64,000 nucleotides of DNA, from contig JBOHKK010000001.1 in NCBI GenBank assembly GCA_050729115.1, positions 2,947-66,946 on the forward strand. Direction: 5' to 3'. The first letter of the stretch is position 1. Every line of letters begins with the position of its first letter. A program made the translations under genes and the position numbers. The stretch is from Geminicoccaceae bacterium. Lineage in GTDB: Bacteria; Pseudomonadota; Alphaproteobacteria; Geminicoccales; Geminicoccaceae. Under the pieces are notes generated by a model that ran no database searches, had not been told where the DNA came from, and worked only from the letters and a program-made list of their open reading frames with translations. Shown here one piece after another: positions 1-64,000 of this stretch.

Positions 1-263
1 AGCCAGCAGCTGACGCTGTCGCATACGAGGATGACGTGGCGCCCCACCGGGCTGCGGAAGATCAGGTTGTAGAAGGTCGCGACGGCCTCGAGGTCCTCCG
101 TCGCGAGGCGAAGAAAGGCAGCGAGGTCCGCGAGCGTCGCGTCCGAGACCCACCCGCGCCGCCGCTGCAGGGCCTTCAGCGACTCGACGCTCGCCGCCTG
201 CGCATCGCCGCCGTACTGCGAGAGCACCTCCTCGATCTCCTGCCTTTCCTCCTCGCTCAGCAT
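1..263 (-). CDS. nuoE: NADH-quinone oxidoreductase subunit E (5' part; continues past the window edge)
   Basis: Not in the ORF track because it is open at the window edge. The reverse complement of 1..263 translates to MLSEEERQEIEEVLSQYGGDAQAASVESLKALQRRRGWVSD...ATFYNLIFRSPVGRHVILVCDSVSCW. This resembles the NuoE (24-kDa) N-terminus up to the first Cys cluster. A GGAG sits upstream of the ATG at 261..263. The gene lies directly downstream of nuoCD. Confidence 0.85.
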   Translation of the reverse strand, partial: MLSEEERQEIEEVLSQYGGDAQAASVESLKALQRRRGWVSDATLADLAAFLRLATEDLEAVATFYNLIFRSPVGRHVILVCDSVSCW

Positions 264-271
264 GGGAACTC

Positions 272-2065
272 CTAACGGTCGACGTCGCCCATGACGAAGT
301 CGATGCTGCCGAGGATGGCGATCAGATCCGGCAGCATGGCGCCGCGGGCGATCAGCGGAATCATCTGGAGATGCGGGAACGAGGGCGTGCGGATGCGCGT
401 CCGATACGAGATCGTGCTGCCGTCGCTGATCAGGTAATAGGCGTTGATCCCCTTGGTGGCCTCGATCGCCACGCAGGCCTCGCCGGGCGGGATCACCGGG
501 CCCCAGCTCACGTTCAAGAAGTGCGTGATCAGGGTCTCGATGTCGTGCATGGTGCGGTCCTTGATCGGCGGGGTCGTGAGCGGGTGGCGCGCCTTGTAGT
601 CGCCCGCCGGCATGTTCTCCAGGCACTGCTCGACGATCCGCAGGCTCTGGCGCATCTCCGCCACGCGCACCGCGGTGCGGTCGTAGCAGTCGCCGTTCTG
701 TGCGGTCGGGATCTCGAACTCGAACCGGTCATAGCCGGAGTAGGGTCGCGCCTTGCGCAGATCCCAGCCGAAGCCGGTGGCGCGCAGGCCCGGTCCGGTC
801 ACGCCCCAGGCGATCGCCTCCTCGGTGCTGTAGGCGCCGACCCCGACGGTGCGCCGCTTGAAGATCCGGTTGCCCATGACCATCCGGTCGTACTCGTCGA
901 GCCGGCGCGGCATGTAGGCGAGGAACTCGCGGATCAGCCGGTCCCAGCCCTCTGGCAGGTCGTCGGCCACGCCGCCGATGCGAAACCAGCCGGGGTGCAT
1001 GCGGAAGCCGCAGATCGCCTCGGTGATGTCGAAGATGCGCTCGCGATCCGTGAACATGAAGAAGACCGGCGAGAGCGCGCCCAGGTCCTGCGCCATGGTG
1101 CCGTAGAAGACGAGGTGGCTCGCGATCCGGAACAGCTCGCACAGCATCACCCGGATCACTTCCGTGCGCTCCGGCACCTCGATCCCGGCGAGACGCTCGA
1201 CCGCGAGCACATAGGGCAGGTTGTTCATGACCCCGCCCAGGTAGTCGACGCGGTCGGTGTAGGGGATGTAGGTGTGCCAGGACTGCCGCTCGCCCATCTT
1301 CTCGGCGGCGCGGTGGTGGTAGCCGATGTCGGGGACCGCGTCGACGATCTCCTCGCCGTCGAGCTGCAGGATCACGCGAAAGACGCCGTGCACGCTCGGG
1401 TGATTGGGTCCCAGATTGAGGAACATGAACTCGGCGTCGTCGCTGGCCCGCGCCATGCCCCAATCCTCCGGCCTGAAGCGCAGCGCCTCCTGCTCGCGCT
1501 CCTGCCGGTCGTCGGGAAGCTCGAACGGACCCATCTCCGTCGCGCGCGCCGGATGATCCTTGCGCAGAGGATGCCCCTCCCAGGTGGGTGGCATCAGGAT
1601 GCGGCGCAGATGGGGATGGCCGTCGAAGGTCACGCCCAACATGTCCCACGCCTCGCGCTCGTACCAATTGGCCACGGGCCAGAAGTCGGTAACCGAGGCG
1701 AGGCGAGGCTCGTCGTCATCGAGCGCGACCTTGAGGCGGAGATCCGCGTTCCGCTCGAGCGAGAGCAGGTGGTAGACGGTGGTGAAGGCGGACGGCGGCT
1801 GGTGGTCGCGATGCTCGCGTGCCCGCTCGTCGATCGCCGTCAGGTCGAACAGCATGGCGTAAGGCCGCGGCGCCTCTTCCTTGAGATAGCGAAGCAGGCG
1901 CGGCGCGTCGTCCTTTTGGACCCAGATCGTCGGGATGCCGTCCACGGTCGCCTGCGGCAGAGCGGCGATCTGCCCGAACCGGGCATGCAGCTCATCGAGA
2001 ATGCCGGTCGCGCCCTCGGGCGCGTTGGCGGGGCGATCGCGTGCCTCGTGCCTCGAGGGGCTCAT
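272..2065 (-). CDS. nuoC: NADH-quinone oxidoreductase fused subunit C/D
   Basis: 597-aa ORF. The N-terminal NuoC-like part contains [23 protein letters not shown]. The NuoD part contains [14 protein letters not shown]...[10 protein letters not shown]...[10 protein letters not shown] fused CD subunit is the E. coli-type arrangement. Confidence 0.95.
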
Positions 2066-2700
2066 ACGTGGTCGGGCTCGCGCAGCGTGGTGGCGCTCAT
2101 GCGTTGGTCGCGCTTGAGGTCACGAAAGCTCGGCCGCTCCGCGTGGGCGACGCCTTGCGGACCGAGGACCCAGCTGAGCGGGCGCCGGTCCGTGCCGATC
2201 GCCTCCTGCAGCAGGATGAGCCCCTCCAGCAGGGCCTCCGGCCGCGGCGGGCAGCCGGGCACGTAGACGTCGACCGGCAGGAAGCTGTCCACGCCCTGCA
2301 CCACGCTGTAGACGTCGTACATGCCGCCAGAATTGGCGCACGAGCCCATCGAGATGACCCAGCGCGGCGCCATCATCTGATCGTAGAGACGCCGTATGAC
2401 CGGCGCCATCTTGGTGAAGACGGTGCCCGAGATGACGATCAGGTCGGCCTCGCGCGGGGTCGCCCGGATCACTTCCGAGCCGAAGCGGCTCATGTCGTAC
2501 TTGCTGGTCAGCGCGGTCGCCATCTCGACGTAGCAGCACGACAGGCCGAAATTGTAGGGCCAGATCGAGTTCTTGCGGCCCCATGCCACGACGTCCTGCA
2601 GCCGGCCGAAGAAGAGGCTGCGCTGCACCGCCTCGTCGAACGAGCCTTTGCCCTGCTCGATGCCGGGGTGGCTCCGCGGCCGGGTGAACGTCCAGCGCAT
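2062..2700 (-). CDS. nuoB: NADH-quinone oxidoreductase subunit B
   Basis: Starts at an internal ATG (2698..2700) of the 372-aa track ORF. Sequence MRWTF...[14 protein letters not shown]...[11 protein letters not shown]...[15 protein letters not shown] carries the N2 Fe-S cluster Cys motifs. The stop overlaps the nuoCD start. Confidence 0.93.
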
Positions 2701-2702
2701 GA

Positions 2703-3095
2703 TCAGGCTTTCCTCGCTGCCGGGCGCCTGCGGCGCGGCGGCGGGGCCCAGTCGAGCGCGCCGACGCGCCACAGATAGACCAGCGCGCCGAGCAGGATGC
2801 CGATGAAGATCAGGACCTCGATGTAGCCGGCCCAGCCGACCTCGCGAAAGCTGATCGCCCAGGCGAAGATGAACACCGCCTCGAGGTCGAAGATCACGAA
2901 CAGCACGGCGACCAGGTAGAACTTGGCCGAGAAGCGGCCGCGGGCGTCGCCCACCGTCACGATGCCCGACTCGAACTGCTCCTCGGTCGCCATGCCGCGA
3001 TGGCGTTCGCCGAGGACGTACGAAAGCCCAAGGATCGCAGCGACCAGCGCCACGGTGGCGGCGATGTAGACCAGCAATGGCCAAACGCTGCTCAT
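2703..3095 (-). CDS. nuoA: NADH-quinone oxidoreductase subunit A
   Basis: Starts at an internal ATG (3093..3095): [18 protein letters not shown]...FESGI...[12 protein letters not shown]. This is a typical 3-TM NuoA. It sits immediately upstream of nuoB. Confidence 0.88.
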
Positions 3096-3501
3096 TCCGG
3101 CATCCGAAGGAAATGGCGCGACGCGCAAGGGCTCGCAATCGACGCCGTGACAACGACTGCTCCCTGACCACACCTGCCAACGAGCGGGTCCGGAGATGGT
3201 TCCACGCGCCTTGCCGGTAAGTTGGCGACAGGCCTCGCGAGCCCAGATCCGCCGAACAGCGGCTTCAAGGCCACGGCCTCCCGCTCACCGAGGCACCTCC
3301 CTCGGGTCGGCCGAGCGGTAAGGGACGCGCCTGATGCCGGGACGGGTCGTGACCGGTAGGAGCCCGCTCCAGGGCAGCCCCCGGATCGCCCCACAGCCTC
3401 CGCTCCGGACGCGGTGCGCGTGCTGCGGCGAGGCGGCGTGGCGCCCTTGACAGCGGCGGCGGCGCTCGGGCATAATCGCGGCCCGACAGGGGAGGGGGAA
3501 C

Positions 3502-4551
3502 ATGCGAATGAGCATCAGGCGGGTGGTGCTCGGCGCCGCCGGCGTCGTGGCGGCGATCGGGGTCGGAACCGCCGGCGCCCAGGAACGGGTCAACTGGAAG
3601 CTCGCGAGCGCGTACCCGAGCACTCTGTCGGTGCTCGGCCCGGCGCCGTTCGAGACCGCGGAGGTCCTCGCCACGATCACCGGCGGCGCGCTCGACATCG
3701 AGGTCTACGAGCCGGGCGCCCTGGTGCCGCCGCTCGAGACCTTCGATGCGGTCGCCAAGGGCTCGATCGACGCCGGCTACACCGCCGGCACCTTCTGGGC
3801 CGGCAAGGACGTCGCGTTCAACATCTTCTCCGCGATTCCCTTCGGCCCCGCCGCGCCCGGGTACCTCGCCTGGATGCGCCACGGCGGCGGTCTCGAGCTG
3901 CAGGACGAGCTCTACGCCGAGCACGATCTGAAATCGGTGCTGTGCGGCGTGGTCACGCCGGAGGCGGCCGGCTGGTTCCGGAAGGAGATCGCGGGGGTCG
4001 ATGACCTGAGGGGCCTGAAGATGCGCATCGCCGGCCTCGGCGCCCGCGTCATCGCCGAGCTCGGCGTCTCGCCGCAGCTCCTGGCGCCGGGCGACATCTA
4101 CCTGGCGCTGGAGACCGGCACCATCGACGCGACCGAGTTCTCGACGCCCGCGGCCGACGCCAGCCTCGGATTCTACGAGATCGCCGACTATTATTACTTC
4201 CCGGGCTGGCATCAGCAGTCGGCCTTCGCGCAGATGCTGATCAACCTCGATGCCTGGAACGGGCTCTCGGATGCCCATCGGATCGCCATCGAGACCGCCT
4301 GCGACGCCACGATCACGCGCACGCTCGCCGAGGGCGAGGCGGCGCAGGCGCAGGCGCTCGCCGAGCTCGAAGCGAAAGGGGCGCAGGTGCGCACGCTTCC
4401 GGACGACGTGCTGGCAGCCCTCGAGGATGCCTGGACCGAGACCGTCGCCGGGCTCAGCGCCGAGAACGCCTCGTTCAAGGAGGCGTGGGAGAGCTATCAG
4501 AGCTTCCGCGACAGCTATCGGCGCTGGCGCGAGGTCGGCTATCTCGACTGA
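3502..4551 (+). CDS. TRAP-type transporter periplasmic solute-binding protein (DctP family), orphan
   Basis: 349 aa. GGAGGGGG RBS and a signal peptide (AAIGVGTAGAQE). DctP-like motifs are present (FNIFSAIPFG, GLKMRIAG, TGTIDATEF). No DctQ/DctM genes are adjacent. Confidence 0.8.
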   Translation: MRMSIRRVVLGAAGVVAAIGVGTAGAQERVNWKLASAYPSTLSVLGPAPFETAEVLATITGGALDIEVYEPGALVPPLETFDAVAKGSIDAGYTAGTFWAGKDVAFNIFSAIPFGPAAPGYLAWMRHGGGLELQDELYAEHDLKSVLCGVVTPEAAGWFRKEIAGVDDLRGLKMRIAGLGARVIAELGVSPQLLAPGDIYLALETGTIDATEFSTPAADASLGFYEIADYYYFPGWHQQSAFAQMLINLDAWNGLSDAHRIAIETACDATITRTLAEGEAAQAQALAELEAKGAQVRTLPDDVLAALEDAWTETVAGLSAENASFKEAWESYQSFRDSYRRWREVGYLD

Positions 4552-4607
4552 AGCATCCGGCGCCAACGCGATTCCCGATCTCTGCCCGCAACGGGGGAGA
4601 CGCCGTC

Positions 4608-5696
4608 TTGGCGATCCGCCTGACCCACGGCACCCGTCAGCGATTTCGCTACCGTTACGGCGACATCACGATCCGCGGTGAGGTCGACGACCTCGTCCCG
4701 CCGCTCGCGCGCGCCGAGCAACGCCTGAACGACGCGCCACCGCGGCCCTTCTACGTCGAGCAGATCCCGGACGAGGGTACCGACTGGGTGGGCGGCTACA
4801 AGGCGACGCCGGCGGAGCTGCGCTGCAAGGAGGAGGGCGAGTTCTGCGTCGAGATCGGGATCGACGATCCGGCGCTCCGCGAAGGCGACAACCGGCTCGT
4901 GCTCGCCACCGCGGACGCGCGCGGCCGGCGGCACGAGGCCCTGCTCGGCTTCGCCTGGGACCCGCGCCCCCTCCCGTTGCCGCTCGACCTCAGGGACCTT
5001 GGCCGCTTTCAGGACATCCAGGAGGTCGGGCAGGCGATCAACGGCGCCTTCGACCTCGACCGCGCGCAGAACCTGATCCGCTCGCGCGCGCCGGTCGCCC
5101 CCGACGCGTTCTTGGTGCTGGGCTCGCCGCACGCGAGCCAGGAGGCGACCTATGCCGTCCGCTTTCTGGAGCCGGCGGGCTCGAAGTGGCTCGGCCTCGC
5201 CGACTTCATGGCCGGACAGGAGGAGGGCGCGCCGCCGCGCGGGCTCAAGGTCGGCTGGTCGAGCGCAGGCATGGCGGCCGTGAGCCCGAAGGGCGAGGCG
5301 CGGAGCTTCATCGCCTGGGGCGATCACTCGGGCCGGGAGGAGGAGTGGGCGATCGCGACCCATCCGCCGGCAAAGGTCGGCATCGAGAAGGGCCGGCTGT
5401 ACCGCGTCCGCCATCAGGTCTGCTTCGCGCACGGGATCGATCGCGTGCGCTTTCGCGTCTGGCCCGCGGATCAGCCCGAGCCGGACGGCTGGCTCTGCTC
5501 CGAGCAGGACGATCGCGTCCCGGATGGCCTGCCGCGCCACCGCCGCGCCTCGTTCGGACTGTTCCAGCACCTCGGGCATCCGATCGAGTGGTCGGACATC
5601 CTGATCGAAGCGCACGCGCCGGCGCCGGACGACCTACCCAAGCCCGGCGCCGGCCGGGAACCGTTCCTGAAGCGCGCGCGGCCGGGGGCGTTCTAG
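4608..5696 (+). CDS. hypothetical protein
   Basis: Long ORF with coding-like composition and no family I recognise. The proposed TTG start at 4608 follows GGGGAG. The track start at 4485 overlaps the end of the TRAP gene. Confidence 0.45.
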   Translation: MAIRLTHGTRQRFRYRYGDITIRGEVDDLVPPLARAEQRLNDAPPRPFYVEQIPDEGTDWVGGYKATPAELRCKEEGEFCVEIGIDDPALREGDNRLVLATADARGRRHEALLGFAWDPRPLPLPLDLRDLGRFQDIQEVGQAINGAFDLDRAQNLIRSRAPVAPDAFLVLGSPHASQEATYAVRFLEPAGSKWLGLADFMAGQEEGAPPRGLKVGWSSAGMAAVSPKGEARSFIAWGDHSGREEEWAIATHPPAKVGIEKGRLYRVRHQVCFAHGIDRVRFRVWPADQPEPDGWLCSEQDDRVPDGLPRHRRASFGLFQHLGHPIEWSDILIEAHAPAPDDLPKPGAGREPFLKRARPGAF

Positions 5697-5761
5697 ATCT
5701 AGATCAGAAGCGGTGGTCCACGTGAGACGCTCGCGCCCGCTCCGATCCGTCGATGGCGCGC

Positions 5762-6538
5762 TCAGCCGCCGAGATAGGCGCGCGCGACGCGCTCGTCCCG
5801 CAGCAAGTCGTGGCTTCGGCCCTGGTACTTGTTGTCGCCCATCTCGAGGACGTAGCCGCGATGGGAGTTCTCCAGCGCCAGCGCGGCGTTCTGCTCGACC
5901 ATCAGGATCGCCAGGCCGAGCTCCTTGTTGATCTCGAGTATCTTCTCGAAGATCAGATCGACGAGCTTGGGCGCGAGCCCCAAGGTGGGCTCGTCCAGGA
6001 TCAGAAGCTCCGGGCTGATCATCAGCGCGCGGGCAAGCGAGAGCATCTGCTGCTCGCCGCCGCTCATCGTCTTGGCGGTCTGGCTCCTGCGCTCGGCCAA
6101 GCGCGGGAACAGCTGATGGACGCGCTGCCGCGCCGCGCGCCTCTCCGCTTCGGACCTGAGGATCCAGCCGCCCATGTCCAGATGCTCGTCCACGGTCATG
6201 TCCGAGAAGACGGCGCGCCCTTGGGTCACGAAGGAGAGCCCCAGGCGGACGATCTTGTCCGGCGTGAGCGGGGTCAGGTCGGTGCCCTTGAAGACGACGC
6301 GCCCCTGCCAGGCGGGCAGGAAGCGCATGATCGTCTTGAGCACCGTCGACTTGCCGGACCCGTTCGGCCCGATGATGGTGACGATCTCGCGCGGCCTCAC
6401 CTCCAGCGAGATGCCGTGCAGGATCTCCTGCGGGCCATAGCCGGAGACGATCCGGTCGACCTCCAGGAAGCCGCCGTTCGTCGGAGCGCCGGCGCCGTCG
6501 GTCGCGGCACCGGCGCCGAGGTCAGATCCGTTGGTCAT
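5762..6538 (-). CDS. livF: branched-chain amino acid ABC transporter ATP-binding protein (LivF-like)
   Basis: Walker A GPNGSGKST, signature SGGEQQML, Walker B LLILDEP, and a LivF-type C-terminus ending ...RVARAYLGG. Confidence 0.9.
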   Translation of the reverse strand: MTNGSDLGAGAATDGAGAPTNGGFLEVDRIVSGYGPQEILHGISLEVRPREIVTIIGPNGSGKSTVLKTIMRFLPAWQGRVVFKGTDLTPLTPDKIVRLGLSFVTQGRAVFSDMTVDEHLDMGGWILRSEAERRAARQRVHQLFPRLAERRSQTAKTMSGGEQQMLSLARALMISPELLILDEPTLGLAPKLVDLIFEKILEINKELGLAILMVEQNAALALENSHRGYVLEMGDNKYQGRSHDLLRDERVARAYLGG

Positions 6539-7280
6539 GTGCCGGCCGCGCTGAGGGATGGGCGGGCTTGTTGCCGAAATAGGCCTCGAGCACCTCCGCG
6601 TTCGACTGGATCTCGTCGCTGCTGCCTTCGGCGATCACCCGGCCCGCGTTCATCACCACGATCTTGTCGCAGTGGCCCATGATCAGGCGCATGTTGTGCT
6701 CGATGATGAGGAAGGTCTTGCCCCATTCGTCGCGCAGCCGGTGGATGAACTCGAGCAGGCTCCGCAACAGCGTCGGGTTGACCCCCGCCGCCGGCTCGTC
6801 GAGCAGGATCAAGGCCGGATCGAGCATCAGGATGCGCGCCAGCTCGAGCAGCTTCTGCTGGCCGAAGGACAAGTTGCTGGCATAGTCGGCGCGCTTGTCG
6901 GCGAGCCGGACCAGCTCCAGGTACCGGACCGCCCGCTCGTGCGCATGATGCTGGTGCGGCGAGGCGACGATCATGTTCTCCATGAGCGTCATCTTCGGGA
7001 AGACGCGCGTGACCTGAAAGGTGCGCCCGAGTCCCTTCAGCGCCCGCTGGTGCGGCTTCAGACGACTGATGTCCTCGCCCTTGAAGATGATCTGGCCGCC
7101 ATCCAGCCTCTCGGCGCCGGCCGCGAGATTGAACAGCGTCGTCTTGCCGGCGCCGTTCGGCCCGATCAGCCCGACGATGGCGCCACGCTCGACCTCGAAC
7201 GAGCAGCCGTCGACCGCGCGCAGGTTGCCGAACGCCTTGCTCGCGTCGCGCGCCTCGAAGATCGCGTCTGCCTCGTGCAC
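6522..7280 (-). CDS. livG: branched-chain amino acid ABC transporter ATP-binding protein (LivG-like)
   Basis: Lies inside the 567-aa track ORF. GTG start at 7278..7280, preceded by GGAG. Walker A GPNGAGKTT, signature LSFGQQKLLELAR, Walker B LILLDEPAAG, and C-terminal AEVLEAYFG. Confidence 0.88.
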   Translation of the reverse strand: MHEADAIFEARDASKAFGNLRAVDGCSFEVERGAIVGLIGPNGAGKTTLFNLAAGAERLDGGQIIFKGEDISRLKPHQRALKGLGRTFQVTRVFPKMTLMENMIVASPHQHHAHERAVRYLELVRLADKRADYASNLSFGQQKLLELARILMLDPALILLDEPAAGVNPTLLRSLLEFIHRLRDEWGKTFLIIEHNMRLIMGHCDKIVVMNAGRVIAEGSSDEIQSNAEVLEAYFGNKPAHPSARPAHDQRI

Positions 7281-7297
7281 GAGCCGCTCCGCGGTGC

Positions 7298-8305
7298 CTA
7301 TATCTTGCGCGTCTTGGGCAGGTAACCGTGCTCCTTGAGCCACTCGAGGATCCCCTGGGGCAGGAACAGGATCAGCGCGACCAGGACCAGGCCGAAAACC
7401 GCGAGATTGAGCCGCAGGACATGGGTCCAGACGTAGTCGTTGAGGAGCTCCAGCACGGTGCCGCCGATCACCGGCCCCAGCACGGTCCCGATGCCGCCGA
7501 AGAACGCCATGACGATCGGGATCACGGTATACTGGATGTTGAACGCGTTGAACGGGTCGATGTAGCTCAAAAACGTCGCGTGCAGGCCGCCGCCGAGGCC
7601 GGCGAGCAGGGCGCTCAGCACGAACACCCCGATCTTCAGGCGGGTGCTGTCGATGCCGAGGTTCTCGGCCGCGTGCTCGTCCTCGCGGATCGCCAGGAGC
7701 CGCAGGCCGATCCGCGAGTTGGCGATGGCGTAGGTCACGAGCACGGTGACGACGACCAGCGCCAGCATGGCGAAGTACTTGGTCTCCATGCTGATGCGGA
7801 CGAACAGGGGGATGCCGGACCCGGCGCGGGTCAGCGGCTCCATGTACTCGGTGCTGATGAGCACGCGCGTGCCCTCGGAGATCGCGAGCGTCGTGATCGC
7901 GAAATAGGGCCCCTTGACCCGCAGCAGCGGGAAGCTCAGCACGGCGGCGTAGGTCGCGGCGATGAGGCCGCCCAGCGCGACCGCGAGAAACCAGGGCAGC
8001 TGGTAGTCGACGATCGCGATCGCCGTGCCGTACATCCCCATGCCGACGAACGCCACATGCGCGAAATTGATGTAGCCGGTGAAGCCCGAGACGATGTTCC
8101 AGCTCGCCGCGAGCAGAATGAAGTATAGAACCAGGTAGAGAAGGCTGAGCGTGCCGCGGTTGACGTACCAGGGCGCCGCGCACAGAGCCGCCACATAGAG
8201 GACGAGCAGGACCAGGCCCAGCCACCAGAGGATCTGATGAGCGTTGACGGCAAATCGTTCCCGGCCGACGACCTCGCCGCTTCCGCTCGGGTTCCTCGGC
8301 ATCAT
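7298..8305 (-). CDS. livM: branched-chain amino acid ABC transporter permease (LivM-like)
   Basis: Starts MMPRNPSG... at 8303..8305, overlapping the livH stop (ATGA). Polytopic membrane protein containing AIREDEHAAENLGID, which is typical of LivM. Confidence 0.88.
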   Translation of the reverse strand: MMPRNPSGSGEVVGRERFAVNAHQILWWLGLVLLVLYVAALCAAPWYVNRGTLSLLYLVLYFILLAASWNIVSGFTGYINFAHVAFVGMGMYGTAIAIVDYQLPWFLAVALGGLIAATYAAVLSFPLLRVKGPYFAITTLAISEGTRVLISTEYMEPLTRAGSGIPLFVRISMETKYFAMLALVVVTVLVTYAIANSRIGLRLLAIREDEHAAENLGIDSTRLKIGVFVLSALLAGLGGGLHATFLSYIDPFNAFNIQYTVIPIVMAFFGGIGTVLGPVIGGTVLELLNDYVWTHVLRLNLAVFGLVLVALILFLPQGILEWLKEHGYLPKTRKI

Positions 8306-9165
8306 CGATCCACGCTCGTGCCGAACAGGCCGGACGGACGCAAGGTGAGGATGGCGACCAGGATCACGAACGGCAGCGCCTGGGCGACCCGGGCCGACAG
8401 CAGGTAGGTGCCCGCGCTTTCCAAGAGGCCGTAGATGAACGCCGCGATCAGGGCGCCGGTGGCGCTGCCGAGGCCCCCGAGCACGACGATGGTGAACGCC
8501 TTGACCAGATACTCGAATCCCATGTTCGGGTAGATGAAGCCGGTCATGCTGATGATCGTTCCCGCCGCGGCCGCCAGCGCCGCGCCGATGCCGAACGCGA
8601 GCATCCGCACCCGCACGGTGTCGATGCCGCAGGCGAGCGCCACGTCCTGATTCTGCGAGGTCGCGCGGATCGCCTTGCCTTGCGGGCTGAACTTGAGAAA
8701 GGCGAACAATGCCGCCGTGAGCGTGAGCGCGAGCGCGAACCCGACGATGTAGGACTGCGACATGGAGACGCCCAGGAAGGAGACCGGCTGCGTCAGATAG
8801 GGAACGCCGCGAATCTGGGTCGTGAACGCCGCCTCGCTCGAGTTCCAGATCATCAGGGACAGGCCGAAGGTCAGCATCAGCGACGCGAGCAGAGGCTTGC
8901 CCACGACGCGCTCGATCACGACCCGCTGCATCACCATGCCGAGCACGAACAGGAGCGCCATGGCCGGCAGCAAGGACAGGAGCGGATTGATGCCGTACCA
9001 ATGCCAGGCGAAGAAGGCCACGTAGGCGCCCAGCATGGCGAGATCGGCATGGGCGATGTTGATCACCCGCATCACGCCGAACACCAGGCTCAATCCGACC
9101 GCGATCAGCGCGTAGATCGCGCCGATCACCAAGCCGTTGGCAATCAGCTGAAGGGCCTGCTCCAT
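8302..9165 (-). CDS. livH: branched-chain amino acid ABC transporter permease (LivH-like)
   Basis: Starts MEQALQLIANGLVIGAIYALIAVGLSLVFGVMRVINIAHA... at the ATG at 9163..9165, preceded by AAGGGG. Typical LivH N-terminus. Confidence 0.88.
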   Translation of the reverse strand: MEQALQLIANGLVIGAIYALIAVGLSLVFGVMRVINIAHADLAMLGAYVAFFAWHWYGINPLLSLLPAMALLFVLGMVMQRVVIERVVGKPLLASLMLTFGLSLMIWNSSEAAFTTQIRGVPYLTQPVSFLGVSMSQSYIVGFALALTLTAALFAFLKFSPQGKAIRATSQNQDVALACGIDTVRVRMLAFGIGAALAAAAGTIISMTGFIYPNMGFEYLVKAFTIVVLGGLGSATGALIAAFIYGLLESAGTYLLSARVAQALPFVILVAILTLRPSGLFGTSVDR

Positions 9166-9281
9166 CGCACCCCTTGCCCGGTCGACTGACAACATGGTCC
9201 CGGCGAGGGACCGTGCCCTCGCCGGGACCGCAGATCAAGCCGGGATCTTAGCAGGATCCCGGTCGCCGTATTCGTACGCCG

Positions 9282-10574
9282 TCATGCGAAGGGATAGATC
9301 CACTCCGCCGCGGCGGCGTCGTCCGGCGCCACGACCGGCTTGGTCAGCTCGCCGCCGTCGCCCTCCTGAACCTGGAGCATGACGCGATCCGCCGCGAGCT
9401 GCAGCCCGGAATTGGGCGAATCCAGCGGCGCCACCTCGTAGGGATTGTAGATGGTCGTGGTCTTGAGCGCATACATGGCGTCGCGGATCTTCTCCAGGTC
9501 GTCGATGCTGCCGACCTGCTTGATCGCGATCTCGAGGATCTGCGCCCCGCCGTAGCCGCCGGCGGAGTGGTACTCGGGCAAGGTGCCGTACTTGGCCTGA
9601 TACGCCGCGATGTATTCCTGCGCGCCCGGGAAGTCGACCGTGGTCACCCAGTCCGAATCGCCGGTCACGGTCAGGGCGTCCTGGCCGAGCGTCTGCTCGA
9701 AGTCGGGCAGGGCGACGCCGACCAGCAGCGACAGGATGTTGGGCTGGTAGCCGAGCGAGCGCACCGCCCGCGTGATTCCGATCGCATCCGGCAGATAGCC
9801 GCCGCCGGCGAGAACCGTGGCGCCGGACCCCGAAGCCCGCTCGACGATCGGCGTCCAGTCGGTGATCTTGGTGGGATAGGCGGCATCGTGCACGATCCGC
9901 ATGCCGTCCTCTTTTGCGCGCGCGCGGATCGCCTCCGCCGAGTTGCGCGGGAACTCGGTGTCCTCGTAGACGATCGCGATGGTCTCGTCGCCGTGTGCGT
10001 TCGCGGTCTCGGTCAGACCGGGCAGGCGCTTGCTCGCCGGCGGCTGGATCTGCACCTGCCACTGCAGGCTCCGGTCGGTCCAGATGGCGGTGCTCGAGGC
10101 CATCGGGTTGGGCGTCGGGATCTGGGCCTGCTCGATCACCGGCGCGACCGCGTTGGTCACGGCGCTGCTGTAGGGCCCGAGCAGCAGGTCGACCTCCTGG
10201 TTGTAGATCAGCTCGTTGTAGAGCCGCACGCCGGTCGTCGGGTCGCTGCGGTCGTCCAGCACGATCAGCTCCACCGGCCGGCCGAGCAGCCCCGTGGCGC
10301 TGGTGTTGGGCAAATCAGCCTTGCCGAAGCTGTGGCCGAACTGGTTGATGTGCTCGACCCAGAGCTGATAGCCGCGATGCTCCTCCTCGCCGGTCCGCGC
10401 GTACTTGCCGGTCAGCGAGAGGGAGGCCCCGATCCGGATCGGCTGCTCCTGGCTCAGGACATGGGGTGCCCTGGCGAGGACGACGGTCGCTCCGGCGGCC
10501 GCGCCGGCCACCTTGACGAAATCGCGCCGGGTCTGCCCGACCCGCCTGGGGCGGATTTGCTTGGATGAAGACAT
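9282..10574 (-). CDS. ABC transporter substrate-binding protein (Leu/Ile/Val-binding family, Tat-type signal)
   Basis: ATG at 10572..10574 with a GGGAGAG RBS. Starts MSSSKQIRPRRVGQTRRDFVKVAGAAAG, then IRIGASLSLTGKYA...LLGPYSS, the periplasmic binding protein type I fold pattern. It heads the liv operon. Confidence 0.85.
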   Translation of the reverse strand: MSSSKQIRPRRVGQTRRDFVKVAGAAAGATVVLARAPHVLSQEQPIRIGASLSLTGKYARTGEEEHRGYQLWVEHINQFGHSFGKADLPNTSATGLLGRPVELIVLDDRSDPTTGVRLYNELIYNQEVDLLLGPYSSAVTNAVAPVIEQAQIPTPNPMASSTAIWTDRSLQWQVQIQPPASKRLPGLTETANAHGDETIAIVYEDTEFPRNSAEAIRARAKEDGMRIVHDAAYPTKITDWTPIVERASGSGATVLAGGGYLPDAIGITRAVRSLGYQPNILSLLVGVALPDFEQTLGQDALTVTGDSDWVTTVDFPGAQEYIAAYQAKYGTLPEYHSAGGYGGAQILEIAIKQVGSIDDLEKIRDAMYALKTTTIYNPYEVAPLDSPNSGLQLAADRVMLQVQEGDGGELTKPVVAPDDAAAAEWIYPFA

Positions 10575-10722
10575 TTTGCTCTCCCTGCGTGTTAGTATGC
10601 GACATAAGCCTCGGACCGAATTGGTCAAGCGGCGTGGGCCCCGAGCCACGTCGAACGGCCTGCCGGGCGCGCGGACAAGGCCGCAAGGAAGTCGTGGGAA
10701 ACGGGCGTGGCGCCCGGCAGGT

Positions 10723-10749
10723 CGGCTTCGGCGGCTTCGGCGGCTTCGG
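10723..10749. repeat. 3 x 9-bp perfect tandem repeat (CGGCTTCGG)
   Basis: Read directly from the sequence: cggcttcgg cggcttcgg cggcttcgg. It lies inside a roughly 0.9-kb stretch with no credible ORF. Confidence 0.9.
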
Positions 10750-11498
10750 ACCGGGGGACCTGCAGGCTCGGCGGAGGCTGGGCTTCTCGGGCGCGATCTG
10801 GGTCGCCGATCCGAACGCCCGTGCGCGCGCCCGCCTCGCCTCCACGCCTCGGGCCGGCCGGGCGGGGCAGGGACAGACCCGATGCTCCGGCTGGCCCGTC
10901 GCGCCTTCGACGACGAGGCCCGTCTCGAACGCACGGGGTCCGGCCTGCTGGAGCTGTTGCCCGACGTGATCGCGCCCGGTCGCACCAGGGGCGTACCGGC
11001 CCGGACGTTTCGACCCCGCGCCCGTCGCCCGAGCGGGCACCCTGCAAACTCACGCTCCTTCGGCGTCCTCTGACCGTCGAATTTTCGAGCTTCTGACACC
11101 CGTGCCAGAATGGCGGTCGTTCGGTTGCGTCAGAGAAGCCGGCCCGACAGACAAGGAAAACGGCCGAAATCGGCCTCTCTGCCAGTGCCCGTGGTTCGGA
11201 CGAATGGGCGCAAGGGCCCGCATTCGGTGCCGTTCCGGCGGGCTCGTGCGACCGGATAAAGAATGTCACGCGTGAGGCGACTGGCGGAGGGAGAGGAACT
11301 GTCGTCCAACCCTCTCCGGGCCTTTTTCAATGACTTACGAACCACACAAAATGCGGTGGATGTTGCCTGGAGAAACCTGGGCTTGCCTTTGCGGTTTCCA
11401 CCTCTGCAAGGGCGGGCCGGCCGGTGAGCGGCCGGCCAGACGGCCTTGATCCAGACCTCGAGCTGCGCGCCGCCGACTCTGGTGTCCTTCCCGTGACA

Positions 11499-12188
11499 CT
11501 ACGTTGGCGGGCCACTCCAGGTGTGGGCGACAATTCGCTTGTACAGCCACCCGGACATCGTACCCAGCGCAATCCAGAACAAGCCAGTGGTCGCGAGTGA
11601 CGCGATCACGAACTCCCGCACGAGTTCAGCCGGGGCCGACCCACCGTGCTCCGACGGCTGCGGCGCGCCGATGAGATGCGGCAGCACCATGACGGGCAAT
11701 GCCAGCACCTTGACCCAAGCTGGCCTGCCGAATGCGATGAGACCGAGGCCAAGGGCCGTAGCTGCGGCTGTCCCGATCCACCAGAGCTGGCGCGTCGACA
11801 GCTCCGCCGCGGCGCTGCCCGGAAGCTCGGGCGGCAGACCGATCGAGGGAACCAGCGCGAAGACCAGGAAGCCGGCGAGGCCCCACAGGAGCCCGCGCAA
11901 GGTGTCGATCGGACGACCTGCCGTCTCGGCCAAGACAAACCCCCCCACCAGCAAGAGCCCGAACCCGACTCCGACCAGGAGGTTGGCCATGACGGTGTAG
12001 GCGGTCCGTTCGACGCCGTCCTCGGGCGACCACGTCGCTTCGTCTGCGGTGAGCTCCGAATGGTCGGCTACTTCAAAGACCTCCGCCTCCAGGATCAACG
12101 GCGCGACCCGGACCATCTGGGCCGCGGAGATGAACGCGCCAGCAAGGGCCCCGGCGAGCAAGGCAACCGTCAGAGTGCGGGCAAGCAT
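11499..12188 (-). CDS. cbtA: cobalt transporter subunit CbtA
   Basis: 229-aa polytopic protein. Its N-terminal TM is followed by an acidic loop, and later VLPHLIGAPQP is CbtA-like. It lies downstream of cbtB in a B12-riboswitch operon. Confidence 0.8.
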   Translation of the reverse strand: MLARTLTVALLAGALAGAFISAAQMVRVAPLILEAEVFEVADHSELTADEATWSPEDGVERTAYTVMANLLVGVGFGLLLVGGFVLAETAGRPIDTLRGLLWGLAGFLVFALVPSIGLPPELPGSAAAELSTRQLWWIGTAAATALGLGLIAFGRPAWVKVLALPVMVLPHLIGAPQPSEHGGSAPAELVREFVIASLATTGLFWIALGTMSGWLYKRIVAHTWSGPPT

Positions 12189-12203
12189 CTTGGTCGGCCT
12201 CGC

Positions 12204-12383
12204 TTAGTGGCAGGGGAAGGCGAAGCCATGGCGGACGTCGTGCGCCGCGTTGTGCAGGACCTCCGGGCCCGCAAACCCCGTGCCGAAGAGGACGATCAAT
12301 GCCAGCGCGATCAGGACGCCGGCCGTAAGCATGCGGGAGATCTTGGCGGTTTCGCCCGCATGCGCAGCGCTTGCTCGATACAT
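12204..12383 (-). CDS. cbtB: cobalt transporter subunit CbtB (59 aa, below the ORF-track cutoff)
   Basis: My own translation: MYRASAAHAGETAKISRMLTAGVLIALALIVLFGTGFAGPEVLHNAAHDVRHGFAFPCH*. It has one TM plus the C-terminal HDxRH...FPCH motif characteristic of CbtB. GAGGAAAGG RBS. Confidence 0.8.
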   Translation of the reverse strand: MYRASAAHAGETAKISRMLTAGVLIALALIVLFGTGFAGPEVLHNAAHDVRHGFAFPCH

Positions 12384-12428
12384 GACTGAAGCCTTTCCTC
12401 GATGACAGTGGCCTTGCGACTACGGGGG

Positions 12429-13052
12429 TCAAAGCACAAGGAAAAGTACGACCCCGGTCGCGGCGATGGCCCAGCCGCCCTGACGCACCAGTCGCTGCAG
12501 CACGGCCCATCGCTTGAGCTGGCCGATCCCGAGCCCGACGGCATGCAGGATCGCTGTCGCGATCACGAAACCCAGGCCGTAAAGGGCGGGCGAGGCGGTC
12601 CCCGGCAGCCCGGTGCCGTGCGCATGGCCATGGAACACTGCGAACAGCATCACCAGCCCCGTGCAGGCCCAGAGCGGTGGCTTGAGCGCCAACCCGATCA
12701 TCACGCCGAGGACCAGAACGGATGTCGCGATGCCGGACTCGACCCACGGCAGCGGCATCCCATAGGCGCCAAGCAGGCCGCCGAGCGCCATGGTCAAGGG
12801 GAAGGCCAACGGCAGCGGCCAGAGTGCCGGACGGCCGATCTGCGCCGCCCACAAGCCCACCGCCAGCATCGCCAGGACGTGATCGAGCCCCGAGAAGGGA
12901 TGGCTGAACCCGGCGTTCCAGCCGGCTCCGGCCTCACTGAAGACATGGGCCGCCGCCTGTGGGGCAGCCAAGAGGAGGGCGGCAGCAACCGCAGCGCCTG
13001 GGAAGAGGGGACCGCTTTGCCGGCCCGCTGAGAAGGATTCTTGATTGCGCAT
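12429..13052 (-). CDS. hupE: HupE/UreJ family Ni/Co transporter
   Basis: ATG at 13050..13052 with a GAGGGAG RBS. Signal peptide, then HVFSE...GFSHPFSGLDHVLAMLAVGLWAAQ and FHGHAHG motifs typical of HupE/UreJ. Confidence 0.85.
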   Translation of the reverse strand: MRNQESFSAGRQSGPLFPGAAVAAALLLAAPQAAAHVFSEAGAGWNAGFSHPFSGLDHVLAMLAVGLWAAQIGRPALWPLPLAFPLTMALGGLLGAYGMPLPWVESGIATSVLVLGVMIGLALKPPLWACTGLVMLFAVFHGHAHGTGLPGTASPALYGLGFVIATAILHAVGLGIGQLKRWAVLQRLVRQGGWAIAATGVVLFLVL

Positions 13053-13085
13053 GGCTCCCTCGCCGCGTAGACCATTGCTGTCATC

Positions 13086-13117
13086 GCGAAGCAAGGAAGC
13101 TCCTCACGGAGAGGAGC
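13086..13117 (-). terminator. putative riboswitch expression-platform hairpin (attenuator)
   Basis: On the minus strand, GCTCCTC-tccgt-GAGGAGC is followed by TTCCTTGCTTCG. It lies between the B12 aptamer and the hupE start. Confidence 0.4.
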
Positions 13118-13159
13118 CGCCGAGCACCGGTACACCCCGCCCGATGCGCACGCGCTGAC

Positions 13160-13330
13160 GGTCTCGATGGCAGGTCTCCGGACTCGCGGCTCTACGCCTC
13201 GCGCCACCTTCCCGGTTGCCCAGTGGCTCTTTAGCGCTTGGCTCGCCGCCTACCGTAGCGGGGGCTGTCGCGGCCTTGGGCGTACCCGCACCGCGTTCCC
13301 TTTTCATCCCCAGAGGGGAACCATCGGTCG
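13160..13330 (-). promoter_or_regulatory. cobalamin (B12) riboswitch
   Basis: The minus strand reads GGTTCCCCTCTGGGGATGAAAAGGGAACGCGGTGCGGG...GCCGCGACAGCCCCCGCTACGGTA...GAGCCACTGGGCAACCGGGAAGGTGGC...GAGTCCGGAGACCTGCCATCG. This includes the conserved GGGAA / GGTG core, GCCACTG, and the B12 box (AGTCCGGAGACCTGCC). It is upstream of hupE-cbtB-cbtA. Confidence 0.88.
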
Positions 13331-13436
13331 CGATGATTGCCTGAAGCCAGGTGGCGAGTCAAAGGGTCATTGATCTTGCGATTGGCGACAGTCGACCGAT
13401 GGCCTGATCTTCCTGCCCGACTTGCCGCGCGATAGC

Positions 13437-14675
13437 TCAAGTGCCGTCCCGGTCGTGCGGGCGGTCCGGCCGTTGCCTTGAGGCGGGGTCGGTCGCCGCA
13501 AACGCAATGAGCGCAAAGCTCGCCAGTCCCGCTCCGGCGAGGAAGGTCGCAGGCGGTCCGTACGCGTCCCATAGTCCGCCGGCGATGACGCTCGCCGCGA
13601 GGATGGCGAAGCTCGCCACCATGTTGAAGATGCCGAACGCGGTGCCCCGTCTCGCGGCGGGCACGGCATCGGCCACGAGCGCCGCGACCAGCCCCTGCGT
13701 CAGGCCCATGTGCAGACCGAAGAGCGCCACTCCGACCAGCACCGTGACCGGGTCCCCGGCACGGGCGAGGACTACGTCCGCGACGATCAGCACGACGATG
13801 CCGGTAAGGAGCACCTGCCGTCGCCCCACCCGGTCGGACAGAGCGCCGGCGGGATAGGCGCTGCCCGCGTAGGCCAGGTTCATAACGACCAGGACGACCG
13901 GCACCCAGGCCAGCGCCAGACCCTCACCTTGGGCCCTGAGGATCAGGAACGCCTCGCTGAAGCGGGCGAGCATGAGAACGGACGCGGCGGCGATCAGCCA
14001 CCAGAACGCCGATCCCATGGCACGAGCCGGCGCAAGGTCCAGCGCGCGCTCGGCCGAAGGCCGCGGTCTTTGGGCTTGTGGCTCCTCGACGGCCAGCGTC
14101 AGGACGACGACCGCGAGCAGGGCAGGAACGATCGCGATCCAGAAAACCGCGCGGATGTCGTCCGCCAGCAGGATCATGAGGACGATCGCGAGCAGCGGCC
14201 CGAGAAAGGCGCCAACCGTGTCGAGGGATTGGCGCAGGCCGTAACATGCGCCGCGCAGGTCGGGCGGGGCGAGATCGCCGACCAGCGCATCCCGTGGAGC
14301 CACCCGGATCCCCTTCCCGATGCGGTCGACGAAGCGAGCAGTGAACACCAGCGCCACCGAATCGGCGAGTGGGAAGAGCGGCTTGGCCACGGTCGCGAGA
14401 CCGTAACCAACGAGGGCGAGCGGCTTGCGACGGCCGATGTGATCGCTGAGCCGGCCCGATACCAGCTTGACGAGGGCCGCCGTGGCCTCCGCGACGCCCT
14501 CGATCACACCGACCGAGAGCGCGCTCGCGCCGAGCGCCGTGACGAGGAAGACCGGCAAGAGGCTGTGGATCAGCTCGCTCGAGACGTCCATGAACAGGCT
14601 GACGAAGCCGAGGGCCCAGATCCCGCGCGGGATGGCCCGGACACCTCGCGCAGCAGGGTCGGAGAGCGCGCTCAT
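13437..14675 (-). CDS. MFS transporter
   Basis: About 12 TM segments. Motif A-like GRLSDHIGRRKPL and a second LSDRVGRR. The ATG at 14673..14675 (MSALSDP...) is chosen over the upstream track start. Confidence 0.85.
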   Translation of the reverse strand: MSALSDPAARGVRAIPRGIWALGFVSLFMDVSSELIHSLLPVFLVTALGASALSVGVIEGVAEATAALVKLVSGRLSDHIGRRKPLALVGYGLATVAKPLFPLADSVALVFTARFVDRIGKGIRVAPRDALVGDLAPPDLRGACYGLRQSLDTVGAFLGPLLAIVLMILLADDIRAVFWIAIVPALLAVVVLTLAVEEPQAQRPRPSAERALDLAPARAMGSAFWWLIAAASVLMLARFSEAFLILRAQGEGLALAWVPVVLVVMNLAYAGSAYPAGALSDRVGRRQVLLTGIVVLIVADVVLARAGDPVTVLVGVALFGLHMGLTQGLVAALVADAVPAARRGTAFGIFNMVASFAILAASVIAGGLWDAYGPPATFLAGAGLASFALIAFAATDPASRQRPDRPHDRDGT

Positions 14676-14700
14676 CGCCGTCGGGCCGAGCCCTCCGTCC

Positions 14701-15033
14701 TCAACTTGCACCCCGCGGACCGAAGAGGATCACCGCGGCTCCCATGAGACAGATGCCGGCGCCGGTCAGGTCCCAACGATCCGGTCGCGCACCCTCGACC
14801 ATGCAGAGCCATAGCAGCGACGCCGCGATGTAGACGCCACCATACGCCGCATAGGCCCGGCCGGCGAAAGCCGCATCGATGCGCGTCAGCAGAAACGCGA
14901 ACAGCGCGAGCGAGACCATGCCTGGCGCGACCCAGAACGCCGACCTGCCGAGCCGCAGCCAAGCCCAGAACGCGAAGCAGCCCGCAATCTCGGCGACCGC
15001 CGCGGCGGCATAGACTCCCAGTGCCTGCAGCAC
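14701..15033 (-). CDS. ynfA: YnfA family (UPF0060) small membrane protein
   Basis: 110 aa with a GTG start. [21 protein letters not shown]...[16 protein letters not shown] matches the YnfA pattern. Confidence 0.8.
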
Positions 15034-15108
15034 CTCTCGTCCCCTGACGGCGGTCAGCCGCGCTTGGGCTCCGCGAGTCCGAGCGGGCCTCGCCGGCGAT
15101 GATTGCGA

Positions 15109-15420
15109 TCACGCGGTGAAGTGAGTGAACAACTCGTCGGCAGCACCTTTCGCCTCGGGGGGTGCGGTAATATTCAGGTGGACCGCGTCGGCGCTCTCAC
15201 GCACATCGAAGCGAAGGAAACCGCAGCACGCCTTCTCGCGACGGACGAGGTCGTGCACCTCGGCCGCCGCGGACCTGTCGTAGGTAAGTTCCAGCATCAG
15301 CCCGTCCCGACGATGGCCCCGGAGCGACTTGGCCGACAGTTTTTGGATCCACCCCACCCGAGCCTCGAAGTCGCCCGAGCCGAGCGTGCAGGCGATCGGT
15401 GGAGATTCGCTGTCCGTCAT
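15109..15420 (-). CDS. hypothetical small cytoplasmic protein with vicinal Cys pair
   Basis: 103 aa with a GGAGAG RBS. Contains IACTL near the N-terminus and EKACCGFLRF. It is the last gene of the arsR-led trio. Confidence 0.6.
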   Translation of the reverse strand: MTDSESPPIACTLGSGDFEARVGWIQKLSAKSLRGHRRDGLMLELTYDRSAAAEVHDLVRREKACCGFLRFDVRESADAVHLNITAPPEAKGAADELFTHFTA

Positions 15421-15474
15421 GTCTTCTCTCCTTGCTCGCAGCAGGGCTGGAAGAGCGCAACATAGTCAGGACCG

Positions 15475-15945
15475 TCAGGCGCGCTCGAACGCTGCGCCGC
15501 GGGTCTGACGGAAGCTGATCCGGCACAGAACCCAGAGGAACACGGCGAACAGCAGGTGCGGAACGAGGGAGGCCACGATCAGTTTCGGGCTGACCGCCAG
15601 CCCGAGGATGCCCCAGCCGACGATCGGGAAGAACACGAACAGCACGAGCAGCCAGAGGAAGAGGCCGAGCAGCAGCGCGTTGACCAAGGTGAGGGCGTGG
15701 CGGAACAGGGCGACGTACACCACCGACCAGGCGGTCACATAAGCGACGTGGAACAGCAGGCCGACCGGAAGAGGCAGGGGGCCTGCAAGGACGGTCTCCG
15801 CAAACGCGAGTCCGAGGGGCTTGGGCAGTGGTGAAATCCCGAGCCGAAGCGCCGGGACCATGACTGCCGACAGCAGGAGCGCGGTGGCGATCCCGATGCC
15901 GATGGCCTTGAGGAGTTCGGTGGGCGTGAGCTTGTGAAAGCGCAT
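15475..15945 (-). CDS. hypothetical 4-TM membrane protein
   Basis: ATG at 15943..15945 with a GGAGG RBS, 3 nt after the arsR stop. Strongly hydrophobic, with no family I recognise. Confidence 0.6.
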   Translation of the reverse strand: MRFHKLTPTELLKAIGIGIATALLLSAVMVPALRLGISPLPKPLGLAFAETVLAGPLPLPVGLLFHVAYVTAWSVVYVALFRHALTLVNALLLGLFLWLLVLFVFFPIVGWGILGLAVSPKLIVASLVPHLLFAVFLWVLCRISFRQTRGAAFERA

Positions 15946-15947
15946 GG

Positions 15948-16334
15948 CTACCTCCGTTGACCTTTCGATCCACAAGGGGACGGCTTTCCTTTGACCTCCA
16001 TCGCCGCGTCGATCGGCTTGGTCGGGCAGCCGGGCAGGCATCCCGAGGGCGCATTGTCGCAGCAGTCCTCGAGCAGGAAGCTCAAGAGCCCGCTCAGTCG
16101 GTCGTACTCCACTGCATAGAAGATCTGCCGGCCAGCGCGCCGCGAGGTGACGAGATCCGCCTGGACGAGCCGAGACAGATGGAATGACAGCGCGTTCGGC
16201 GGCATGCCCATGCGTTCGCTGATCTCGCCGGCGGCCAGCCCATCGGGGCCAGCCGGTATCAGGAGGCGGAACACCGCCAAGCGTGTGTCGTGACCGAGCG
16301 CTTCGAAAGCCGCAACCGGGCTCGTCCCTCGCAT
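15948..16334 (-). CDS. ArsR/SmtB family transcriptional regulator with C-terminal CC-X5-C-X3-C cluster
   Basis: Winged-HTH core (LGHDTRLAVFRLL...ISERMGMPPNALSFHLSRLVQADLV..RR.GRQIFY). The C-terminal LEDCCDNAPSGCLPGC resembles the C-terminal As(III)-site type of ArsR rather than the alpha3 CVC type. Confidence 0.85.
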   Translation of the reverse strand: MRGTSPVAAFEALGHDTRLAVFRLLIPAGPDGLAAGEISERMGMPPNALSFHLSRLVQADLVTSRRAGRQIFYAVEYDRLSGLLSFLLEDCCDNAPSGCLPGCPTKPIDAAMEVKGKPSPCGSKGQRR

Positions 16335-16409
16335 CCTTGAACAAATATTGAAATGTCGGCCGCCGTCAACCGGGCTCCGCCGCCGAGGGCTTCACGCCTG
16401 CGCGAGGTC

Positions 16410-17765
16410 TCAGATCAGATAGCCGAGGTCCGAAGCGGCGGAGGGATACGCGCTGACGAGCTTTCTAAGATCGGTCGCGGTGAGGCCGGTGCGCATCGCG
16501 AGCCCGAAGAAGTTGATCAGCTCGCTCGCCTCGGGGCCCAACAGGTGCGCGCCGAGAATGCGCGCCGTGCCCTTCTCGAGCAGCACCTTGGCCGCGGCAT
16601 GGGTCTCGCCGACCCGCTCGACGCTGTACCAGTCGCTCATGTCGGTGGTTTTGACCTCGACGTCGAGCCCCTGCGCGCGCGCCTCGGCTTCGTCAAGGCC
16701 GACCCGGGTCAGCTCCGGGATGGTGAACACGGCGCTCGGCACGCCGGTGTAGTCGGGCGTCTCGGTGTTGCCCTCGAGGAGGTTCGTCGCGACCACCGCG
16801 CCCTCCAGGCTGGCGACCGGCGTCAGCGGCGCTCCGGCGGTGGCGGCGGCGTCGCCGGCCACGTAGACCCGCGGGTTGGAGACGCTCTGCAGGAACTGGT
16901 TGACCGCGACGCCCTTCTTTTCGGCGCAGACGTTGCCTCGCTCGAGGTCCAGGCGCTCGAGTGCCGGCGCACGGCCCGCTCCGTGCACGACCAAATCCGC
17001 TTCGAAGGTCTGGTTGCGACCGTCGATCTCGGCGGTCACGCCCAAGCCTGTGCTGGTGCGCTCGATCGCTTCGACCGCCGCCTTCGCCCGGAAGTCGACA
17101 CCGAGAGCGCGGGTGCGCTCCAGAAGCTTTACGACCAAGTCCGGATCGAACGCCTTCAGCGGCCGCTCGCCGCGATCGAGGACGACCACCTCGGCGTCCG
17201 CCCGGGCCGCGAGATGCGCGAACTCGAACGAGACATAGCCGCCGCCGATGAACAGCACGCGCTGCGGCAGCTCGTCGAGCTCGAGAAAACGATCGCTTGT
17301 CGTCACGTGCTCAGCACCCTGGATCGGCAACGGCACGGGCTCGGCACCGCTCGCGATGACCACATGGCGCGCCTGCAGACGCTCGCCGCCGACCTCCAGG
17401 GCGTCAGCCGCGACGAACCGCGCGGTGCCTCTGTGCGTGACGATGCCCTTATCGGCGAAGGCCTTCTCTTTGCTGGCCGGCACCGGATCGGTGAAGCTGC
17501 GCTTGAAGCGCATCAGGCTCGGCCAGTCGATACGGACGCCCGGGTCGGCGATGCCCTTGCCGTGCAGGAGCCGGGCCGCGTCCACGACCTCGGCGCCGCG
17601 CCGAAGCACCTTCTTGGGGTCGCATCCGCGCAGCTGGCACGTGCCGCCATACGGCAGCTCGTCGACGATCGCCACCGACCAGCCGGCCGCACGGCAGCGA
17701 TTGGCAACCGTGCTTGCGGCAGCGCCGGTGCCGACCACGACCAGGTCGAAGGTGTCATCCATCAC
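16410..17765 (-). CDS. class-I pyridine nucleotide-disulfide oxidoreductase (glutathione reductase / dihydrolipoyl dehydrogenase-like)
   Basis: FAD fingerprint DLVVVGTGAAAS, redox-active disulfide GGTCQLRGCDPKK, NAD(P) fingerprint FIGGGYVSFEF. There is no C-terminal CC tail, so it is not MerA. The GTG at 17765 is immediately followed by an ATG at 17762. Confidence 0.85.
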   Translation of the reverse strand: MMDDTFDLVVVGTGAAASTVANRCRAAGWSVAIVDELPYGGTCQLRGCDPKKVLRRGAEVVDAARLLHGKGIADPGVRIDWPSLMRFKRSFTDPVPASKEKAFADKGIVTHRGTARFVAADALEVGGERLQARHVVIASGAEPVPLPIQGAEHVTTSDRFLELDELPQRVLFIGGGYVSFEFAHLAARADAEVVVLDRGERPLKAFDPDLVVKLLERTRALGVDFRAKAAVEAIERTSTGLGVTAEIDGRNQTFEADLVVHGAGRAPALERLDLERGNVCAEKKGVAVNQFLQSVSNPRVYVAGDAAATAGAPLTPVASLEGAVVATNLLEGNTETPDYTGVPSAVFTIPELTRVGLDEAEARAQGLDVEVKTTDMSDWYSVERVGETHAAAKVLLEKGTARILGAHLLGPEASELINFFGLAMRTGLTATDLRKLVSAYPSAASDLGYLI

Positions 17766-17784
17766 GGTTTCCCAGAGAGTGTGG

Positions 17785-18309
17785 TCAGTAGACGAGGTAG
17801 TCGGCGTCGGCGGTCAGAACCTGCAGGAGAGCCTGCAGTTCCAGCGGCTCCAGGGCGTCGTCGATCCGCTGCGGATCGATCTGGTAGAGGAGCGCCATGG
17901 TCGTGTTGTAGTAGATCTCGGCGCCCTTCGCCTTGATGAAGTCGAGGTACGCGCCGTAATCGTGCGGCACCTCCTCAAGCGGCACGCCGAACTGCTCGGC
18001 GAGCGAGCGCCGCTCGCGCTCGGGGAGCGCGGCGCGGTCCATTGCGGTACTGTCGATGCCGAGCCAGCCCCGCCAGCCATACCCGCGGGCAACCGAGGTC
18101 ACGGCGCTGCCGTCGAACACGATGGTCACCGGCCTGCCCTCGGCGAGCGCCGCCCAAGCCACATTGGGCACCACGCAGATCTGTGCGTCGTCGACGCTGA
18201 GCGCGGTCTTGACGTGGAAGACGAGTGGCCGCTCTGCCGCGGCGACCATCGATGCCGCCGGCAGGAGGGCGAATAGAGTGAGCGCGAGTATGGTGTAGCG
18301 CGTGATCAT
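17785..18309 (-). CDS. exported hypothetical protein, possibly DsrE-like fold
   Basis: ATG at 18307..18309. Signal peptide MITRYTILALTLFALLPAASMVAAA. The segment HVKTALSVDDAQICVVPNVAWAAL..GRPVTIVFDGSAV is reminiscent of DsrE/DsrF-like proteins. This is a by-eye impression only. Confidence 0.55.
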   Translation of the reverse strand: MITRYTILALTLFALLPAASMVAAAERPLVFHVKTALSVDDAQICVVPNVAWAALAEGRPVTIVFDGSAVTSVARGYGWRGWLGIDSTAMDRAALPERERRSLAEQFGVPLEEVPHDYGAYLDFIKAKGAEIYYNTTMALLYQIDPQRIDDALEPLELQALLQVLTADADYLVY

Positions 18310-18563
18310 CGCGGTGATTCCAGCCGCTTCGGCTCGCGGTGGGCACGACCCTCCGCGAGCAAGCGCCCCTCCGTGCGCTTCGAGCTCCCGACGACCACCA
18401 CCACGATCAGCCCGATCAGCGCGGCGCCCAGCAGCCACCGGCCAGCACCATCCAGCAGCCAGACGCCGAGGCCGCCGAGCGCCCCTGTCGCAGCCAGCGT
18501 CAGCCCAACGCAGCAGGCCACCTTCGCCAGCAAGAGGACGAGAACCTTATCGCCGGTCGCCAT
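18306..18563 (-). CDS. hypothetical 2-TM membrane protein with intramembrane CC pair
   Basis: 85 aa. LLLAKVACCVGLTLAATG places a vicinal Cys pair in TM1, as in MerT/MerF-type Hg transporters. It lies immediately downstream of merA, and its stop overlaps the next gene by 4 nt. Confidence 0.55.
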   Translation of the reverse strand: MATGDKVLVLLLAKVACCVGLTLAATGALGGLGVWLLDGAGRWLLGAALIGLIVVVVVGSSKRTEGRLLAEGRAHREPKRLESPR

Positions 18564-18570
18564 CGCCTCA

Positions 18571-20216
<1,646 letters not shown>

Positions 20217-20220
<4 letters not shown>

Positions 20221-20942
20221 GAAGTCACCGCCAGGCCCGCGAGGCTCGGGGCGAAGATCGCGCGACCGGCCTGGAGTGCCTCATCGACCGACAGGCGAAA
20301 GCCCCGGGCCTCCGGATGGTGCTCCGCACGCCAGGCCTCCAGATGCGCGTCGTCGCAGAAGAAGGCGATGACGGTGCACATCGAGTTGGCTGCGCAGCCG
20401 TCCGTCCGGCGAATGCCCGACCAGACGACGGTCGAGCCTGGCCGGACGTCGGCCACCGCCCTGCTCCGATCGCTGGTCGCGATAGTGACCGGCGCGCCGC
20501 AGGAGCGGCAGCGCGACCGGATCTCGACGTCGCGTCCGTACATGTCGCCGGCGCCGAGAGCATCGATCGCGGATAAGGCATTCAGGGTTCGCTTCCCCAG
20601 GCTGACCCGATGCTCGGTGGCGCGATCCGTCCATGGATAGGCGCCGACGATGCGCTCGCCATCGGCATCGAGGACGACGAGGTCCCGTGCCTTGAGGCTC
20701 GCCAGGAGCGACCTGATCACGCTCTCGCGGACGCCGGCATGCCGTGCAAGGTCGGCGATCGCCGGCGCGCCGCCCTGCTCGGCGTAGAGGCGGAGAAGAG
20801 CGGTGCGCACGTCGTCCTCTGCGGGCGTGTAATCCCGCCACATACTCTCGATGCCGATCGCCTCGAGAATCGCGAGCAGGGCCTCGCGCGCCTGCGGTGA
20901 GGATACCGCCGCCCAGTCCGGGAACGTCACCCCAGGACGCAC
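20217..20942 (-). CDS. MerB-like (alkylmercury lyase family) protein, 5' end apparently severed by the IS
   Basis: The C-terminal half aligns by eye with MerB: LNALSAIDALG..RSRCRSCGAPVTIATS...SMCTVIAFFCDDAHLEAWRAEH versus MerB YAWCALDTL..SSHCAATGAPVSLTVS...FCCHVHFFAS. The GTG at 20940..20942 lies 6 nt from the IS end and has no RBS. Confidence 0.65.
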
Positions 20943-20948
20943 GTGATA

Positions 20949-22889
20949 GCTAGCCCGAAGTTACGTTGCGTAAAATGACATAGATCATTGATTCCAGGCA
21001 TGGATTTTGCCTAGCGGTGATTCTCGACTGGGAACGCGTCGATCAGGTCCTGGGCGCGGCGCTGGATCTCCGTGGGCGTGGTGATCTGGGTGAAGGTGGG
21101 GGCGTCGGGATCGGTCTTGAGGCGGCAGGTGTTGCGGCAGCGGGTGGCGAGCTCGGCGAGCAGGGTGTCGAAGCTGTGCAGCGGCAGGCCGTCCTCGGTG
21201 CGGCGGGTGGCCTTCTTGCGCTTGGCGTGCGGGGTAGGCGTCGCCGGGGCGACGGGGTCGCGGGTCTGGCGCTCCGGCTCCAGGGTGTCGTCGTCGAACA
21301 GCAGCGGCGCGAGAGCGCGGCGCAGGTGCCATTCGAGATAGGCGCTCAGGAGACAGAGGAAGACGTGGGCGCGGACCCGGCGCTCGTCGCGGTGGCGGAT
21401 CGGTCGGACCAGGATCTCGAGGCCCTTGAGGGTGCGAAACAGGCGCTCGACCTGGGCCAGGCCCTTGTAGGCGCGCACCGTGTCCGCGGCCGCGAGACGG
21501 GCCGCGGGCTCGCTGGTGCGGAGCACATAGATGCCGTCGAGGGCGGCCTCGGCGGCGATCGCCTGCTGGTCGCGGCGCCAGGCGAAGACGCCGTCGGCGA
21601 TGGCGAGCCGGAAGTGCTTGGCCACCTTGAAGCGGGCGATCACCCGGCCGACCATCTGGCCGATCGCGGCGGCCGAGAAGGGCGTCCTGGTCCGGCGTTG
21701 GACCTGGCGGGCGATCTTGGCCAGGTCCTTCTCGGTGGCGGCCAGGAGGGCCGCGCGCTTGCGCGCCCGCTCCTCGGCGAGCAGGGGATTGTAGCAGGCG
21801 ATCAGGCGCTCGCCCGGAAAGTCCGGTGCGGTGATCTCGGCCAGGTTCTGCTGGTCGAACAGCGAGAGCTGGAGGTGCTGGTGCGCGACCAGCTGGCGGA
21901 TGGCCGCTGACCTGAGGGCGGCGATCCAGCCGAGCTGGGGGTGTTCGCGCAGCCGCTCGATCTGGGTCTCGGTGCGCAGGCCGCGGTCGCCCACCAGGAC
22001 CACGCGCGCCAGCCCGAAGCGCTGCTTGAGCTTGTCCAGCTGGTCGGCGACGGTCGCCGGGTCGCCGGTGTTGCCCGGGGAGACCTCGACCGCCACCGGT
22101 CGGCCGCCGCGGCCGGTCAGCACGCCGTAGACCAGCTGGGTCTTGCCTTTCTTGCCGTCGCGGTTGTGACCGAAGCGCATGAGGGGACAACTCCGGCCCT
22201 CGTCGTAGCTGCTGGTCACGTCGTAAAAGACCGGCTGGCCGGCGCTCAGGTGCCGGCGGGCCAGGGCCTGCTCGATCCGCGCCTGGCGCGCGAGCAGCCA
22301 GTCCATGGCCCCATAGAGCTCGTCCACATCGGCCTCCTCGACGGCCAGTTCCTGCGCCAGGCTGGTGCTGTGCCAGAGCCGGGTGGTGGCGAGCTTGGAG
22401 GCGGGGTGGATCAGGCGCTCGAGGATCATCGCCAGGACCAGGTCGCGCTCGCGGCAGGGCTTGGCGGCGATCAGACGATCGAGGCCGAGGCGGCGCACCA
22501 TGGCCAGCAGCGCCGCGACATGGCCATGCGGCCACGAGCGTTCGATGGCAAAGGCGTCCTGGGCCGCGACCAGGCGCTCGCCCTTCAACAGGCGGCGCAG
22601 CGCCTGCACCTTGGCACCGGGCCAGTCGGTGAGATTGGCGAGGGTTCGCTTGCGGACCTTCTTGCCCTCGCGCCAGCCCTCGCGCAGCAGGATCGCGGGC
22701 CTCGATTTGCGGTTGGGGACGGTCTCGATGTACATGGGAACCATACTACCATAAACCTACCACCAATTCAATCCGAATAATCCCGTATACATGGGAACAT
22801 ACCGGTCGGCGCACAGGCCACCATCCGCTAGCAAATTCAACGCCATATGCGAACCTGACTCCTCAAGTTCAGGGCAACTTCGGGCTAGC
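20949..22889 (-). mobile_element. IS element (IS1634-like, IS4 superfamily), about 1.94 kb
   Basis: 14-bp perfect terminal inverted repeats: GCTAGCCCGAAGTT at 20949..20962 and AACTTCGGGCTAGC at 22876..22889. The sub-terminal regions are AT-richer and flank a single 577-aa transposase ORF. I could not identify a target-site duplication. Confidence 0.8.
21011..22744 (-). CDS. IS1634-family (IS4 superfamily) DDE transposase
   Basis: 577 aa. The N-terminus MYIETVPNRKSRPAILLREGWREGKKVRKRTLANLTDWP and the internal FYDVTSSY..., VLVGDRG and YKGLAQVERLFRTLK segments are typical of this transposase family. ATGs at 22744 and 22735. Confidence 0.85.
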   Translation of the reverse strand: MVPMYIETVPNRKSRPAILLREGWREGKKVRKRTLANLTDWPGAKVQALRRLLKGERLVAAQDAFAIERSWPHGHVAALLAMVRRLGLDRLIAAKPCRERDLVLAMILERLIHPASKLATTRLWHSTSLAQELAVEEADVDELYGAMDWLLARQARIEQALARRHLSAGQPVFYDVTSSYDEGRSCPLMRFGHNRDGKKGKTQLVYGVLTGRGGRPVAVEVSPGNTGDPATVADQLDKLKQRFGLARVVLVGDRGLRTETQIERLREHPQLGWIAALRSAAIRQLVAHQHLQLSLFDQQNLAEITAPDFPGERLIACYNPLLAEERARKRAALLAATEKDLAKIARQVQRRTRTPFSAAAIGQMVGRVIARFKVAKHFRLAIADGVFAWRRDQQAIAAEAALDGIYVLRTSEPAARLAAADTVRAYKGLAQVERLFRTLKGLEILVRPIRHRDERRVRAHVFLCLLSAYLEWHLRRALAPLLFDDDTLEPERQTRDPVAPATPTPHAKRKKATRRTEDGLPLHSFDTLLAELATRCRNTCRLKTDPDAPTFTQITTPTEIQRRAQDLIDAFPVENHR

Positions 22890-22909
22890 CGAGCGGCTGT
22901 CGTCGGCCA

Positions 22910-23203
22910 TCAGTCGCCTCCTTGTCCGATCACCCGTGAGGGAAAGCCGACGCCAGCGGTGGCCTCGGTTAGGGCTGCCACGGTCGTCCTGGCATCATCG
23001 AACGTCACCACTGCCATCTTTTCGGTGTAGGAGACCTCGGCGCGCGCAACTCCCGGCACCTCCTGCAGAACCGTCCGCACGATGTAGGGGCAGCTCGCAC
23101 AGGTCATGCGGTCGACGGCGAGCGTCACGGTGCGCTCGGCCGCGGTGGCGGCGAGGCTGGCGAGGAGGGTCGCGGACACTGCGGCGGCGAGGAGACGGGA
23201 CAT
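22910..23203 (-). CDS. merP: periplasmic mercury-binding protein MerP
   Basis: ATG at 23201..23203 with an AAGGAG RBS. Signal peptide, then VTLAVDRMTCASCPYIVRTVLQEVPGV (HMA fold with the MTCxxC motif). Confidence 0.9.
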   Translation of the reverse strand: MSRLLAAAVSATLLASLAATAAERTVTLAVDRMTCASCPYIVRTVLQEVPGVARAEVSYTEKMAVVTFDDARTTVAALTEATAGVGFPSRVIGQGGD

Positions 23204-23223
23204 TCGGTGGATCTCCTTCTCTT

Positions 23224-23625
23224 TCAGGTGCCGAGGAGCGCAGGCGCGACGTAGGGGAAGGCAAGCGCGGCGGCGACCAGTCCGGTCGCCAGCCACAAGC
23301 TGGTCTTGACGATGCGGTCCGACAGCGGCCGCGCGCAGGCTGCGCCGTCAGTGCAGGCAGGCTTTGGCCGCAGGTAGACGAGCCAGAAACCAGCCCCGAG
23401 GAAGGCGAGCGTGATCGCAACGAAGATCGGCTGGTATGGTGAAAGCGCCGTCAGGGTGCCGATCCAGGCGCCGCCGAGCCCGAGGCTGAACAGCACGAGC
23501 GGCAGGATGCAGCAGGACATCGACGCGAACGCGCCCAGCATACCGCCGGCCGCGAGCCATGCCCGCCGCTTCTCCGTCCGCACCGTCCGACCGTGCGGCG
23601 GCTGCTTCAGCTGAATCGCCTGCAT
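23224..23625 (-). CDS. merT: mercury transporter MerT
   Basis: 133 aa. TM1 reads SMSCCILPLVLFSLGLGGAW (CC pair). A second Cys pair lies in the cytoplasmic loop (KPACTDGAACA). This is MerT architecture. Confidence 0.88.
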   Translation of the reverse strand: MQAIQLKQPPHGRTVRTEKRRAWLAAGGMLGAFASMSCCILPLVLFSLGLGGAWIGTLTALSPYQPIFVAITLAFLGAGFWLVYLRPKPACTDGAACARPLSDRIVKTSLWLATGLVAAALAFPYVAPALLGT

Positions 23626-23655
23626 CGCCCTTGACCTTTTCTTTGCGACACCAGG

Positions 23656-23686
23656 AACCTAGGTCCTGTAGCGGGTACAGGTTCAA
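23656..23686 (-). promoter_or_regulatory. MerR-type mer promoter/operator (19-bp spacer with dyad)
   Basis: Minus strand: TTGAAC - ctgtacccgctacaggacc (19 nt) - TAGGTT. The spacer contains the inverted repeat CCTGTA-N5-TACAGG. It lies between divergent merR and merT. Confidence 0.7.
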
Positions 23687-23728
23687 GGGGCTTTGTGGGA
23701 TCCGAGTTCACGGATACGGGAGCGGGCG

Positions 23729-24124
23729 ATGCGGCGTGGTGAGCTGGCGGAGCGGAGCGGCTGCAACATCGAGACGGTCAGGTTCTACGAGAAGCAGGGG
23801 CTGCTGCCGGCTCCGCCGCGCACGGCCGGCGGTCACCGCGACTATGCTTTCGAGCACCTGAAGCGGCTCACCTTCATCCGTCGCTCGCGTGAGCTCGGCT
23901 TCACGCTTGGAGAAGTGCGCAGTCTGCTCGGGCTGGTCGATGGCGGTGACTGGACTTGCGCTGAGGTCAGGGCGATGACCCTGGAACACCTCGCGGACGT
24001 CCGGCGCAAGATCGCCGACCTCGAGCGGCTCGCTCGAATCCTCGAAGAGATGGCGGCGCGGTGCGAGGGCGGCGCCGTACCCGAGTGCCCGATCGTCGAC
24101 GCCCTCTTACAGGATCCTCTCTAA
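23729..24124 (+). CDS. merR: Hg(II)-responsive transcriptional regulator MerR
   Basis: ATG at 23729 with a GGGAG RBS. HTH is ELAERSGCNIETVRFYEKQGLL. Three Cys are spaced C-35-C-8-C (TCAEV...ARCEGGAVPEC). Divergent from merTP. Confidence 0.85.
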   Translation: MRRGELAERSGCNIETVRFYEKQGLLPAPPRTAGGHRDYAFEHLKRLTFIRRSRELGFTLGEVRSLLGLVDGGDWTCAEVRAMTLEHLADVRRKIADLERLARILEEMAARCEGGAVPECPIVDALLQDPL

Positions 24125-24253
24125 ACCACTTCGTGGCATTCCCTGCGCCTGCGGCGGCTGCCAGCATATCTACGGAGTTCGAGCTGAGCGCTCTGGAGGG
24201 ATCGCCGCCGGTGGCCATTCTTCGCGATGCCTCCGTTGGCTTTGCTGAGCTGC

Positions 24254-26707
24254 TCAGGCAGGCTGTGGCGCCGCCTCCCCGACCGGGCGGCCGACACTCA
24301 GGATGGCGTCAAAGAACAGCCGCGGGCGGCCCCAGAGCGAGTTGAAGAAGATCGTGGTCACGCTGACCGCCATCGCCGCCATCGCCCAGACCGGGTAGAG
24401 CAGCCCGGTCGCGGCGATCGGGATGCCGATGCCGTTGAACATGAAGGCGAGCGTCACGTTCTGCACCATCTTGCGGTAGCCGCGCCGGCTGGTCTCGTAG
24501 GCGAGGGGCAGCGCGTCGAGCCGGTTCGACAGGATGATGATATCGGCCGAATCGATCGCGATGTCGGTGCCGCCGCCCATGGCGATGCCGATATCGGCCT
24601 GCATCAGCGCCGGCGCGTCGTTGATCCCGTCGCCGACCATCGCCACCCGGCCGCCGCCCTGGAGTCGGCGCACGATCTCGGCCTTCTGATCCGGCAGCAC
24701 GCCCGCGTGAACCTCCTCGATCCCAGCCTCCTGCGCAATGCGCCGCGCTGCGCGCTCATTATCACCCGTGAGCAGCACGGTCCTGAGCCCGGCCTTGCGC
24801 AGCGTGGCGACCGTCTCGACGGCATCCGGTCTCAGTCCGTCCCCTAGGGCAAGGAGCCCCAGGGCGCGCCCGTCGCGGCCGACCGCGATCACCGTCCGCC
24901 CGGCATGCTCGAGCGCGCTGATCCGCTCGGTGAGGGGCGCGAGATCGATGCCGCGATCGGCCACGAACGTCGGGCTGCCAACCACGACCTCACCGCTGTC
25001 GATGCGGGCGATGACGCCCTGGCCCGGGACCGCCTCGAAGGAGTCGACGTCCGGGGGAACCACGCCGCGATCGAACGCGGTCCTGACCACCGCCTGTGCC
25101 AGAGGATGCTCGGAGGACGCCTCGGCGGCCGCCGCGACGCCGAGAAGGTCGTTCTCGCCGCCATCGAGCGTTTCGATCTCCTGAACGACCGGACGCCCTT
25201 CGGTGAGCGTGCCCGTCTTGTCCAGGATGACGGTGCGCACCAGACGGAACCCCTGGAACGCCTCGCCGGTGCGCATCAGAATGCCGTGCTCGGCGGCCTC
25301 GCCGGCGCCGCGCACGATCGACAGCGGCGCCGAGATGCCGACCGCGCAGGGATAGCCCATGACCAGGACGCTCAGGCCGGCGAACACCGCCCGCTCGACG
25401 TCCGGCTGTCCCGCGAAGAGCCAGGAGCCGAAGAACCAGGCGATGAAGGCCAGGCCCGAAAGTGCCAGAACGGTCGGCGTATAGACGCGCAGCACCCGGT
25501 CGACCAGATGCAGGAGCCCGGGCTTGAGCGCCCGGGCGTCTTCGACCTCGCGGATGACCTTGTGCAGAAAGCTTTCCTCGCCGACCGCGGTCACCTTCAC
25601 CAGAAGCGTACCGGTGCCGTTGATCGAGCCGCCGATCACCGCGTCGCCTTCCTGCTTCTCGACCGGGATCGGCTCGCCGGTGACGAGCGCCTGGTCCACG
25701 GCCGAATGGCCGCTGACCACCTGCCCGTCGACGGGGACGCGCTCGCCCGGGCGGATCCGCACCAGGTCTCCCACGACCACCGCCTCGATCGGCACCTCCA
25801 GCTCTTCGCCGTCGCGCTCGACCCGGGCGGTCTCCGGCTGCAGGTCCAGCAGCCGCTTCACCGCCTGGGAGCTTCGCGTTTTCACGATCAGCGACAGCCA
25901 CTCGGAGAAGATGTGGTAGGTGGTGATCAGCACCGAGACGGCGAAGAACGCTGCGGTCGGATAGTTGGGCGGAGCGAAGATCAGTCCGATGAGGCCACCG
26001 ACGAGGCCGGCGAAGGCGCCGGCTTCGAGCAGTACGTGCTGATTGAGGATGCCCCGGCGCAGCGCCTGGACGGCCATGACCAAGATGTGCTGTCCGACGA
26101 CGAACACCAGCGTGACCGCCAGCGCTGCCGCCAGCCAGGGGATTGCTTGGCCGAGCAGGCCTTGCTGCTTGAGGAGCAGCAACCCCAGCGCTACCGCGCT
26201 CACGCCCACAGCGCCGCCTACCGCCGTCCAAAGGCCACGCGCCCGCAGGACGAGGAAGATGAAGCCCAAGAGACTGGCGATCACGATGCCGTGCAAAAGG
26301 ATCGTGGGGGCGGCGGTGAAGTTGCCGATCAGTGCGATGGTGAGGAGGCTGAAGGCGGTGGCGATCAGGAAGCGACGGCCTTCCCGCACCAGATCCTGCT
26401 CCTCCTCCTCGAACGGCCGGACCTTGCGCGGGTCATGGATCGTATAGCCGATGTCGCGGAGGGTCTGCAGCAGCGCCTCGGCGCGGATGACGGCGGGGTC
26501 GAACTCGACCAGCGTCTGCTCATGCGTCAGGCTCACGGCGACCCTATCGACGCCGGGCAGGCGCCCGAGCGCCTTCTCGATCGTGCCGGTGCAGAGCGAG
26601 CAGTGCAGCCCGCCGATGCGGGCGCGGATACGCGTCCGGTTCGGGCGGCTCGCTGGCTCCTCGCTCCATGGGCGGTGAATTGGCTCGGACACTGCTGCCG
26701 TGCTCAT
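24254..26707 (-). CDS. heavy-metal P1B-type ATPase with N-terminal HMA domain and atypical YPC transmembrane motif
   Basis: ATG at 26705..26707 with a GGAGG RBS. HMA is GGLHCSLCTGTIEKAL. Also [27 protein letters not shown] and GDGINDAPAL. The metal-binding TM helix reads MGYPCAVGISAP instead of CPC. The last TMs read NVTLAFMFNGIGIP and AMAAMAVSVTT. Confidence 0.88.
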   Translation of the reverse strand: MSTAAVSEPIHRPWSEEPASRPNRTRIRARIGGLHCSLCTGTIEKALGRLPGVDRVAVSLTHEQTLVEFDPAVIRAEALLQTLRDIGYTIHDPRKVRPFEEEEQDLVREGRRFLIATAFSLLTIALIGNFTAAPTILLHGIVIASLLGFIFLVLRARGLWTAVGGAVGVSAVALGLLLLKQQGLLGQAIPWLAAALAVTLVFVVGQHILVMAVQALRRGILNQHVLLEAGAFAGLVGGLIGLIFAPPNYPTAAFFAVSVLITTYHIFSEWLSLIVKTRSSQAVKRLLDLQPETARVERDGEELEVPIEAVVVGDLVRIRPGERVPVDGQVVSGHSAVDQALVTGEPIPVEKQEGDAVIGGSINGTGTLLVKVTAVGEESFLHKVIREVEDARALKPGLLHLVDRVLRVYTPTVLALSGLAFIAWFFGSWLFAGQPDVERAVFAGLSVLVMGYPCAVGISAPLSIVRGAGEAAEHGILMRTGEAFQGFRLVRTVILDKTGTLTEGRPVVQEIETLDGGENDLLGVAAAAEASSEHPLAQAVVRTAFDRGVVPPDVDSFEAVPGQGVIARIDSGEVVVGSPTFVADRGIDLAPLTERISALEHAGRTVIAVGRDGRALGLLALGDGLRPDAVETVATLRKAGLRTVLLTGDNERAARRIAQEAGIEEVHAGVLPDQKAEIVRRLQGGGRVAMVGDGINDAPALMQADIGIAMGGGTDIAIDSADIIILSNRLDALPLAYETSRRGYRKMVQNVTLAFMFNGIGIPIAATGLLYPVWAMAAMAVSVTTIFFNSLWGRPRLFFDAILSVGRPVGEAAPQPA

Positions 26708-26834
26708 TGCTGAGACCTCCGGTTCCAAACCGTGGTCGGCGAACCCGCCGACATCGATCGAATTGAATGTGGGGTCCCTACCTACATACGGAGTCAAGCT
26801 CTCTTGCTTCGCTGAACGGCGGTGTTTGCGCGCG

Positions 26835-27509
26835 CTACGCCTTGATGTCGACGAGCAGGCCGAAGCCGATCGACCAGAGGCCCAACGCGATCAGCAGCAA
26901 GCCCGTCCAGAACGGCAGCCGCCTCGACAGTCTCGCCAGCCAGTCGAGCATCCGCCGCGCCGGCTCGAGGAGCACCGCCAGGACGAGGGGCAGAGAGAGC
27001 GCGAAGCCGAAGAGCCCGAGAGAGACGAACCCGGCGGCGAGCGTCGCGCCGGCGACGCCGCCGGCCGCCGCCGTGCCAAGCAGGGCGAAGATCAAGGGCG
27101 CTGCGCACGCCGGGATGTTGAGGCCGAACAGGACGCCCAGACCCGTGGAGCCGCCTACCCCGGAGATCCGGTCCAGGCGAGGCCCCAAGGAGATCATCAA
27201 GACGTTCGCCCTGCCCGCGAGGTAGATGGCCCCGATCGCGACATAGACCGCGCCGAGACCGATCCAGGCGCCCTTCTGGAGGCCCAGGAACATCGCGCCG
27301 ACCACGACCGCCAGCATCCCCAGCGCCCCGATGAAGAGCGCGCGGGCGGCGGCAAACGCCATGACCTGCGCGAGCTTGGCCGCCGCCGTCCTGCCCTCGA
27401 GATACTTAATGAACACCAGGCTCGATCCGATCGAGCACGGCTCGATAAAGCCCAACAGGCCGAGCCCGATCGGCAGCACCACAAGGTTGATCAGCCCGAA
27501 GTCGGTCAC
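26835..27509 (-). CDS. CcdA/DsbD-transmembrane-domain family protein (DsbD_2-like)
   Basis: 224 aa, about 6 TM, with two conserved Cys in TM helices (FIEPCSIGS and NIPACAAPL). Confidence 0.75.
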   Translation of the reverse strand: MTDFGLINLVVLPIGLGLLGFIEPCSIGSSLVFIKYLEGRTAAAKLAQVMAFAAARALFIGALGMLAVVVGAMFLGLQKGAWIGLGAVYVAIGAIYLAGRANVLMISLGPRLDRISGVGGSTGLGVLFGLNIPACAAPLIFALLGTAAAGGVAGATLAAGFVSLGLFGFALSLPLVLAVLLEPARRMLDWLARLSRRLPFWTGLLLIALGLWSIGFGLLVDIKA

Positions 27510-27724
27510 GGCTTACGAGCCGGAACCCGATAGCCACCCTTTTCGATCACCCTGACCAACTGGTCTTCGCTGGCGGTCTGCGGGTCATAGAGGATTCGCG
27601 CCCGGCGGTCCTTGTAGGAAATCTCGGCGGCCCGTACGCCCGGCTGCGCATCGATCAGAGCTTTGATCGTCTCAGCGCAACCCCCGCAGTGCATGCCTTC
27701 GATCGTGAGCGTGACGGATTTCAT
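27506..27724 (-). CDS. cytoplasmic heavy-metal-associated (HMA) domain protein (CopZ/MerP-like, no signal peptide)
   Basis: 72 aa. MKSVTLTIEGMHCGGCAETIKALI carries the GMxCxxC motif. Start and stop overlap the neighbouring genes. Confidence 0.88.
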   Translation of the reverse strand: MKSVTLTIEGMHCGGCAETIKALIDAQPGVRAAEISYKDRRARILYDPQTASEDQLVRVIEKGGYRVPARKP

Positions 27725-28197
27725 GTCAGTGCTCCGTCGTGTGCTTGAGAAGCGCTCCTCGACCGCGGTTGCCGGACGACCTCGAGCGCTTCAAGGATCG
27801 TGCACGCCCGCAGCGCCCCGTGACCCGGGCACGCCGCGATGATGTCTTCGAGGGCGCCACGAATCCGCTCCAGCTCGGCGATCTTCCGATGGACTTCCTT
27901 GACCTTCGCCGTGGCTCTTTCGCGCACGTCCCTGCAATCGGCCGAAGGATCTGCCCGCAGCGACAGCAGTTCTTTGATCTCGCGCAGCGAGAAGCCGATC
28001 TGCTGGGCCTGCCGGACGAACTGGATTCGCCTCACCGTATCGGTCGAGTAAACCCGATAGCCGGCGCCATCGGGCTTCGGCGGCTGCTCGATCAGCCCGC
28101 GCCGCTCGTAAAAGCGAATCGTCTCGACGCCGACGCCCGCCGCCCGGGCCGCCTTGCCAATCGTCACTGCTTTCATCGTCTGTTCTCGACCGTTCAC
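27721..28197 (-). CDS. MerR family metal-responsive regulator with Hg/Pb-type three-Cys spacing
   Basis: HTH is IGKAARAAGVGVETIRFYERRGLI. Cys are spaced C-35-C-9-C (SADCRD...AACPGHGALRAC). The GTG at 28197 has an AGGAG RBS. An alternative ATG is at 28176. Confidence 0.85.
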   Translation of the reverse strand: MNGREQTMKAVTIGKAARAAGVGVETIRFYERRGLIEQPPKPDGAGYRVYSTDTVRRIQFVRQAQQIGFSLREIKELLSLRADPSADCRDVRERATAKVKEVHRKIAELERIRGALEDIIAACPGHGALRACTILEALEVVRQPRSRSASQAHDGALT

Positions 28198-28210
28198 GCA
28201 CCCCGCTCCT

Positions 28211-28241
28211 GATATAGGGTCCGTATCATGGTCCGGAGCAA
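28211..28241 (-). promoter_or_regulatory. putative MerR-type promoter/operator for the merR2-HMA-ccdA-ATPase operon
   Basis: Minus strand: TTGCTC - 19 nt - TATATC. On the plus strand the spacer reads TCCGTATCATGGTCCGGA. This resembles the classical mer operator dyad TCCGTAC-ATGA-GTACGGA, with an imperfect right arm. Confidence 0.4.
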
Positions 28242-28272
28242 GCGGGCGGCGTGGACCGCATATCCCTTGAAA

Positions 28273-28485
28273 TCAACGCACGAAAAATGCCACCGCCGTC
28301 TTCGAGGCAATCGTTGCGTCCAGAAGCCGTCCGTCTCGAACGTGGATCACGCGGTCCGCCAGCCGGGCCAGGTCTTCCGCGTGCGTCACCACGAGCACTG
28401 TCCGCTCCGTCAAGATTTCCGGCAGAAGCCCGTAGATCATCTGACCGGATCGCGAATTGAGATTGCTTCTGCCGACTCAGCCGGA
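28273..28485 (-). pseudogene. remnant of an ABC transporter ATP-binding protein (C-terminal about 65 codons)
   Basis: My own translation: GRSNLNSRSGQMIYGLLPEILTERTVLVVTHAEDLARLADRVIHVRDGRLLD...*. This is the region after Walker B, including the H-loop VTH, of a LolD/MacB-like ATPase. An in-frame TGA lies directly upstream, and no Walker A or signature region is intact. Confidence 0.6.
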
Positions 28486-28826
28486 TCGGCCTTTGGGCCG
28501 AGGCGATGCAGGTCGCAGCGGCTATAAACGATGTCAGCTCGACGGCGGGTGGATGGCGCTCGGCCAGGAAGCGCCTGGCTTTGCGCAGTGAAGGCGGCGC
28601 CCTCCCGCGATCGCCGGGGCGAGGCGCTGGAGCAAGCCTATAGTGACTTCGATGATGTTCTCTCAGGCGGTGACGTGAGTGAACGGCGGCGTCGCCGTCG
28701 CGCTGGCGCTTGGCTGGGCGCAGATCGCCGTCGCAGCAGCTGCCGATCGCGTCATCCGGCCGTCGGACGGAGCACGGGCCGGAAGCGGCCCATTTGAGCA
28801 AGCGGACATCCGCCCGGTACGGCGGA

Positions 28827-29387
28827 TCAGGCGTAGGCCTCATCGCAGCGCCGGGCGGCCACTCGTAGCGTCAGCGCCGTCCCCGCCAGCAGGAAGACGA
28901 ACGCCGCCGGGATCATCAGCCCCATGAGCGTGACCAGCGATGCCGTGACCTGAACGCCCAGCAGGACGAACAGCATGGGCGCGCAGCACGCGCTGCCTGC
29001 GAGCAGCCCCGGCAGACCCGCAAGCACCCCCGTAGCCGGCCTGAGGCCGCAGGCGACGGCGCAGCGTCGGGCGATGCGCACCAGTGCGATCTGGCATCCG
29101 GTGAGCAGGCCGAGCGCCAGGCCGATGGCGATGTTCATCGGCGAGATCAGCCACACCAGGTAAGGCGTCTCCAGGATCGCCACCGCCTCGAACTGGAAAG
29201 GCGCCCGCTCGCGCAGGAGCAGACTCTCCCAGTTCGGCACTATGAAAATCGAGGTCGGGCGAGAGGCACCATCGATCGTCAGATCAGCCACGGCGATCTG
29301 GAACACCGCCAGATATACCAGTGCGATGCCCCAGACGAGGACTTGGCTGGCCGGGTCGGTGAGAAGACGCCGCAGGATCTCACTCAT
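28827..29387 (-). CDS. hypothetical Cys-rich polytopic membrane protein
   Basis: The ATG at 29385..29387 overlaps the DUF3179 gene's stop by 8 nt. Cys sit in TM helices (LLTGCQIAL, RRCAVACGL, AGSACCAPMLF). Confidence 0.6.
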   Translation of the reverse strand: MSEILRRLLTDPASQVLVWGIALVYLAVFQIAVADLTIDGASRPTSIFIVPNWESLLLRERAPFQFEAVAILETPYLVWLISPMNIAIGLALGLLTGCQIALVRIARRCAVACGLRPATGVLAGLPGLLAGSACCAPMLFVLLGVQVTASLVTLMGLMIPAAFVFLLAGTALTLRVAARRCDEAYA

Positions 29388-30441
29388 GAACTGCCGTCTC
29401 GGGATAGAAGGCCGCCCAGGCGAACCACATCGCCTGGAAGGCATTTACTGGCTCGAGGGCATCGCCACCGGACCAGGAGACATTGTAGGGACCGGCGCCG
29501 TCGATCTGCGCGTCTGCCTTCGTGCGTCCGCGGAAGACGTAGCCGGTGTCGAGAATCTTGTCGTAGAGAGCCGTGAAGACCTCGCCGTTCGCCTTGAGCT
29601 CCAGCCGACCGGCCGCGCGCAGGCTCCCGAGTCTAACGGCGACCGCTGCATCCCGGGTGCGTGCGCCGATGAAATCGGATTTTGGCGGGGAGCGGCGGTC
29701 GTCGTGCATCAGCGGGAACATCGTGCTGCTGTCCGGCTCGTAATAGCCCGAGGGCGGGTTGTAGGCGCCGTACGGGTCGCGATGGTAGTTGCGCGCAAAG
29801 CCCGTATCGGTAGACAGCACCTCCGTGTCGGGATAGGCGGCTCGCCAGCGCTGCCAAGTGGTCCAGACCACAGGTCGTTCGACCAGTGCCGTGCCGCGGT
29901 GCGGGCCGCGGATGCCGATCGCGAGCACCTGCGGGAACCAGGTATCGGTGTCGCGGTCGTACATGATCAGGTTGCTGTTCACCAGCCGGCCGGAGACCCC
30001 AAACTCTGTCTGTGCGCGCTCGAAGGCGAGTGCCGTGCCGGTCAGCGGGCAGTAGGTCACGGCAAGCCCGAGGCCGCCCACGGTGTCGTTCACGATCTCA
30101 TGCCAAACCACGACGCGCTGCGGATAGGCGCGGGCGACCCCGTTCTCGACCAGCCCGAACACGATGTCGCCGCCGTCGAGGTAACCGTCAGCATCCGCCG
30201 CCGTCCAGAATTTGGGGTGGTCAATGGCGGGGATCCCGTCCTTACCGGGGCCGCCCGACAGCTTGGCGTTGTCGTAGTCCTGCGGCTGCGACGGCATCAG
30301 GCGTCCTCCGGGGAGCGTGGGGTACGGGGCCGCACCACTCGCAGCCATCGTGGCGAGAGGCAAGCCGGCCAGCGACGCCCAGGAGGCCAGGCCGGCCGCG
30401 CGACCCATCAGCACCCGGCGTGTCAGATCCTCATGAATCAT
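29380..30441 (-). CDS. DUF3179 domain-containing exported protein (Tat-like signal)
   Basis: 353 aa with a GGAGG RBS. DGIPAIDHPKF...VARAYPQRVVVWHEIVNDTVGG..LAVTYCPLTGT...SGRLVNSNLIMYDR.TDTWFPQ matches my memory of the DUF3179 signature. Confidence 0.75.
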   Translation of the reverse strand: MIHEDLTRRVLMGRAAGLASWASLAGLPLATMAASGAAPYPTLPGGRLMPSQPQDYDNAKLSGGPGKDGIPAIDHPKFWTAADADGYLDGGDIVFGLVENGVARAYPQRVVVWHEIVNDTVGGLGLAVTYCPLTGTALAFERAQTEFGVSGRLVNSNLIMYDRDTDTWFPQVLAIGIRGPHRGTALVERPVVWTTWQRWRAAYPDTEVLSTDTGFARNYHRDPYGAYNPPSGYYEPDSSTMFPLMHDDRRSPPKSDFIGARTRDAAVAVRLGSLRAAGRLELKANGEVFTALYDKILDTGYVFRGRTKADAQIDGAGPYNVSWSGGDALEPVNAFQAMWFAWAAFYPETAVHE

Positions 30442-30829
30442 GTGCGCCTCCGTTTCACCTCAGCCCCGTCACCACATTTTATGAAGTGCGCCGCTGCTAC
30501 GCCTCGGCTTGGGCTCCGCTCGATCGAAAAGCTTTGTCGTGATCGCGGCGGTGTCGAGGCCTTCGGCCGCGTTTCACCAACGCTTTACCGGGCGTGACTG
30601 CCCGCCGCCGGTACAACGCCGACGACACTCGGATTCACCTCGTCAGCCGTGCTAATGGCGACTGCCGCCACCATAGCGGGTGGGATTGGCATCCTACCTC
30701 TGTGATTCTCCCGGCGCGTGGAATGGTGAACTGTAGACGCTGAAAGCCCTGCCCGCGTGCCCGATTACCTCGTCGAGCTTCGAAGACGCAAACGGCACTG
30801 GCCTGGGAGACGTTCGGCTTTGGTTGAAC

Positions 30830-31987
30830 ATGGGGGTGGAACGAGTGAGCACAAGCAAGCGTGTCGTCCTCCTGGGTGCCGGGCACGCCCACCTCTACGC
30901 TCTCAAGCGCGCGCGGGAATTTTCGCGCCGAGGGTATGAACTCGTGGTCGTGGCGCCCGACGCGTTCTGGTACTCCGGCCTTGCGACCGGCGTGCTCGGC
31001 GGCAAGTACGCGCCCGAAATGGACCGGGTGGACGTCGGCGTGCTGGTCGCGCGCGGCGGCGGCCGCTTCAGGCAAGACAGAGTCGTCGGCGTTGATGTCG
31101 CTTCTCACACAGTTCACCTCGAAGCATCGCCGCCACTGTCGTATGACGCGCTCTCCATCACGCTCGGCAGCTGCCCGCCGCCGATCCCGGCTGCGAGCAA
31201 AGCGGTCGGCTGCTATTCGGTGAAGCCGATCCGCCGTCTGTGCGAGCTGCGCGCCGATCTCGAGACGCGCTTTGACGATCGTCCCGGTCGCCGGGTTCGA
31301 GTTGCCGTTGCGGGAGGCGGGGTCACTGCGTGCGAGGTCGCCGCCAACGTCGCGGCTCTCGCCGAGGCTCGCGGCGGGCGCACCGACGTGACGGTGCTCG
31401 CGGGCAGCCGCCTCCTCAAGCAGTTGCCGGATCGGGCGGCGCGCCGCGTGGTCGGAGCGCTCGAGCGGCGTGGCGTGCGGTTCTACAGTCCCGCGCGGGT
31501 GGCGGGTGTCGAGACCGGGCGCGCGATCCTCGAGGATGAGCGCGCGGTCGCTTTCGATCTGTTCGTGAACGCCACCGGGCTCAGGCCCTCCCCGATCGTC
31601 CGCGAGATCGGACTGCCGGTCGACGACGAAGGGGCGCTCCTGGTGGACCACAGCCTGCGCTCGATCGCCGATCCGACGGTGCACGGTGGTGGCGATTGCA
31701 TCACGCTTAGCGATGAGAAGCTCGCGAGGATCGGCGTATACGCGATTCGCGAGGCGCCGGTGCTGTACCGCAATCTGTTGGCCGCGCTCGGAAGCGGTGA
31801 AACCACGCGCTTTAAGCCCCAGACCAAGTTCCTCTGGATCATGAACCTGGGCGACGGCACCGGCCTTGCCGCCCGCGGCCGGCTATGGTGGCACGGCCGG
31901 CTCGCCTTTCGACTCAAGGATTGGATCGACCGCCGGTTCCTGCGCGAATACCAGCTGGCCGCCGGCGTTGCCGCGCCGCCTGAGTGA
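30830..31987 (+). CDS. FAD/NAD(P)-dependent pyridine nucleotide-disulfide oxidoreductase family protein (NDH-2 / SelD-N-terminal-like)
   Basis: KRVVLLGAGHAHLY dinucleotide fold, a second fold RVAVAGGGVTACEVA, and a GGGDC motif. The start is ambiguous (TTG 30824, ATG 30830, GTG 30845). Confidence 0.75.
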   Translation: MGVERVSTSKRVVLLGAGHAHLYALKRAREFSRRGYELVVVAPDAFWYSGLATGVLGGKYAPEMDRVDVGVLVARGGGRFRQDRVVGVDVASHTVHLEASPPLSYDALSITLGSCPPPIPAASKAVGCYSVKPIRRLCELRADLETRFDDRPGRRVRVAVAGGGVTACEVAANVAALAEARGGRTDVTVLAGSRLLKQLPDRAARRVVGALERRGVRFYSPARVAGVETGRAILEDERAVAFDLFVNATGLRPSPIVREIGLPVDDEGALLVDHSLRSIADPTVHGGGDCITLSDEKLARIGVYAIREAPVLYRNLLAALGSGETTRFKPQTKFLWIMNLGDGTGLAARGRLWWHGRLAFRLKDWIDRRFLREYQLAAGVAAPPE

Positions 31988-32110
31988 CTTGAAGCGAAGC
32001 CAACGACTCCGCGGCCATTCCCGCTCCTCCGCCGTGGTGTCCTATCCAGCCGCTCGCTCGCCATGGCGACCGGAGGAAGAAAGCGATCAGCGAATGCATT
32101 TGCCGCATCC

Positions 32111-34645
32111 TCAGACCACGTAGCGATCCCAACCACCGTAATGTTCGGAGCTCCGCTTGCCGCGCGGCAGACTGAGAGCGATCAGCGCCGCCCCGGCGAG
32201 CACACCGGCCCAGGCGCCGAGCAGGGTGGCGCCCGGCAGCAGCCAAGGCGCGGCGATCAGCCAGAGGCCGAACAGGACATTGATGAAGCGCAAGGGCCGC
32301 GCGACCTCGGCCATGGCGCTCACCGCCACGGTGATGGCGAGCGCGCCGATCAAGTGGTCACTGTCCGCCAGCGGCGGTTCGGTGCCGAAGATCAGGCGGC
32401 TGAACATGAGCCAGACGCCCAAGGCGGCGCTCGCAACCAGCGTCCAAGGCACGGTCACCCCCCAGGCCATCGCTGCCCCCATCGTCCGCAGATCCGCCCC
32501 GAAGCCTGGTCGCTCACTCTCCGTGGCGCCCGGCATGGCGCCGCCCTGGAAGAAGGTACGCCAGAAGGGCTTGCCTGCCCGGTGGCTGTGCAGGAGGAAC
32601 TGCCCCATCGCCACGAGCTCGTCGAGCGCGAAGGGGATCATGATCAGCATAGCGAGCGCTGCGAGCAAACAGAGCGTGCAATAGGTACCGATGACGATTG
32701 GCTGGATGATGATGAAATAGATGCTGACGACGCCGAGCGGCACCACGACGATACCGAACAGGACCACCATCCAGGGCATAGTGCGCCAGCGGCGGCGGTC
32801 GCCCATGACGCCCATCAGCACCTCGAACATGTAGCTCACCGCACCGAGGCCGGCGTCGGCGATCGGCCAGGCCTTCGAAACGTCCGAGGTGATGATGACC
32901 TCGGTGCCGTTCAGGCCGCCTCCACCGGAGAAGAACGGTTCCCAAACCCCGTCGACGTGCCCGAGCTGGTAGGCGGCGAGGGAGCGGGCGATGACGAAGC
33001 CGACAAAGCCAAGCGCGATGATGGGCAGGCGCTGCAGGTAGGTCGATGGGGAGTAGGTCCAGCCGGGCGGGGTATCTGAGCTGTCCATCATCCCTTCGCG
33101 GCTCATGCCCGGCATCATCGGCACCAGGATGGCGAAGGCGATGACCAGCGCGCCGATGAAGGTGTCGTTGGCGTAGACCGCAGCGCTCGGCGACCAGAAG
33201 ACGAGCGGCGCGAACAGGAGCCAGATCCCCACTGCGGTATTCGCCCATTGCGCCCACGCGAAGCGCTGAGAGAGAGACAACGCACCGAATGCCATGATCA
33301 GCAGGCCGCTGGTCAGGTCGCTCCAGGCGGTGAGTGCGCTGCGCAACCCGGGCTCCCACAACCCGCGCTCCTCGGTCACGCGTAGCACGCCTTCGCCGAA
33401 GGCCGCATGGTCGAACGTGCCGAAGACGAACGGACTGGCCGCCAGCCAGGCGCCGAGCATGATGTTGAGAAAGTGCACCCAGAGCATGCCGAGGTGCATC
33501 CGCCGCATCCCCTCCATGTGCTCGCGCACCATCTCCTGATGCTCGAGCGGATCGGCGGTGGGCTGCTCCTGCTGATCCTGCTCGACCCGCTTCGCCGCCA
33601 CCCTGGCGGCGTTCAGCTTGTTCGCCCGATACCAGCCGACCGGATCGGCGTCGAGCGCTGCGACGATTTTCGGCAGCGTCCGCCGCAGGGAATGCTTCGG
33701 CTCCCAGCCGAGGACGCTCCGGGCACGAGAGAGGTCGAGCTCGTAGTGGTCGTCGGCGATCTCGACCATCCACGGCTTGATGAACGGATCCTCCTCCAGA
33801 ATCTCGTCCTGGACCCACGCGCCGGTCCTGGCTAAGGCTTTCGGGACTTGGCGTGTCTCCCACTCCTCATCGTGGATGAGCCAGCCGAGCTCGCGCTGAA
33901 TCTCGCCGAAGCTCATCGTCTCCGGCTCGCCGAGGAGGAGCGGAAGCTCGGGCGGCAGCTCCTTGCGGCGCTCGACGATCCGCAGCAAAGCGTCCGTAAG
34001 GTCGTCGAGATGCAAGAAGGGCTGTCCGGTCCGGAGGTCGCCCGGATAGGAATGACTGATGAGCTTGCGCTCATAGATCCGAGAAATCTGTCGAGCGAGG
34101 AAGGCTGAACGGCAGAGATCGTCGTAGACCCCGGCAGGACGCACCAGAACGGCCGGGATGGAACCGCGCTGCTCTTGGATCAGCCGCTCCGTTCGGATCT
34201 TGGATTCCCGGTACGGGAGCTTTGGGTCGATTGGCCAGTCCTCGTCGATCGGTTGCGCACGTTTGCCGGGCGCATGGACCAACATGGTGCTGGCGAAGAC
34301 AAACTGCTCGACCTCGAAGGATTGCAGGCCGCGCAACAGCCGTTCGGTGCCACGAACGGTGACTTGTTCGTATTTCGGATTTGGCTCACCAGTAAGGTCG
34401 AAATAGGCGGCGAGGTGGATTACCGAAGCAATGCGCTCGCCATAGGCCGTTCGCACCCGCCGAAGCGCGGCCTCGACACTCTCTTCGGAAGTCAGATCGA
34501 TGCAGATGCATTCGGCGGCCGGTGGTGGATGAGGCGGCGTCGCACGGTCCAGGCCGACCAGGGCGAAATGGTTGCCCAGCTTTTCGATCAGCGCCGCGCC
34601 GATGAAACCGCTGCTGCCGGTGACGACTACCGTGTCCTTTTCCAT
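32111..34645 (-). CDS. fusion protein: NAD-dependent epimerase/dehydratase (SDR) domain plus polytopic membrane region with SPW-repeat-like and VKOR-like (CxxC) segments
   Basis: 844 aa. N-terminal VVVTGSSGFIGAALIEKL...YRESK (extended SDR). After about residue 385 there are at least 10 hydrophobic helices. Several carry the W-L-x-x-(S/A)-P-(W/F) pattern seen in the SPW protein at 37239..37670. One segment, ...TEVIITSDVSKAWPIADAGLGAVSYMF...IGTYCTLCLLAALAML, resembles the VKOR loop plus the CxxC helix. Confidence 0.7.
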   Translation of the reverse strand: MEKDTVVVTGSSGFIGAALIEKLGNHFALVGLDRATPPHPPPAAECICIDLTSEESVEAALRRVRTAYGERIASVIHLAAYFDLTGEPNPKYEQVTVRGTERLLRGLQSFEVEQFVFASTMLVHAPGKRAQPIDEDWPIDPKLPYRESKIRTERLIQEQRGSIPAVLVRPAGVYDDLCRSAFLARQISRIYERKLISHSYPGDLRTGQPFLHLDDLTDALLRIVERRKELPPELPLLLGEPETMSFGEIQRELGWLIHDEEWETRQVPKALARTGAWVQDEILEEDPFIKPWMVEIADDHYELDLSRARSVLGWEPKHSLRRTLPKIVAALDADPVGWYRANKLNAARVAAKRVEQDQQEQPTADPLEHQEMVREHMEGMRRMHLGMLWVHFLNIMLGAWLAASPFVFGTFDHAAFGEGVLRVTEERGLWEPGLRSALTAWSDLTSGLLIMAFGALSLSQRFAWAQWANTAVGIWLLFAPLVFWSPSAAVYANDTFIGALVIAFAILVPMMPGMSREGMMDSSDTPPGWTYSPSTYLQRLPIIALGFVGFVIARSLAAYQLGHVDGVWEPFFSGGGGLNGTEVIITSDVSKAWPIADAGLGAVSYMFEVLMGVMGDRRRWRTMPWMVVLFGIVVVPLGVVSIYFIIIQPIVIGTYCTLCLLAALAMLIMIPFALDELVAMGQFLLHSHRAGKPFWRTFFQGGAMPGATESERPGFGADLRTMGAAMAWGVTVPWTLVASAALGVWLMFSRLIFGTEPPLADSDHLIGALAITVAVSAMAEVARPLRFINVLFGLWLIAAPWLLPGATLLGAWAGVLAGAALIALSLPRGKRSSEHYGGWDRYVV

Positions 34646-34690
34646 CGTGTGGCTTACCGCCCCTGACTTAGGTAATCGGTTGATCCGTTA

Positions 34691-34807
34691 TTAACGGCTG
34701 GACATCAGATATTTGACCAGCGCCGCAGCAGCGAGGATCAGCACGATGAGCACGACAAGGCCGATCGGGCCCATGCCGCCCATCATCCAGCCCATGCCGT
34801 CCATCAT
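34691..34807 (-). CDS. Met-rich single-TM micro-protein (38 aa), paralog of 43244..43369
   Basis: My own translation: MMDGMGWMMGGMGPIGLVVLIVLILAAAALVKYLMSSR*. GGGAGGG RBS 7 nt upstream. It lies between cueR and the 844-aa fusion gene. A second copy with the same architecture sits in the dsbA-ccmG cluster. Confidence 0.6.
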   Translation of the reverse strand: MMDGMGWMMGGMGPIGLVVLIVLILAAAALVKYLMSSR

Positions 34808-34966
34808 GGCGCGCCCTCCCGCGTGATCCGCATCTACGTGACATACGCTTTGACAACGGCGCAGGCGGCGTAATGTTTCCGGTCGCCGTGCAAGGGGGCG
34901 CGTGCATACGCCGACCAGCACTGCGCTTGGCGCTTTCGCGGGACGCGTGATGCTGGATGGCGCGGC

Positions 34967-35446
34967 TCAATCCCATTCCATGCCCGCTTCGCCGACCTCG
35001 GCTCGTCCGCGTCGGGCACCGTTCGCTCGACCGGCTCCGTTCGCCCAGCCACTCTCCTCGGGATCGGCAAGATCCCTCAGGATCGGGCAGTCGGGTCGGT
35101 CGTCACCGTCGCAGTGGTCCGCCAGATGCTTCACCGTATCCCGCAGTGCCTCGAGCTCTGCGATCTTTGCCTGGAGCTCGGCCACGTGGTCGAGGGCGAC
35201 GCGCTTCACCTCGGCGCTGGACCGGTCGCGGTCGCGCCACAATCCCAAAAGCTGCTCGACGCGCTCCACCGAGAACCCAAGACTTCGCGCCCGTTTGATG
35301 AAGGGCAGCGTATGGACGTCCGAGGTGGTGTAGGCGCGATAGTTGCCGGTGGTCCGCCTGGCCTCGGAAATCAGCCCGATGTCCTCGTAGTAGCGGATGG
35401 TCTTCGCCGGAAGGCCAGACGTCCTTGCGGCTTCTCCAATATTCAT
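34967..35446 (-). CDS. cueR: Cu(I)-responsive MerR-family regulator CueR/HmrR
   Basis: MNIGEAARTSGLPAKTIRYYEDIGLI HTH. C-terminal metal loop CDGDDRPDC (C-8-C, as in CueR). GGAAGGAGG RBS. Confidence 0.88.
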   Translation of the reverse strand: MNIGEAARTSGLPAKTIRYYEDIGLISEARRTTGNYRAYTTSDVHTLPFIKRARSLGFSVERVEQLLGLWRDRDRSSAEVKRVALDHVAELQAKIAELEALRDTVKHLADHCDGDDRPDCPILRDLADPEESGWANGAGRANGARRGRAEVGEAGMEWD

Positions 35447-35714
35447 GGATCCTCCTTCCCTTAGGGCTGTCGGGCGTACAGTTCACAAGGTGCGACCAAT
35501 TGATGCCTGTGCTGAGGCCGCTGAAGGCCGTGTCTGCGCGCAATCACTGCGCACCAGGCGATTGTCATGGCCGCCCTTTCGAGATGCGTCCGCATGATGC
35601 GCACCTGAGTCAACGACGTGGCGATTGATTCCTGCTCGTCGTCAGAGGTGAAATCGATCCTGCCGCGATGCCAGACGTCCTGCTTCTCCGTTCCGGCCCG
35701 GCTCGGGAGAAAGA

Positions 35715-35741
35715 TTGACCTTCCAGTGAGTGGAAGGTCAA
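35715..35741. promoter_or_regulatory. CueR-type operator/promoter, perfect palindrome TTGACCTTCC-N7-GGAAGGTCAA
   Basis: Read directly: ttgaccttccagtgagtggaaggtcaa. It matches the E. coli PcopA architecture (TTGACC, 19-bp spacer containing CCTTCC-N7-GGAAGG). Read on the minus strand, the -10 would be AATCTT (35711..35716), pointing toward cueR. Confidence 0.7.
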
Positions 35742-35756
35742 GGGCGAAGGCGAGGG

Positions 35757-35787
35757 TTGACCTTCCTCCGGCTGGAAGGTCGATGGT
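35757..35787. promoter_or_regulatory. second CueR-type operator/promoter, TTGACCTTCC-N7-GGAAGGTCGA
   Basis: Read directly: ttgaccttcctccggctggaaggtcga, 42 bp (about four helical turns) from the first box. Read on the plus strand, TTGACC - 19 nt - GATGGT. Confidence 0.65.
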
Positions 35788-36019
35788 TAATCCGGTTCAG
35801 CACCCCAGAAAATTGTACGGTCCCTACGCCTAGGGAATGAGCTGCGGCCGTTGCCGCCCAGATGGTCGCGGAGATCGTCAAGCCGCCGCATCCGGCGCCT
35901 TCATGAAGCGCGACTGCGGGGGCGCGGCTGAGTCGAATGGAATTCTGGCGTGCTCGTGGACACAACGTGGGCAGCAGCAACGCCGGGCAAGGGCTGGCCT
36001 CAACAGAGGGAGAGATCCT

Positions 36020-37002
36020 GTGCCGAGCAGGCAACCAGCGTTCGCTACATGGGTGGCCAAGATCCTGGAGCTCGCGGGTGACGCCATCGTCTGTGTCGAC
36101 GAAACTGACCGTGTCTTCTTCTTCAATCGGGCCGGCGAGGCGATGTTCGGGTGCCGCGCCGAGGAAGTCTTGGGCCGGCGAGTCGGTGTTCTCATGCCCC
36201 GGCACTCCCGGCAGGTATACCGGGAATACGTACGCGCCCTCGCCCCCGGGGAGGACATCCGATGGGAAGGGACGGGCCGCCGCAAGGCGGCGAATTCCCA
36301 CTCGAGGCCACACTCTCATGCCAGGATTTTGACGGCCGCCCGGTGCTGATCATCAGCGCACGCGACATCTCCGAACGCCAACGGGCGCGCGAGCATGACG
36401 AGCTGCTGCTGCGGGAGATGGAGCACCGGGTAAAGAACCTTCTGGCCAGTGTCCAGGCCCTGGCGCGGCAGACGCTGTGCGTCAGCCCCTCACCCGAGAT
36501 CTTCGCGGAAAGCTTCATTGAGCGGCTGGCGGCGTTGAGCCGCATTCACGCTCTGCTCATTCAAAGCCGCTGGCGGGGCGCGGCGCTGCACGATCTGGTC
36601 GGCGCTGAGCTGTCACCTTATCGTTCAGAGGAGCGCGGTCATGCCGCGATCAAAGGCGATGCGGTGTTCCTCGACCCAGAGCCGGCGCTGGCACTGAGCC
36701 TGGCGATGCATGAGCTCACAACCAACGCTGCTAAATACGGGGCGCTGTCGGTGCCCGAGGGTCGGGTCGAGGTAGCCTGGGAGGTAGAGGACAGGGGTGC
36801 GGAGCGGTATCTAATGCTGCACTGGGCGGAGCTGGGCGGTCCCGAGGTACAGGAGCCGCAGCGACGAGGTTTCGGGAGTACGCTCCTTGAGCAGGGAATC
36901 ATATCGACGCTCGGCGGGACGGTGGATCTCCGGTTCCCGCCGGAGGGCGTGCGCTGCCAGATCGAGCTGCCGGTTAGCGCCAATCCGGAGCGGCAGCCTT
37001 AG
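36020..37002 (+). pseudogene. PAS-domain HWE-family histidine kinase, frame broken near 36286..36292
   Basis: The PAS part runs in frame 1 from the GTG at 36020 (GGGAGAG RBS): ...IVCVDETDRVFFFNRAGEAMFG...WEGTGRRK. The continuation is in another frame (track ORF 36151..37002): GGEFPLEATLS...ISARDISERQRAREHDELLLREMEHRVKNLLASVQAL...ELTTNAAKYGAL...GFGSTLL (HWE kinase core). An upstream in-frame ATG at 35837 is also possible. Confidence 0.75.
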
Positions 37003-37238
37003 CTCCGGCTCTACAGCACGCTTTGGGCCTCCGGGCGGGAAGCTTGCTGATACCAGGATTGCGCTCTGGGTGCTCGGCGCTAGGCCGGGCAGGATACAAC
37101 CTCCCGAGTTGGGTTTTCGTCCGACGGTAACAGGGCGAGCATGCGTGCATGGGGTCCGTGCGCGCCTGACCTGAATGGCGCACACGGATCCCCGTCACCG
37201 CCGATGGGATGGAACGGTGCGCCAGATGTCGACGCAGA

Positions 37239-37670
37239 TCACCGGCTCGTCGCGGACGCCGTCTTACGGATGTCGTACAGCTCCCATGCCGCCAGAGCGA
37301 AGATCAGCAGGCCCACGACGAGCGTATTCCACGTCGCCACGGCATTGCCGCTGAATCCCAGCACCCATGGTGAGATGACGAGCCACAGGCCGATGAGGAG
37401 ATTCGTCCATTCCTCCCACGCGTGCGCTCCGAGGAGCCCGGCGGCGGCGATCGCCGCAACGACAACGCCGAAGATCCAGGCGTTCCATGCGGCCGCCACA
37501 ACGACACTGCCGGCAGCGGCCGCCTCGGCGGGAGTGCCGACGGTAGTGGCTCCGGAGGCGAACTGCAGGACCCAGGGCGAAATGAACAGCCAGATCGCCA
37601 GGATCAGGTTCGTCCAATCCTGCCAGCGGTTGGCATTGGTGCGCTGCGTCATGAAGCGATTTCGCGCCAT
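37239..37670 (-). CDS. SPW repeat protein
   Basis: ATG at 37668..37670 with a GGAGG RBS, 143 aa. Two repeats, WTNLILAIWLFISPWVLQF and WTNLLIGLWLVISPWVLGF. Confidence 0.8.
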   Translation of the reverse strand: MARNRFMTQRTNANRWQDWTNLILAIWLFISPWVLQFASGATTVGTPAEAAAAGSVVVAAAWNAWIFGVVVAAIAAAGLLGAHAWEEWTNLLIGLWLVISPWVLGFSGNAVATWNTLVVGLLIFALAAWELYDIRKTASATSR

Positions 37671-37847
37671 GACATACCCTCCTACTCCGCTGCCATGTCC
37701 CTTTTGCGGGAGCCGCCCCCACGAGGGGTCGCGCGCTGCCGCCCGGCAGCCACGCCTCATCCCGGAAGCCCAGGGCACCTCCTCGGGGACCATGGCGGTT
37801 GCGATCGGGGCTTCCACCGGTCGAACTAGGTCTCTAGTCGCTGGAAG

Positions 37848-38056
37848 GCCAACGCCCCCGCTGAAACTTCTCTGCTCAGCGAAGTCGGCTGGGCATCTTG
37901 CCAACTGGGGCCAGCAACCCCGTGTTACGTCGCCATGAGAGTCTTGTTTTGGCATCGGATGCGAGGCGGGCTCCTGGCGCTTTTGCTGGGCCTCAGCATG
38001 AGTCTGGCCGTAAGCCACGCCGGTTCCATGTCGGCCGAGATGGCTGTCGCGGCTGA
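37848..38056 (+). repeat. copy A of a roughly 200-bp duplicated segment (upstream region plus first about 41 codons of the exported Cys/His protein gene)
   Basis: By-eye alignment with 39657..39866 gives roughly 75-80% identity. Copy A begins ccaacgccc..ttctctgctSagcgaagtcggctgggcatcttgccaac...ATGAGA...TTTGGCATCGGA...CTCAGCATGAG..GCCACGCC...ATGTC.GCC.AGATGGC. Confidence 0.8.
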
Positions 38057-38057
38057 G
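37935..38057 (+). pseudogene. truncated paralog of 39744..40097 (signal-peptide part only)
   Basis: MRVLFWHRMRGGLLALLLGLSMSLAVSHAGSMSAEMAVAAE compares with MRRWLWHRTRVLLLALLLGLSMSLAISHASAMSAKMAVSAE. Similarity stops at about 38056, and the rest of the 117-aa track ORF is Arg/Gly-rich read-through. Confidence 0.7.
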
Positions 38058-38247
38058 CGAGCTGCTCGATGGTTATGGCTGGGTCGACCGGGAGGAGGGC
38101 ATCGCGCGCATCCCGATCGATCGGGCAATGGCAATTCTGGCCGAGCGCGGCTGGCCCAAGCCGGCCACCGGCGATTCCACCTCGGTGCGCCACGCGCCGC
38201 CCTTCGCGACCTTCTCGGAGCCGAATGCGATGGGCGAGCAGAGCTGA
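38053..38247 (+). pseudogene. C-terminal remnant of an unidentified conserved protein
   Basis: The frame beginning at the duplication breakpoint translates to LSELLDGYGWVDREEGIARIPIDRAMAILAERGWPKPATGD...*. The YGWVD..G..RIPI..AM motif is protein-like, but there is no start codon or N-terminal part. Confidence 0.4.
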
Positions 38248-38315
38248 GGCGCAGCAGGCGAAACTTTGGCCCATGGGACGTTGCGTAGCCATCCGCCAGC
38301 GGAGGCGTACAATTC

Positions 38316-38816
38316 ATGCAGACGGTGGTGATCACCGGCGGCAGCGCGGGGATCGGCATAGCCGTAGCCGAGAGTTGCGCGGGCCGGGGCTGCCGCATCG
38401 GCCTGATCGCGCGCGGCGAGGAGCGGCTGGAGGATGCTGGTCGGGCTCTGCGCGAGCTTGGCTCGCCCGCGGTGGAGGTGGCGTCCGCAGACGCTTCCGA
38501 AGCTGCCGAGGTCGAGGCGGCCGCCGACCGGTTCGAGCAGGCGCTCGGCCGGATCGGCGTCTGGGTCAACGCCGCGATGACCACCGTCTACTCGCCGTTC
38601 GTCGATATGAGCGCGGAGGAGTACGACCGGGTCACACGGGTCGTCTATCTCGGCGCGGTCAACGGCACGCGCGCGGCGCTGAAGCGCACGCGCCCCCGGC
38701 GCCCGGGTGCGATCGTCAACGTCGGGTCCGGCGTCACGGGATCACGCGCGAGCGCCACCCTGCTCACTAACTACGATGGCTTTGGCACTCCCGACGAGCG
38801 GGCGGTGATCAGCTAA
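38316..38816 (+). pseudogene. short-chain dehydrogenase/reductase, 3'-truncated
   Basis: MQTVVITGGSAGIGIAVAE...VWVNAAM...IVNVGSG is a normal SDR N-terminal two-thirds. After NVGS the sequence diverges and the catalytic YxxxK region is absent. GC content drops right after it. Confidence 0.6.
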
Positions 38817-38903
38817 AAGCAGACGTAAAGTAGGGATGTTGCAATGATGGACAAGATGCACCAGGCCTGATCGGCGACGTCTCCTTCCCTCTCGCTTTCT
38901 GCG

Positions 38904-39398
38904 ATGGGACGAAAGAAGTCTGAGATGAAAGAAATATCCACGCGTCGGCGCGTATGTGGCGAGTGCCATCGCTATTTTGTGAGGGATATCGCCGATGCGG
39001 GAGTTATGCTTGCGCCGATGCTGCAAAACGCCATCTGGAAGCGCTTGGGGTATCGCAAGAAGGATGTCATCTGTTGGGACTGCGTCCGCAGTCGAGCGCA
39101 ACAGCGTCTCGGACGCCCTCTGCGGGATCGGGATTGGCAGACCTGTAAAGCCACCCTGCTGCTCGGTGCCTATTGGCACTGGCCACGGGATGAGGTGCCA
39201 CCGCATCTTCGCCCTTGGTTCGAAGCAGCATCTTTGTATTTCCGGCGCGCAGCCGCCGGAATTATGGCAAAGGAGACGCAGGCGGAGTTGCTCAGCATGT
39301 TCTATGCGGTCGTAGAGACCGAGGGCAGGGAGCCTGCATTCAGCCGGTCGGTTGATGCTCTCCGCGAGGCGATGGGCATAAAGAAATCGTTGAGATAA
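38904..39398 (+). CDS. hypothetical protein with CxxC...CxxC pattern, in a lower-GC patch
   Basis: 164-aa ORF with VCGECHRYF...VICWDCV. The surrounding 38.8-39.45 kb is visibly AT-richer than the rest of the window. Confidence 0.4.
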   Translation: MGRKKSEMKEISTRRRVCGECHRYFVRDIADAGVMLAPMLQNAIWKRLGYRKKDVICWDCVRSRAQQRLGRPLRDRDWQTCKATLLLGAYWHWPRDEVPPHLRPWFEAASLYFRRAAAGIMAKETQAELLSMFYAVVETEGREPAFSRSVDALREAMGIKKSLR

Positions 39399-39477
39399 GC
39401 GCCATACCGTTATGTACAACCTCACGTAGAGCCATGTCTCTCGTTTGTATTATGCGGACTTTATTGCGCTTCGTGGG

Positions 39478-39660
39478 ATGGCCCTGGCGATTACGCGTAA
39501 CGACTTATCGGCCGCCGACCTGCGCGCCTTGCGGCGCGGCGGTCGAAGGGCCCCCATCAAGCGCCGGCTGCTGGCGCTTGCGCTTGAAGGCGCCTGGCGG
39601 ACGGCGGCGGCGCGGGCGGCGGACATGGACCGCCAGCCCCTGCGCGACTGGGTGATCCAA
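39478..39660 (+). mobile_element. IS630-family transposase N-terminal (HTH) fragment, truncated
   Basis: MALAITRNDLSAADLRALRRGGRRAPIKRRLLALALEGAWRTAAARAADMDRQPLRDWV resembles the winged-HTH N-terminus of IS630-family transposases. The similarity ends exactly where duplicated copy B starts. No DDE domain is present. Confidence 0.6.
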
Positions 39661-39866
39661 CGCCCACTCCCAAATTTCTCTGCTGAGCGAAGTCGGCTGG
39701 GGCATCTTGCCAACAGCGGCCAACAACGCCATCTTAGGTCACCATGAGACGGTGGCTTTGGCATCGGACGCGAGTTTTGCTCCTAGCGCTCTTGCTGGGA
39801 CTCAGCATGAGCTTGGCCATAAGCCACGCCAGTGCAATGTCCGCCAAGATGGCCGTCTCGGCCGAG
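39657..39866 (+). repeat. copy B of the roughly 200-bp duplicated segment
   Basis: See copy A (37848..38056). Here it is continuous with the intact 117-aa gene and the multicopper oxidase. Confidence 0.8.
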
Positions 39867-40097
39867 GCTCCCCAGCCCGGTGCGAACGGCTGCGACACCT
39901 GCAACGGCGACGATCTTTCCGCCGGCCTCGGCACATGTTTGTCGGTGTGCGGTTCTGCCGGACATGGCCTTGTGCCGGAAGGGCCTGCGGCCCTGCCGCC
40001 GTTCGACAAAGCAGACCCACGACTCGCGCATCGACAGGCCGGGGGCCATACGAGCCACCCGGATCACGGTCCTCCTAAAGCTCTCACCCTTTCCTGA
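39744..40097 (+). CDS. exported Cys/His-rich hypothetical protein upstream of the multicopper oxidase
   Basis: 117 aa. Signal peptide LLLALLLGLSMSLAISHA. The mature part contains GCDTCNGDD, CLSVCGSAGH and HTSHPDH. Confidence 0.6.
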   Translation: MRRWLWHRTRVLLLALLLGLSMSLAISHASAMSAKMAVSAEAPQPGANGCDTCNGDDLSAGLGTCLSVCGSAGHGLVPEGPAALPPFDKADPRLAHRQAGGHTSHPDHGPPKALTLS

Positions 40098-40221
40098 CGC
40101 CTGACCGTCTGCTCCCGCAGACGACGGCGTCGAGGCCTCCGCGCACCTCAGACGCACGGAGGTGACTTGGCTCTGCCACGCGCGCCAAAGCTGGCCGTAT
40201 CCAAGGGTGAGTTTCCTCGAG

Positions 40222-41685
40222 ATGAAGTCTGCCAGATTCGGACATCTCTCGCGCCGGTCCTTGCTGGCTGCGAGCGGCGCAGCTGCTCTCGCGGCGGTGG
40301 TACGGCCTTGGCCGCTCCGGGCCGGCTCGCCCATCGAGTATCGCCTTGTTGCAAGTCCGGGACGCGCGCATCTGGTCGGCGCGCCATATCCAGAGACCGC
40401 GGTCTGGTCGTACAACGGGACGGTGCCAGGCCCGGAGATCCGGGTGCGCCAGGGCGAACGGCTGCGCGTCGTCGTCGAAAACCGGCTCGGCGAGGAGACG
40501 ACGGTGCACTGGCACGGCCTCCGCGTGCCGAATCCGATGGACGGCGTGCCCGACCTCACCCAGCCGCCGATCGCGCCGGGCGATGAGTTCATCTACGAGT
40601 TCGATGCGCCGGACGCCGGAACCTACTGGTACCACCCGCACCAACGGAGCTTCGAGCAGGTCGGACGCGGGCTTTACGGGCCGCTGATCGTCGAGGAGCG
40701 GCAGCCGATCAAGGTCGACCGCGAGATCACCTGGGTGCTGGACGACTGGCGCCTTGAGCGTGATGCGCAGATCAGCGGCGGCTTCGGCAACTTCATGGAC
40801 GTCAGCCACGGCGGCCGGCTGGGTAACACGGTCACTGTCAACGGCCGCATTCTCGATAGCTTCGCGGTGCGCGCCGGCGAGCGTCTGCGGCTGCGGCTCA
40901 TCAATGCCGCGAACGCGCGCATCTTCGGGTTGGCGTTCCAGGACCACCGACCAACGGTCATCGCGCTCGACGGCCAACCGGTAGAGCCGCATGAGCCGGC
41001 GGAGGGCCGCGTCGTCCTCGGCCCCGCGATGCGGGCCGATCTCGTGGTCGACATGAGCGGCAGGCCGGATAAGCGGTTTACCGTGGCTGACACGTTCTAC
41101 CGCGACCGCGAGTACCGCCTGCTCGATCTCGTTTATGGCAAGGAGCCGCCGCTCCGTGAGCACCCGCTCGATGCGCCGGTGCACCTTGCCGCCAACACCA
41201 TGCCCGAGCCGGATCTAGCAACAGCCGAGCGGCACCAGGTGACCTTCGGCGGCGGCATGATGGGCATGATGATGGCTGGTGGAATGATGGGTGGCGGGAT
41301 GATGGGCGACATGATGAGGGGCACGATGAGGGGCACGACAGGCATGATGACGGGCCGCGGCGTCTGGACCGTCAACGGCGTGTCGGCGACCGGACACACC
41401 CCCAAGCCTTTCCTGACCCTGCGGCGGAACGACTCGTACGTCCTCGCCATGCACAACAACACGTTCTTCCATCATGGGATTCATCTGCACGGACACTCGT
41501 TCCGTGTGATCGCGCGGGACGGCGGACCGACGCGCTATCGCGAGTGGCAGGACACCGTGCTCATGGCGGCGGATGAGCGCGTCGAGATCGCTTTCGTGGC
41601 CGACAATCCCGGCGACTGGATGATCCACTGTCACATGTTGGAGCACCAGGCGGGCGGGATGATGGGCGTGATCCGGGTGGTCTGA
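40222..41685 (+). CDS. multicopper oxidase (CopA/PcoA/CueO-like) with Met-rich insert, Tat signal
   Basis: MKSARFGHLSRRSLLAASGAAALA is a twin-Arg signal. Copper ligands are HWHG, WYHPH and HCHMLEHQAGGMM. The Met-rich insert is GGGMMGMMMAGGMMGGGMMGDMMRGTMRGTTGMMTG (about 41248..41358). Confidence 0.9.
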   Translation: MKSARFGHLSRRSLLAASGAAALAAVVRPWPLRAGSPIEYRLVASPGRAHLVGAPYPETAVWSYNGTVPGPEIRVRQGERLRVVVENRLGEETTVHWHGLRVPNPMDGVPDLTQPPIAPGDEFIYEFDAPDAGTYWYHPHQRSFEQVGRGLYGPLIVEERQPIKVDREITWVLDDWRLERDAQISGGFGNFMDVSHGGRLGNTVTVNGRILDSFAVRAGERLRLRLINAANARIFGLAFQDHRPTVIALDGQPVEPHEPAEGRVVLGPAMRADLVVDMSGRPDKRFTVADTFYRDREYRLLDLVYGKEPPLREHPLDAPVHLAANTMPEPDLATAERHQVTFGGGMMGMMMAGGMMGGGMMGDMMRGTMRGTTGMMTGRGVWTVNGVSATGHTPKPFLTLRRNDSYVLAMHNNTFFHHGIHLHGHSFRVIARDGGPTRYREWQDTVLMAADERVEIAFVADNPGDWMIHCHMLEHQAGGMMGVIRVV

Positions 41686-41699
41686 GGGAAGACGGCGAG

Positions 41700-42428
41700 A
41701 TGCTTGCCAGAGCCTCAATGATCGGGGCCATCGCGGCCGGCGTAATGGTGATCATTGGCGGCGCATCCGCGGCGCAGGGCGATCCCGAACAGGGCGAGCA
41801 GGTCTTTCGCGCCTGTATCGCCTGTCATTCGCTAGAGCCGGGCAAGCATCGCACCGGGCCGAGCTTGGCCGGCATCTGGGGCGAGAACGCTGGGACGGTC
41901 GAGGGCTTCTCCCGATATTCGCCGGCGCTCAAATCGACGGACGTGACGTGGACCGCAGAGACGCTCGACGCCTGGCTCGCTGATCCTCGGGCGTCCATTC
42001 CGGGGAACCGGATGATCTTCCCGGGTCTCAAGGATTCACAGGCGCGGGCGGACCTGATTGCATACCTGAAAGTCGCTGCGGCCGGAGGCGACGGTCCGCC
42101 GGACACCGCGGGCCAAGACGGGATGATGGGCGGCGGCATGGCAAGATCCGACATGCCGGACCTAAAGGCCATCGGTCCGGACCAGCAGGTGACGGCCATC
42201 CGCTATTGCGGCGACACCTATCACGTCACGACCGCTGCGGGTGAGACGCTTGCGGGTGAGACGCTCGCTTTTTGGGAGTTCAATCTCCGCTTCAAGACCG
42301 ACTCGAGCGAGAAGGGACCCAGTGAGCGTCGCCCGGCGCTGTTGCCGGCCAGCTCCATGGGCGACCGGGCGTTCGTCATCTTTGCCCATCCTTCGGAAAT
42401 CAGCTCCTTCATCGAGAAGCGCTGCTGA
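41700..42428 (+). CDS. class-I c-type cytochrome with C-terminal extension of unknown function
   Basis: Signal/anchor, then the haem site CIACH and a distal Met region (GNRMIFPGL) like cytochrome c2. This is followed by about 110 extra residues. The gene contains a 2 x 15-bp tandem duplication. Confidence 0.8.
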   Translation: MLARASMIGAIAAGVMVIIGGASAAQGDPEQGEQVFRACIACHSLEPGKHRTGPSLAGIWGENAGTVEGFSRYSPALKSTDVTWTAETLDAWLADPRASIPGNRMIFPGLKDSQARADLIAYLKVAAAGGDGPPDTAGQDGMMGGGMARSDMPDLKAIGPDQQVTAIRYCGDTYHVTTAAGETLAGETLAFWEFNLRFKTDSSEKGPSERRPALLPASSMGDRAFVIFAHPSEISSFIEKRC

Positions 42429-42461
42429 AAGGGGCCAACGAGCCAAGGACTGGTGGATACG

Positions 42462-43244
42462 ATGCGACGACTTCCAGTGATCTTTGTAGCGGCTCTGCTT
42501 TGCATGGCTGCGGGCGCCACCTGGTTTGCGGTCGATGCGGCTGCGCAGCAAAGGGCACCCGTTTCGGGCACCTCCGAAAGGCCTGTGGAACTCGATGAAT
42601 TCGAGCAGCGTGTGCGCGACTTCCTGCTCGAGCATCCGCAAGTGATCATGGACGCCTTACAGGTGCTGCAGGAGCGACAGCGCGCGGCCGAGGCCGACGA
42701 TATTAAGCGCACCATCGCGGCGCGGCGAGACGAGATCTTCAATGATCCGAACGCTCCGGTAGGTGGCCATCCCGCCGGCGACGCCACCGTCGTCGAGTTC
42801 TTCGACTACAACTGCCCCTACTGCCGCAGGGTGGCGCCCACTCTGACCGAGGTCGAAGAGGCCGATGCCAATCTGCGCGTCCTGTACAAGGAGTTCCCGA
42901 TCCTTGGGGCCGGTTCTCGATTCGCCGCCCGGGCGGCGCTCGCGGCGCACAAACAGGGGAAATACCTCCCCTTCCATACCGCCCTGATGCAGGCGCAAGA
43001 GCAGCTTGACGAGCTCAACGTCATGAAAATCGCGCAGGCGGTCGGGCTGGACGCCGAACGCCTGCGGCAGGACATGCAGGATGCCGCGATCGGGGAAGCG
43101 ATCGCGCGCAACCTCCAGCTCGCCGAAGCGCTCGGGATCACCGGGACTCCGAGCTTCGTGATCGGCGACCAGATCGTCCCTGGCGCGGTCGGTCGCAGCA
43201 GGCTGGAGCGGCTGATCGCCGAGGCGCGGGACCGGGGAACCTGA
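42462..43244 (+). CDS. DsbA-family thiol:disulfide oxidoreductase
   Basis: Signal peptide MRRLPVIFVAALLCMAAGA. Thioredoxin motif FFDYNCPYCRR. GTPSFVIG near the C-terminus. Confidence 0.85.
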   Translation: MRRLPVIFVAALLCMAAGATWFAVDAAAQQRAPVSGTSERPVELDEFEQRVRDFLLEHPQVIMDALQVLQERQRAAEADDIKRTIAARRDEIFNDPNAPVGGHPAGDATVVEFFDYNCPYCRRVAPTLTEVEEADANLRVLYKEFPILGAGSRFAARAALAAHKQGKYLPFHTALMQAQEQLDELNVMKIAQAVGLDAERLRQDMQDAAIGEAIARNLQLAEALGITGTPSFVIGDQIVPGAVGRSRLERLIAEARDRGT

Positions 43245-43369
43245 TGATGGACTGCATGATGATGATGGGCGGATGGCCGGGCATGCTGGCGGGCGGCCTC
43301 GTAGTTCTGCTGCTCGTTGTGCTGCTGGTTCTGAGTGCCGCCGCCCTGGTCAAGTACCTCCGGAGTTGA
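43244..43369 (+). CDS. Met-rich single-TM micro-protein (41 aa), paralog of 34691..34807
   Basis: My own translation: MMDCMMMMGGWPGMLAGGLVVLLLVVLLVLSAAALVKYLRS*. The ATG overlaps the dsbA stop (TGATG). The ORF ends 11 nt before ccmG. It shares the Met-rich head, one TM and the AAALVKYL tail with the other copy. Confidence 0.6.
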   Translation: MMDCMMMMGGWPGMLAGGLVVLLLVVLLVLSAAALVKYLRS

Positions 43370-43380
43370 GGGTGGAGCTC

Positions 43381-43998
43381 ATGCAATCGCGGCAGGAATC
43401 GGCACAGGCGCTGGCCAACACAGACGGAGTCCTTGCTCCTGCCTTGGGGGCGACAGCTCGCCATCAGCGGATACGAGGGATTTTCCTGCTGCCGCTGCTG
43501 GTGTTTGCCGGGCTTGCCGTAGCCCTCGGCTGGGGGTTGACGCGTAGCCCCGAGGTGCTCCCTTCCCCGCTGATCGGCAAGCCGGTGCCCGAGTTCAGCC
43601 TGCCCCCGGTGAAAGGCCGAACGCTCGGTCTCTCGAGCGCCGACCTCAAGGGCGAAGTCTCGCTCGTCAACGTCTTCGCCTCCTGGTGCACCGCCTGCCG
43701 CTATGAGCATCCGGTGTTCATGCGGATCAAGGAGGAAGGCGTCGTGCCGATCCACGGCATCAACTACAAGGACCGCCCCGACGACGCTGCCAACTGGCTG
43801 GACGATCTAGGCGATCCTTACACCCGCACGGGCGCCGATCGCGACGGCCGCGTCTCGATCGAATGGGGCGTGTACGGCGTGCCGGAGACCTTCGTGATCG
43901 ATCGCGAGGGGCGGATCGTCTTCAAGCAGGTGGGGCCGGTCCTGCCCGAGATCTGGCGGGACAAGATCGCACCACTGATCGAGGAGCTGCGCCGGTGA
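43381..43998 (+). CDS. ccmG: periplasmic thiol:disulfide oxidoreductase DsbE/CcmG family
   Basis: ATG at 43381 with GAGGGTGGAG upstream. Membrane anchor, then VNVFASWCTACRYEHP and GVYGVPETFVID motifs. Confidence 0.8.
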   Translation: MQSRQESAQALANTDGVLAPALGATARHQRIRGIFLLPLLVFAGLAVALGWGLTRSPEVLPSPLIGKPVPEFSLPPVKGRTLGLSSADLKGEVSLVNVFASWCTACRYEHPVFMRIKEEGVVPIHGINYKDRPDDAANWLDDLGDPYTRTGADRDGRVSIEWGVYGVPETFVIDREGRIVFKQVGPVLPEIWRDKIAPLIEELRR

Positions 43999-44741
43999 GC
44001 GCCGTGGAGACTGCCATGCGGTTGAAGCCCATCATCGGGGCGGCCGCTGCACTGGTTGTGACCGCGCTGATCGCGGGCGGGGCGTACTTGGCCACGAACA
44101 CCGCGCAGGAAGCGCGAGCGCCTGAGCCCACATCGCCGGCCACGGCGGCATCGACCAAGAAGGGCTTCGCCTTCAGCGCGCTCGAGACGCCGCGGGAACT
44201 GCCCGAGCTGCGCTTCGTGGACGGCGATGGCCGCGAGATGACCCTGGAGGCGTTCGAGGGCAGGACGATCCTGCTCAACATCTGGGCCACATGGTGCGTC
44301 CCGTGCCGGGAGGAGATGCCGGCGCTCGATCGCCTGCAGGCAAAGCTCGGCGGCCCCGACTTCGTCGTCGTGCCGCTGTCGATCGACCGCGAAGGTCTGC
44401 CGGCGGTCAAGGCGTTCTACGAGGAGCTCGGCCTCGAGGCGCTCGGCATCTACGTCGATCAGTCCGGCAAGGCGAGCCGGCAGTTGGGGGCCGTGGGCAT
44501 CCCGACGACGCTGCTGGTCGATAGCGAGGGGCGCGAGGTCGGGCGCACTCTCGGGCCGGCGGAGTGGGATAGCGACGAGATCGTGGAATTCCTGCGCGGC
44601 TTCATCGCGGAGCGACCCGCCGCCGCTTCTCAGCCCGAAATCCCGGGAGAGACGCAGTTTGCCCTGCGTCCGGAGAAGCGCGGCGCCGAGTCGCAGCGCC
44701 ACGTCCCCCTTGCCTTCCAGCCACTGGAAGGAACTATCTGA
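43995..44741 (+). CDS. TlpA-family thioredoxin-like protein (membrane-anchored)
   Basis: The GTG at 43995 overlaps the ccmG stop (GTGA). An alternative ATG is at 44016. Contains LLNIWATWCVPCREEMP and GIPTTLLVD. Confidence 0.8.
   Translation: MSAVETAMRLKPIIGAAAALVVTALIAGGAYLATNTAQEARAPEPTSPATAASTKKGFAFSALETPRELPELRFVDGDGREMTLEAFEGRTILLNIWATWCVPCREEMPALDRLQAKLGGPDFVVVPLSIDREGLPAVKAFYEELGLEALGIYVDQSGKASRQLGAVGIPTTLLVDSEGREVGRTLGPAEWDSDEIVEFLRGFIAERPAAASQPEIPGETQFALRPEKRGAESQRHVPLAFQPLEGTI
44710..44740 (+). promoter_or_regulatory. CueR-type box CCTTCC-N7-GGAAGG embedded in the 3' end of the tlpA-like gene
   Basis: Read directly: cTTGCCTTCCagccactGGAAGGaacTATCTG. It has the same half-sites and N7 spacing as the boxes at 35715 and 35757. 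The -35-like TTGCCT and -10-like TATCTG are separated by 19 nt. Confidence 0.55.
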
Positions 44742-44770
44742 TAGTTGCAGCAAATCGAGGAGACGAGAGC

Positions 44771-45226
44771 ATGGACACATCGCGGACGGTAGCGGCCGAG
44801 AAGTCGTCGCTGGTGCAGGACTGGCTTGGCGCCCTGCGCTACTGGCTCGGCGGCCGGCGGGGTCTGATCGGCTTGGCCGTGGTGCTTGGGTTGGCGGCCA
44901 TCGCGCTGAACTGGGGCTGGCTGGTCGCGGTCGGGATCGCGCCCCTGCTCCTGGCGTTCGCGCCCTGCGCCGCCATGTGCGCGCTCGGCCTCTGCGCGAG
45001 CAGGATGGGCGGAGGATCGTGCTCCAGCAAGACGGGCACCGCGGGCGATGGGACGTCGAAAGCGGCAGGGCCGGAGGCACTGCCCGCCGCGGCACCGGAC
45101 CCGAACCAGCTCACGCTCAGCCTCGACGCTAGCAGCACCGCGACCCGGCCGGCGCTCGTCGCCCCGGCGGCGCCCGAGGGCGCGATTGAAACCCAAACTC
45201 CGGAGGAGGAGAAGATCCATGTCTAG
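44771..45226 (+). CDS. hypothetical membrane protein with Cys-rich helix
   Basis: 151 aa with 2-3 TM. Contains APCAAMCALGLCASRMGGGSCSS, followed by a low-complexity Ala/Pro tail. Confidence 0.55.
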   Translation: MDTSRTVAAEKSSLVQDWLGALRYWLGGRRGLIGLAVVLGLAAIALNWGWLVAVGIAPLLLAFAPCAAMCALGLCASRMGGGSCSSKTGTAGDGTSKAAGPEALPAAAPDPNQLTLSLDASSTATRPALVAPAAPEGAIETQTPEEEKIHV

Positions 45227-45536
45227 GAACCTGAAAACCCTCGTCGCGGCGTCGGCCTTGATCGGCAGCCTGCTCGCCGCGCCCGCACTGTACGCCCACG
45301 GCACCGGTGGAAGTGGGGTGATGGGCGGCATGATGCAGGGGCGCCAGGGGGACATGATGGGTCAAGGCGGCATGATGGAAGGGATGATGGGCATGATGAA
45401 CATGATGGGCCAGATGACCGGCATGATGGAGGACTGCAGCGAGATGATGCAGGGCATGGAAGGTGCCCAGCGTCCGAACGAGCAGTGGCAAGACCGGCAG
45501 CCCGAGCAGCCGCAGCCGGAAGGCGACGCCAGTTAG
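45219..45536 (+). CDS. secreted Met-rich protein (putative periplasmic Cu(I) binder)
   Basis: ATG at 45219 with a GGAGGAGGAG RBS. Signal peptide ...LLAAPALYAHG. Then GVMGGMMQGRQGDMMGQGGMMEGMMGMMNMMGQMTGMMEDCSEMMQGMEG, with about 19 Met in about 50 residues by my count. Confidence 0.75.
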   Translation: MSRNLKTLVAASALIGSLLAAPALYAHGTGGSGVMGGMMQGRQGDMMGQGGMMEGMMGMMNMMGQMTGMMEDCSEMMQGMEGAQRPNEQWQDRQPEQPQPEGDAS

Positions 45537-45740
45537 CGAAACCGGTCGCCGGGCAGCCGAAAAATGCCGAACCCGGCGGCCCGCCGGCGCTTTGATCGAA
45601 AGTCCTTCGGTCAATGCCACCTTTCCGTTGGAGCATCGGCGAGCGCCCGGTGCCCAACGATCGCGGATCGGAGCTGATCAAGCAAAGCGTGCTTCCGGCT
45701 CGATCTGACCCCGCGCTGATCTTCAGCTTGGAGATGAACC

Positions 45741-46586
45741 ATGGCCACCTATACCCATCCCGAGACCCTCGTGGACACCGAATGGGTTGCCGAGCACATC
45801 AACGATCCTGGCATCCGCGCGGTCGAGGTCGACGTCGACACCTCCGCGTACGAGCAGGGGCACATACCGGGCGCGATCGCCTGGAACTGGACCACGCAGC
45901 TCTGCGACACGGTCCGCCGCGACGTCATCCCGAAGGACCAGTTCGAGCGGCTGATGGCGGACTCGGGTGTCGGCAACGACATCACGGTGGTCCTCTACGG
46001 CGACAACAACAACTGGTTTGCCGCCTGGGCATTGTGGCAGATGAAGCTCTACGGCCACGATGACGTTCGGATCATGAACGGCGGCCGCAAGAAGTGGATG
46101 ACCGAGGGGCGCGAGCTGACCACAGACGCGCCGAAGGTCGAGCAGGCCAGCTACACCGCGCGCGACCCGGACCTCTCGCTGCGGGCGTTTCTATCCGAGG
46201 CGATACAGACGTCGGCGGACCGCAGCAAAGGGTTCGTCGATGTGCGCAGCCCGGACGAGTTCACGGGCAAGATCCTTGCCCCGCCTGGGCTTCCCGAAAC
46301 CTGCCAGCGCGGCGGCCACATCCCCGGTGCCGCGAACATTCCGTGGGGCCAGGCCGTCAATGAGGACGGCACCTTCAAGTCCTTCGATGAGCTGAAGGCG
46401 CTCTATGAGGGCATGGGCATCACGCTGGACAGGCCGGTGATCACCTACTGCCGCATCGGCGAGCGCTCCAGCCACTCCTGGTTCGTGCTCAAGTACCTGC
46501 TCGGCTATCCGGACGTGAAGAACTACGACGGCTCCTGGACCGAGTGGGGCAATCTCGTCGGCGCCCCGGTCGAGAGGGGCGCATGA
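45741..46586 (+). CDS. sseA: thiosulfate / 3-mercaptopyruvate sulfurtransferase (tandem rhodanese)
   Basis: 281 aa with two rhodanese domains. Contains GHIPGA and the active-site loop YCRIGERSS. Confidence 0.88.
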   Translation: MATYTHPETLVDTEWVAEHINDPGIRAVEVDVDTSAYEQGHIPGAIAWNWTTQLCDTVRRDVIPKDQFERLMADSGVGNDITVVLYGDNNNWFAAWALWQMKLYGHDDVRIMNGGRKKWMTEGRELTTDAPKVEQASYTARDPDLSLRAFLSEAIQTSADRSKGFVDVRSPDEFTGKILAPPGLPETCQRGGHIPGAANIPWGQAVNEDGTFKSFDELKALYEGMGITLDRPVITYCRIGERSSHSWFVLKYLLGYPDVKNYDGSWTEWGNLVGAPVERGA

Positions 46587-46623
46587 CGTTGGTTCTCGCA
46601 AGTGCGCTCTCCGAACGCTGCCG

Positions 46624-46657
46624 GCGCGATGGCTGCGGAAGCCCGACGCCATCGCGC
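46624..46657 (+). terminator. 10-bp perfect stem-loop downstream of sseA (possible terminator or REP)
   Basis: GCGCGATGGC - 14 nt - GCCATCGCGC. No U-tract follows, so it is not a canonical intrinsic terminator. Confidence 0.3.
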
Positions 46658-46731
46658 ATTCCAGCCGGCGACCGCCACTGTCACTGCATGCGCTTGCGAC
46701 CAGCTCGAACCGCGCGGAAGGACCGCCACCA

Positions 46732-47625
46732 ATGACGGCCGCTCCCAAGACGGCATTGCGATCGTTCCGTGATCGCCTACCCTGCGTGGGCGCGCTCGTG
46801 CTGGCGGTTGGCCTGGTCGCTGTCCATGGCATCGCGAGCGCTCGCAATGGGAACGAACCACGCGGCGCGGTCGTCGCGCTGGCTTACGAAGCGGGGTCAG
46901 ACGCGCTCTTAAAGGCGTACCCGAGAGCGCTCTATCGGAGCAGCGACAGCGGGCGGGGCTGGACGCCGGTTCCGTTGCCGTCCTCGGTTGAGGACGGAAG
47001 CATTGCGGCGGTGGCGACCCCCGCCGAGGGCCAGGGCGTACTGTACGTCGCGGGCCCGGGCCTGGGTGTGCTCCGTAGCGAAGACAACGGCGGCAGCTGG
47101 ATTGCGCAAAACGATGGGCTGCCCAGCCGCGATGTGGTCGCATTCGCCACCCACGCCGATCAACCGGACACCCTCTACGCCCTCATTGCGGACAGCGGCA
47201 TCTACCGGAGCCAGGACGCCGGCAAGAGCTGGCGGCTGATGGATCGGGGGCCGCAAGGCACCCGGCAGCTCATGCACTCGGACATGGAGGGCAGCATGGA
47301 GACCGGCTGGCTCTACGCCGCCACGGCGCAGGGGGTGCGCGTCTCCATGGACTGCTTCTGCCTCTGGCGCGACGCCGGCGAGCTCACCGGCGGGGTCCAC
47401 AGCGTCGTCTACGACCCTCAGCAGCCGGAGCACCTCTACGCGGCGGCCGAGCAGGGGCTCTTCCGCAGCACCAACGGCGGTCAGGAGTGGGAGGCCACGT
47501 CGCCGGGGCCGGACGTGACGGCGCTCGCCCTCACGCCTTCGGGTGTGCTGTACGCCGCCACGGGTGATGGGGCGCTGTTTCGGAGCGTGGATCGGGCCGA
47601 CACCTGGGAGCGCATCGGTGCATAA
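46732..47625 (+). CDS. exported BNR/Asp-box (Ycf48-like beta-propeller) repeat protein
   Basis: Repeated S-x-D-x-G-x-(S/T)-W motifs: SSDSGRGW, SEDNGGSW, SQDAGKSW, STNGGQEW, SVDRADTW. Confidence 0.75.
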   Translation: MTAAPKTALRSFRDRLPCVGALVLAVGLVAVHGIASARNGNEPRGAVVALAYEAGSDALLKAYPRALYRSSDSGRGWTPVPLPSSVEDGSIAAVATPAEGQGVLYVAGPGLGVLRSEDNGGSWIAQNDGLPSRDVVAFATHADQPDTLYALIADSGIYRSQDAGKSWRLMDRGPQGTRQLMHSDMEGSMETGWLYAATAQGVRVSMDCFCLWRDAGELTGGVHSVVYDPQQPEHLYAAAEQGLFRSTNGGQEWEATSPGPDVTALALTPSGVLYAATGDGALFRSVDRADTWERIGA

Positions 47626-48109
47626 CGTGCTCCTCGCCGGGATGATGGGGCTGGCCGCCCCTGTCGCGGTGGCGGGCGCAGCCCAGGACGCCCCGCCAGC
47701 GCTGGATCCCGAACACGTCGGAACGGGCCGCGCCATCTACCGCGAGTACTGCGCCTCCTGCCATGGCCTGGAGGGCGAGGGCGCCTCCGACTGGCAGGAG
47801 CCGGACGAACAAGGCGAGCTTCCCGCGCCGCCCCACGGTCCCCAAGGCCACACTTGGAGACACGCCGACGCAGCACTCTATCGGATGGTCAGCCAGGGTT
47901 GGCGGGATCCGTTCAACAAGACCAAGCGACTGACCATGCCCGGGTTCGAGGACGTGCTTTCCTCAGAGGAGATCCGGGCAGTAATCACCTACTTGAAGAC
48001 GCTCTGGACGCCCGAGCAGCGACGCTTCCAGCGGGAAGAGAGCCGCGACAGGCCCTTTCCGTCCGATGCGCGGGAGCCTGTGTCTGTCAGCCCACCCAGA
48101 AGTGATTGA
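47618..48109 (+). CDS. c-type cytochrome (mono-haem)
   Basis: The GTG at 47618 overlaps the preceding stop. Signal peptide, then haem site CASCHG and MPGF as the distal Met region. Confidence 0.8.
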   Translation: MHNVLLAGMMGLAAPVAVAGAAQDAPPALDPEHVGTGRAIYREYCASCHGLEGEGASDWQEPDEQGELPAPPHGPQGHTWRHADAALYRMVSQGWRDPFNKTKRLTMPGFEDVLSSEEIRAVITYLKTLWTPEQRRFQREESRDRPFPSDAREPVSVSPPRSD

Positions 48110-48114
48110 GGACC

Positions 48115-48552
48115 ATGATGCGAGCTTTCGTCACTTTGCTTTTCGCAGCGATCGTTCTCGGCACCGGGGCAGCGAGCGCCACAGCCGCCAGCCCGGCCAC
48201 CATGTACAAGAACCCGCAATGCGGCTGCTGCGAGGAGTACGCCAAGTACCTCGAGCGCAACGGCTTCGAGATCACGATCGAGCCTACGGTCGACCTCGCG
48301 ACGATCAAGAAGATGGCTCGCGTGCCCTCGAAGCTCGAGGCGTGCCACACGCTGGCGATCGACGGCTACGTGGTCGAGGGCCACGTGCCGGTCGACACGC
48401 TCAACCGCCTGCTGACTGAAAAGCCGAAGATCAGAGGCATCGCGTTGCCCGGCATGCCGATGGGCTCGCCCGGCATGACGGGGAGCAAGGCAGGACAGTT
48501 CACCGTCTACGAGATCTCCGACGGCGTACCCGAGGTGTACGCCGTCGAGTGA
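48115..48552 (+). CDS. copG: DUF411 / CopG-family periplasmic metal-binding protein
   Basis: ATG at 48115 with a GAGGA RBS. Signal peptide, then NPQCGCCEEYAKYL (CxCC) and MPMGSPGM motifs typical of CopG/DUF411. Confidence 0.85.
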   Translation: MMRAFVTLLFAAIVLGTGAASATAASPATMYKNPQCGCCEEYAKYLERNGFEITIEPTVDLATIKKMARVPSKLEACHTLAIDGYVVEGHVPVDTLNRLLTEKPKIRGIALPGMPMGSPGMTGSKAGQFTVYEISDGVPEVYAVE

Positions 48553-48596
48553 GGAGCGGCTTGAACGAGCTGAAGGTGCGGGAACAGGAGGGTGAG

Positions 48597-49289
48597 ATGC
48601 TCCAGCGACGACTGTTCGCTGCGCTCGTAACGGCGGTGCTCGTGGCGGCTGCCAGCCCGTCGGCCCTGGCGCATTCTGTCGACGATCTCGAGCAGCAGCT
48701 CTGGGACCGAGAGAAGTATTTCCAGCCGATCGACAAGGAGGCGCCCGAATTCACGCTCGAAGACGCCGACGGGCGGGCCTTCAGCCTCGACTCCCTGCGG
48801 GGCAAGGTCGTCGTCCTGCACTTCATCTACGCGAGCTGCCCGGATGCCTGTCCTTTGCACGCCGACCTGATCGCCAGGGTCCAGGAGATGGTCAACCAGA
48901 CCCCGACGCGCGAGCAGGTGCAGTTCTTCAGCATCACCACGGATCCCGAGAACGACACGCCCGATATCCTGCGCGACTATGGTCCAGCGCACGGACTTGA
49001 TCCGTCCAATTGGGTGTTCCTCACGAGCGGCCCCGACCGGCCCGAAGATACGACCCGCAAGCTCGCCGAGAGCTTCGGCCACAAGTTCACCAAGGCCGAG
49101 GACGGCTACCAAGTCCACTCGGTCGTCACCCATGTCATCGGCCCTGACGGGCGCTGGCGGGCGAACTTCCACGGCCTCGAGTTCGAGCCGACGAACCTCG
49201 TCACCTACATCAACGCTCTCGCCAATGCGCACGGCAGCGAAGGGCATCCGGAGCAGAGCTGGTGGGGCAGGATCGTCAACCTGTTCTGA
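48597..49289 (+). CDS. SCO1/SenC family copper chaperone
   Basis: ATG at 48597 with an AGGAGGG RBS. LRGKVVVLHFIYASCPDACPLH carries the CxxxC motif, and the conserved His region is HSVVTHVIGPDG. Confidence 0.88.
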   Translation: MLQRRLFAALVTAVLVAAASPSALAHSVDDLEQQLWDREKYFQPIDKEAPEFTLEDADGRAFSLDSLRGKVVVLHFIYASCPDACPLHADLIARVQEMVNQTPTREQVQFFSITTDPENDTPDILRDYGPAHGLDPSNWVFLTSGPDRPEDTTRKLAESFGHKFTKAEDGYQVHSVVTHVIGPDGRWRANFHGLEFEPTNLVTYINALANAHGSEGHPEQSWWGRIVNLF

Positions 49290-49291
49290 GC

Positions 49292-49942
49292 ATGGTGAAC
49301 GTGCACCAAGCTGCGGCAGTGCCGGGCGGGCCGGGCCGAGCGCTCGGAACAGCCGGGCGGCGCCGGAAGAATGCGGTGGTCGTCGCCGTGCTGCTCGGCA
49401 TCCTCGCGGGAATGGGCACGCTGGTCTATTTCGCGGTGCCGCTCTATCAGCTCTTCTGCCAGGTCACGGGATTCGGCGGCACGACGCGCGTTGCAACCGC
49501 CGCGCCCGAGGCTGCCGGCGCCGCGGCGATCACGGTGCGTTTCGACGCCAACGTGGCGCCGGACCTGCCCTGGAAATTCGTCGCCCCCAAGCCGGTCACG
49601 CTCCCGCTTGGGGAGGAGCGCCTGGTGGCGTTCGAGGCCACCAACCTCGGTGACGAACCCGTCCTCGGGACGGCGACGTTCAACGTGACGCCTTTCAAGA
49701 CCGGCGAGTACTTCAACAAGATCGAGTGCTTCTGCTTCACCGAGCAGCTCCTGATGCCCGGCGAGAGCAAGGAGTTTCCCGTGACCTTCTTTGTCGACCC
49801 GGCGATCGTCGATGACGCCAGTGCCGCCGAGGTGTCGGCGATCACGCTCTCTTACACCTTCTTCAACAAGGGCGAAGCTGCGCGCGATGAATATCTCCGA
49901 ACTCATCAGGTCGAAACCGCCGCTTCGAAGAGGGCTGAGTGA
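49292..49942 (+). CDS. ctaG: cytochrome c oxidase assembly protein CtaG/Cox11
   Basis: TM anchor plus LYQLFCQVTGFGG and FNKIECFCFTEQ (CFCF Cu site). Confidence 0.9.
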   Translation: MVNVHQAAAVPGGPGRALGTAGRRRKNAVVVAVLLGILAGMGTLVYFAVPLYQLFCQVTGFGGTTRVATAAPEAAGAAAITVRFDANVAPDLPWKFVAPKPVTLPLGEERLVAFEATNLGDEPVLGTATFNVTPFKTGEYFNKIECFCFTEQLLMPGESKEFPVTFFVDPAIVDDASAAEVSAITLSYTFFNKGEAARDEYLRTHQVETAASKRAE

Positions 49943-50094
49943 TGGGACCTCTCGGACGGCTGCGGCGGCGACAGCCATGTCCACTGACCTGAGCTGGATC
50001 GGCACCCACCCGGGCCAGTGCCGCTGGGCGAGGCCTGCAGGCAAAGTCTTAAGTCTCGTGTGCCCGGGAGGCGCAGTGATGCGGGAGATCAGCC

Positions 50095-50652
50095 ATGGCG
50101 AAGGAGATCGCTAACTCGCTGGGCCCGCTGCCGGAAAGCGGCAAGACCCGGCGCGATTTTCTCTACCTCACGACAGGTACCACCGCGGCCGTCGGCACCG
50201 CCGCCGCGCTCTGGCCGCTGATCGACACCATGAATCCCTCGGCCGACGTGCTGGCTCTTTCGACCGTCGAAGTCGATCTGGAAGGCGTCGAGCCTGGTCA
50301 GCGGATCACCGTCCAGTGGCGCAGCAAGCCGCTGTTCATCGTTCGCCGGATGCCCGAGCAGATAGCAGAGGCTCGCGCCGACGATTCAGCGGATCTGATC
50401 GATCCGGAGCCGGACAGCGCACGCGTCCAGCGCGCTGAATGGCTGATCATGGTGGGAGTGTGCACCCACCTCGGCTGCATCCCGCTGGGCCAGCGGGAGG
50501 GGGATCCGGTCGGGCGGTACGGCGGCTGGTTCTGCCCCTGCCATGGGTCGCTCTACGACATCTCTGGCCGCGTGCGTCGTGGGCCGGCGCCGCGCAACCT
50601 CGACGTGCCCGAATACACCTTTCTCGACGATACGCAGGTGCGAGTTGGCTAG
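50095..50652 (+). CDS. petA: Rieske 2Fe-2S protein of the cytochrome bc1 PetA type, orphan
   Basis: Tat-like [16 protein letters not shown]. Rieske boxes CTHLGC and CPCHGS. No petB/petC genes follow. Confidence 0.85.
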
Positions 50653-50965
50653 CGTCGCAGGAGGGTTAGCGCAGAGGATTGGTAGAGCGACGAACGATCT
50701 CTTGCACAGGCTCGGGGTGGATGCGGACCGCGGTTGCGGCCTTTGTGGGTGGTTTTCGCTACTGCGGTCCGGGGCGCACGGGGCCGAGGCACCTATGAGG
50801 CAAAGGCGCTCCAACGCTCGAATGGACCCTTCCCTGGCCACCGCCCTTCCACACGTTCGAGGAACTACCGCAGGTCAACTAGGGATGCGCTGGCAGTCCA
50901 GACGACCGTGATGGTCTCCGTCCGCCGTCAGGACGGCGCGCAGCAGTGAGCGAGGAAATCAAGCC

Positions 50966-51418
50966 ATGAACATCGGAACCGTCGCCGAGAGGTCCGGGGT
51001 GCCCCCCAAGACGATCCGCTATTACGAGAGCATCGGGCTCATCCCTTCGGCGGATCGACGACCGAACGGCTACCGGACCTACAGCGTGGTCGACATGCAC
51101 ACGCTCAACTTCATCAAACGGGCCCGCAGCCTCGGATTTTCCGTCGACGAGGTGCGCGATCTCCTCGAGCTCTGGCGTGACAAAAGGCGGACGAGCGCGG
51201 CGGTCAAGGCTTTGGCCACGCGGCACCTGGGCGAGCTCGACCGCAAGATCGCGGAGATCCAGACTATGCGCAGAGCGCTTGGCGACCTCGTCGCGCGCTG
51301 CCGCGGCGATCAGCGCCCCGACTGCCCGATCCTGGATGACTTCAGCCACAATCGAAACGGCTTGGTAGGACTCGATGCCGCGAGCAATTTGCGTGAGCGA
51401 CGAGCCTCAGGCAGCTAG
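50966..51418 (+). CDS. cueR: second CueR/HmrR-type Cu(I)-responsive MerR-family regulator
   Basis: MNIGTVAERSGVPPKTIRYYESIGLI. Metal loop CRGDQRPDC (C-8-C). Clearly paralogous to 34967..35446. Confidence 0.85.
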   Translation: MNIGTVAERSGVPPKTIRYYESIGLIPSADRRPNGYRTYSVVDMHTLNFIKRARSLGFSVDEVRDLLELWRDKRRTSAAVKALATRHLGELDRKIAEIQTMRRALGDLVARCRGDQRPDCPILDDFSHNRNGLVGLDAASNLRERRASGS

Positions 51419-51424
51419 CATCTT

Positions 51425-52162
51425 ATGCTCGAGCTATCCAGCATCGGCGTCCTGACCGCGTTCGCGGCAGGGGCGATCTCCTTCATCTCCCCTTGCGTGC
51501 TGCCTTTGGTGCCGGCGTACGTGTCCTACGTCGCTGGCGAGAGCCTGAACGGACCTGAGCACGCGAGCACTACGGCCAAGCTGCCGGCGCTGGCCTTGAG
51601 CCTGTTCTTCGTGCTCGGGTTCAGTACGGTATTCGTGATCCTCGGCGCCAGCGCCACCGCGCTGGGACAGCTGCTGCTCCAGTATCGCTACGAGACGAAC
51701 ATCGGCGGCGGCGTGATCGTCATTGCGTTCGGGCTGTTCATGATGGGGCTGCTCCGCCTGCCCTGGTTTCAGCGTGAGCTGCGGTTTCACACCACGATTC
51801 CCGGCGGACGCCCCCTCGGCGCCTATGTGCTCGGCCTGGCCTTCGCGTTCGGCTGGACGCCATGCATCGGACCGGTCCTGGGCGCGATTCTCACCGTCAG
51901 CGCAGTCTCGACGACCGTCTCGAGCGGCGTGGCTCTGCTGGGCGTTTACTCGCTCGGCCTCGGTCTGCCGTTCCTGGCAGCGGCGGCCTTTACCGGAGGC
52001 TTTCTCGCCCGGATACCGATCATGCGTCGGTTCGGTCGGCCGCTTCAGCTCCTCGCGGGCGGCGTGATGGTGCTGATGGGAATCGCAATGGTCACCGGGT
52101 ATCTCTCCACATTCTCTTATTGGCTCCTCGAGACCTTCCCGGGCTTGGCGACCATCGGATGA
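51425..52162 (+). CDS. ccdA: cytochrome c biogenesis thiol-disulfide transporter CcdA (DsbD TM domain)
   Basis: AGAISFISPCVLPLVPAYVSYV and FGWTPCIGPVLGAIL are the two canonical CcdA Cys helices. Confidence 0.88.
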   Translation: MLELSSIGVLTAFAAGAISFISPCVLPLVPAYVSYVAGESLNGPEHASTTAKLPALALSLFFVLGFSTVFVILGASATALGQLLLQYRYETNIGGGVIVIAFGLFMMGLLRLPWFQRELRFHTTIPGGRPLGAYVLGLAFAFGWTPCIGPVLGAILTVSAVSTTVSSGVALLGVYSLGLGLPFLAAAAFTGGFLARIPIMRRFGRPLQLLAGGVMVLMGIAMVTGYLSTFSYWLLETFPGLATIG

Positions 52163-52226
52163 GAACCGTCAGCGATTCAATCTCAGGTAGGAGCGCGATT
52201 CACGCGCGGATTCGCGTGCGGCCGGG

Positions 52227-52991
52227 ATGACCAAACCCATGGCACTGGACGACGCTCGTCCGAAAGCCAGGAGCACTCGGCGTACCCAGGAGACAAGACC
52301 GCCGGTGGTGCGGCGTCGGGTCCTGTCGGGCGCTCTCGCACTCTTCGTGGTGCTGGCGGTCATCGGCGCGGCCGGGCTGACACTCCTCCTTGTCGAGCGG
52401 ATGGAGGGAGAGATCTCAGTCCAGGCGTTCGAGGATGTGATCCTTTCGTGGGGGCACTGGGGCGTCCTAGCGTCGATCGGTCTGATGGTGCTCCACTCCT
52501 TCGTGCCTTTCCCGGCCGAGTTGGTCGCTCTCGCGAATGGCATGCTCTACGGTCCGTTCTGGGGCACGGTGATCACCTGGGTCGGCGCGATGCTGGGGGC
52601 GTTCCTGGCCTTCGGGCTTTCACGCGCGTTCGGCCGACCTTTCGTCGTGGCCATGGTGGCGCGCCGCGACTGGCGGATGCTCGACGACTGGGCCGGCAAG
52701 CATGCGGCGGAGATGGTTTTCCTCGCCCGCTTCCTCCCTGTCATCTCCTTCAACTTGGTGAACTACGCGGCCGGTCTCACGAGGATCTCGTGGTGGGCCT
52801 TCGGATGGACAACGGGCGTCGGTATCCTGCCCCTAACCATTCTGATGGCGGCGATGGGGGACCAGGTCGGCAAGATGCCGTGGCACTGGTGGCTCGCGCT
52901 CTTCGCGGCTGCCGCGGCGGGCTGCTTCGTCGTCCAGCGGTGGCTCCGGGTCAGAGCCTCGAACAAAGCTTGCACTCGCCGACAGCGTTGA
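52227..52991 (+). CDS. TVP38/TMEM64 (DedA-related, SNARE-associated) family membrane protein
   Basis: FVPFPAELVALANGMLYGPFWG..ITWVGAMLGAFLAFGLSRAFGRP and FLARFLPVISFNLVNYAAGLT motifs. Confidence 0.8.
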   Translation: MTKPMALDDARPKARSTRRTQETRPPVVRRRVLSGALALFVVLAVIGAAGLTLLLVERMEGEISVQAFEDVILSWGHWGVLASIGLMVLHSFVPFPAELVALANGMLYGPFWGTVITWVGAMLGAFLAFGLSRAFGRPFVVAMVARRDWRMLDDWAGKHAAEMVFLARFLPVISFNLVNYAAGLTRISWWAFGWTTGVGILPLTILMAAMGDQVGKMPWHWWLALFAAAAAGCFVVQRWLRVRASNKACTRRQR

Positions 52992-53080
52992 TTCCTGTCT
53001 CGGGAGGTTCAGACCACGCAGTCAGGGCAGGCGGAGAAATCCCGATATGTAAGAACCGGTACGGACACTCGACCCAAAGT

Positions 53081-54091
53081 CTGAGGTGGCCGGAGGTCCG
53101 TCGGGCCCCGAGAGCGGCGATCCGCGTCGCCCTCCTCGCAGCCGTCCTTGCCCTTTCGGCATGCGCGCCGCAGACGCAGCTGAGGGGCCCCGCGATCCAG
53201 CCGCCGGAACTGGCGGATGATCACTTTATCATGGCCGATGGCACGCATTTGCCGGTCCGCCGCTGGATGCCAGAAGGCAACGTAGATGCCGTCGTCGTTG
53301 CGCTGCACGGCTTCACCGACTACCGCAACGCCTTCTCCGATCTCGGCACCTATCTGGCCCGGCGCGGCATCGCCACGTACGCCTATGACCAGCGTGGCTT
53401 CGGAGGCACGGCACGACGCGGCATTTGGCCGGGTACCTCGCTGCTTGTGGAGGACCTGATCCAAGCCACCGAACTGGTGCAGAAGCTTCATCCCAAGGCC
53501 AAACTCTTCGTGCTGGGAGAAAGCATGGGGGCTGCCGTGGTGCTGGTCGCGATGAAGCGTCACGATCTCTCCGATATCAGCGGGGCAGTACTTGTCGCTC
53601 CTGCTGTGTGGGGATGGCGGGTAATGAATCCCGCGCTCGCGGGGCTGCTGCGTCTTCTCGCACACAGCGCGCCACGGCTGCCCATTTCCGCCAGCGAATT
53701 CCGAAAATTGGCCTCCGACAATCAGGCAATGCTGGAGGCGCTCGATCGGGACCCCCTGGTGCTGCAGTCCGTGCGCGTGGATGCCCTATACGGCCTCGTC
53801 ACGCTCATGGACGACGCTCTCGAAAGCGCGACTTCTCTCGGTACTCCGACGCTCGTCCTGTACGGAGCTCGAGAGCGCATCATTCCTCGAGCAGCCAGGG
53901 AAGAATTCATGAGCCGCCTACGAGCCTCGCAGCGGGTGCTGATCTACCCCCAGGGCCACCACACGCTCCTTCGCGACCGCAACGCTGAAGTTGTTCTGCA
54001 TGAGGTGGCAAGCTGGATCGACGAGATTTTCGGTTCTCGGAGCGGCCGGGGTGCAAGTCTGAAGAACGCCGTAGCGACGAGCAGGAGCTAA
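53081..54091 (+). CDS. alpha/beta hydrolase (lysophospholipase / monoacylglycerol lipase-like), probable lipoprotein
   Basis: Lies inside the 547-aa track ORF. Lipobox-like LLAAVLALSAC, HGFTDY, nucleophile elbow GESMG, and C-terminal GHH. The start is uncertain (CTG 53081; the first in-frame ATG at 53231 would remove the signal peptide). Confidence 0.7.
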   Translation: MRWPEVRRAPRAAIRVALLAAVLALSACAPQTQLRGPAIQPPELADDHFIMADGTHLPVRRWMPEGNVDAVVVALHGFTDYRNAFSDLGTYLARRGIATYAYDQRGFGGTARRGIWPGTSLLVEDLIQATELVQKLHPKAKLFVLGESMGAAVVLVAMKRHDLSDISGAVLVAPAVWGWRVMNPALAGLLRLLAHSAPRLPISASEFRKLASDNQAMLEALDRDPLVLQSVRVDALYGLVTLMDDALESATSLGTPTLVLYGARERIIPRAAREEFMSRLRASQRVLIYPQGHHTLLRDRNAEVVLHEVASWIDEIFGSRSGRGASLKNAVATSRS

Positions 54092-54239
54092 GCTACCGCC
54101 CCCGGGGCCGCGCCATTCCCATCAGGGCGAGGTTGCCTTGCGCGGCGCCGATCACGGGGAGGCCCGCCCAGGATGATCGCGAGTGCCCAGCGCGAGATCG
54201 GGGCGAGTAGCCGCTTGCAACGCTCGTTTCCCGCCGGCC

Positions 54240-54270
54240 TTGACCTTCCATCGACTGGAAACCCTATATG
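54240..54270 (+). promoter_or_regulatory. MerR/CueR-type promoter upstream of copA (19-bp spacer, imperfect dyad)
   Basis: TTGACC - ttccatcgactggaaaccc (19 nt) - TATATG. The left half-site CCTTCC is intact and the right half reads GGAAAC. Confidence 0.55.
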
Positions 54271-54443
54271 CATCGTAGCCGCTAGGCTAGGCCGGCGACG
54301 ACCTTCTTCCGGAGAGTTTCGCGCCCGCCTCGAGGAGGCGGCCCCAGGCCATCACCCGGGCGGGTACACCGGCGAAGAAGAGCTTCTCCGCATGGACCAG
54401 CAACCGAGCGCGAGTGGCTCTGGCAAAGCGTCGAGGGAAGTGG

Positions 54444-56912
54444 ATGAACGAGACCACCGGCGTCACGCGCGAGCGCGTAAAGGATCCCGTCTGCGGCATG
54501 GAGGTCGATCCGGCAACGACCGAGCACCGCGCCGAGCACGAAGGGGTCTCCTACCACTTCTGCTGCCGGCGCTGCGCCGAGGCCTTCCGAAAAGATCCTC
54601 AGGGCGCGCTGGGGAAGATGGTTACGGGCGGTAACGCCCACGCCGATCAAGGCGCCGGTCAGCGGCGGCCAGCCGCAAGCGCCGGCAAGTACATCTGTCC
54701 GATGTGCCCGGGCGTCGAGAGCGAGGAACCTGCCGCCTGCCCGAAGTGCGGGATGGCACTCGAACCCGCAGCTCCCGCCCTTGGCGGCACAAAGGTTCAG
54801 TACACCTGCCCGATGCACCCCGAGGTTGTTCGGGACGAGCCCGGAGAATGCCCGAAGTGCGGCATGGCCCTCGAGCCGATGACGATCTCTGCCGAGACGG
54901 AGAACCCCGAGCTCACCGACATGACGCGACGGTTCTGGGTTGGTGCCGTCCTGACGGTGCCGATCCTGGTTCTCGCGATGGGCAGTTACATTCCAGGGCT
55001 GGGGCCGCTCCTCGAGCAGCTCGTCCCGCATGACGTCTCCAGATGGCTGGAGCTCCTCCTTGCGACCCCTGTCGTGCTTTGGGCCGGCTGGCCGTTCTTC
55101 CAGCGGGGCTGGAAGTCGGTGGTCACCTGGAACCTCAACATGTTCACGCTGATCGCGATCGGCGTCGGTGCGGCCTACGCCTACAGCGTCGTCGCGACGC
55201 TGGCCCCGGGCATCTTCCCGGCGGCTTCTCGCTACGCGTCGGGCACGATCGGTGTCTACTTCGAAGTGGCGGCCGTCATCGTCGTGCTGGTGCTGTTGGG
55301 ACAGGTTCTGGAATTGCGGGCGCGGGAAAGGACGGGTGGTGCTTTGCGCGCGCTGCTCGACCTCGCGCCCCAGACCGCCCGGCGTCTCAAGGACGACGGC
55401 GACGAGGAGGAGATCGCGCTCGCACAGGTCCACGAGGGCGACCGCCTGCGCGTGCGCCCGGGCGACAAGGTGCCGGTCGATGGCGAGGTGCTGGACGGGC
55501 GCAGCGCCGTCGACGAATCCATGGTGACCGGCGAGCCCATCCCCGTCGAGAAGACCGCGGGCGACAAGGTCATCGGAGGCACGGTGAACGGCACCGGCGG
55601 CTTCGTGATGCGAGCCGAGCGCGTCGGCAGCGAGACCATGCTCGCGCAGATCGTGCAGATGGTGGCGGAAGCGCAGCGCTCGCGGGCGCCGATCCAGCGG
55701 CTTGCCGACGTCGTGGCCGGCTACTTCGTGCCGGCGGTCGTGGCGGTGGCCGTGCTGGCCTTCATCGCGTGGGCGATCTGGGGGCCGACCCCTGCGATGG
55801 CGCATGCGCTCGTGGCCGCGGTCGCGGTCCTGATCATCGCGTGTCCCTGCGCGCTCGGCCTGGCGACGCCGATGTCGATCCAGGTCGGCGTCGGCCGTGG
55901 CGCGCAGGCGGGCGTGCTGATCAAGAGCGCCGAGGCGCTCGAGCGGCTGGAGAAGGTCGATACGCTGGTGGTCGACAAGACCGGCACGCTCACGGAAGGC
56001 AAGCCGCGCGTCGTTACCGTCGACGCCGGCGACGGCATCGGCCAGGACCGACTTCTGCGGCTTGCGGCCAGCCTCGAGCGTTCCAGCGAGCATCCGCTCG
56101 CCGCCGCGATCGTCGAGGCTGCCAGGGAGCGGGGGGTCAGGCTGGCCGAGACCCGCGATTTCGACGCACCGACCGGGAAGGGCGTCGTGGGCATGGTCGA
56201 GGACCATCGCGTCGCTCTCGGCAATGCTCGCCTGATGGACGATCTGCGCCTGGAGGCCGGCCGGTTCGCCGCACGGGCGGAGGAGTTGCGCCGGGATGGC
56301 CAGACGGTGATGTTCGTCGCGCTCGACGACGCGGTGGCCGGCCTGATCGGCGTGGCGGACCCGATCAAGACGACGACTCCGAAGGCGATCCGGGATCTCC
56401 GGGCGGACGGCTTGCGGATCGTCATGCTGACCGGCGACAACCGGACGACGGCCGAGGCGGTCGCCCGCAAGCTCGACATCGACGACATCGAGGCCGAGGT
56501 CTTGCCGCAGGAGAAAGGCGAGGTCGTCAAGAAGCACAAGTCCGAAGGTCGCATCGTCGCCATGGCCGGGGACGGCGTCAACGACGCCCCCGCGCTCGCC
56601 GAGGCCGACGTCGGCATCGCCATGGGCACCGGCACCGACGTCGCGATCCAGAGCGCCGGCGTCACCCTGATCAAAGGCGACCTCGCGGGCATCGTGCGCG
56701 CGCGACATCTGAGCCGGACGGTGATGCGCAACATCCGGCAGAACCTGTTTCTCGCCTTCGTCTACAACTCGCTCGGCGTGCCGGTGGCGGCGGGCGTGCT
56801 CTATCCGGTCTTCGGGCTGCTGCTGAGCCCTATCATCGCCGCCGCGGCCATGAGCCTGAGCTCGCTCTCCGTCGTCAGCAATGCGCTGCGTCTGCGAGCG
56901 GCGCGCATCTAA
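54444..56912 (+). CDS. copA: Cu(I)/Ag(I)-translocating P1B-1 ATPase (CopA/SilP-like) with YHS/TRASH-like and CxxC...[11 protein letters not shown]-terminal modules
   Basis: N-terminal DPVCGMEVD...YHFCCRRC, then two copies of C-P-M-x-P...[10 protein letters not shown]. Also [37 protein letters not shown]7 YN (FVYNSLGVP) and TM8 MSLSS. ATG at 54444 (GGGAAG RBS); the track start at 54414 is a GTG. Confidence 0.92.
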
Positions 56913-56957
56913 CCTGGCTCGGACGATCAGGGGCAAGCCCGCGGAGGGAAGACCGAG

Positions 56958-57269
56958 ATGAAAAAAATCACGTTCATCTTGTTATCCGCATCGTTCGCTT
57001 ACGCTGCAGCTGCGGGATCCCTCCCGGATGTTGAGAGGCCCGATTTCTCCGTCAGCAGCGAGGTGATTACGAGCCTGGATTCGATGATCGGCCGCCTCCA
57101 GGCCGCGGCAGAGGATGGCCCGTCCTCCTGGCAGGTGGGCCGTGCGCTCGGCAACTGCAAAGAGGTTCGGCGCACTGTCGCGCAGTGGCCGGGCGTCGGC
57201 GCCTACGATGCGCGTGGCGCCGAACGACTCTGGCAGGAATGCAGAAGCACCTATGACGCGGTGCGCTGA
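56958..57269 (+). CDS. hypothetical small secreted protein
   Basis: 103 aa with a GGAGGGAAG RBS. Signal peptide MKKITFILLSASFAYAAAA. Two Cys. The 5' end is AT-richer than its surroundings. Confidence 0.55.
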   Translation: MKKITFILLSASFAYAAAAGSLPDVERPDFSVSSEVITSLDSMIGRLQAAAEDGPSSWQVGRALGNCKEVRRTVAQWPGVGAYDARGAERLWQECRSTYDAVR

Positions 57270-57315
57270 GACATTGCGACATCGGACCCACGCCTGATCG
57301 AGCGAAAGCAAGCCC

Positions 57316-57957
57316 ATGATCGAGACCTACTCCGACTGGCTGCAACTCTGGCCCTATGCGATCGTGACGATCGTCATCGCCTCATGGGTCCTCTATCACT
57401 TTCTGGCACCCGCGAGCTGGCGCGATTGGGCCAGCGCGGGACTGGTGCAAGCGTTCATCATCGCGCTGTACGCGGAGATGTACGGCTTCCCGCTCACGAT
57501 CTACGTCCTGACCAGCTTCCTGCCGATCGAGATCCCGCTGGTCCACGAGAGCGGCCATCTCTGGGCTACGCTTCTGGGCTACGGGAAGATCGGGGCTGGG
57601 ATGGAGATGGCGATCGGCTACGCCTTTGTGGTCACCGGCCTCATCATGATCATCAAGGGCTGGATCAAGGTCTACTATGCCGGCGGGCGGCTGGTCACGG
57701 ACGGGATCTACGGGATCGTGCGCCACCCGCAGTATACCGGCATCTTCCTCGCGATCTTCGGGCAGCTCGCGCACTGGCCAACCATCCTGACGCTGGCGCT
57801 CTCTCCGGCGATCGTCCTGGCCTACGCGCACCTGGCCCGATGGGAGGAGCGACGCCTGATCGCGCATTTCGGCCCCACATACATCGCGTATCAGCAGCAC
57901 GTGCCGATGTTCTTGCCCCGCTGGCAGACGATTCGCCAGCTGCTGGCGGCGTCCTGA
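57316..57957 (+). CDS. isoprenylcysteine carboxyl methyltransferase (ICMT/PEMT-like) family membrane protein
   Basis: LVTDGIYGIVRHPQYTGIFL...ARWEERRLIAHFGPTYIAYQQHVPMFLP is the characteristic C-terminal SAM-binding motif region. Confidence 0.8.
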   Translation: MIETYSDWLQLWPYAIVTIVIASWVLYHFLAPASWRDWASAGLVQAFIIALYAEMYGFPLTIYVLTSFLPIEIPLVHESGHLWATLLGYGKIGAGMEMAIGYAFVVTGLIMIIKGWIKVYYAGGRLVTDGIYGIVRHPQYTGIFLAIFGQLAHWPTILTLALSPAIVLAYAHLARWEERRLIAHFGPTYIAYQQHVPMFLPRWQTIRQLLAAS

Positions 57958-58039
57958 CCACGGCTCGGGTACGCCAATCACGTTCAGACGGGTTCAGCAA
58001 TCAGAACGGCAACTTCACAGAGTGCCGACGCTCTAAGGC

Positions 58040-58759
58040 ATGGCGGACATGGTGCGATGGGAGACTGAGGGGTTGCGGAGTCGACTGTATCGTTGGCGGC
58101 TACTGCCGTTTGGGGCCGTCATCGTCGGTGCTTGTTCCATGACTTCGGCGACGGCAGGCGAGGCCGTGTTGCTGGTCGATCCCACGGAAGCGCTCGACCA
58201 GACCTGGACCCACCAGCGCTTCGAGGGCGAGACCGACTACGAAAGGGTCACGCTCGACGGCATTGACGCGATCCGGGCCGTGGGCCGCGATTCCGCGTCC
58301 GGCCTCTATCGCGAAGTCCAGCTCCAGGTTTCCGACCACCCTTGGCTGGAATGGACTTGGCGCGTCGATCGGCTGCAAACGACGGCAGACATCCGCGTCA
58401 AGAATCGCGAGGACTTTGCGGCCGCGATCTTCCTGATCTTTGGCCGCCCGAGCATGTTCAATCGAGACGTGCCGACCTTGGCTTACGTCTGGACGAGCGA
58501 CCGACTGCCCGAAGGGTCGGTGGTCGACAGCCCCTATCATCCCGGCTCGGTGCGGGACATCGTCCTGCGCAGCGACGGAGATGACCTGGGACAGTGGCTC
58601 CGCGAACGACGCAACGTCGTGGAGGATTTCCGCAAGGCGTTCGGACGCGACCCTCCGCCGGTCGTGGAGGTCCTCGCGCTGTTCACGGATAACGACCAGA
58701 CGGGCGAGCCGGTAGAGGCCTATTACGGAGCGATCATCGCGCTCTCCGACTCGACATGA
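58040..58759 (+). CDS. DUF3047 domain-containing protein
   Basis: 239 aa. L.WTWRV...DFAAAIFLIFG......TLAYVWTS...GS ... ALFTDNDQTGEPVEAYYG matches my memory of DUF3047. Confidence 0.7.
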   Translation: MADMVRWETEGLRSRLYRWRLLPFGAVIVGACSMTSATAGEAVLLVDPTEALDQTWTHQRFEGETDYERVTLDGIDAIRAVGRDSASGLYREVQLQVSDHPWLEWTWRVDRLQTTADIRVKNREDFAAAIFLIFGRPSMFNRDVPTLAYVWTSDRLPEGSVVDSPYHPGSVRDIVLRSDGDDLGQWLRERRNVVEDFRKAFGRDPPPVVEVLALFTDNDQTGEPVEAYYGAIIALSDST

Positions 58760-58806
58760 CTCCCTCACGGAGGCTGGTCGCCGCGTTGGGGCCAGTTCTT
58801 GCCCGA

Positions 58807-59064
58807 TTAAGCATCCCTCCGATGCGCTTCATCCGCAGTCGCGCCAGCGCCTGCGCTCGCGATCAGAGCCAGTCCGACGAATCCGCCGAGGCCCAAGACC
58901 GTCGCCACTCCCGCGATCCGGAGTGCGGCCAGAACGGTCACAATATGTTTGCCTGTCTCGGGATCGTAGTCGTAGCGAAAGAGGAACAGCTGGTCGGTGA
59001 ACGAGCCGATTGTCCCATCAGCCGCCTCGATCAATCCGAACTTCAGGTCACGAGGCGGGTACAT
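58807..59064 (-). pseudogene. C-terminal remnant of an SCO/SenC-like protein with TM anchor
   Basis: YPPRDLKFGLIEAADGTIGSFTDQLFLFRYDYDPETGKHIVTVLAALRIAGVATVLGLGGF resembles the tail of membrane-anchored SCO-family proteins. The thioredoxin domain with CxxxC is missing. Confidence 0.35.
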
Positions 59065-59327
59065 AGCGGGCAACGCGACCGGCTGGCGTATGGTCGAAGT
59101 ACACCCTCTCACCGCTGGACGGACAAAGGGGCAGGGCTGAGCCAATCAAGGGCGAGGCACGCTTCCTCCGGGCAGAGGGCTCAGGCCACTGCCAAAGAGG
59201 TCCCCGCCCCCGCCGCCGTCGAGCGTGCGTATATGGGAGCTGCACGAAGCTTCTCCCACCTCTTGACCCGAGTTTCTCGCGATGAACTAGTACCCACTGT
59301 CGCAAGAACGTGAGCCATGAGCGTCTC

Positions 59328-59416
59328 GTCATTGCGAGCGCCCGAAGGGAGCGAAGCAATCCAGCGACTGCGGGCTGGTCTGGATCGCCACGACCGCTTT
59401 GCGGTCTCGCGATGAC
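59328..59416. repeat. REP/MITE-like nested palindromic element
   Basis: The outer arms are GTCATTGCGAG...CTCGCGATGAC. The inner arms are ATCCAG/CTGGAT and CCAGC/GCTGG. The cattgcgagcg...gaagcaatcc core resembles repeats common in Rhizobiales genomes. Confidence 0.6.
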
Positions 59417-59470
59417 GGGAAGGATGGCGCACGAACTTATGGTTTCGGGCACTAGAACGGCAAGATCCCG

Positions 59471-59924
59471 GTGACCGAGATCGAGCCCCGCCGTTACCTC
59501 GCCGAGTCGAATACGATCTTCTGGTTCCTCGCCGACGGCGGGCCGCTCCTGCCGGCGATGAGGCTCGAGCGGGCGGGGGGCTGCAGTGGCTGTTCTTCGA
59601 GCAGTACAGCCACGAGCCAGCGCTCGCCCTCGCCCGCTCCTGGCTGCCTAAGCATCTTCAAGCAGGGCGAGGATCGGCGCGAGGCGCTGGCAGAGCGGCA
59701 GCGCGCGGGCCACAACGTGCGGCAGGTCACGAAGGCGCGCTTGGCCAGAGCGCCGTTCCTGGTCGCCGAGCGCTATTCGATCGCCGACATCGTGCTCTAT
59801 ACCTGCACGCACGTGGTCCGACGTGACGGCATCGACCTCGCACCCTGTGCGGGCATCCCGGGCCTGGCTACGCCGGGTCGCTGCTCAGCTGGACCACACC
59901 CCGATCACGGCGCCGGTCGCCTAA
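59471..59924 (+). pseudogene. glutathione S-transferase, 5'-truncated with at least 3 frameshifts
   Basis: Pieces lie in three frames: YLAESNTIFWFLADGGPLLP..RLERA, then LQWLFFEQYSHEPALALARSWL, then FLVAERYSIADIVLYTCTHV..DGIDL, then RAWLRRVAAQLDHTPITAPVA*. The N-terminal thioredoxin-like beta-alpha-beta part is absent. Confidence 0.75.
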
Positions 59925-59934
59925 ACGGCGCGGC

Positions 59935-60933
59935 TCAAGCGAACAGCCGCTCCCCATCCAGTTCCCGATACAGGTGGGCGACGTATTCGCCGTAGCCGTT
60001 GAACAGCTGCGTCAGCACGCGTTCGTCACTGCCGAGCACGCGTTCGGTCGCCTGGCTCCAGCGCGGGTGCGGCACCTCGGGGTTGACGTTGGCCCAGAAA
60101 CCGTACTCCGATGGCTGGATCGCCTCCCAGAACGTCACCGGCCGCTCGTCGGTGAAGGTGAAGCGGACGATGGATTTGACCGACTTGAAGCCGTACTTCC
60201 ACGGCGCCACCAGGCGAAGTGGGGCTCCGTTCTGGCACGGCATCGGCCTGCCATAGAGACCGGTCGCGATGAAGGCGAGCTCGTTGGTCGCCTCGGCCAT
60301 GGTCAGGCCCTCGATGTAGGGCCAGGGATACCAGCTCTGGCGCTGGCCGGGCGCCATCTCGGCATCCATGAATGTCTCCATGCGAAGATAGCTGGCGCCG
60401 GACAACGGGCGGGCGAAGTCGACCAGCGCAGCGAGCGGAAAGCCGCTCCAGGGTACTGCCATCGACCAAGCCTCGACGCAGCGGTGCCGGTAGAGCCGCT
60501 CCTCGAGCGGCATCCGGCGGATGAGCTCGTCGGCGTCCAGCGCACGCGCCGTTTCCACCATGCCGTCGATCGTCACCGTCCAGGGCTGGAGCTGGAGCGC
60601 TTGCGCGGCGCTCGCGATCTGCTTGTGCGAACCGAACTCGTAGAAGTTGTTGTAGCTGGTTGCCCAGCTCTCCTCGGTGAGCGGACGATCGAGCCAGTAG
60701 GCGTCATTGCGCTGGACAGGGTAGAGATCCGCCCACGGATCCGGCGAAGGCTCGGGCTCGGCCTGCGCGCTTCGCATGTGCTCCGGCGCCATACGCAAGG
60801 CTGCCGGTGCGGCCAGGATCGCGCCGCCAAGGCCGAGCCCGGCCAGGATGCGACGGCGATCCAGGTAGACGCGCTCGGGCGTCGCCGCTTTCTCAGGCAG
60901 CTCCCAGGCGCGCTTCTTCCTGATGTTCATCAT
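59935..60933 (-). CDS. msrP: protein-methionine-sulfoxide reductase catalytic subunit MsrP (YedY)
   Basis: Tat signal DRRRILAGLGLGGAILAAPA. Contains YNNFYEFG, RHRCVEAWSMAVPWSGFPL, PWKYGFKS.KSIV and HPRWSQA motifs. Confidence 0.9.
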   Translation of the reverse strand: MMNIRKKRAWELPEKAATPERVYLDRRRILAGLGLGGAILAAPAALRMAPEHMRSAQAEPEPSPDPWADLYPVQRNDAYWLDRPLTEESWATSYNNFYEFGSHKQIASAAQALQLQPWTVTIDGMVETARALDADELIRRMPLEERLYRHRCVEAWSMAVPWSGFPLAALVDFARPLSGASYLRMETFMDAEMAPGQRQSWYPWPYIEGLTMAEATNELAFIATGLYGRPMPCQNGAPLRLVAPWKYGFKSVKSIVRFTFTDERPVTFWEAIQPSEYGFWANVNPEVPHPRWSQATERVLGSDERVLTQLFNGYGEYVAHLYRELDGERLFA

Positions 60934-61273
60934 GGCTCCTTGTGCCAGACAAGGCCACGACCAGCGCCACGCCCGGCGCGCCGAGCAGCGACCAGGCGGG
61001 CCAAGTGAGCGCGCTCTGGAGAATCGGAGCCCAGAGTGCCGGATGCAGGTAGCGCTGGGTGATCGCCTGGGCGAAGTTCAGGCTGCCGCGGTCGAGCGCG
61101 TACCAGAGCTCGCCCGCAGCAATCATGCGCCAGGTCCCGCCGGCTGCCGCGAGCAGCACCTCATAGCCGAGCGCCGCAAGGGCAAGGCAGACCAGCACCC
61201 AGCCCACCACCCGGCCGAGCCTAATCACCAGGCTCGCCCCGACTTCCTTCTCTGCTGCGTTCTGCACGAACAT
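60893..61273 (-). CDS. hypothetical membrane protein
   Basis: ATG at 61271..61273, 126 aa, 3 predicted TM. Overlaps the msrP start by about 40 nt. It lacks MsrQ-like His ligands as far as I can see. Confidence 0.45.
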   Translation of the reverse strand: MFVQNAAEKEVGASLVIRLGRVVGWVLVCLALAALGYEVLLAAAGGTWRMIAAGELWYALDRGSLNFAQAITQRYLHPALWAPILQSALTWPAWSLLGAPGVALVVALSGTRSHDEHQEEARLGAA

Positions 61274-61466
61274 CGCTCCAAGGCTCTCCTTCAGTCCTAC
61301 ATATGCGGCGCCAGCGGCGAACGGAAATGCCGGCTGCTCACAAATTCGATAGCCTCCGCTCATGGCGGCGGGTGTAGCCGCCGGTGCTGGAGCATTCTGA
61401 ACTTTAACACATCTCGCTGTCGGGTATGCTATGCTCCGCTGATCGCGACGCTCGGGGACCCGGCCG

Positions 61467-62486
61467 ATGGAAAGACCTGCCGATCTTACCGATGGCGCGG
61501 CCGGCAACCACTCTGCGCCAGATCCAGCGATCGCCCAGGCAAACGCCTGCGGGGTCGCTCGAGGCATCACGCGCCGGCGCGCCGGCCTGCTGCTTGCGTC
61601 CCTGGCGGCATCCTCATTTGCTGGCTGGACGATGCTACAAGCCGGTCCGTTCTCCGGACGGTCGGCTTTCGGGTCTATCCGCTCGATCACTCCGGAAGCC
61701 GGACGAGCGCTGTTCGACGAAGCCGCGGCGAGTGTTCTACCGACCACGGGTTTCCAGAGCCGGATTGCGTTGCAAGACAGCGTGCTCAAACTGGTCGCCG
61801 AGGGTGTCATCGATCCAGAGCGCTTCGCGTCGGTCTATGAGAGCCGCGGCGGGCTTCCGGTCGAGCTGAGGTACACCTTGATCTGGCCGTCCCTCCTGCC
61901 GATCCACCTGACCGCGGAGAACGCCGGTTACTATGTCAATCTGCTGTGGCCGCTCGGGCTCGCCAACTACATGTCGACGAACCAGACCAGCCCGGTCAAC
62001 GGCGATTCGCTGTTCAACCTCGCGTCGACCGGAGGATGGACCTTGGGCAAGGAGGAGAACGGCGGCGCATACTTCAACAGGTCCCGCATCGTCGAGCTGA
62101 CGCCCGAGCAGGAGGCGCTGGTGACCCGGGTCGCCAAGAACACCTACCGGCCCTGCTGCAACAACTCGACCTTTTTCCAGGACTGCAACCACGGCTCAGC
62201 TCTCCTCGGGCTGTTGGAGCTCGGCGCATCCCAGGGGCTGACCGAAGACGAGCTCTATCAGGAGGCGCTTGCATTCAATGCGTTCTGGTTCCCGCAGGTC
62301 TACATGCAGACCGCGCTCTACTTCAAGGTGGTGGAGGACATCGACTGGGCCGATGTCGATCCCAGGACGGTGATGAGCGCCCGCTATTCCGCGCTCGGAC
62401 CTTGGCGGGCAACCGTCGGGGCGCAGCTTGCCGAAATTCCCAATCTCCTTCCGGAGCAGGAAGACGGCGCCAGCTGCGGGACGTGA
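61467..62486 (+). CDS. hypothetical exported protein with YRPCCNNSTFFQDCNHGSA motif
   Basis: 339 aa with a Tat-like RRRAGLLLASLAASSFA. It has a Cys/His cluster, but I do not recognise the family. Confidence 0.6.
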   Translation: MERPADLTDGAAGNHSAPDPAIAQANACGVARGITRRRAGLLLASLAASSFAGWTMLQAGPFSGRSAFGSIRSITPEAGRALFDEAAASVLPTTGFQSRIALQDSVLKLVAEGVIDPERFASVYESRGGLPVELRYTLIWPSLLPIHLTAENAGYYVNLLWPLGLANYMSTNQTSPVNGDSLFNLASTGGWTLGKEENGGAYFNRSRIVELTPEQEALVTRVAKNTYRPCCNNSTFFQDCNHGSALLGLLELGASQGLTEDELYQEALAFNAFWFPQVYMQTALYFKVVEDIDWADVDPRTVMSARYSALGPWRATVGAQLAEIPNLLPEQEDGASCGT

Positions 62487-62504
62487 CGGGACCGACGCGT
62501 CGAC

Positions 62505-63358
62505 TCACCCCGGTCGGGCACGCTTCATCCGCGCTGCAACCTGCGGTCGGGGGCCAGAGATCGCCGGAGCTCCGTTGAGGTAGGCCCGGACGATGAGGTA
62601 GATTCCGATAAGAATCATCGGCATCGACAGAATCTGCCCCATGGTCAGCGTGCCGACAATGAAGCCGAGATGCGCGTCGGGCTCCCGAAACAGCTCGACG
62701 ACCGTGCGGCTAACGCCGTAGCCGAGGAAGAACACGCCGGTGAGAAGTCCGGTACGCCTGGTCATCCCGGGAAGATGCGCAAGCACGGCGAGCACGGCGA
62801 AGAGGGCGATGCCTTCGAGGAACGCCTCATAGAGCTGGCTCGGATGCCGCGGCAGAGCGCCGCCGTGCGGAAACGCGACCGCCCACGGAACGTCGGTCAC
62901 GCGGCCAAACAACTCACCATTGATGAAGTTGGCGATGCGACCGAAGAACAGCCCAATGGGCGCGGCCGCAGCCACGAGATCGCCGAGCGCCAACATCGGG
63001 AAACCCCGCCGGTGGGAGAACACCAGGACCGCCACGACGAGGCCGAGCAGCCCGCCATGGAATGACATCCCGCCTTGCCAGACATAGACGATCTCCACCG
63101 GGTTCTGGAGGTAATAGGCCGGCTTGTAGAAGAGCACGTAACCGAGCCGGCCGCCCAGGATGATACCCAGGACGGCCCAGCTCATAAAATCGTCGAAGTC
63201 CCTGGCATTCGGAGGAAAGTCGTTGCGCTTGGCGAGATGGACGCAGTAGCGCCAGCCGAGCATATCCCGACGATGTAGGCTAGGGCGTACCATCGTATCG
63301 CGAAGGGGTCGATGGCGATCACGACGGGATCGATGTTGGGGAACGTGATTGATGACAT
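62505..63358 (-). pseudogene. lgt: prolipoprotein diacylglyceryl transferase Lgt, frame broken near 63262..63266
   Basis: The N-terminus is in one frame, from the ATG at 63356..63358: MSSITFPNIDPVVIAIDPFAIRWYALAYIVGI. The rest is in track ORF 62505..63407: LGWRY...GGRLGYVLFY...GGMSFHGG...GRIANFINGELFGR...HPSQLYEA. Total length is 854 nt (3n-1), consistent with a 1-nt deletion in ggg-ata-(t)tg-ctc. Confidence 0.8.
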
Positions 63359-63736
63359 GCTGCTGCTCGGATGATCGGGACCTGAACCTATGCTGGGTCG
63401 ACTGCATCGTTCGCCGGTTTGGAACCAGTTACCCGGAGCCGTAATCCATCCATCTACTAGAAGGTCAACCCCTGTCATTGCAGCGAGCGTCCATCCGTGC
63501 CGGTGAGGGACGCCGCCTCCCTCGCTGTAGACTGGTAGACGATTCGGGCGAGCGTTTGCGCTCGAGGCGTCGCGAATCAGCTGTTCTGCGGCGCCTCCGA
63601 TGAAGGCTTTCCAATCTTCCGGTGCGCACCTACTGTTCGAACTCTCGCACCAATGAGTCAGAAGAGTTTTCAGGGGGATGCCGACGACGCCGATACTTCT
63701 CGATCCTCATCCGCCCGCGGATAAACAGGTCACGTA

Positions 63737-64000
63737 GTGCCGATTGTCTTCTATCTGGTGGTGGGTGCGCTCGTTGTCGCCTTCCTTGCGGCGGCGCTCA
63801 GAGTTCTGCGCGAGTACGAGCGGGCGGTGATGTTCACCCTTGGTCGCTTTACCGGGGTCATGGGTCCTGGGCTCATGATCATGGTGCCATTGATTCAGCA
63901 GATGGTCCGTGTGGATTTGCGGACGCACGTGCTCGATGTCCCCCAGCAGGACGTCATCTCCCGGGACAACGTTTCGGTGAGAGTCAACGCCGTCGTCTAC
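63737..64000 (+). CDS. SPFH/band-7 (stomatin/QmcA-like) protein, 5' part (runs off the window)
   Basis: Not in the track because it is open-ended. From the GTG at 63737: [88 protein letters not shown]. This is the typical stomatin-family N-terminus. Confidence 0.8.

Follow-up and report, generated by a model that had tools for sequence, protein, structure and literature searches.

Two CueR-type promoters stand back to back in the window (the whole 64-kb stretch of DNA analysed here), and together they probably represent a half-orphaned divergent copper cassette. Box 1 (35711..35741, minus strand) would drive cueR and two downstream genes in a copper-inducible manner, and box 2 (35757..35787, plus strand) is probably vestigial. 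This reading is based on the sequence architecture of the pair, its generality, relics of lost genes, a second syntenic contig, and a pattern of conservation.

Activation by DNA distortion is an established mechanism of MerR/CueR regulators (summarized in PMC10187127), and we infer CueR binding, copper induction, and leader read-through at this locus along the following lines. A CueR dimer would bind the CCTTCC-N7-GGAAGG dyad, which lies within a 19-bp spacer that is longer than usual. Upon binding Cu(I), CueR would kink and under-wind the spacer, which would align the TTGACC -35 and the -10 for RNA polymerase, and transcription would then proceed outward from each box. The cassette appears to have been stripped of its normal cargo by recombination and decay. 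On the plus side, box 2 would face a frameshifted copZ 5' relic and then a broken kinase, and any transcript that starts there would be non-productive. On the minus side, the old cueR 5' end would have been replaced, and box 1 would read through a leader of ~258 nt into cueR, a micro-ORF, and a gene fusion. As a result, cueR, the micro-ORF, and the fusion would be copper-inducible, and cueR would be positively autoregulated.

The box pair and its counterparts in other genomes

Box 1 is TTGACCTTCC-AGTGAGT-GGAAGGTCAA (35715-35741, 27 bp), a perfect 11+11 palindrome, and box 2 is TTGACCTTCC-TCCGGCT-GGAAGGTCGA (35757-35783, 27 bp). The distance between them is 42 bp, start-to-start and centre to centre, and each has 0 mismatches to ACCTTCC-N7-GGAAGGT. 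In box 1, the -35 TTGACC runs from 35741 to 35736, the dyad CCTTCC-N7-GGAAGG covers 35719-35737, and the -10 AATCTT runs from 35716 to 35711. Box 2 has its -35 TTGACC at 35757-35762, its dyad at 35761-35779, and its -10 GATGGT at 35782-35787. Both -10 hexamers are exactly 19 bp from their own -35, and A2 and T6 are present in each. The inner -35 hexamers are separated by an inter-box spacer of 15 nt (35742..35756), and the predicted transcription starts are near 35704 (box 1, minus strand) and near 35794 (box 2, plus strand). A first-pass annotation of this DNA had described two PcopA-type CueR palindromes 42 bp apart, and the sequence matches that description exactly, with TTGACC and the 19-bp spacer confirmed.

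With up to 1 mismatch allowed, CCTTCC-N7-GGAAGG occurs 3 times in the 64-kb window compared to ~0.15 expected, and a count of 3 was reached in 0 of 100 shuffles. Across the whole assembly (6.35 Mb, 631 contigs), dyads fused to a TTGACC -35 are confined to this contig. A chance origin of the box pair is excluded.

Orientation was assessed with a position weight matrix derived from 185 natural CueR-type promoters, and only positions free of the search pattern were scored. Read outward, box 1 (leftward) falls at the 43rd percentile of the natural sites and box 2 (rightward) at the 12th; read inward, they fall at the 6th and 2nd percentiles, respectively. The outward percentiles are higher than the inward ones, and the boxes therefore stand back to back and face outward. 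The weight-matrix scores are 18.2 for box 1 and 12.0 for box 2, compared to a mean of -27.8 and a maximum of 7.7 for random 40-mers from the window. The -10 hexamers GATGGT and GATGCT are found at natural sites (L064 and L161, respectively). A terminator scan flagged box 1 as an intrinsic terminator on the minus strand; this candidate was rejected because no minus-strand gene lies upstream of it.

The same back-to-back arrangement is widespread. When one genome per species was scanned for GGAAGGTCAA-N5-30-TTGACCTTCC, at least 120 loci (L005-L124) were obtained, ~111 of them genuine; chance matches in the whole collection were estimated at ~28 (20 specified bases, 26 gap lengths, two strands, 596 Gb). 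The full double promoter is present at nearly all of the at least 120 listed loci. Flanking genes were assigned to classes by applying HMMs to the first ORFs within 150 nt of each -10. Among the matches listed, copA faces copZ at 83 loci, another gene at eight, and cueR at six. The remaining classes are copZ/other (six loci), cueR/other (four), copZ/cueR (two), and copZ/copZ (two), and nine listed loci have no copper gene and look like chance matches (e.g., Lachnospiraceae, Streptomyces). The copZ class encodes proteins of ~67 aa that correspond to Pfam HMA, and among the matches listed these genes start at a median of 24 nt past the -10. In the window's own family, one genome (G013) has a back-to-back pair between an ATPase gene of the YHS type and a Tat-signal gene.

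The box pair is a common, known divergent copper promoter cassette and not a new element. The divergent promoter pair that had been proposed agrees with the outward weight-matrix scores and with the same layout in more than 100 other genomes. The first-pass annotation had also presented the sites as "tandem" palindromes. The sites are indeed paired, but they do not form a special device; they form the ordinary copZ<->copA/cueR cassette, here missing its normal cargo. Two tandem palindromes of this kind are an ordinary regulatory cassette and need no special explanation.

Inner -35 spacing is bimodal across the pairs among the matches listed, with modes of 14-16 nt and 24-28 nt and few intermediate values. 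When the loci were dereplicated to 95 groups, the bimodality remained (19 groups at 14-15 nt and 62 at 24-28 nt), and the 15-nt spacer in the window is within the short mode of 14-16 nt. The modes are roughly one helical turn apart, which would place both CueR dimers on the same relative face in either case, and spacers of the long mode usually have a central A/T tract. In a full-text literature search, no study devoted to the double back-to-back CueR operator itself was found, nor was any paper on bimodal inter-box spacing.

A second contig with the same arrangement

The CueR in the protein collection that is closest to the one encoded in the window is 88% identical, and it is encoded on a 2.6-kb metagenomic contig (L147; GCA_030155625.1 JALYEW010016466.1). 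Compared with window 35807..34964, which includes both boxes, the leader, and cueR, this contig has 88% identity, and the block ends exactly at the cueR stop codon. In the wider comparison with window 35807-33238, the contig runs downstream of cueR through the micro-ORF start into the fusion gene, and this cargo is only ~70% identical. The pattern suggests that the boxes, leader, and cueR move as one unit, and that a sensor-plus-promoter module has been exchanged by recombination independently of its cargo. L147 is the only other known instance of the arrangement. When leader orthologues were sought in 40 relatives and in 107 genomes of the family, only the boxes were matched; a metagenome scan with a conserved 20-mer from the leader gave three unrelated chance matches, and a plasmid search with the block matched the cueR coding part alone.

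Conservation differs among the parts of the block. The first, second, and third codon positions of cueR are 93, 94, and 85% identical, respectively, between the two contigs, which indicates purifying selection. Relative to L147, changes are found at 4 of 40 positions in the operator arms, 2 of 12 in the -10 hexamers, and 12 of 29 in the N7 loops and inter-box spacer, and the spacer also has a 3-nt length change. The plus-side flank is changed at 37 of 82 positions. Operator arms are better kept than the N7 loops and spacer (p = 0.0035) and better kept than the plus-side flank (p = 8e-5). They are not better kept than the third codon positions of cueR (4/40 vs. 24/159, p = 0.61), and with divergence that is synonymous-like, selection on the arms therefore shows only relative to their immediate neighbours.

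Both promoters have retained their 19-bp spacing and A2/T6 in L147. The arms of box 1 are identical at 18 of 20 positions, and its TTGACC is kept; the -35 of box 2 has changed to CTGACC. Only 7 of the 15 spacer positions are identical. These comparisons moderately favour continuing constraint on the operators, and on box 1 in particular.

The leader as a whole is 85% identical to that of L147 (38 of 252 positions changed). Its 5' block (35625-35700) is unusually conserved, with 5 of 76 positions changed compared to 34 of 177 in the remaining leader (p = 0.013). On the minus strand, this block has no start codon or evident structure, and it overlaps part of a putative cueR relic.

Genes on either side and the surrounding copper island

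On the plus side, a putative 5' relic of copZ, which encodes an HMA copper chaperone, lies at 35834..35911. It was detected with a DNA profile of 76 copZ genes found beside other pairs (nhmmer, E = 7.2e-4 over the whole window), and it ranks third in the window behind two real HMA sequences. The match has 13.8 bits and is dominated by the CxxC codons. Its alignment includes ATG-AGC-TGC-GGC-CGT-TGC (MSCGRC, in the context GMSCGRC); past this point, one base is inserted and the frame stops prematurely. The motif M[ST]CxxC occurs twice in the 124,398 six-frame residues of the window. The relic is in the expected place and on the expected strand, 3' of box 2. Because a protein HMM alone gave no significant match to copZ (E = 7.6), the assignment is probable and not proven. 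Neither protein HMM nor DNA profile found ATPase similarity at 35447-35714 or 35788-36030. On the plus side, homology with L147 collapses ~20 nt beyond the -10 of box 2, and L147 itself ends near window 35913, before the kinase gene. Since the codons of the copZ relic are unrecognisable in L147, copZ was probably already dead in the common ancestor of the two contigs.

The next gene on this side (36020..37002) encodes a PAS-HWE histidine kinase and starts at a GTG at 36020. Its Pfam PAS and HWE_HK matches are in two frames; a frameshift occurs within PAS at ~36290, and the PAS motif carries on in another frame past it. An independent Logan assembly of run SRR27067772 shows the identical frameshift, so the kinase is frame-broken in both assemblies. 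The first-pass annotation had pointed box 2 toward a frameshifted PAS-HWE kinase, and the frame break is as it described.

If both promoters were used, they could define a wider, non-canonical CueR regulon in which box 2 makes the PAS-HWE kinase copper-inducible, bringing in two-component signalling, and box 1 controls the redox fusion. All promoter features are present in box 2, no terminator was found ahead of the kinase start at 36020, and the ATG of the copZ relic shares its reading frame with the kinase ORF. Against this, codon-position GC is coding-like only from 36020 on, and the 183 nt between the relic ATG and the kinase start (35837-36019) are not coding-like. The kinase frame is broken in PAS in both assemblies, homology with L147 is lost before the kinase is reached, and no kinase is among the recurrent neighbours of the at least 120 other listed pairs. 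We therefore consider this wider regulon improbable, and the earlier suggestion that signalling genes belong to a CueR regulon here is not supported. The copZ relic and the broken kinase indicate instead that box 2 is probably vestigial, as in the half-orphaned cassette proposed above.

To the right of the kinase are a truncated SDR gene, a duplication of ~210 nt, and, on the opposite strand, an ORF with an SPW domain. Judged from its sequence, the plus-side region is a recombination-scarred mosaic.

Several features of this region were recorded individually. The SPW-domain ORF (37239-38018, minus strand, 259 aa) has an SPW repeat domain (Pfam E = 8e-26) that is also the C-terminal domain of the 844-aa fusion. 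An overlapping 265-aa ORF on the plus strand (37141-37938) has no family match and is probably spurious. The two copies of the duplication (37848-38056 and 39657-39866) have ~78% identical columns, and they span the upstream region and first codons of the gene for a 117-aa Cys/His exported protein that precedes the multicopper oxidase gene. A fragment at 39445-39650 that resembled IS630 by eye was not confirmed by Pfam.

The window as a whole is a copper/metal island, and no canonical partner gene touches the box pair. The nearest ATPase gene on one side encodes a P1B-ATPase (24254-26797, minus strand). A second P1B-ATPase gene, of the YHS/HMBD copper type, is on the plus strand (54414-56912, listed from GTG 54414). 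The island also contains a copZ-like gene (~27521-27713, minus strand), a multicopper oxidase gene (40162-41685), and genes for ScsC/DsbA, two TlpA-like redoxins, SCO1, and DUF411. The earlier remark that neither promoter drives a canonical copA or cueO is true of the immediate neighbours, though two P-type ATPases and one multicopper oxidase are encoded elsewhere in the window. Four genes of the MerR family are present, and only those at 34967-35446 and 50966-51418 pass the CueR equivalog cut-off. The second paralogue (50966-51418) has 160.1 bits on TIGR02044 (cut-off 147.4).

Additional CueR-type sites are found in the island. A single promoter at 54240-54272 (plus strand) has TTGACC, 19 nt, and TATATG with the dyad CCTTCC-N7-GGAAAC, and its score corresponds to the 49th percentile of natural sites. 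The promoter precedes the YHS/HMBD copper ATPase ORF and has no back-to-back partner. The site at 44709-44740 (plus strand) reads cTTGCCTTCC-AGCCACT-GGAAGGAAC-TATCTG; its -35 is off consensus, and its -10 is one base farther from the dyad than usual. This site is just 5' of an ORF for a 151-aa Cys-containing membrane protein (44771-45226), behind the two genes for TlpA-like redoxins.

With these promoters nearby, the boxes could serve mainly as extra CueR binding sites, acting as decoys or a buffer that tunes free CueR for the promoters at 44709-44740 and 54240-54272. The pair does offer two perfect operators, one of them on a side with no productive gene, and the island encodes two paralogues of CueR and contains at least two further promoters of this type. 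Nothing specific favours titration, however, and two sites set against a regulator made at the same locus would provide very little buffering. Decoys would also have no need of the outward -10 elements, which are kept in both lineages. This role is very improbable.

On the minus side, the half-orphaned reading depends on the path from box 1 to cueR. An untranslated leader of ~258 nt (35447..35704) would extend from the predicted start of box 1 to cueR. It contains no ORF, no start codon occurs in its first 80 nt, and its GC3 is only 0.67-0.71. There is no fold signal in the leader (z-scores 0.17 and 0.07) and no Rfam family, the only match being a meaningless miRNA hairpin built from the two boxes. 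No recognisable terminator or alternative sigma-70 promoter was found between box 1 and cueR, and a consensus scan of 34600-36200 found no other promoter. The first-pass annotation had proposed that box 1 can transcribe cueR, the micro-ORF, and the 844-aa fusion by way of a leader of similar length, and this agrees with the absence of such signals from the leader and with the synteny that recurs in L147. Elsewhere, where cueR follows such a box, it starts ~32 nt past the -10 (among the matches listed), and the 258-nt leader is unusual by comparison, which counts against the preferred explanation.

Two other interpretations of the leader were rejected. A coding or structured leader is at odds with the lack of an early start codon, with indels relative to L147 that break every frame, and with fold z-scores of about 0. 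An ATPase relic was sought with a protein HMM built from 69 ATPases and with a DNA profile built from the 5' ends of 72 ATPase genes, and the best match had E = 0.32 in a tiny search space. With no ATPase relic in the leader, it cannot be shown that copA was simply deleted in place.

A probable relic of a cueR 5' end is located at 35662..35689 on the minus strand, 22 nt past the -10 of box 1. It consists of GGAGAAGC, a 4-nt gap, and AGGACGTCTGGC. Nucleotides 21-49 of the leader align locally to nucleotides 9-41 of intact cueR, and 6 of 1000 dinucleotide shuffles score equally. When 5' ends alone were compared, 0 of 1000 shuffles were as good, in what is a post hoc test of a short match. A cueR DNA profile (nhmmer) did not detect the relic. 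Its position suggests the remnant of an earlier cueR that started right after box 1, as in several other loci.

The intact cueR (34967..35446, minus strand) encodes a 159-aa Cu(I)-responsive activator of the MerR family with Pfam MerR domains. It has 169.9 bits on the TIGR02044 CueR equivalog (cut-off 147.4), and the gene has its own ribosome-binding site (GGAAGGAGG). CueR homologues at 70-72% identity are encoded in co-directional copZ-copA-cueR operons behind a single box, and the arrangement in the window is therefore secondary. Downstream of cueR, the micro-ORF (34691..34807, minus strand) encodes a Met-rich, single-helix protein of 38 aa (MMDGMGWMMGGMG...) and has a GC3 of 0.82. It is predicted as a gene in the Logan contig, and its N-terminal stretch is also present in L147. 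The fusion gene (32111..34645, minus strand) encodes 844 aa with Pfam NAD-dependent epimerase/SDR, VKOR-like, and SPW membrane domains, and it is the putative last gene of the box 1 transcription unit.

Conservation and context could also be read to mean that the whole cassette is dead. Both boxes would then be unused, transcription of cueR and the later genes would start at an unrecognised promoter, either within the leader or between cueR and the micro-ORF, and the boxes would persist for want of decay time. Both original partner genes are gone or decayed, and the region is a recombination mosaic. Arm divergence (10%) is not different from synonymous-site divergence (15%), and L147 has CTGACC as the -35 of box 2 and a changed inter-box spacer length. 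A well-conserved stretch at ~35475-35505, just 5' of cueR, could hide a promoter, although the consensus scan located none. Other evidence opposes complete decay: the arms have changed significantly less than the neighbouring N7 and spacer bases and the copZ-relic flank, both boxes score within the natural range for this promoter type, and the box-leader-cueR unit is intact in two lineages. We consider a wholly dead cassette unlikely, though less so than the wider regulon or the decoy role.

The half-orphaned cassette accommodates both sides of the locus. The first-pass annotation had offered either an orphaned module or a non-canonical regulon, and the locus appears to be a mixture of the two, orphaned on the plus side and rewired on the minus side. 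A bolder version of this reading, which is possible but somewhat short of probable, is that box 1 is live, that Cu(I)-CueR directly controls both the 38-aa Met-rich membrane micro-protein and the 844-aa fusion, and that cueR is positively autoregulated. In that case, the boxes, leader, and cueR would constitute a portable module placed before varied cargo. If this is true, the micro-protein and the SDR/VKOR-like fusion would be new effector members of the CueR copper-stress regulon.

Full-length homologues of the fusion are found in eight other genomes among 400 sampled from the class. In seven of the eight, no CueR box is present within 6 kb of the homologue, and copper genes lie within 6 kb only in G170. 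The link between CueR and the fusion, as far as these neighbourhoods indicate, is confined to copper islands, namely those in the window, in L147, and perhaps in G170, and is not a general property of the family.

In G170 (L138, G170:C2), two outward sites occur at 9200-9400, ~130 nt apart, each with a perfect TTGACCTTCC-AACGATG and degenerate right arms (GCAGGC, GCAAAC). One site is directed toward a CBS-domain gene followed by the 844-aa fusion homologue, and the other toward a membrane gene. A canonical CueR box precedes a multicopper oxidase gene ~1 kb further on. The CueR-type sites before the CBS-protein-fusion pair are suggestive only.

The locus may serve as a dated example of copper-island rebuilding, in which the sensor-plus-promoter survives and the cargo is swapped or decaying. 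It also bears on whether the widespread, unstudied SDR/VKOR-like fusion and the Met-rich micro-protein are copper-induced targets of CueR.

Comparison with known copper and mercury systems

The E. coli PcopA dyad is quoted as ACCTTCC-N7-GGAAGGT (PMC10187127). As in E. coli PcopA and PcueO, the window promoters have the identical dyad, a -35 TTGACC that overlaps the left arm, and a 19-bp spacer, and a CueR equivalog is encoded nearby. PcopA and PcueO are single promoters, and cueR is unlinked to them; the window has two promoters, back to back and 15 nt apart, and neither faces copA or cueO.

The closest likeness is to the copZ<->copA/cueR cassette of Alpha-, Beta-, and Gammaproteobacteria, which has the same inner inverted repeat (GGAAGGTCAA...TTGACCTTCC), the same outward orientation, and the 14-16-nt spacer mode. 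Unlike the copZ<->copA form of this cassette, the window has no intact copZ or copA beside the pair, and copZ is represented by a putative relic. The minus promoter also differs in that it would reach cueR past a 258-nt leader, followed by the micro-ORF and the SDR/VKOR-like fusion.

In Haemophilus influenzae, cueR is divergent from the chaperone gene of a copZ(n)-copA operon across a short intergenic region controlled by CueR (PMC10187127). That region has one CueR box, and the proposed PcueR is an ordinary promoter with a 17-bp spacer that overlaps the box (PMC10187127). In contrast, each direction in the window has its own complete CueR-type promoter.

The locus also resembles the classical mer operator (merR<->merTPAD) in having a regulator of the MerR family, divergent transcription, and a promoter with a 19-bp spacer. 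The two overlapping divergent promoters of mer share one operator, and MerR acts as a repressor of merR. Unlike mer, the window has two separate operators, and their geometry predicts that cueR would be activated rather than repressed by its own product.
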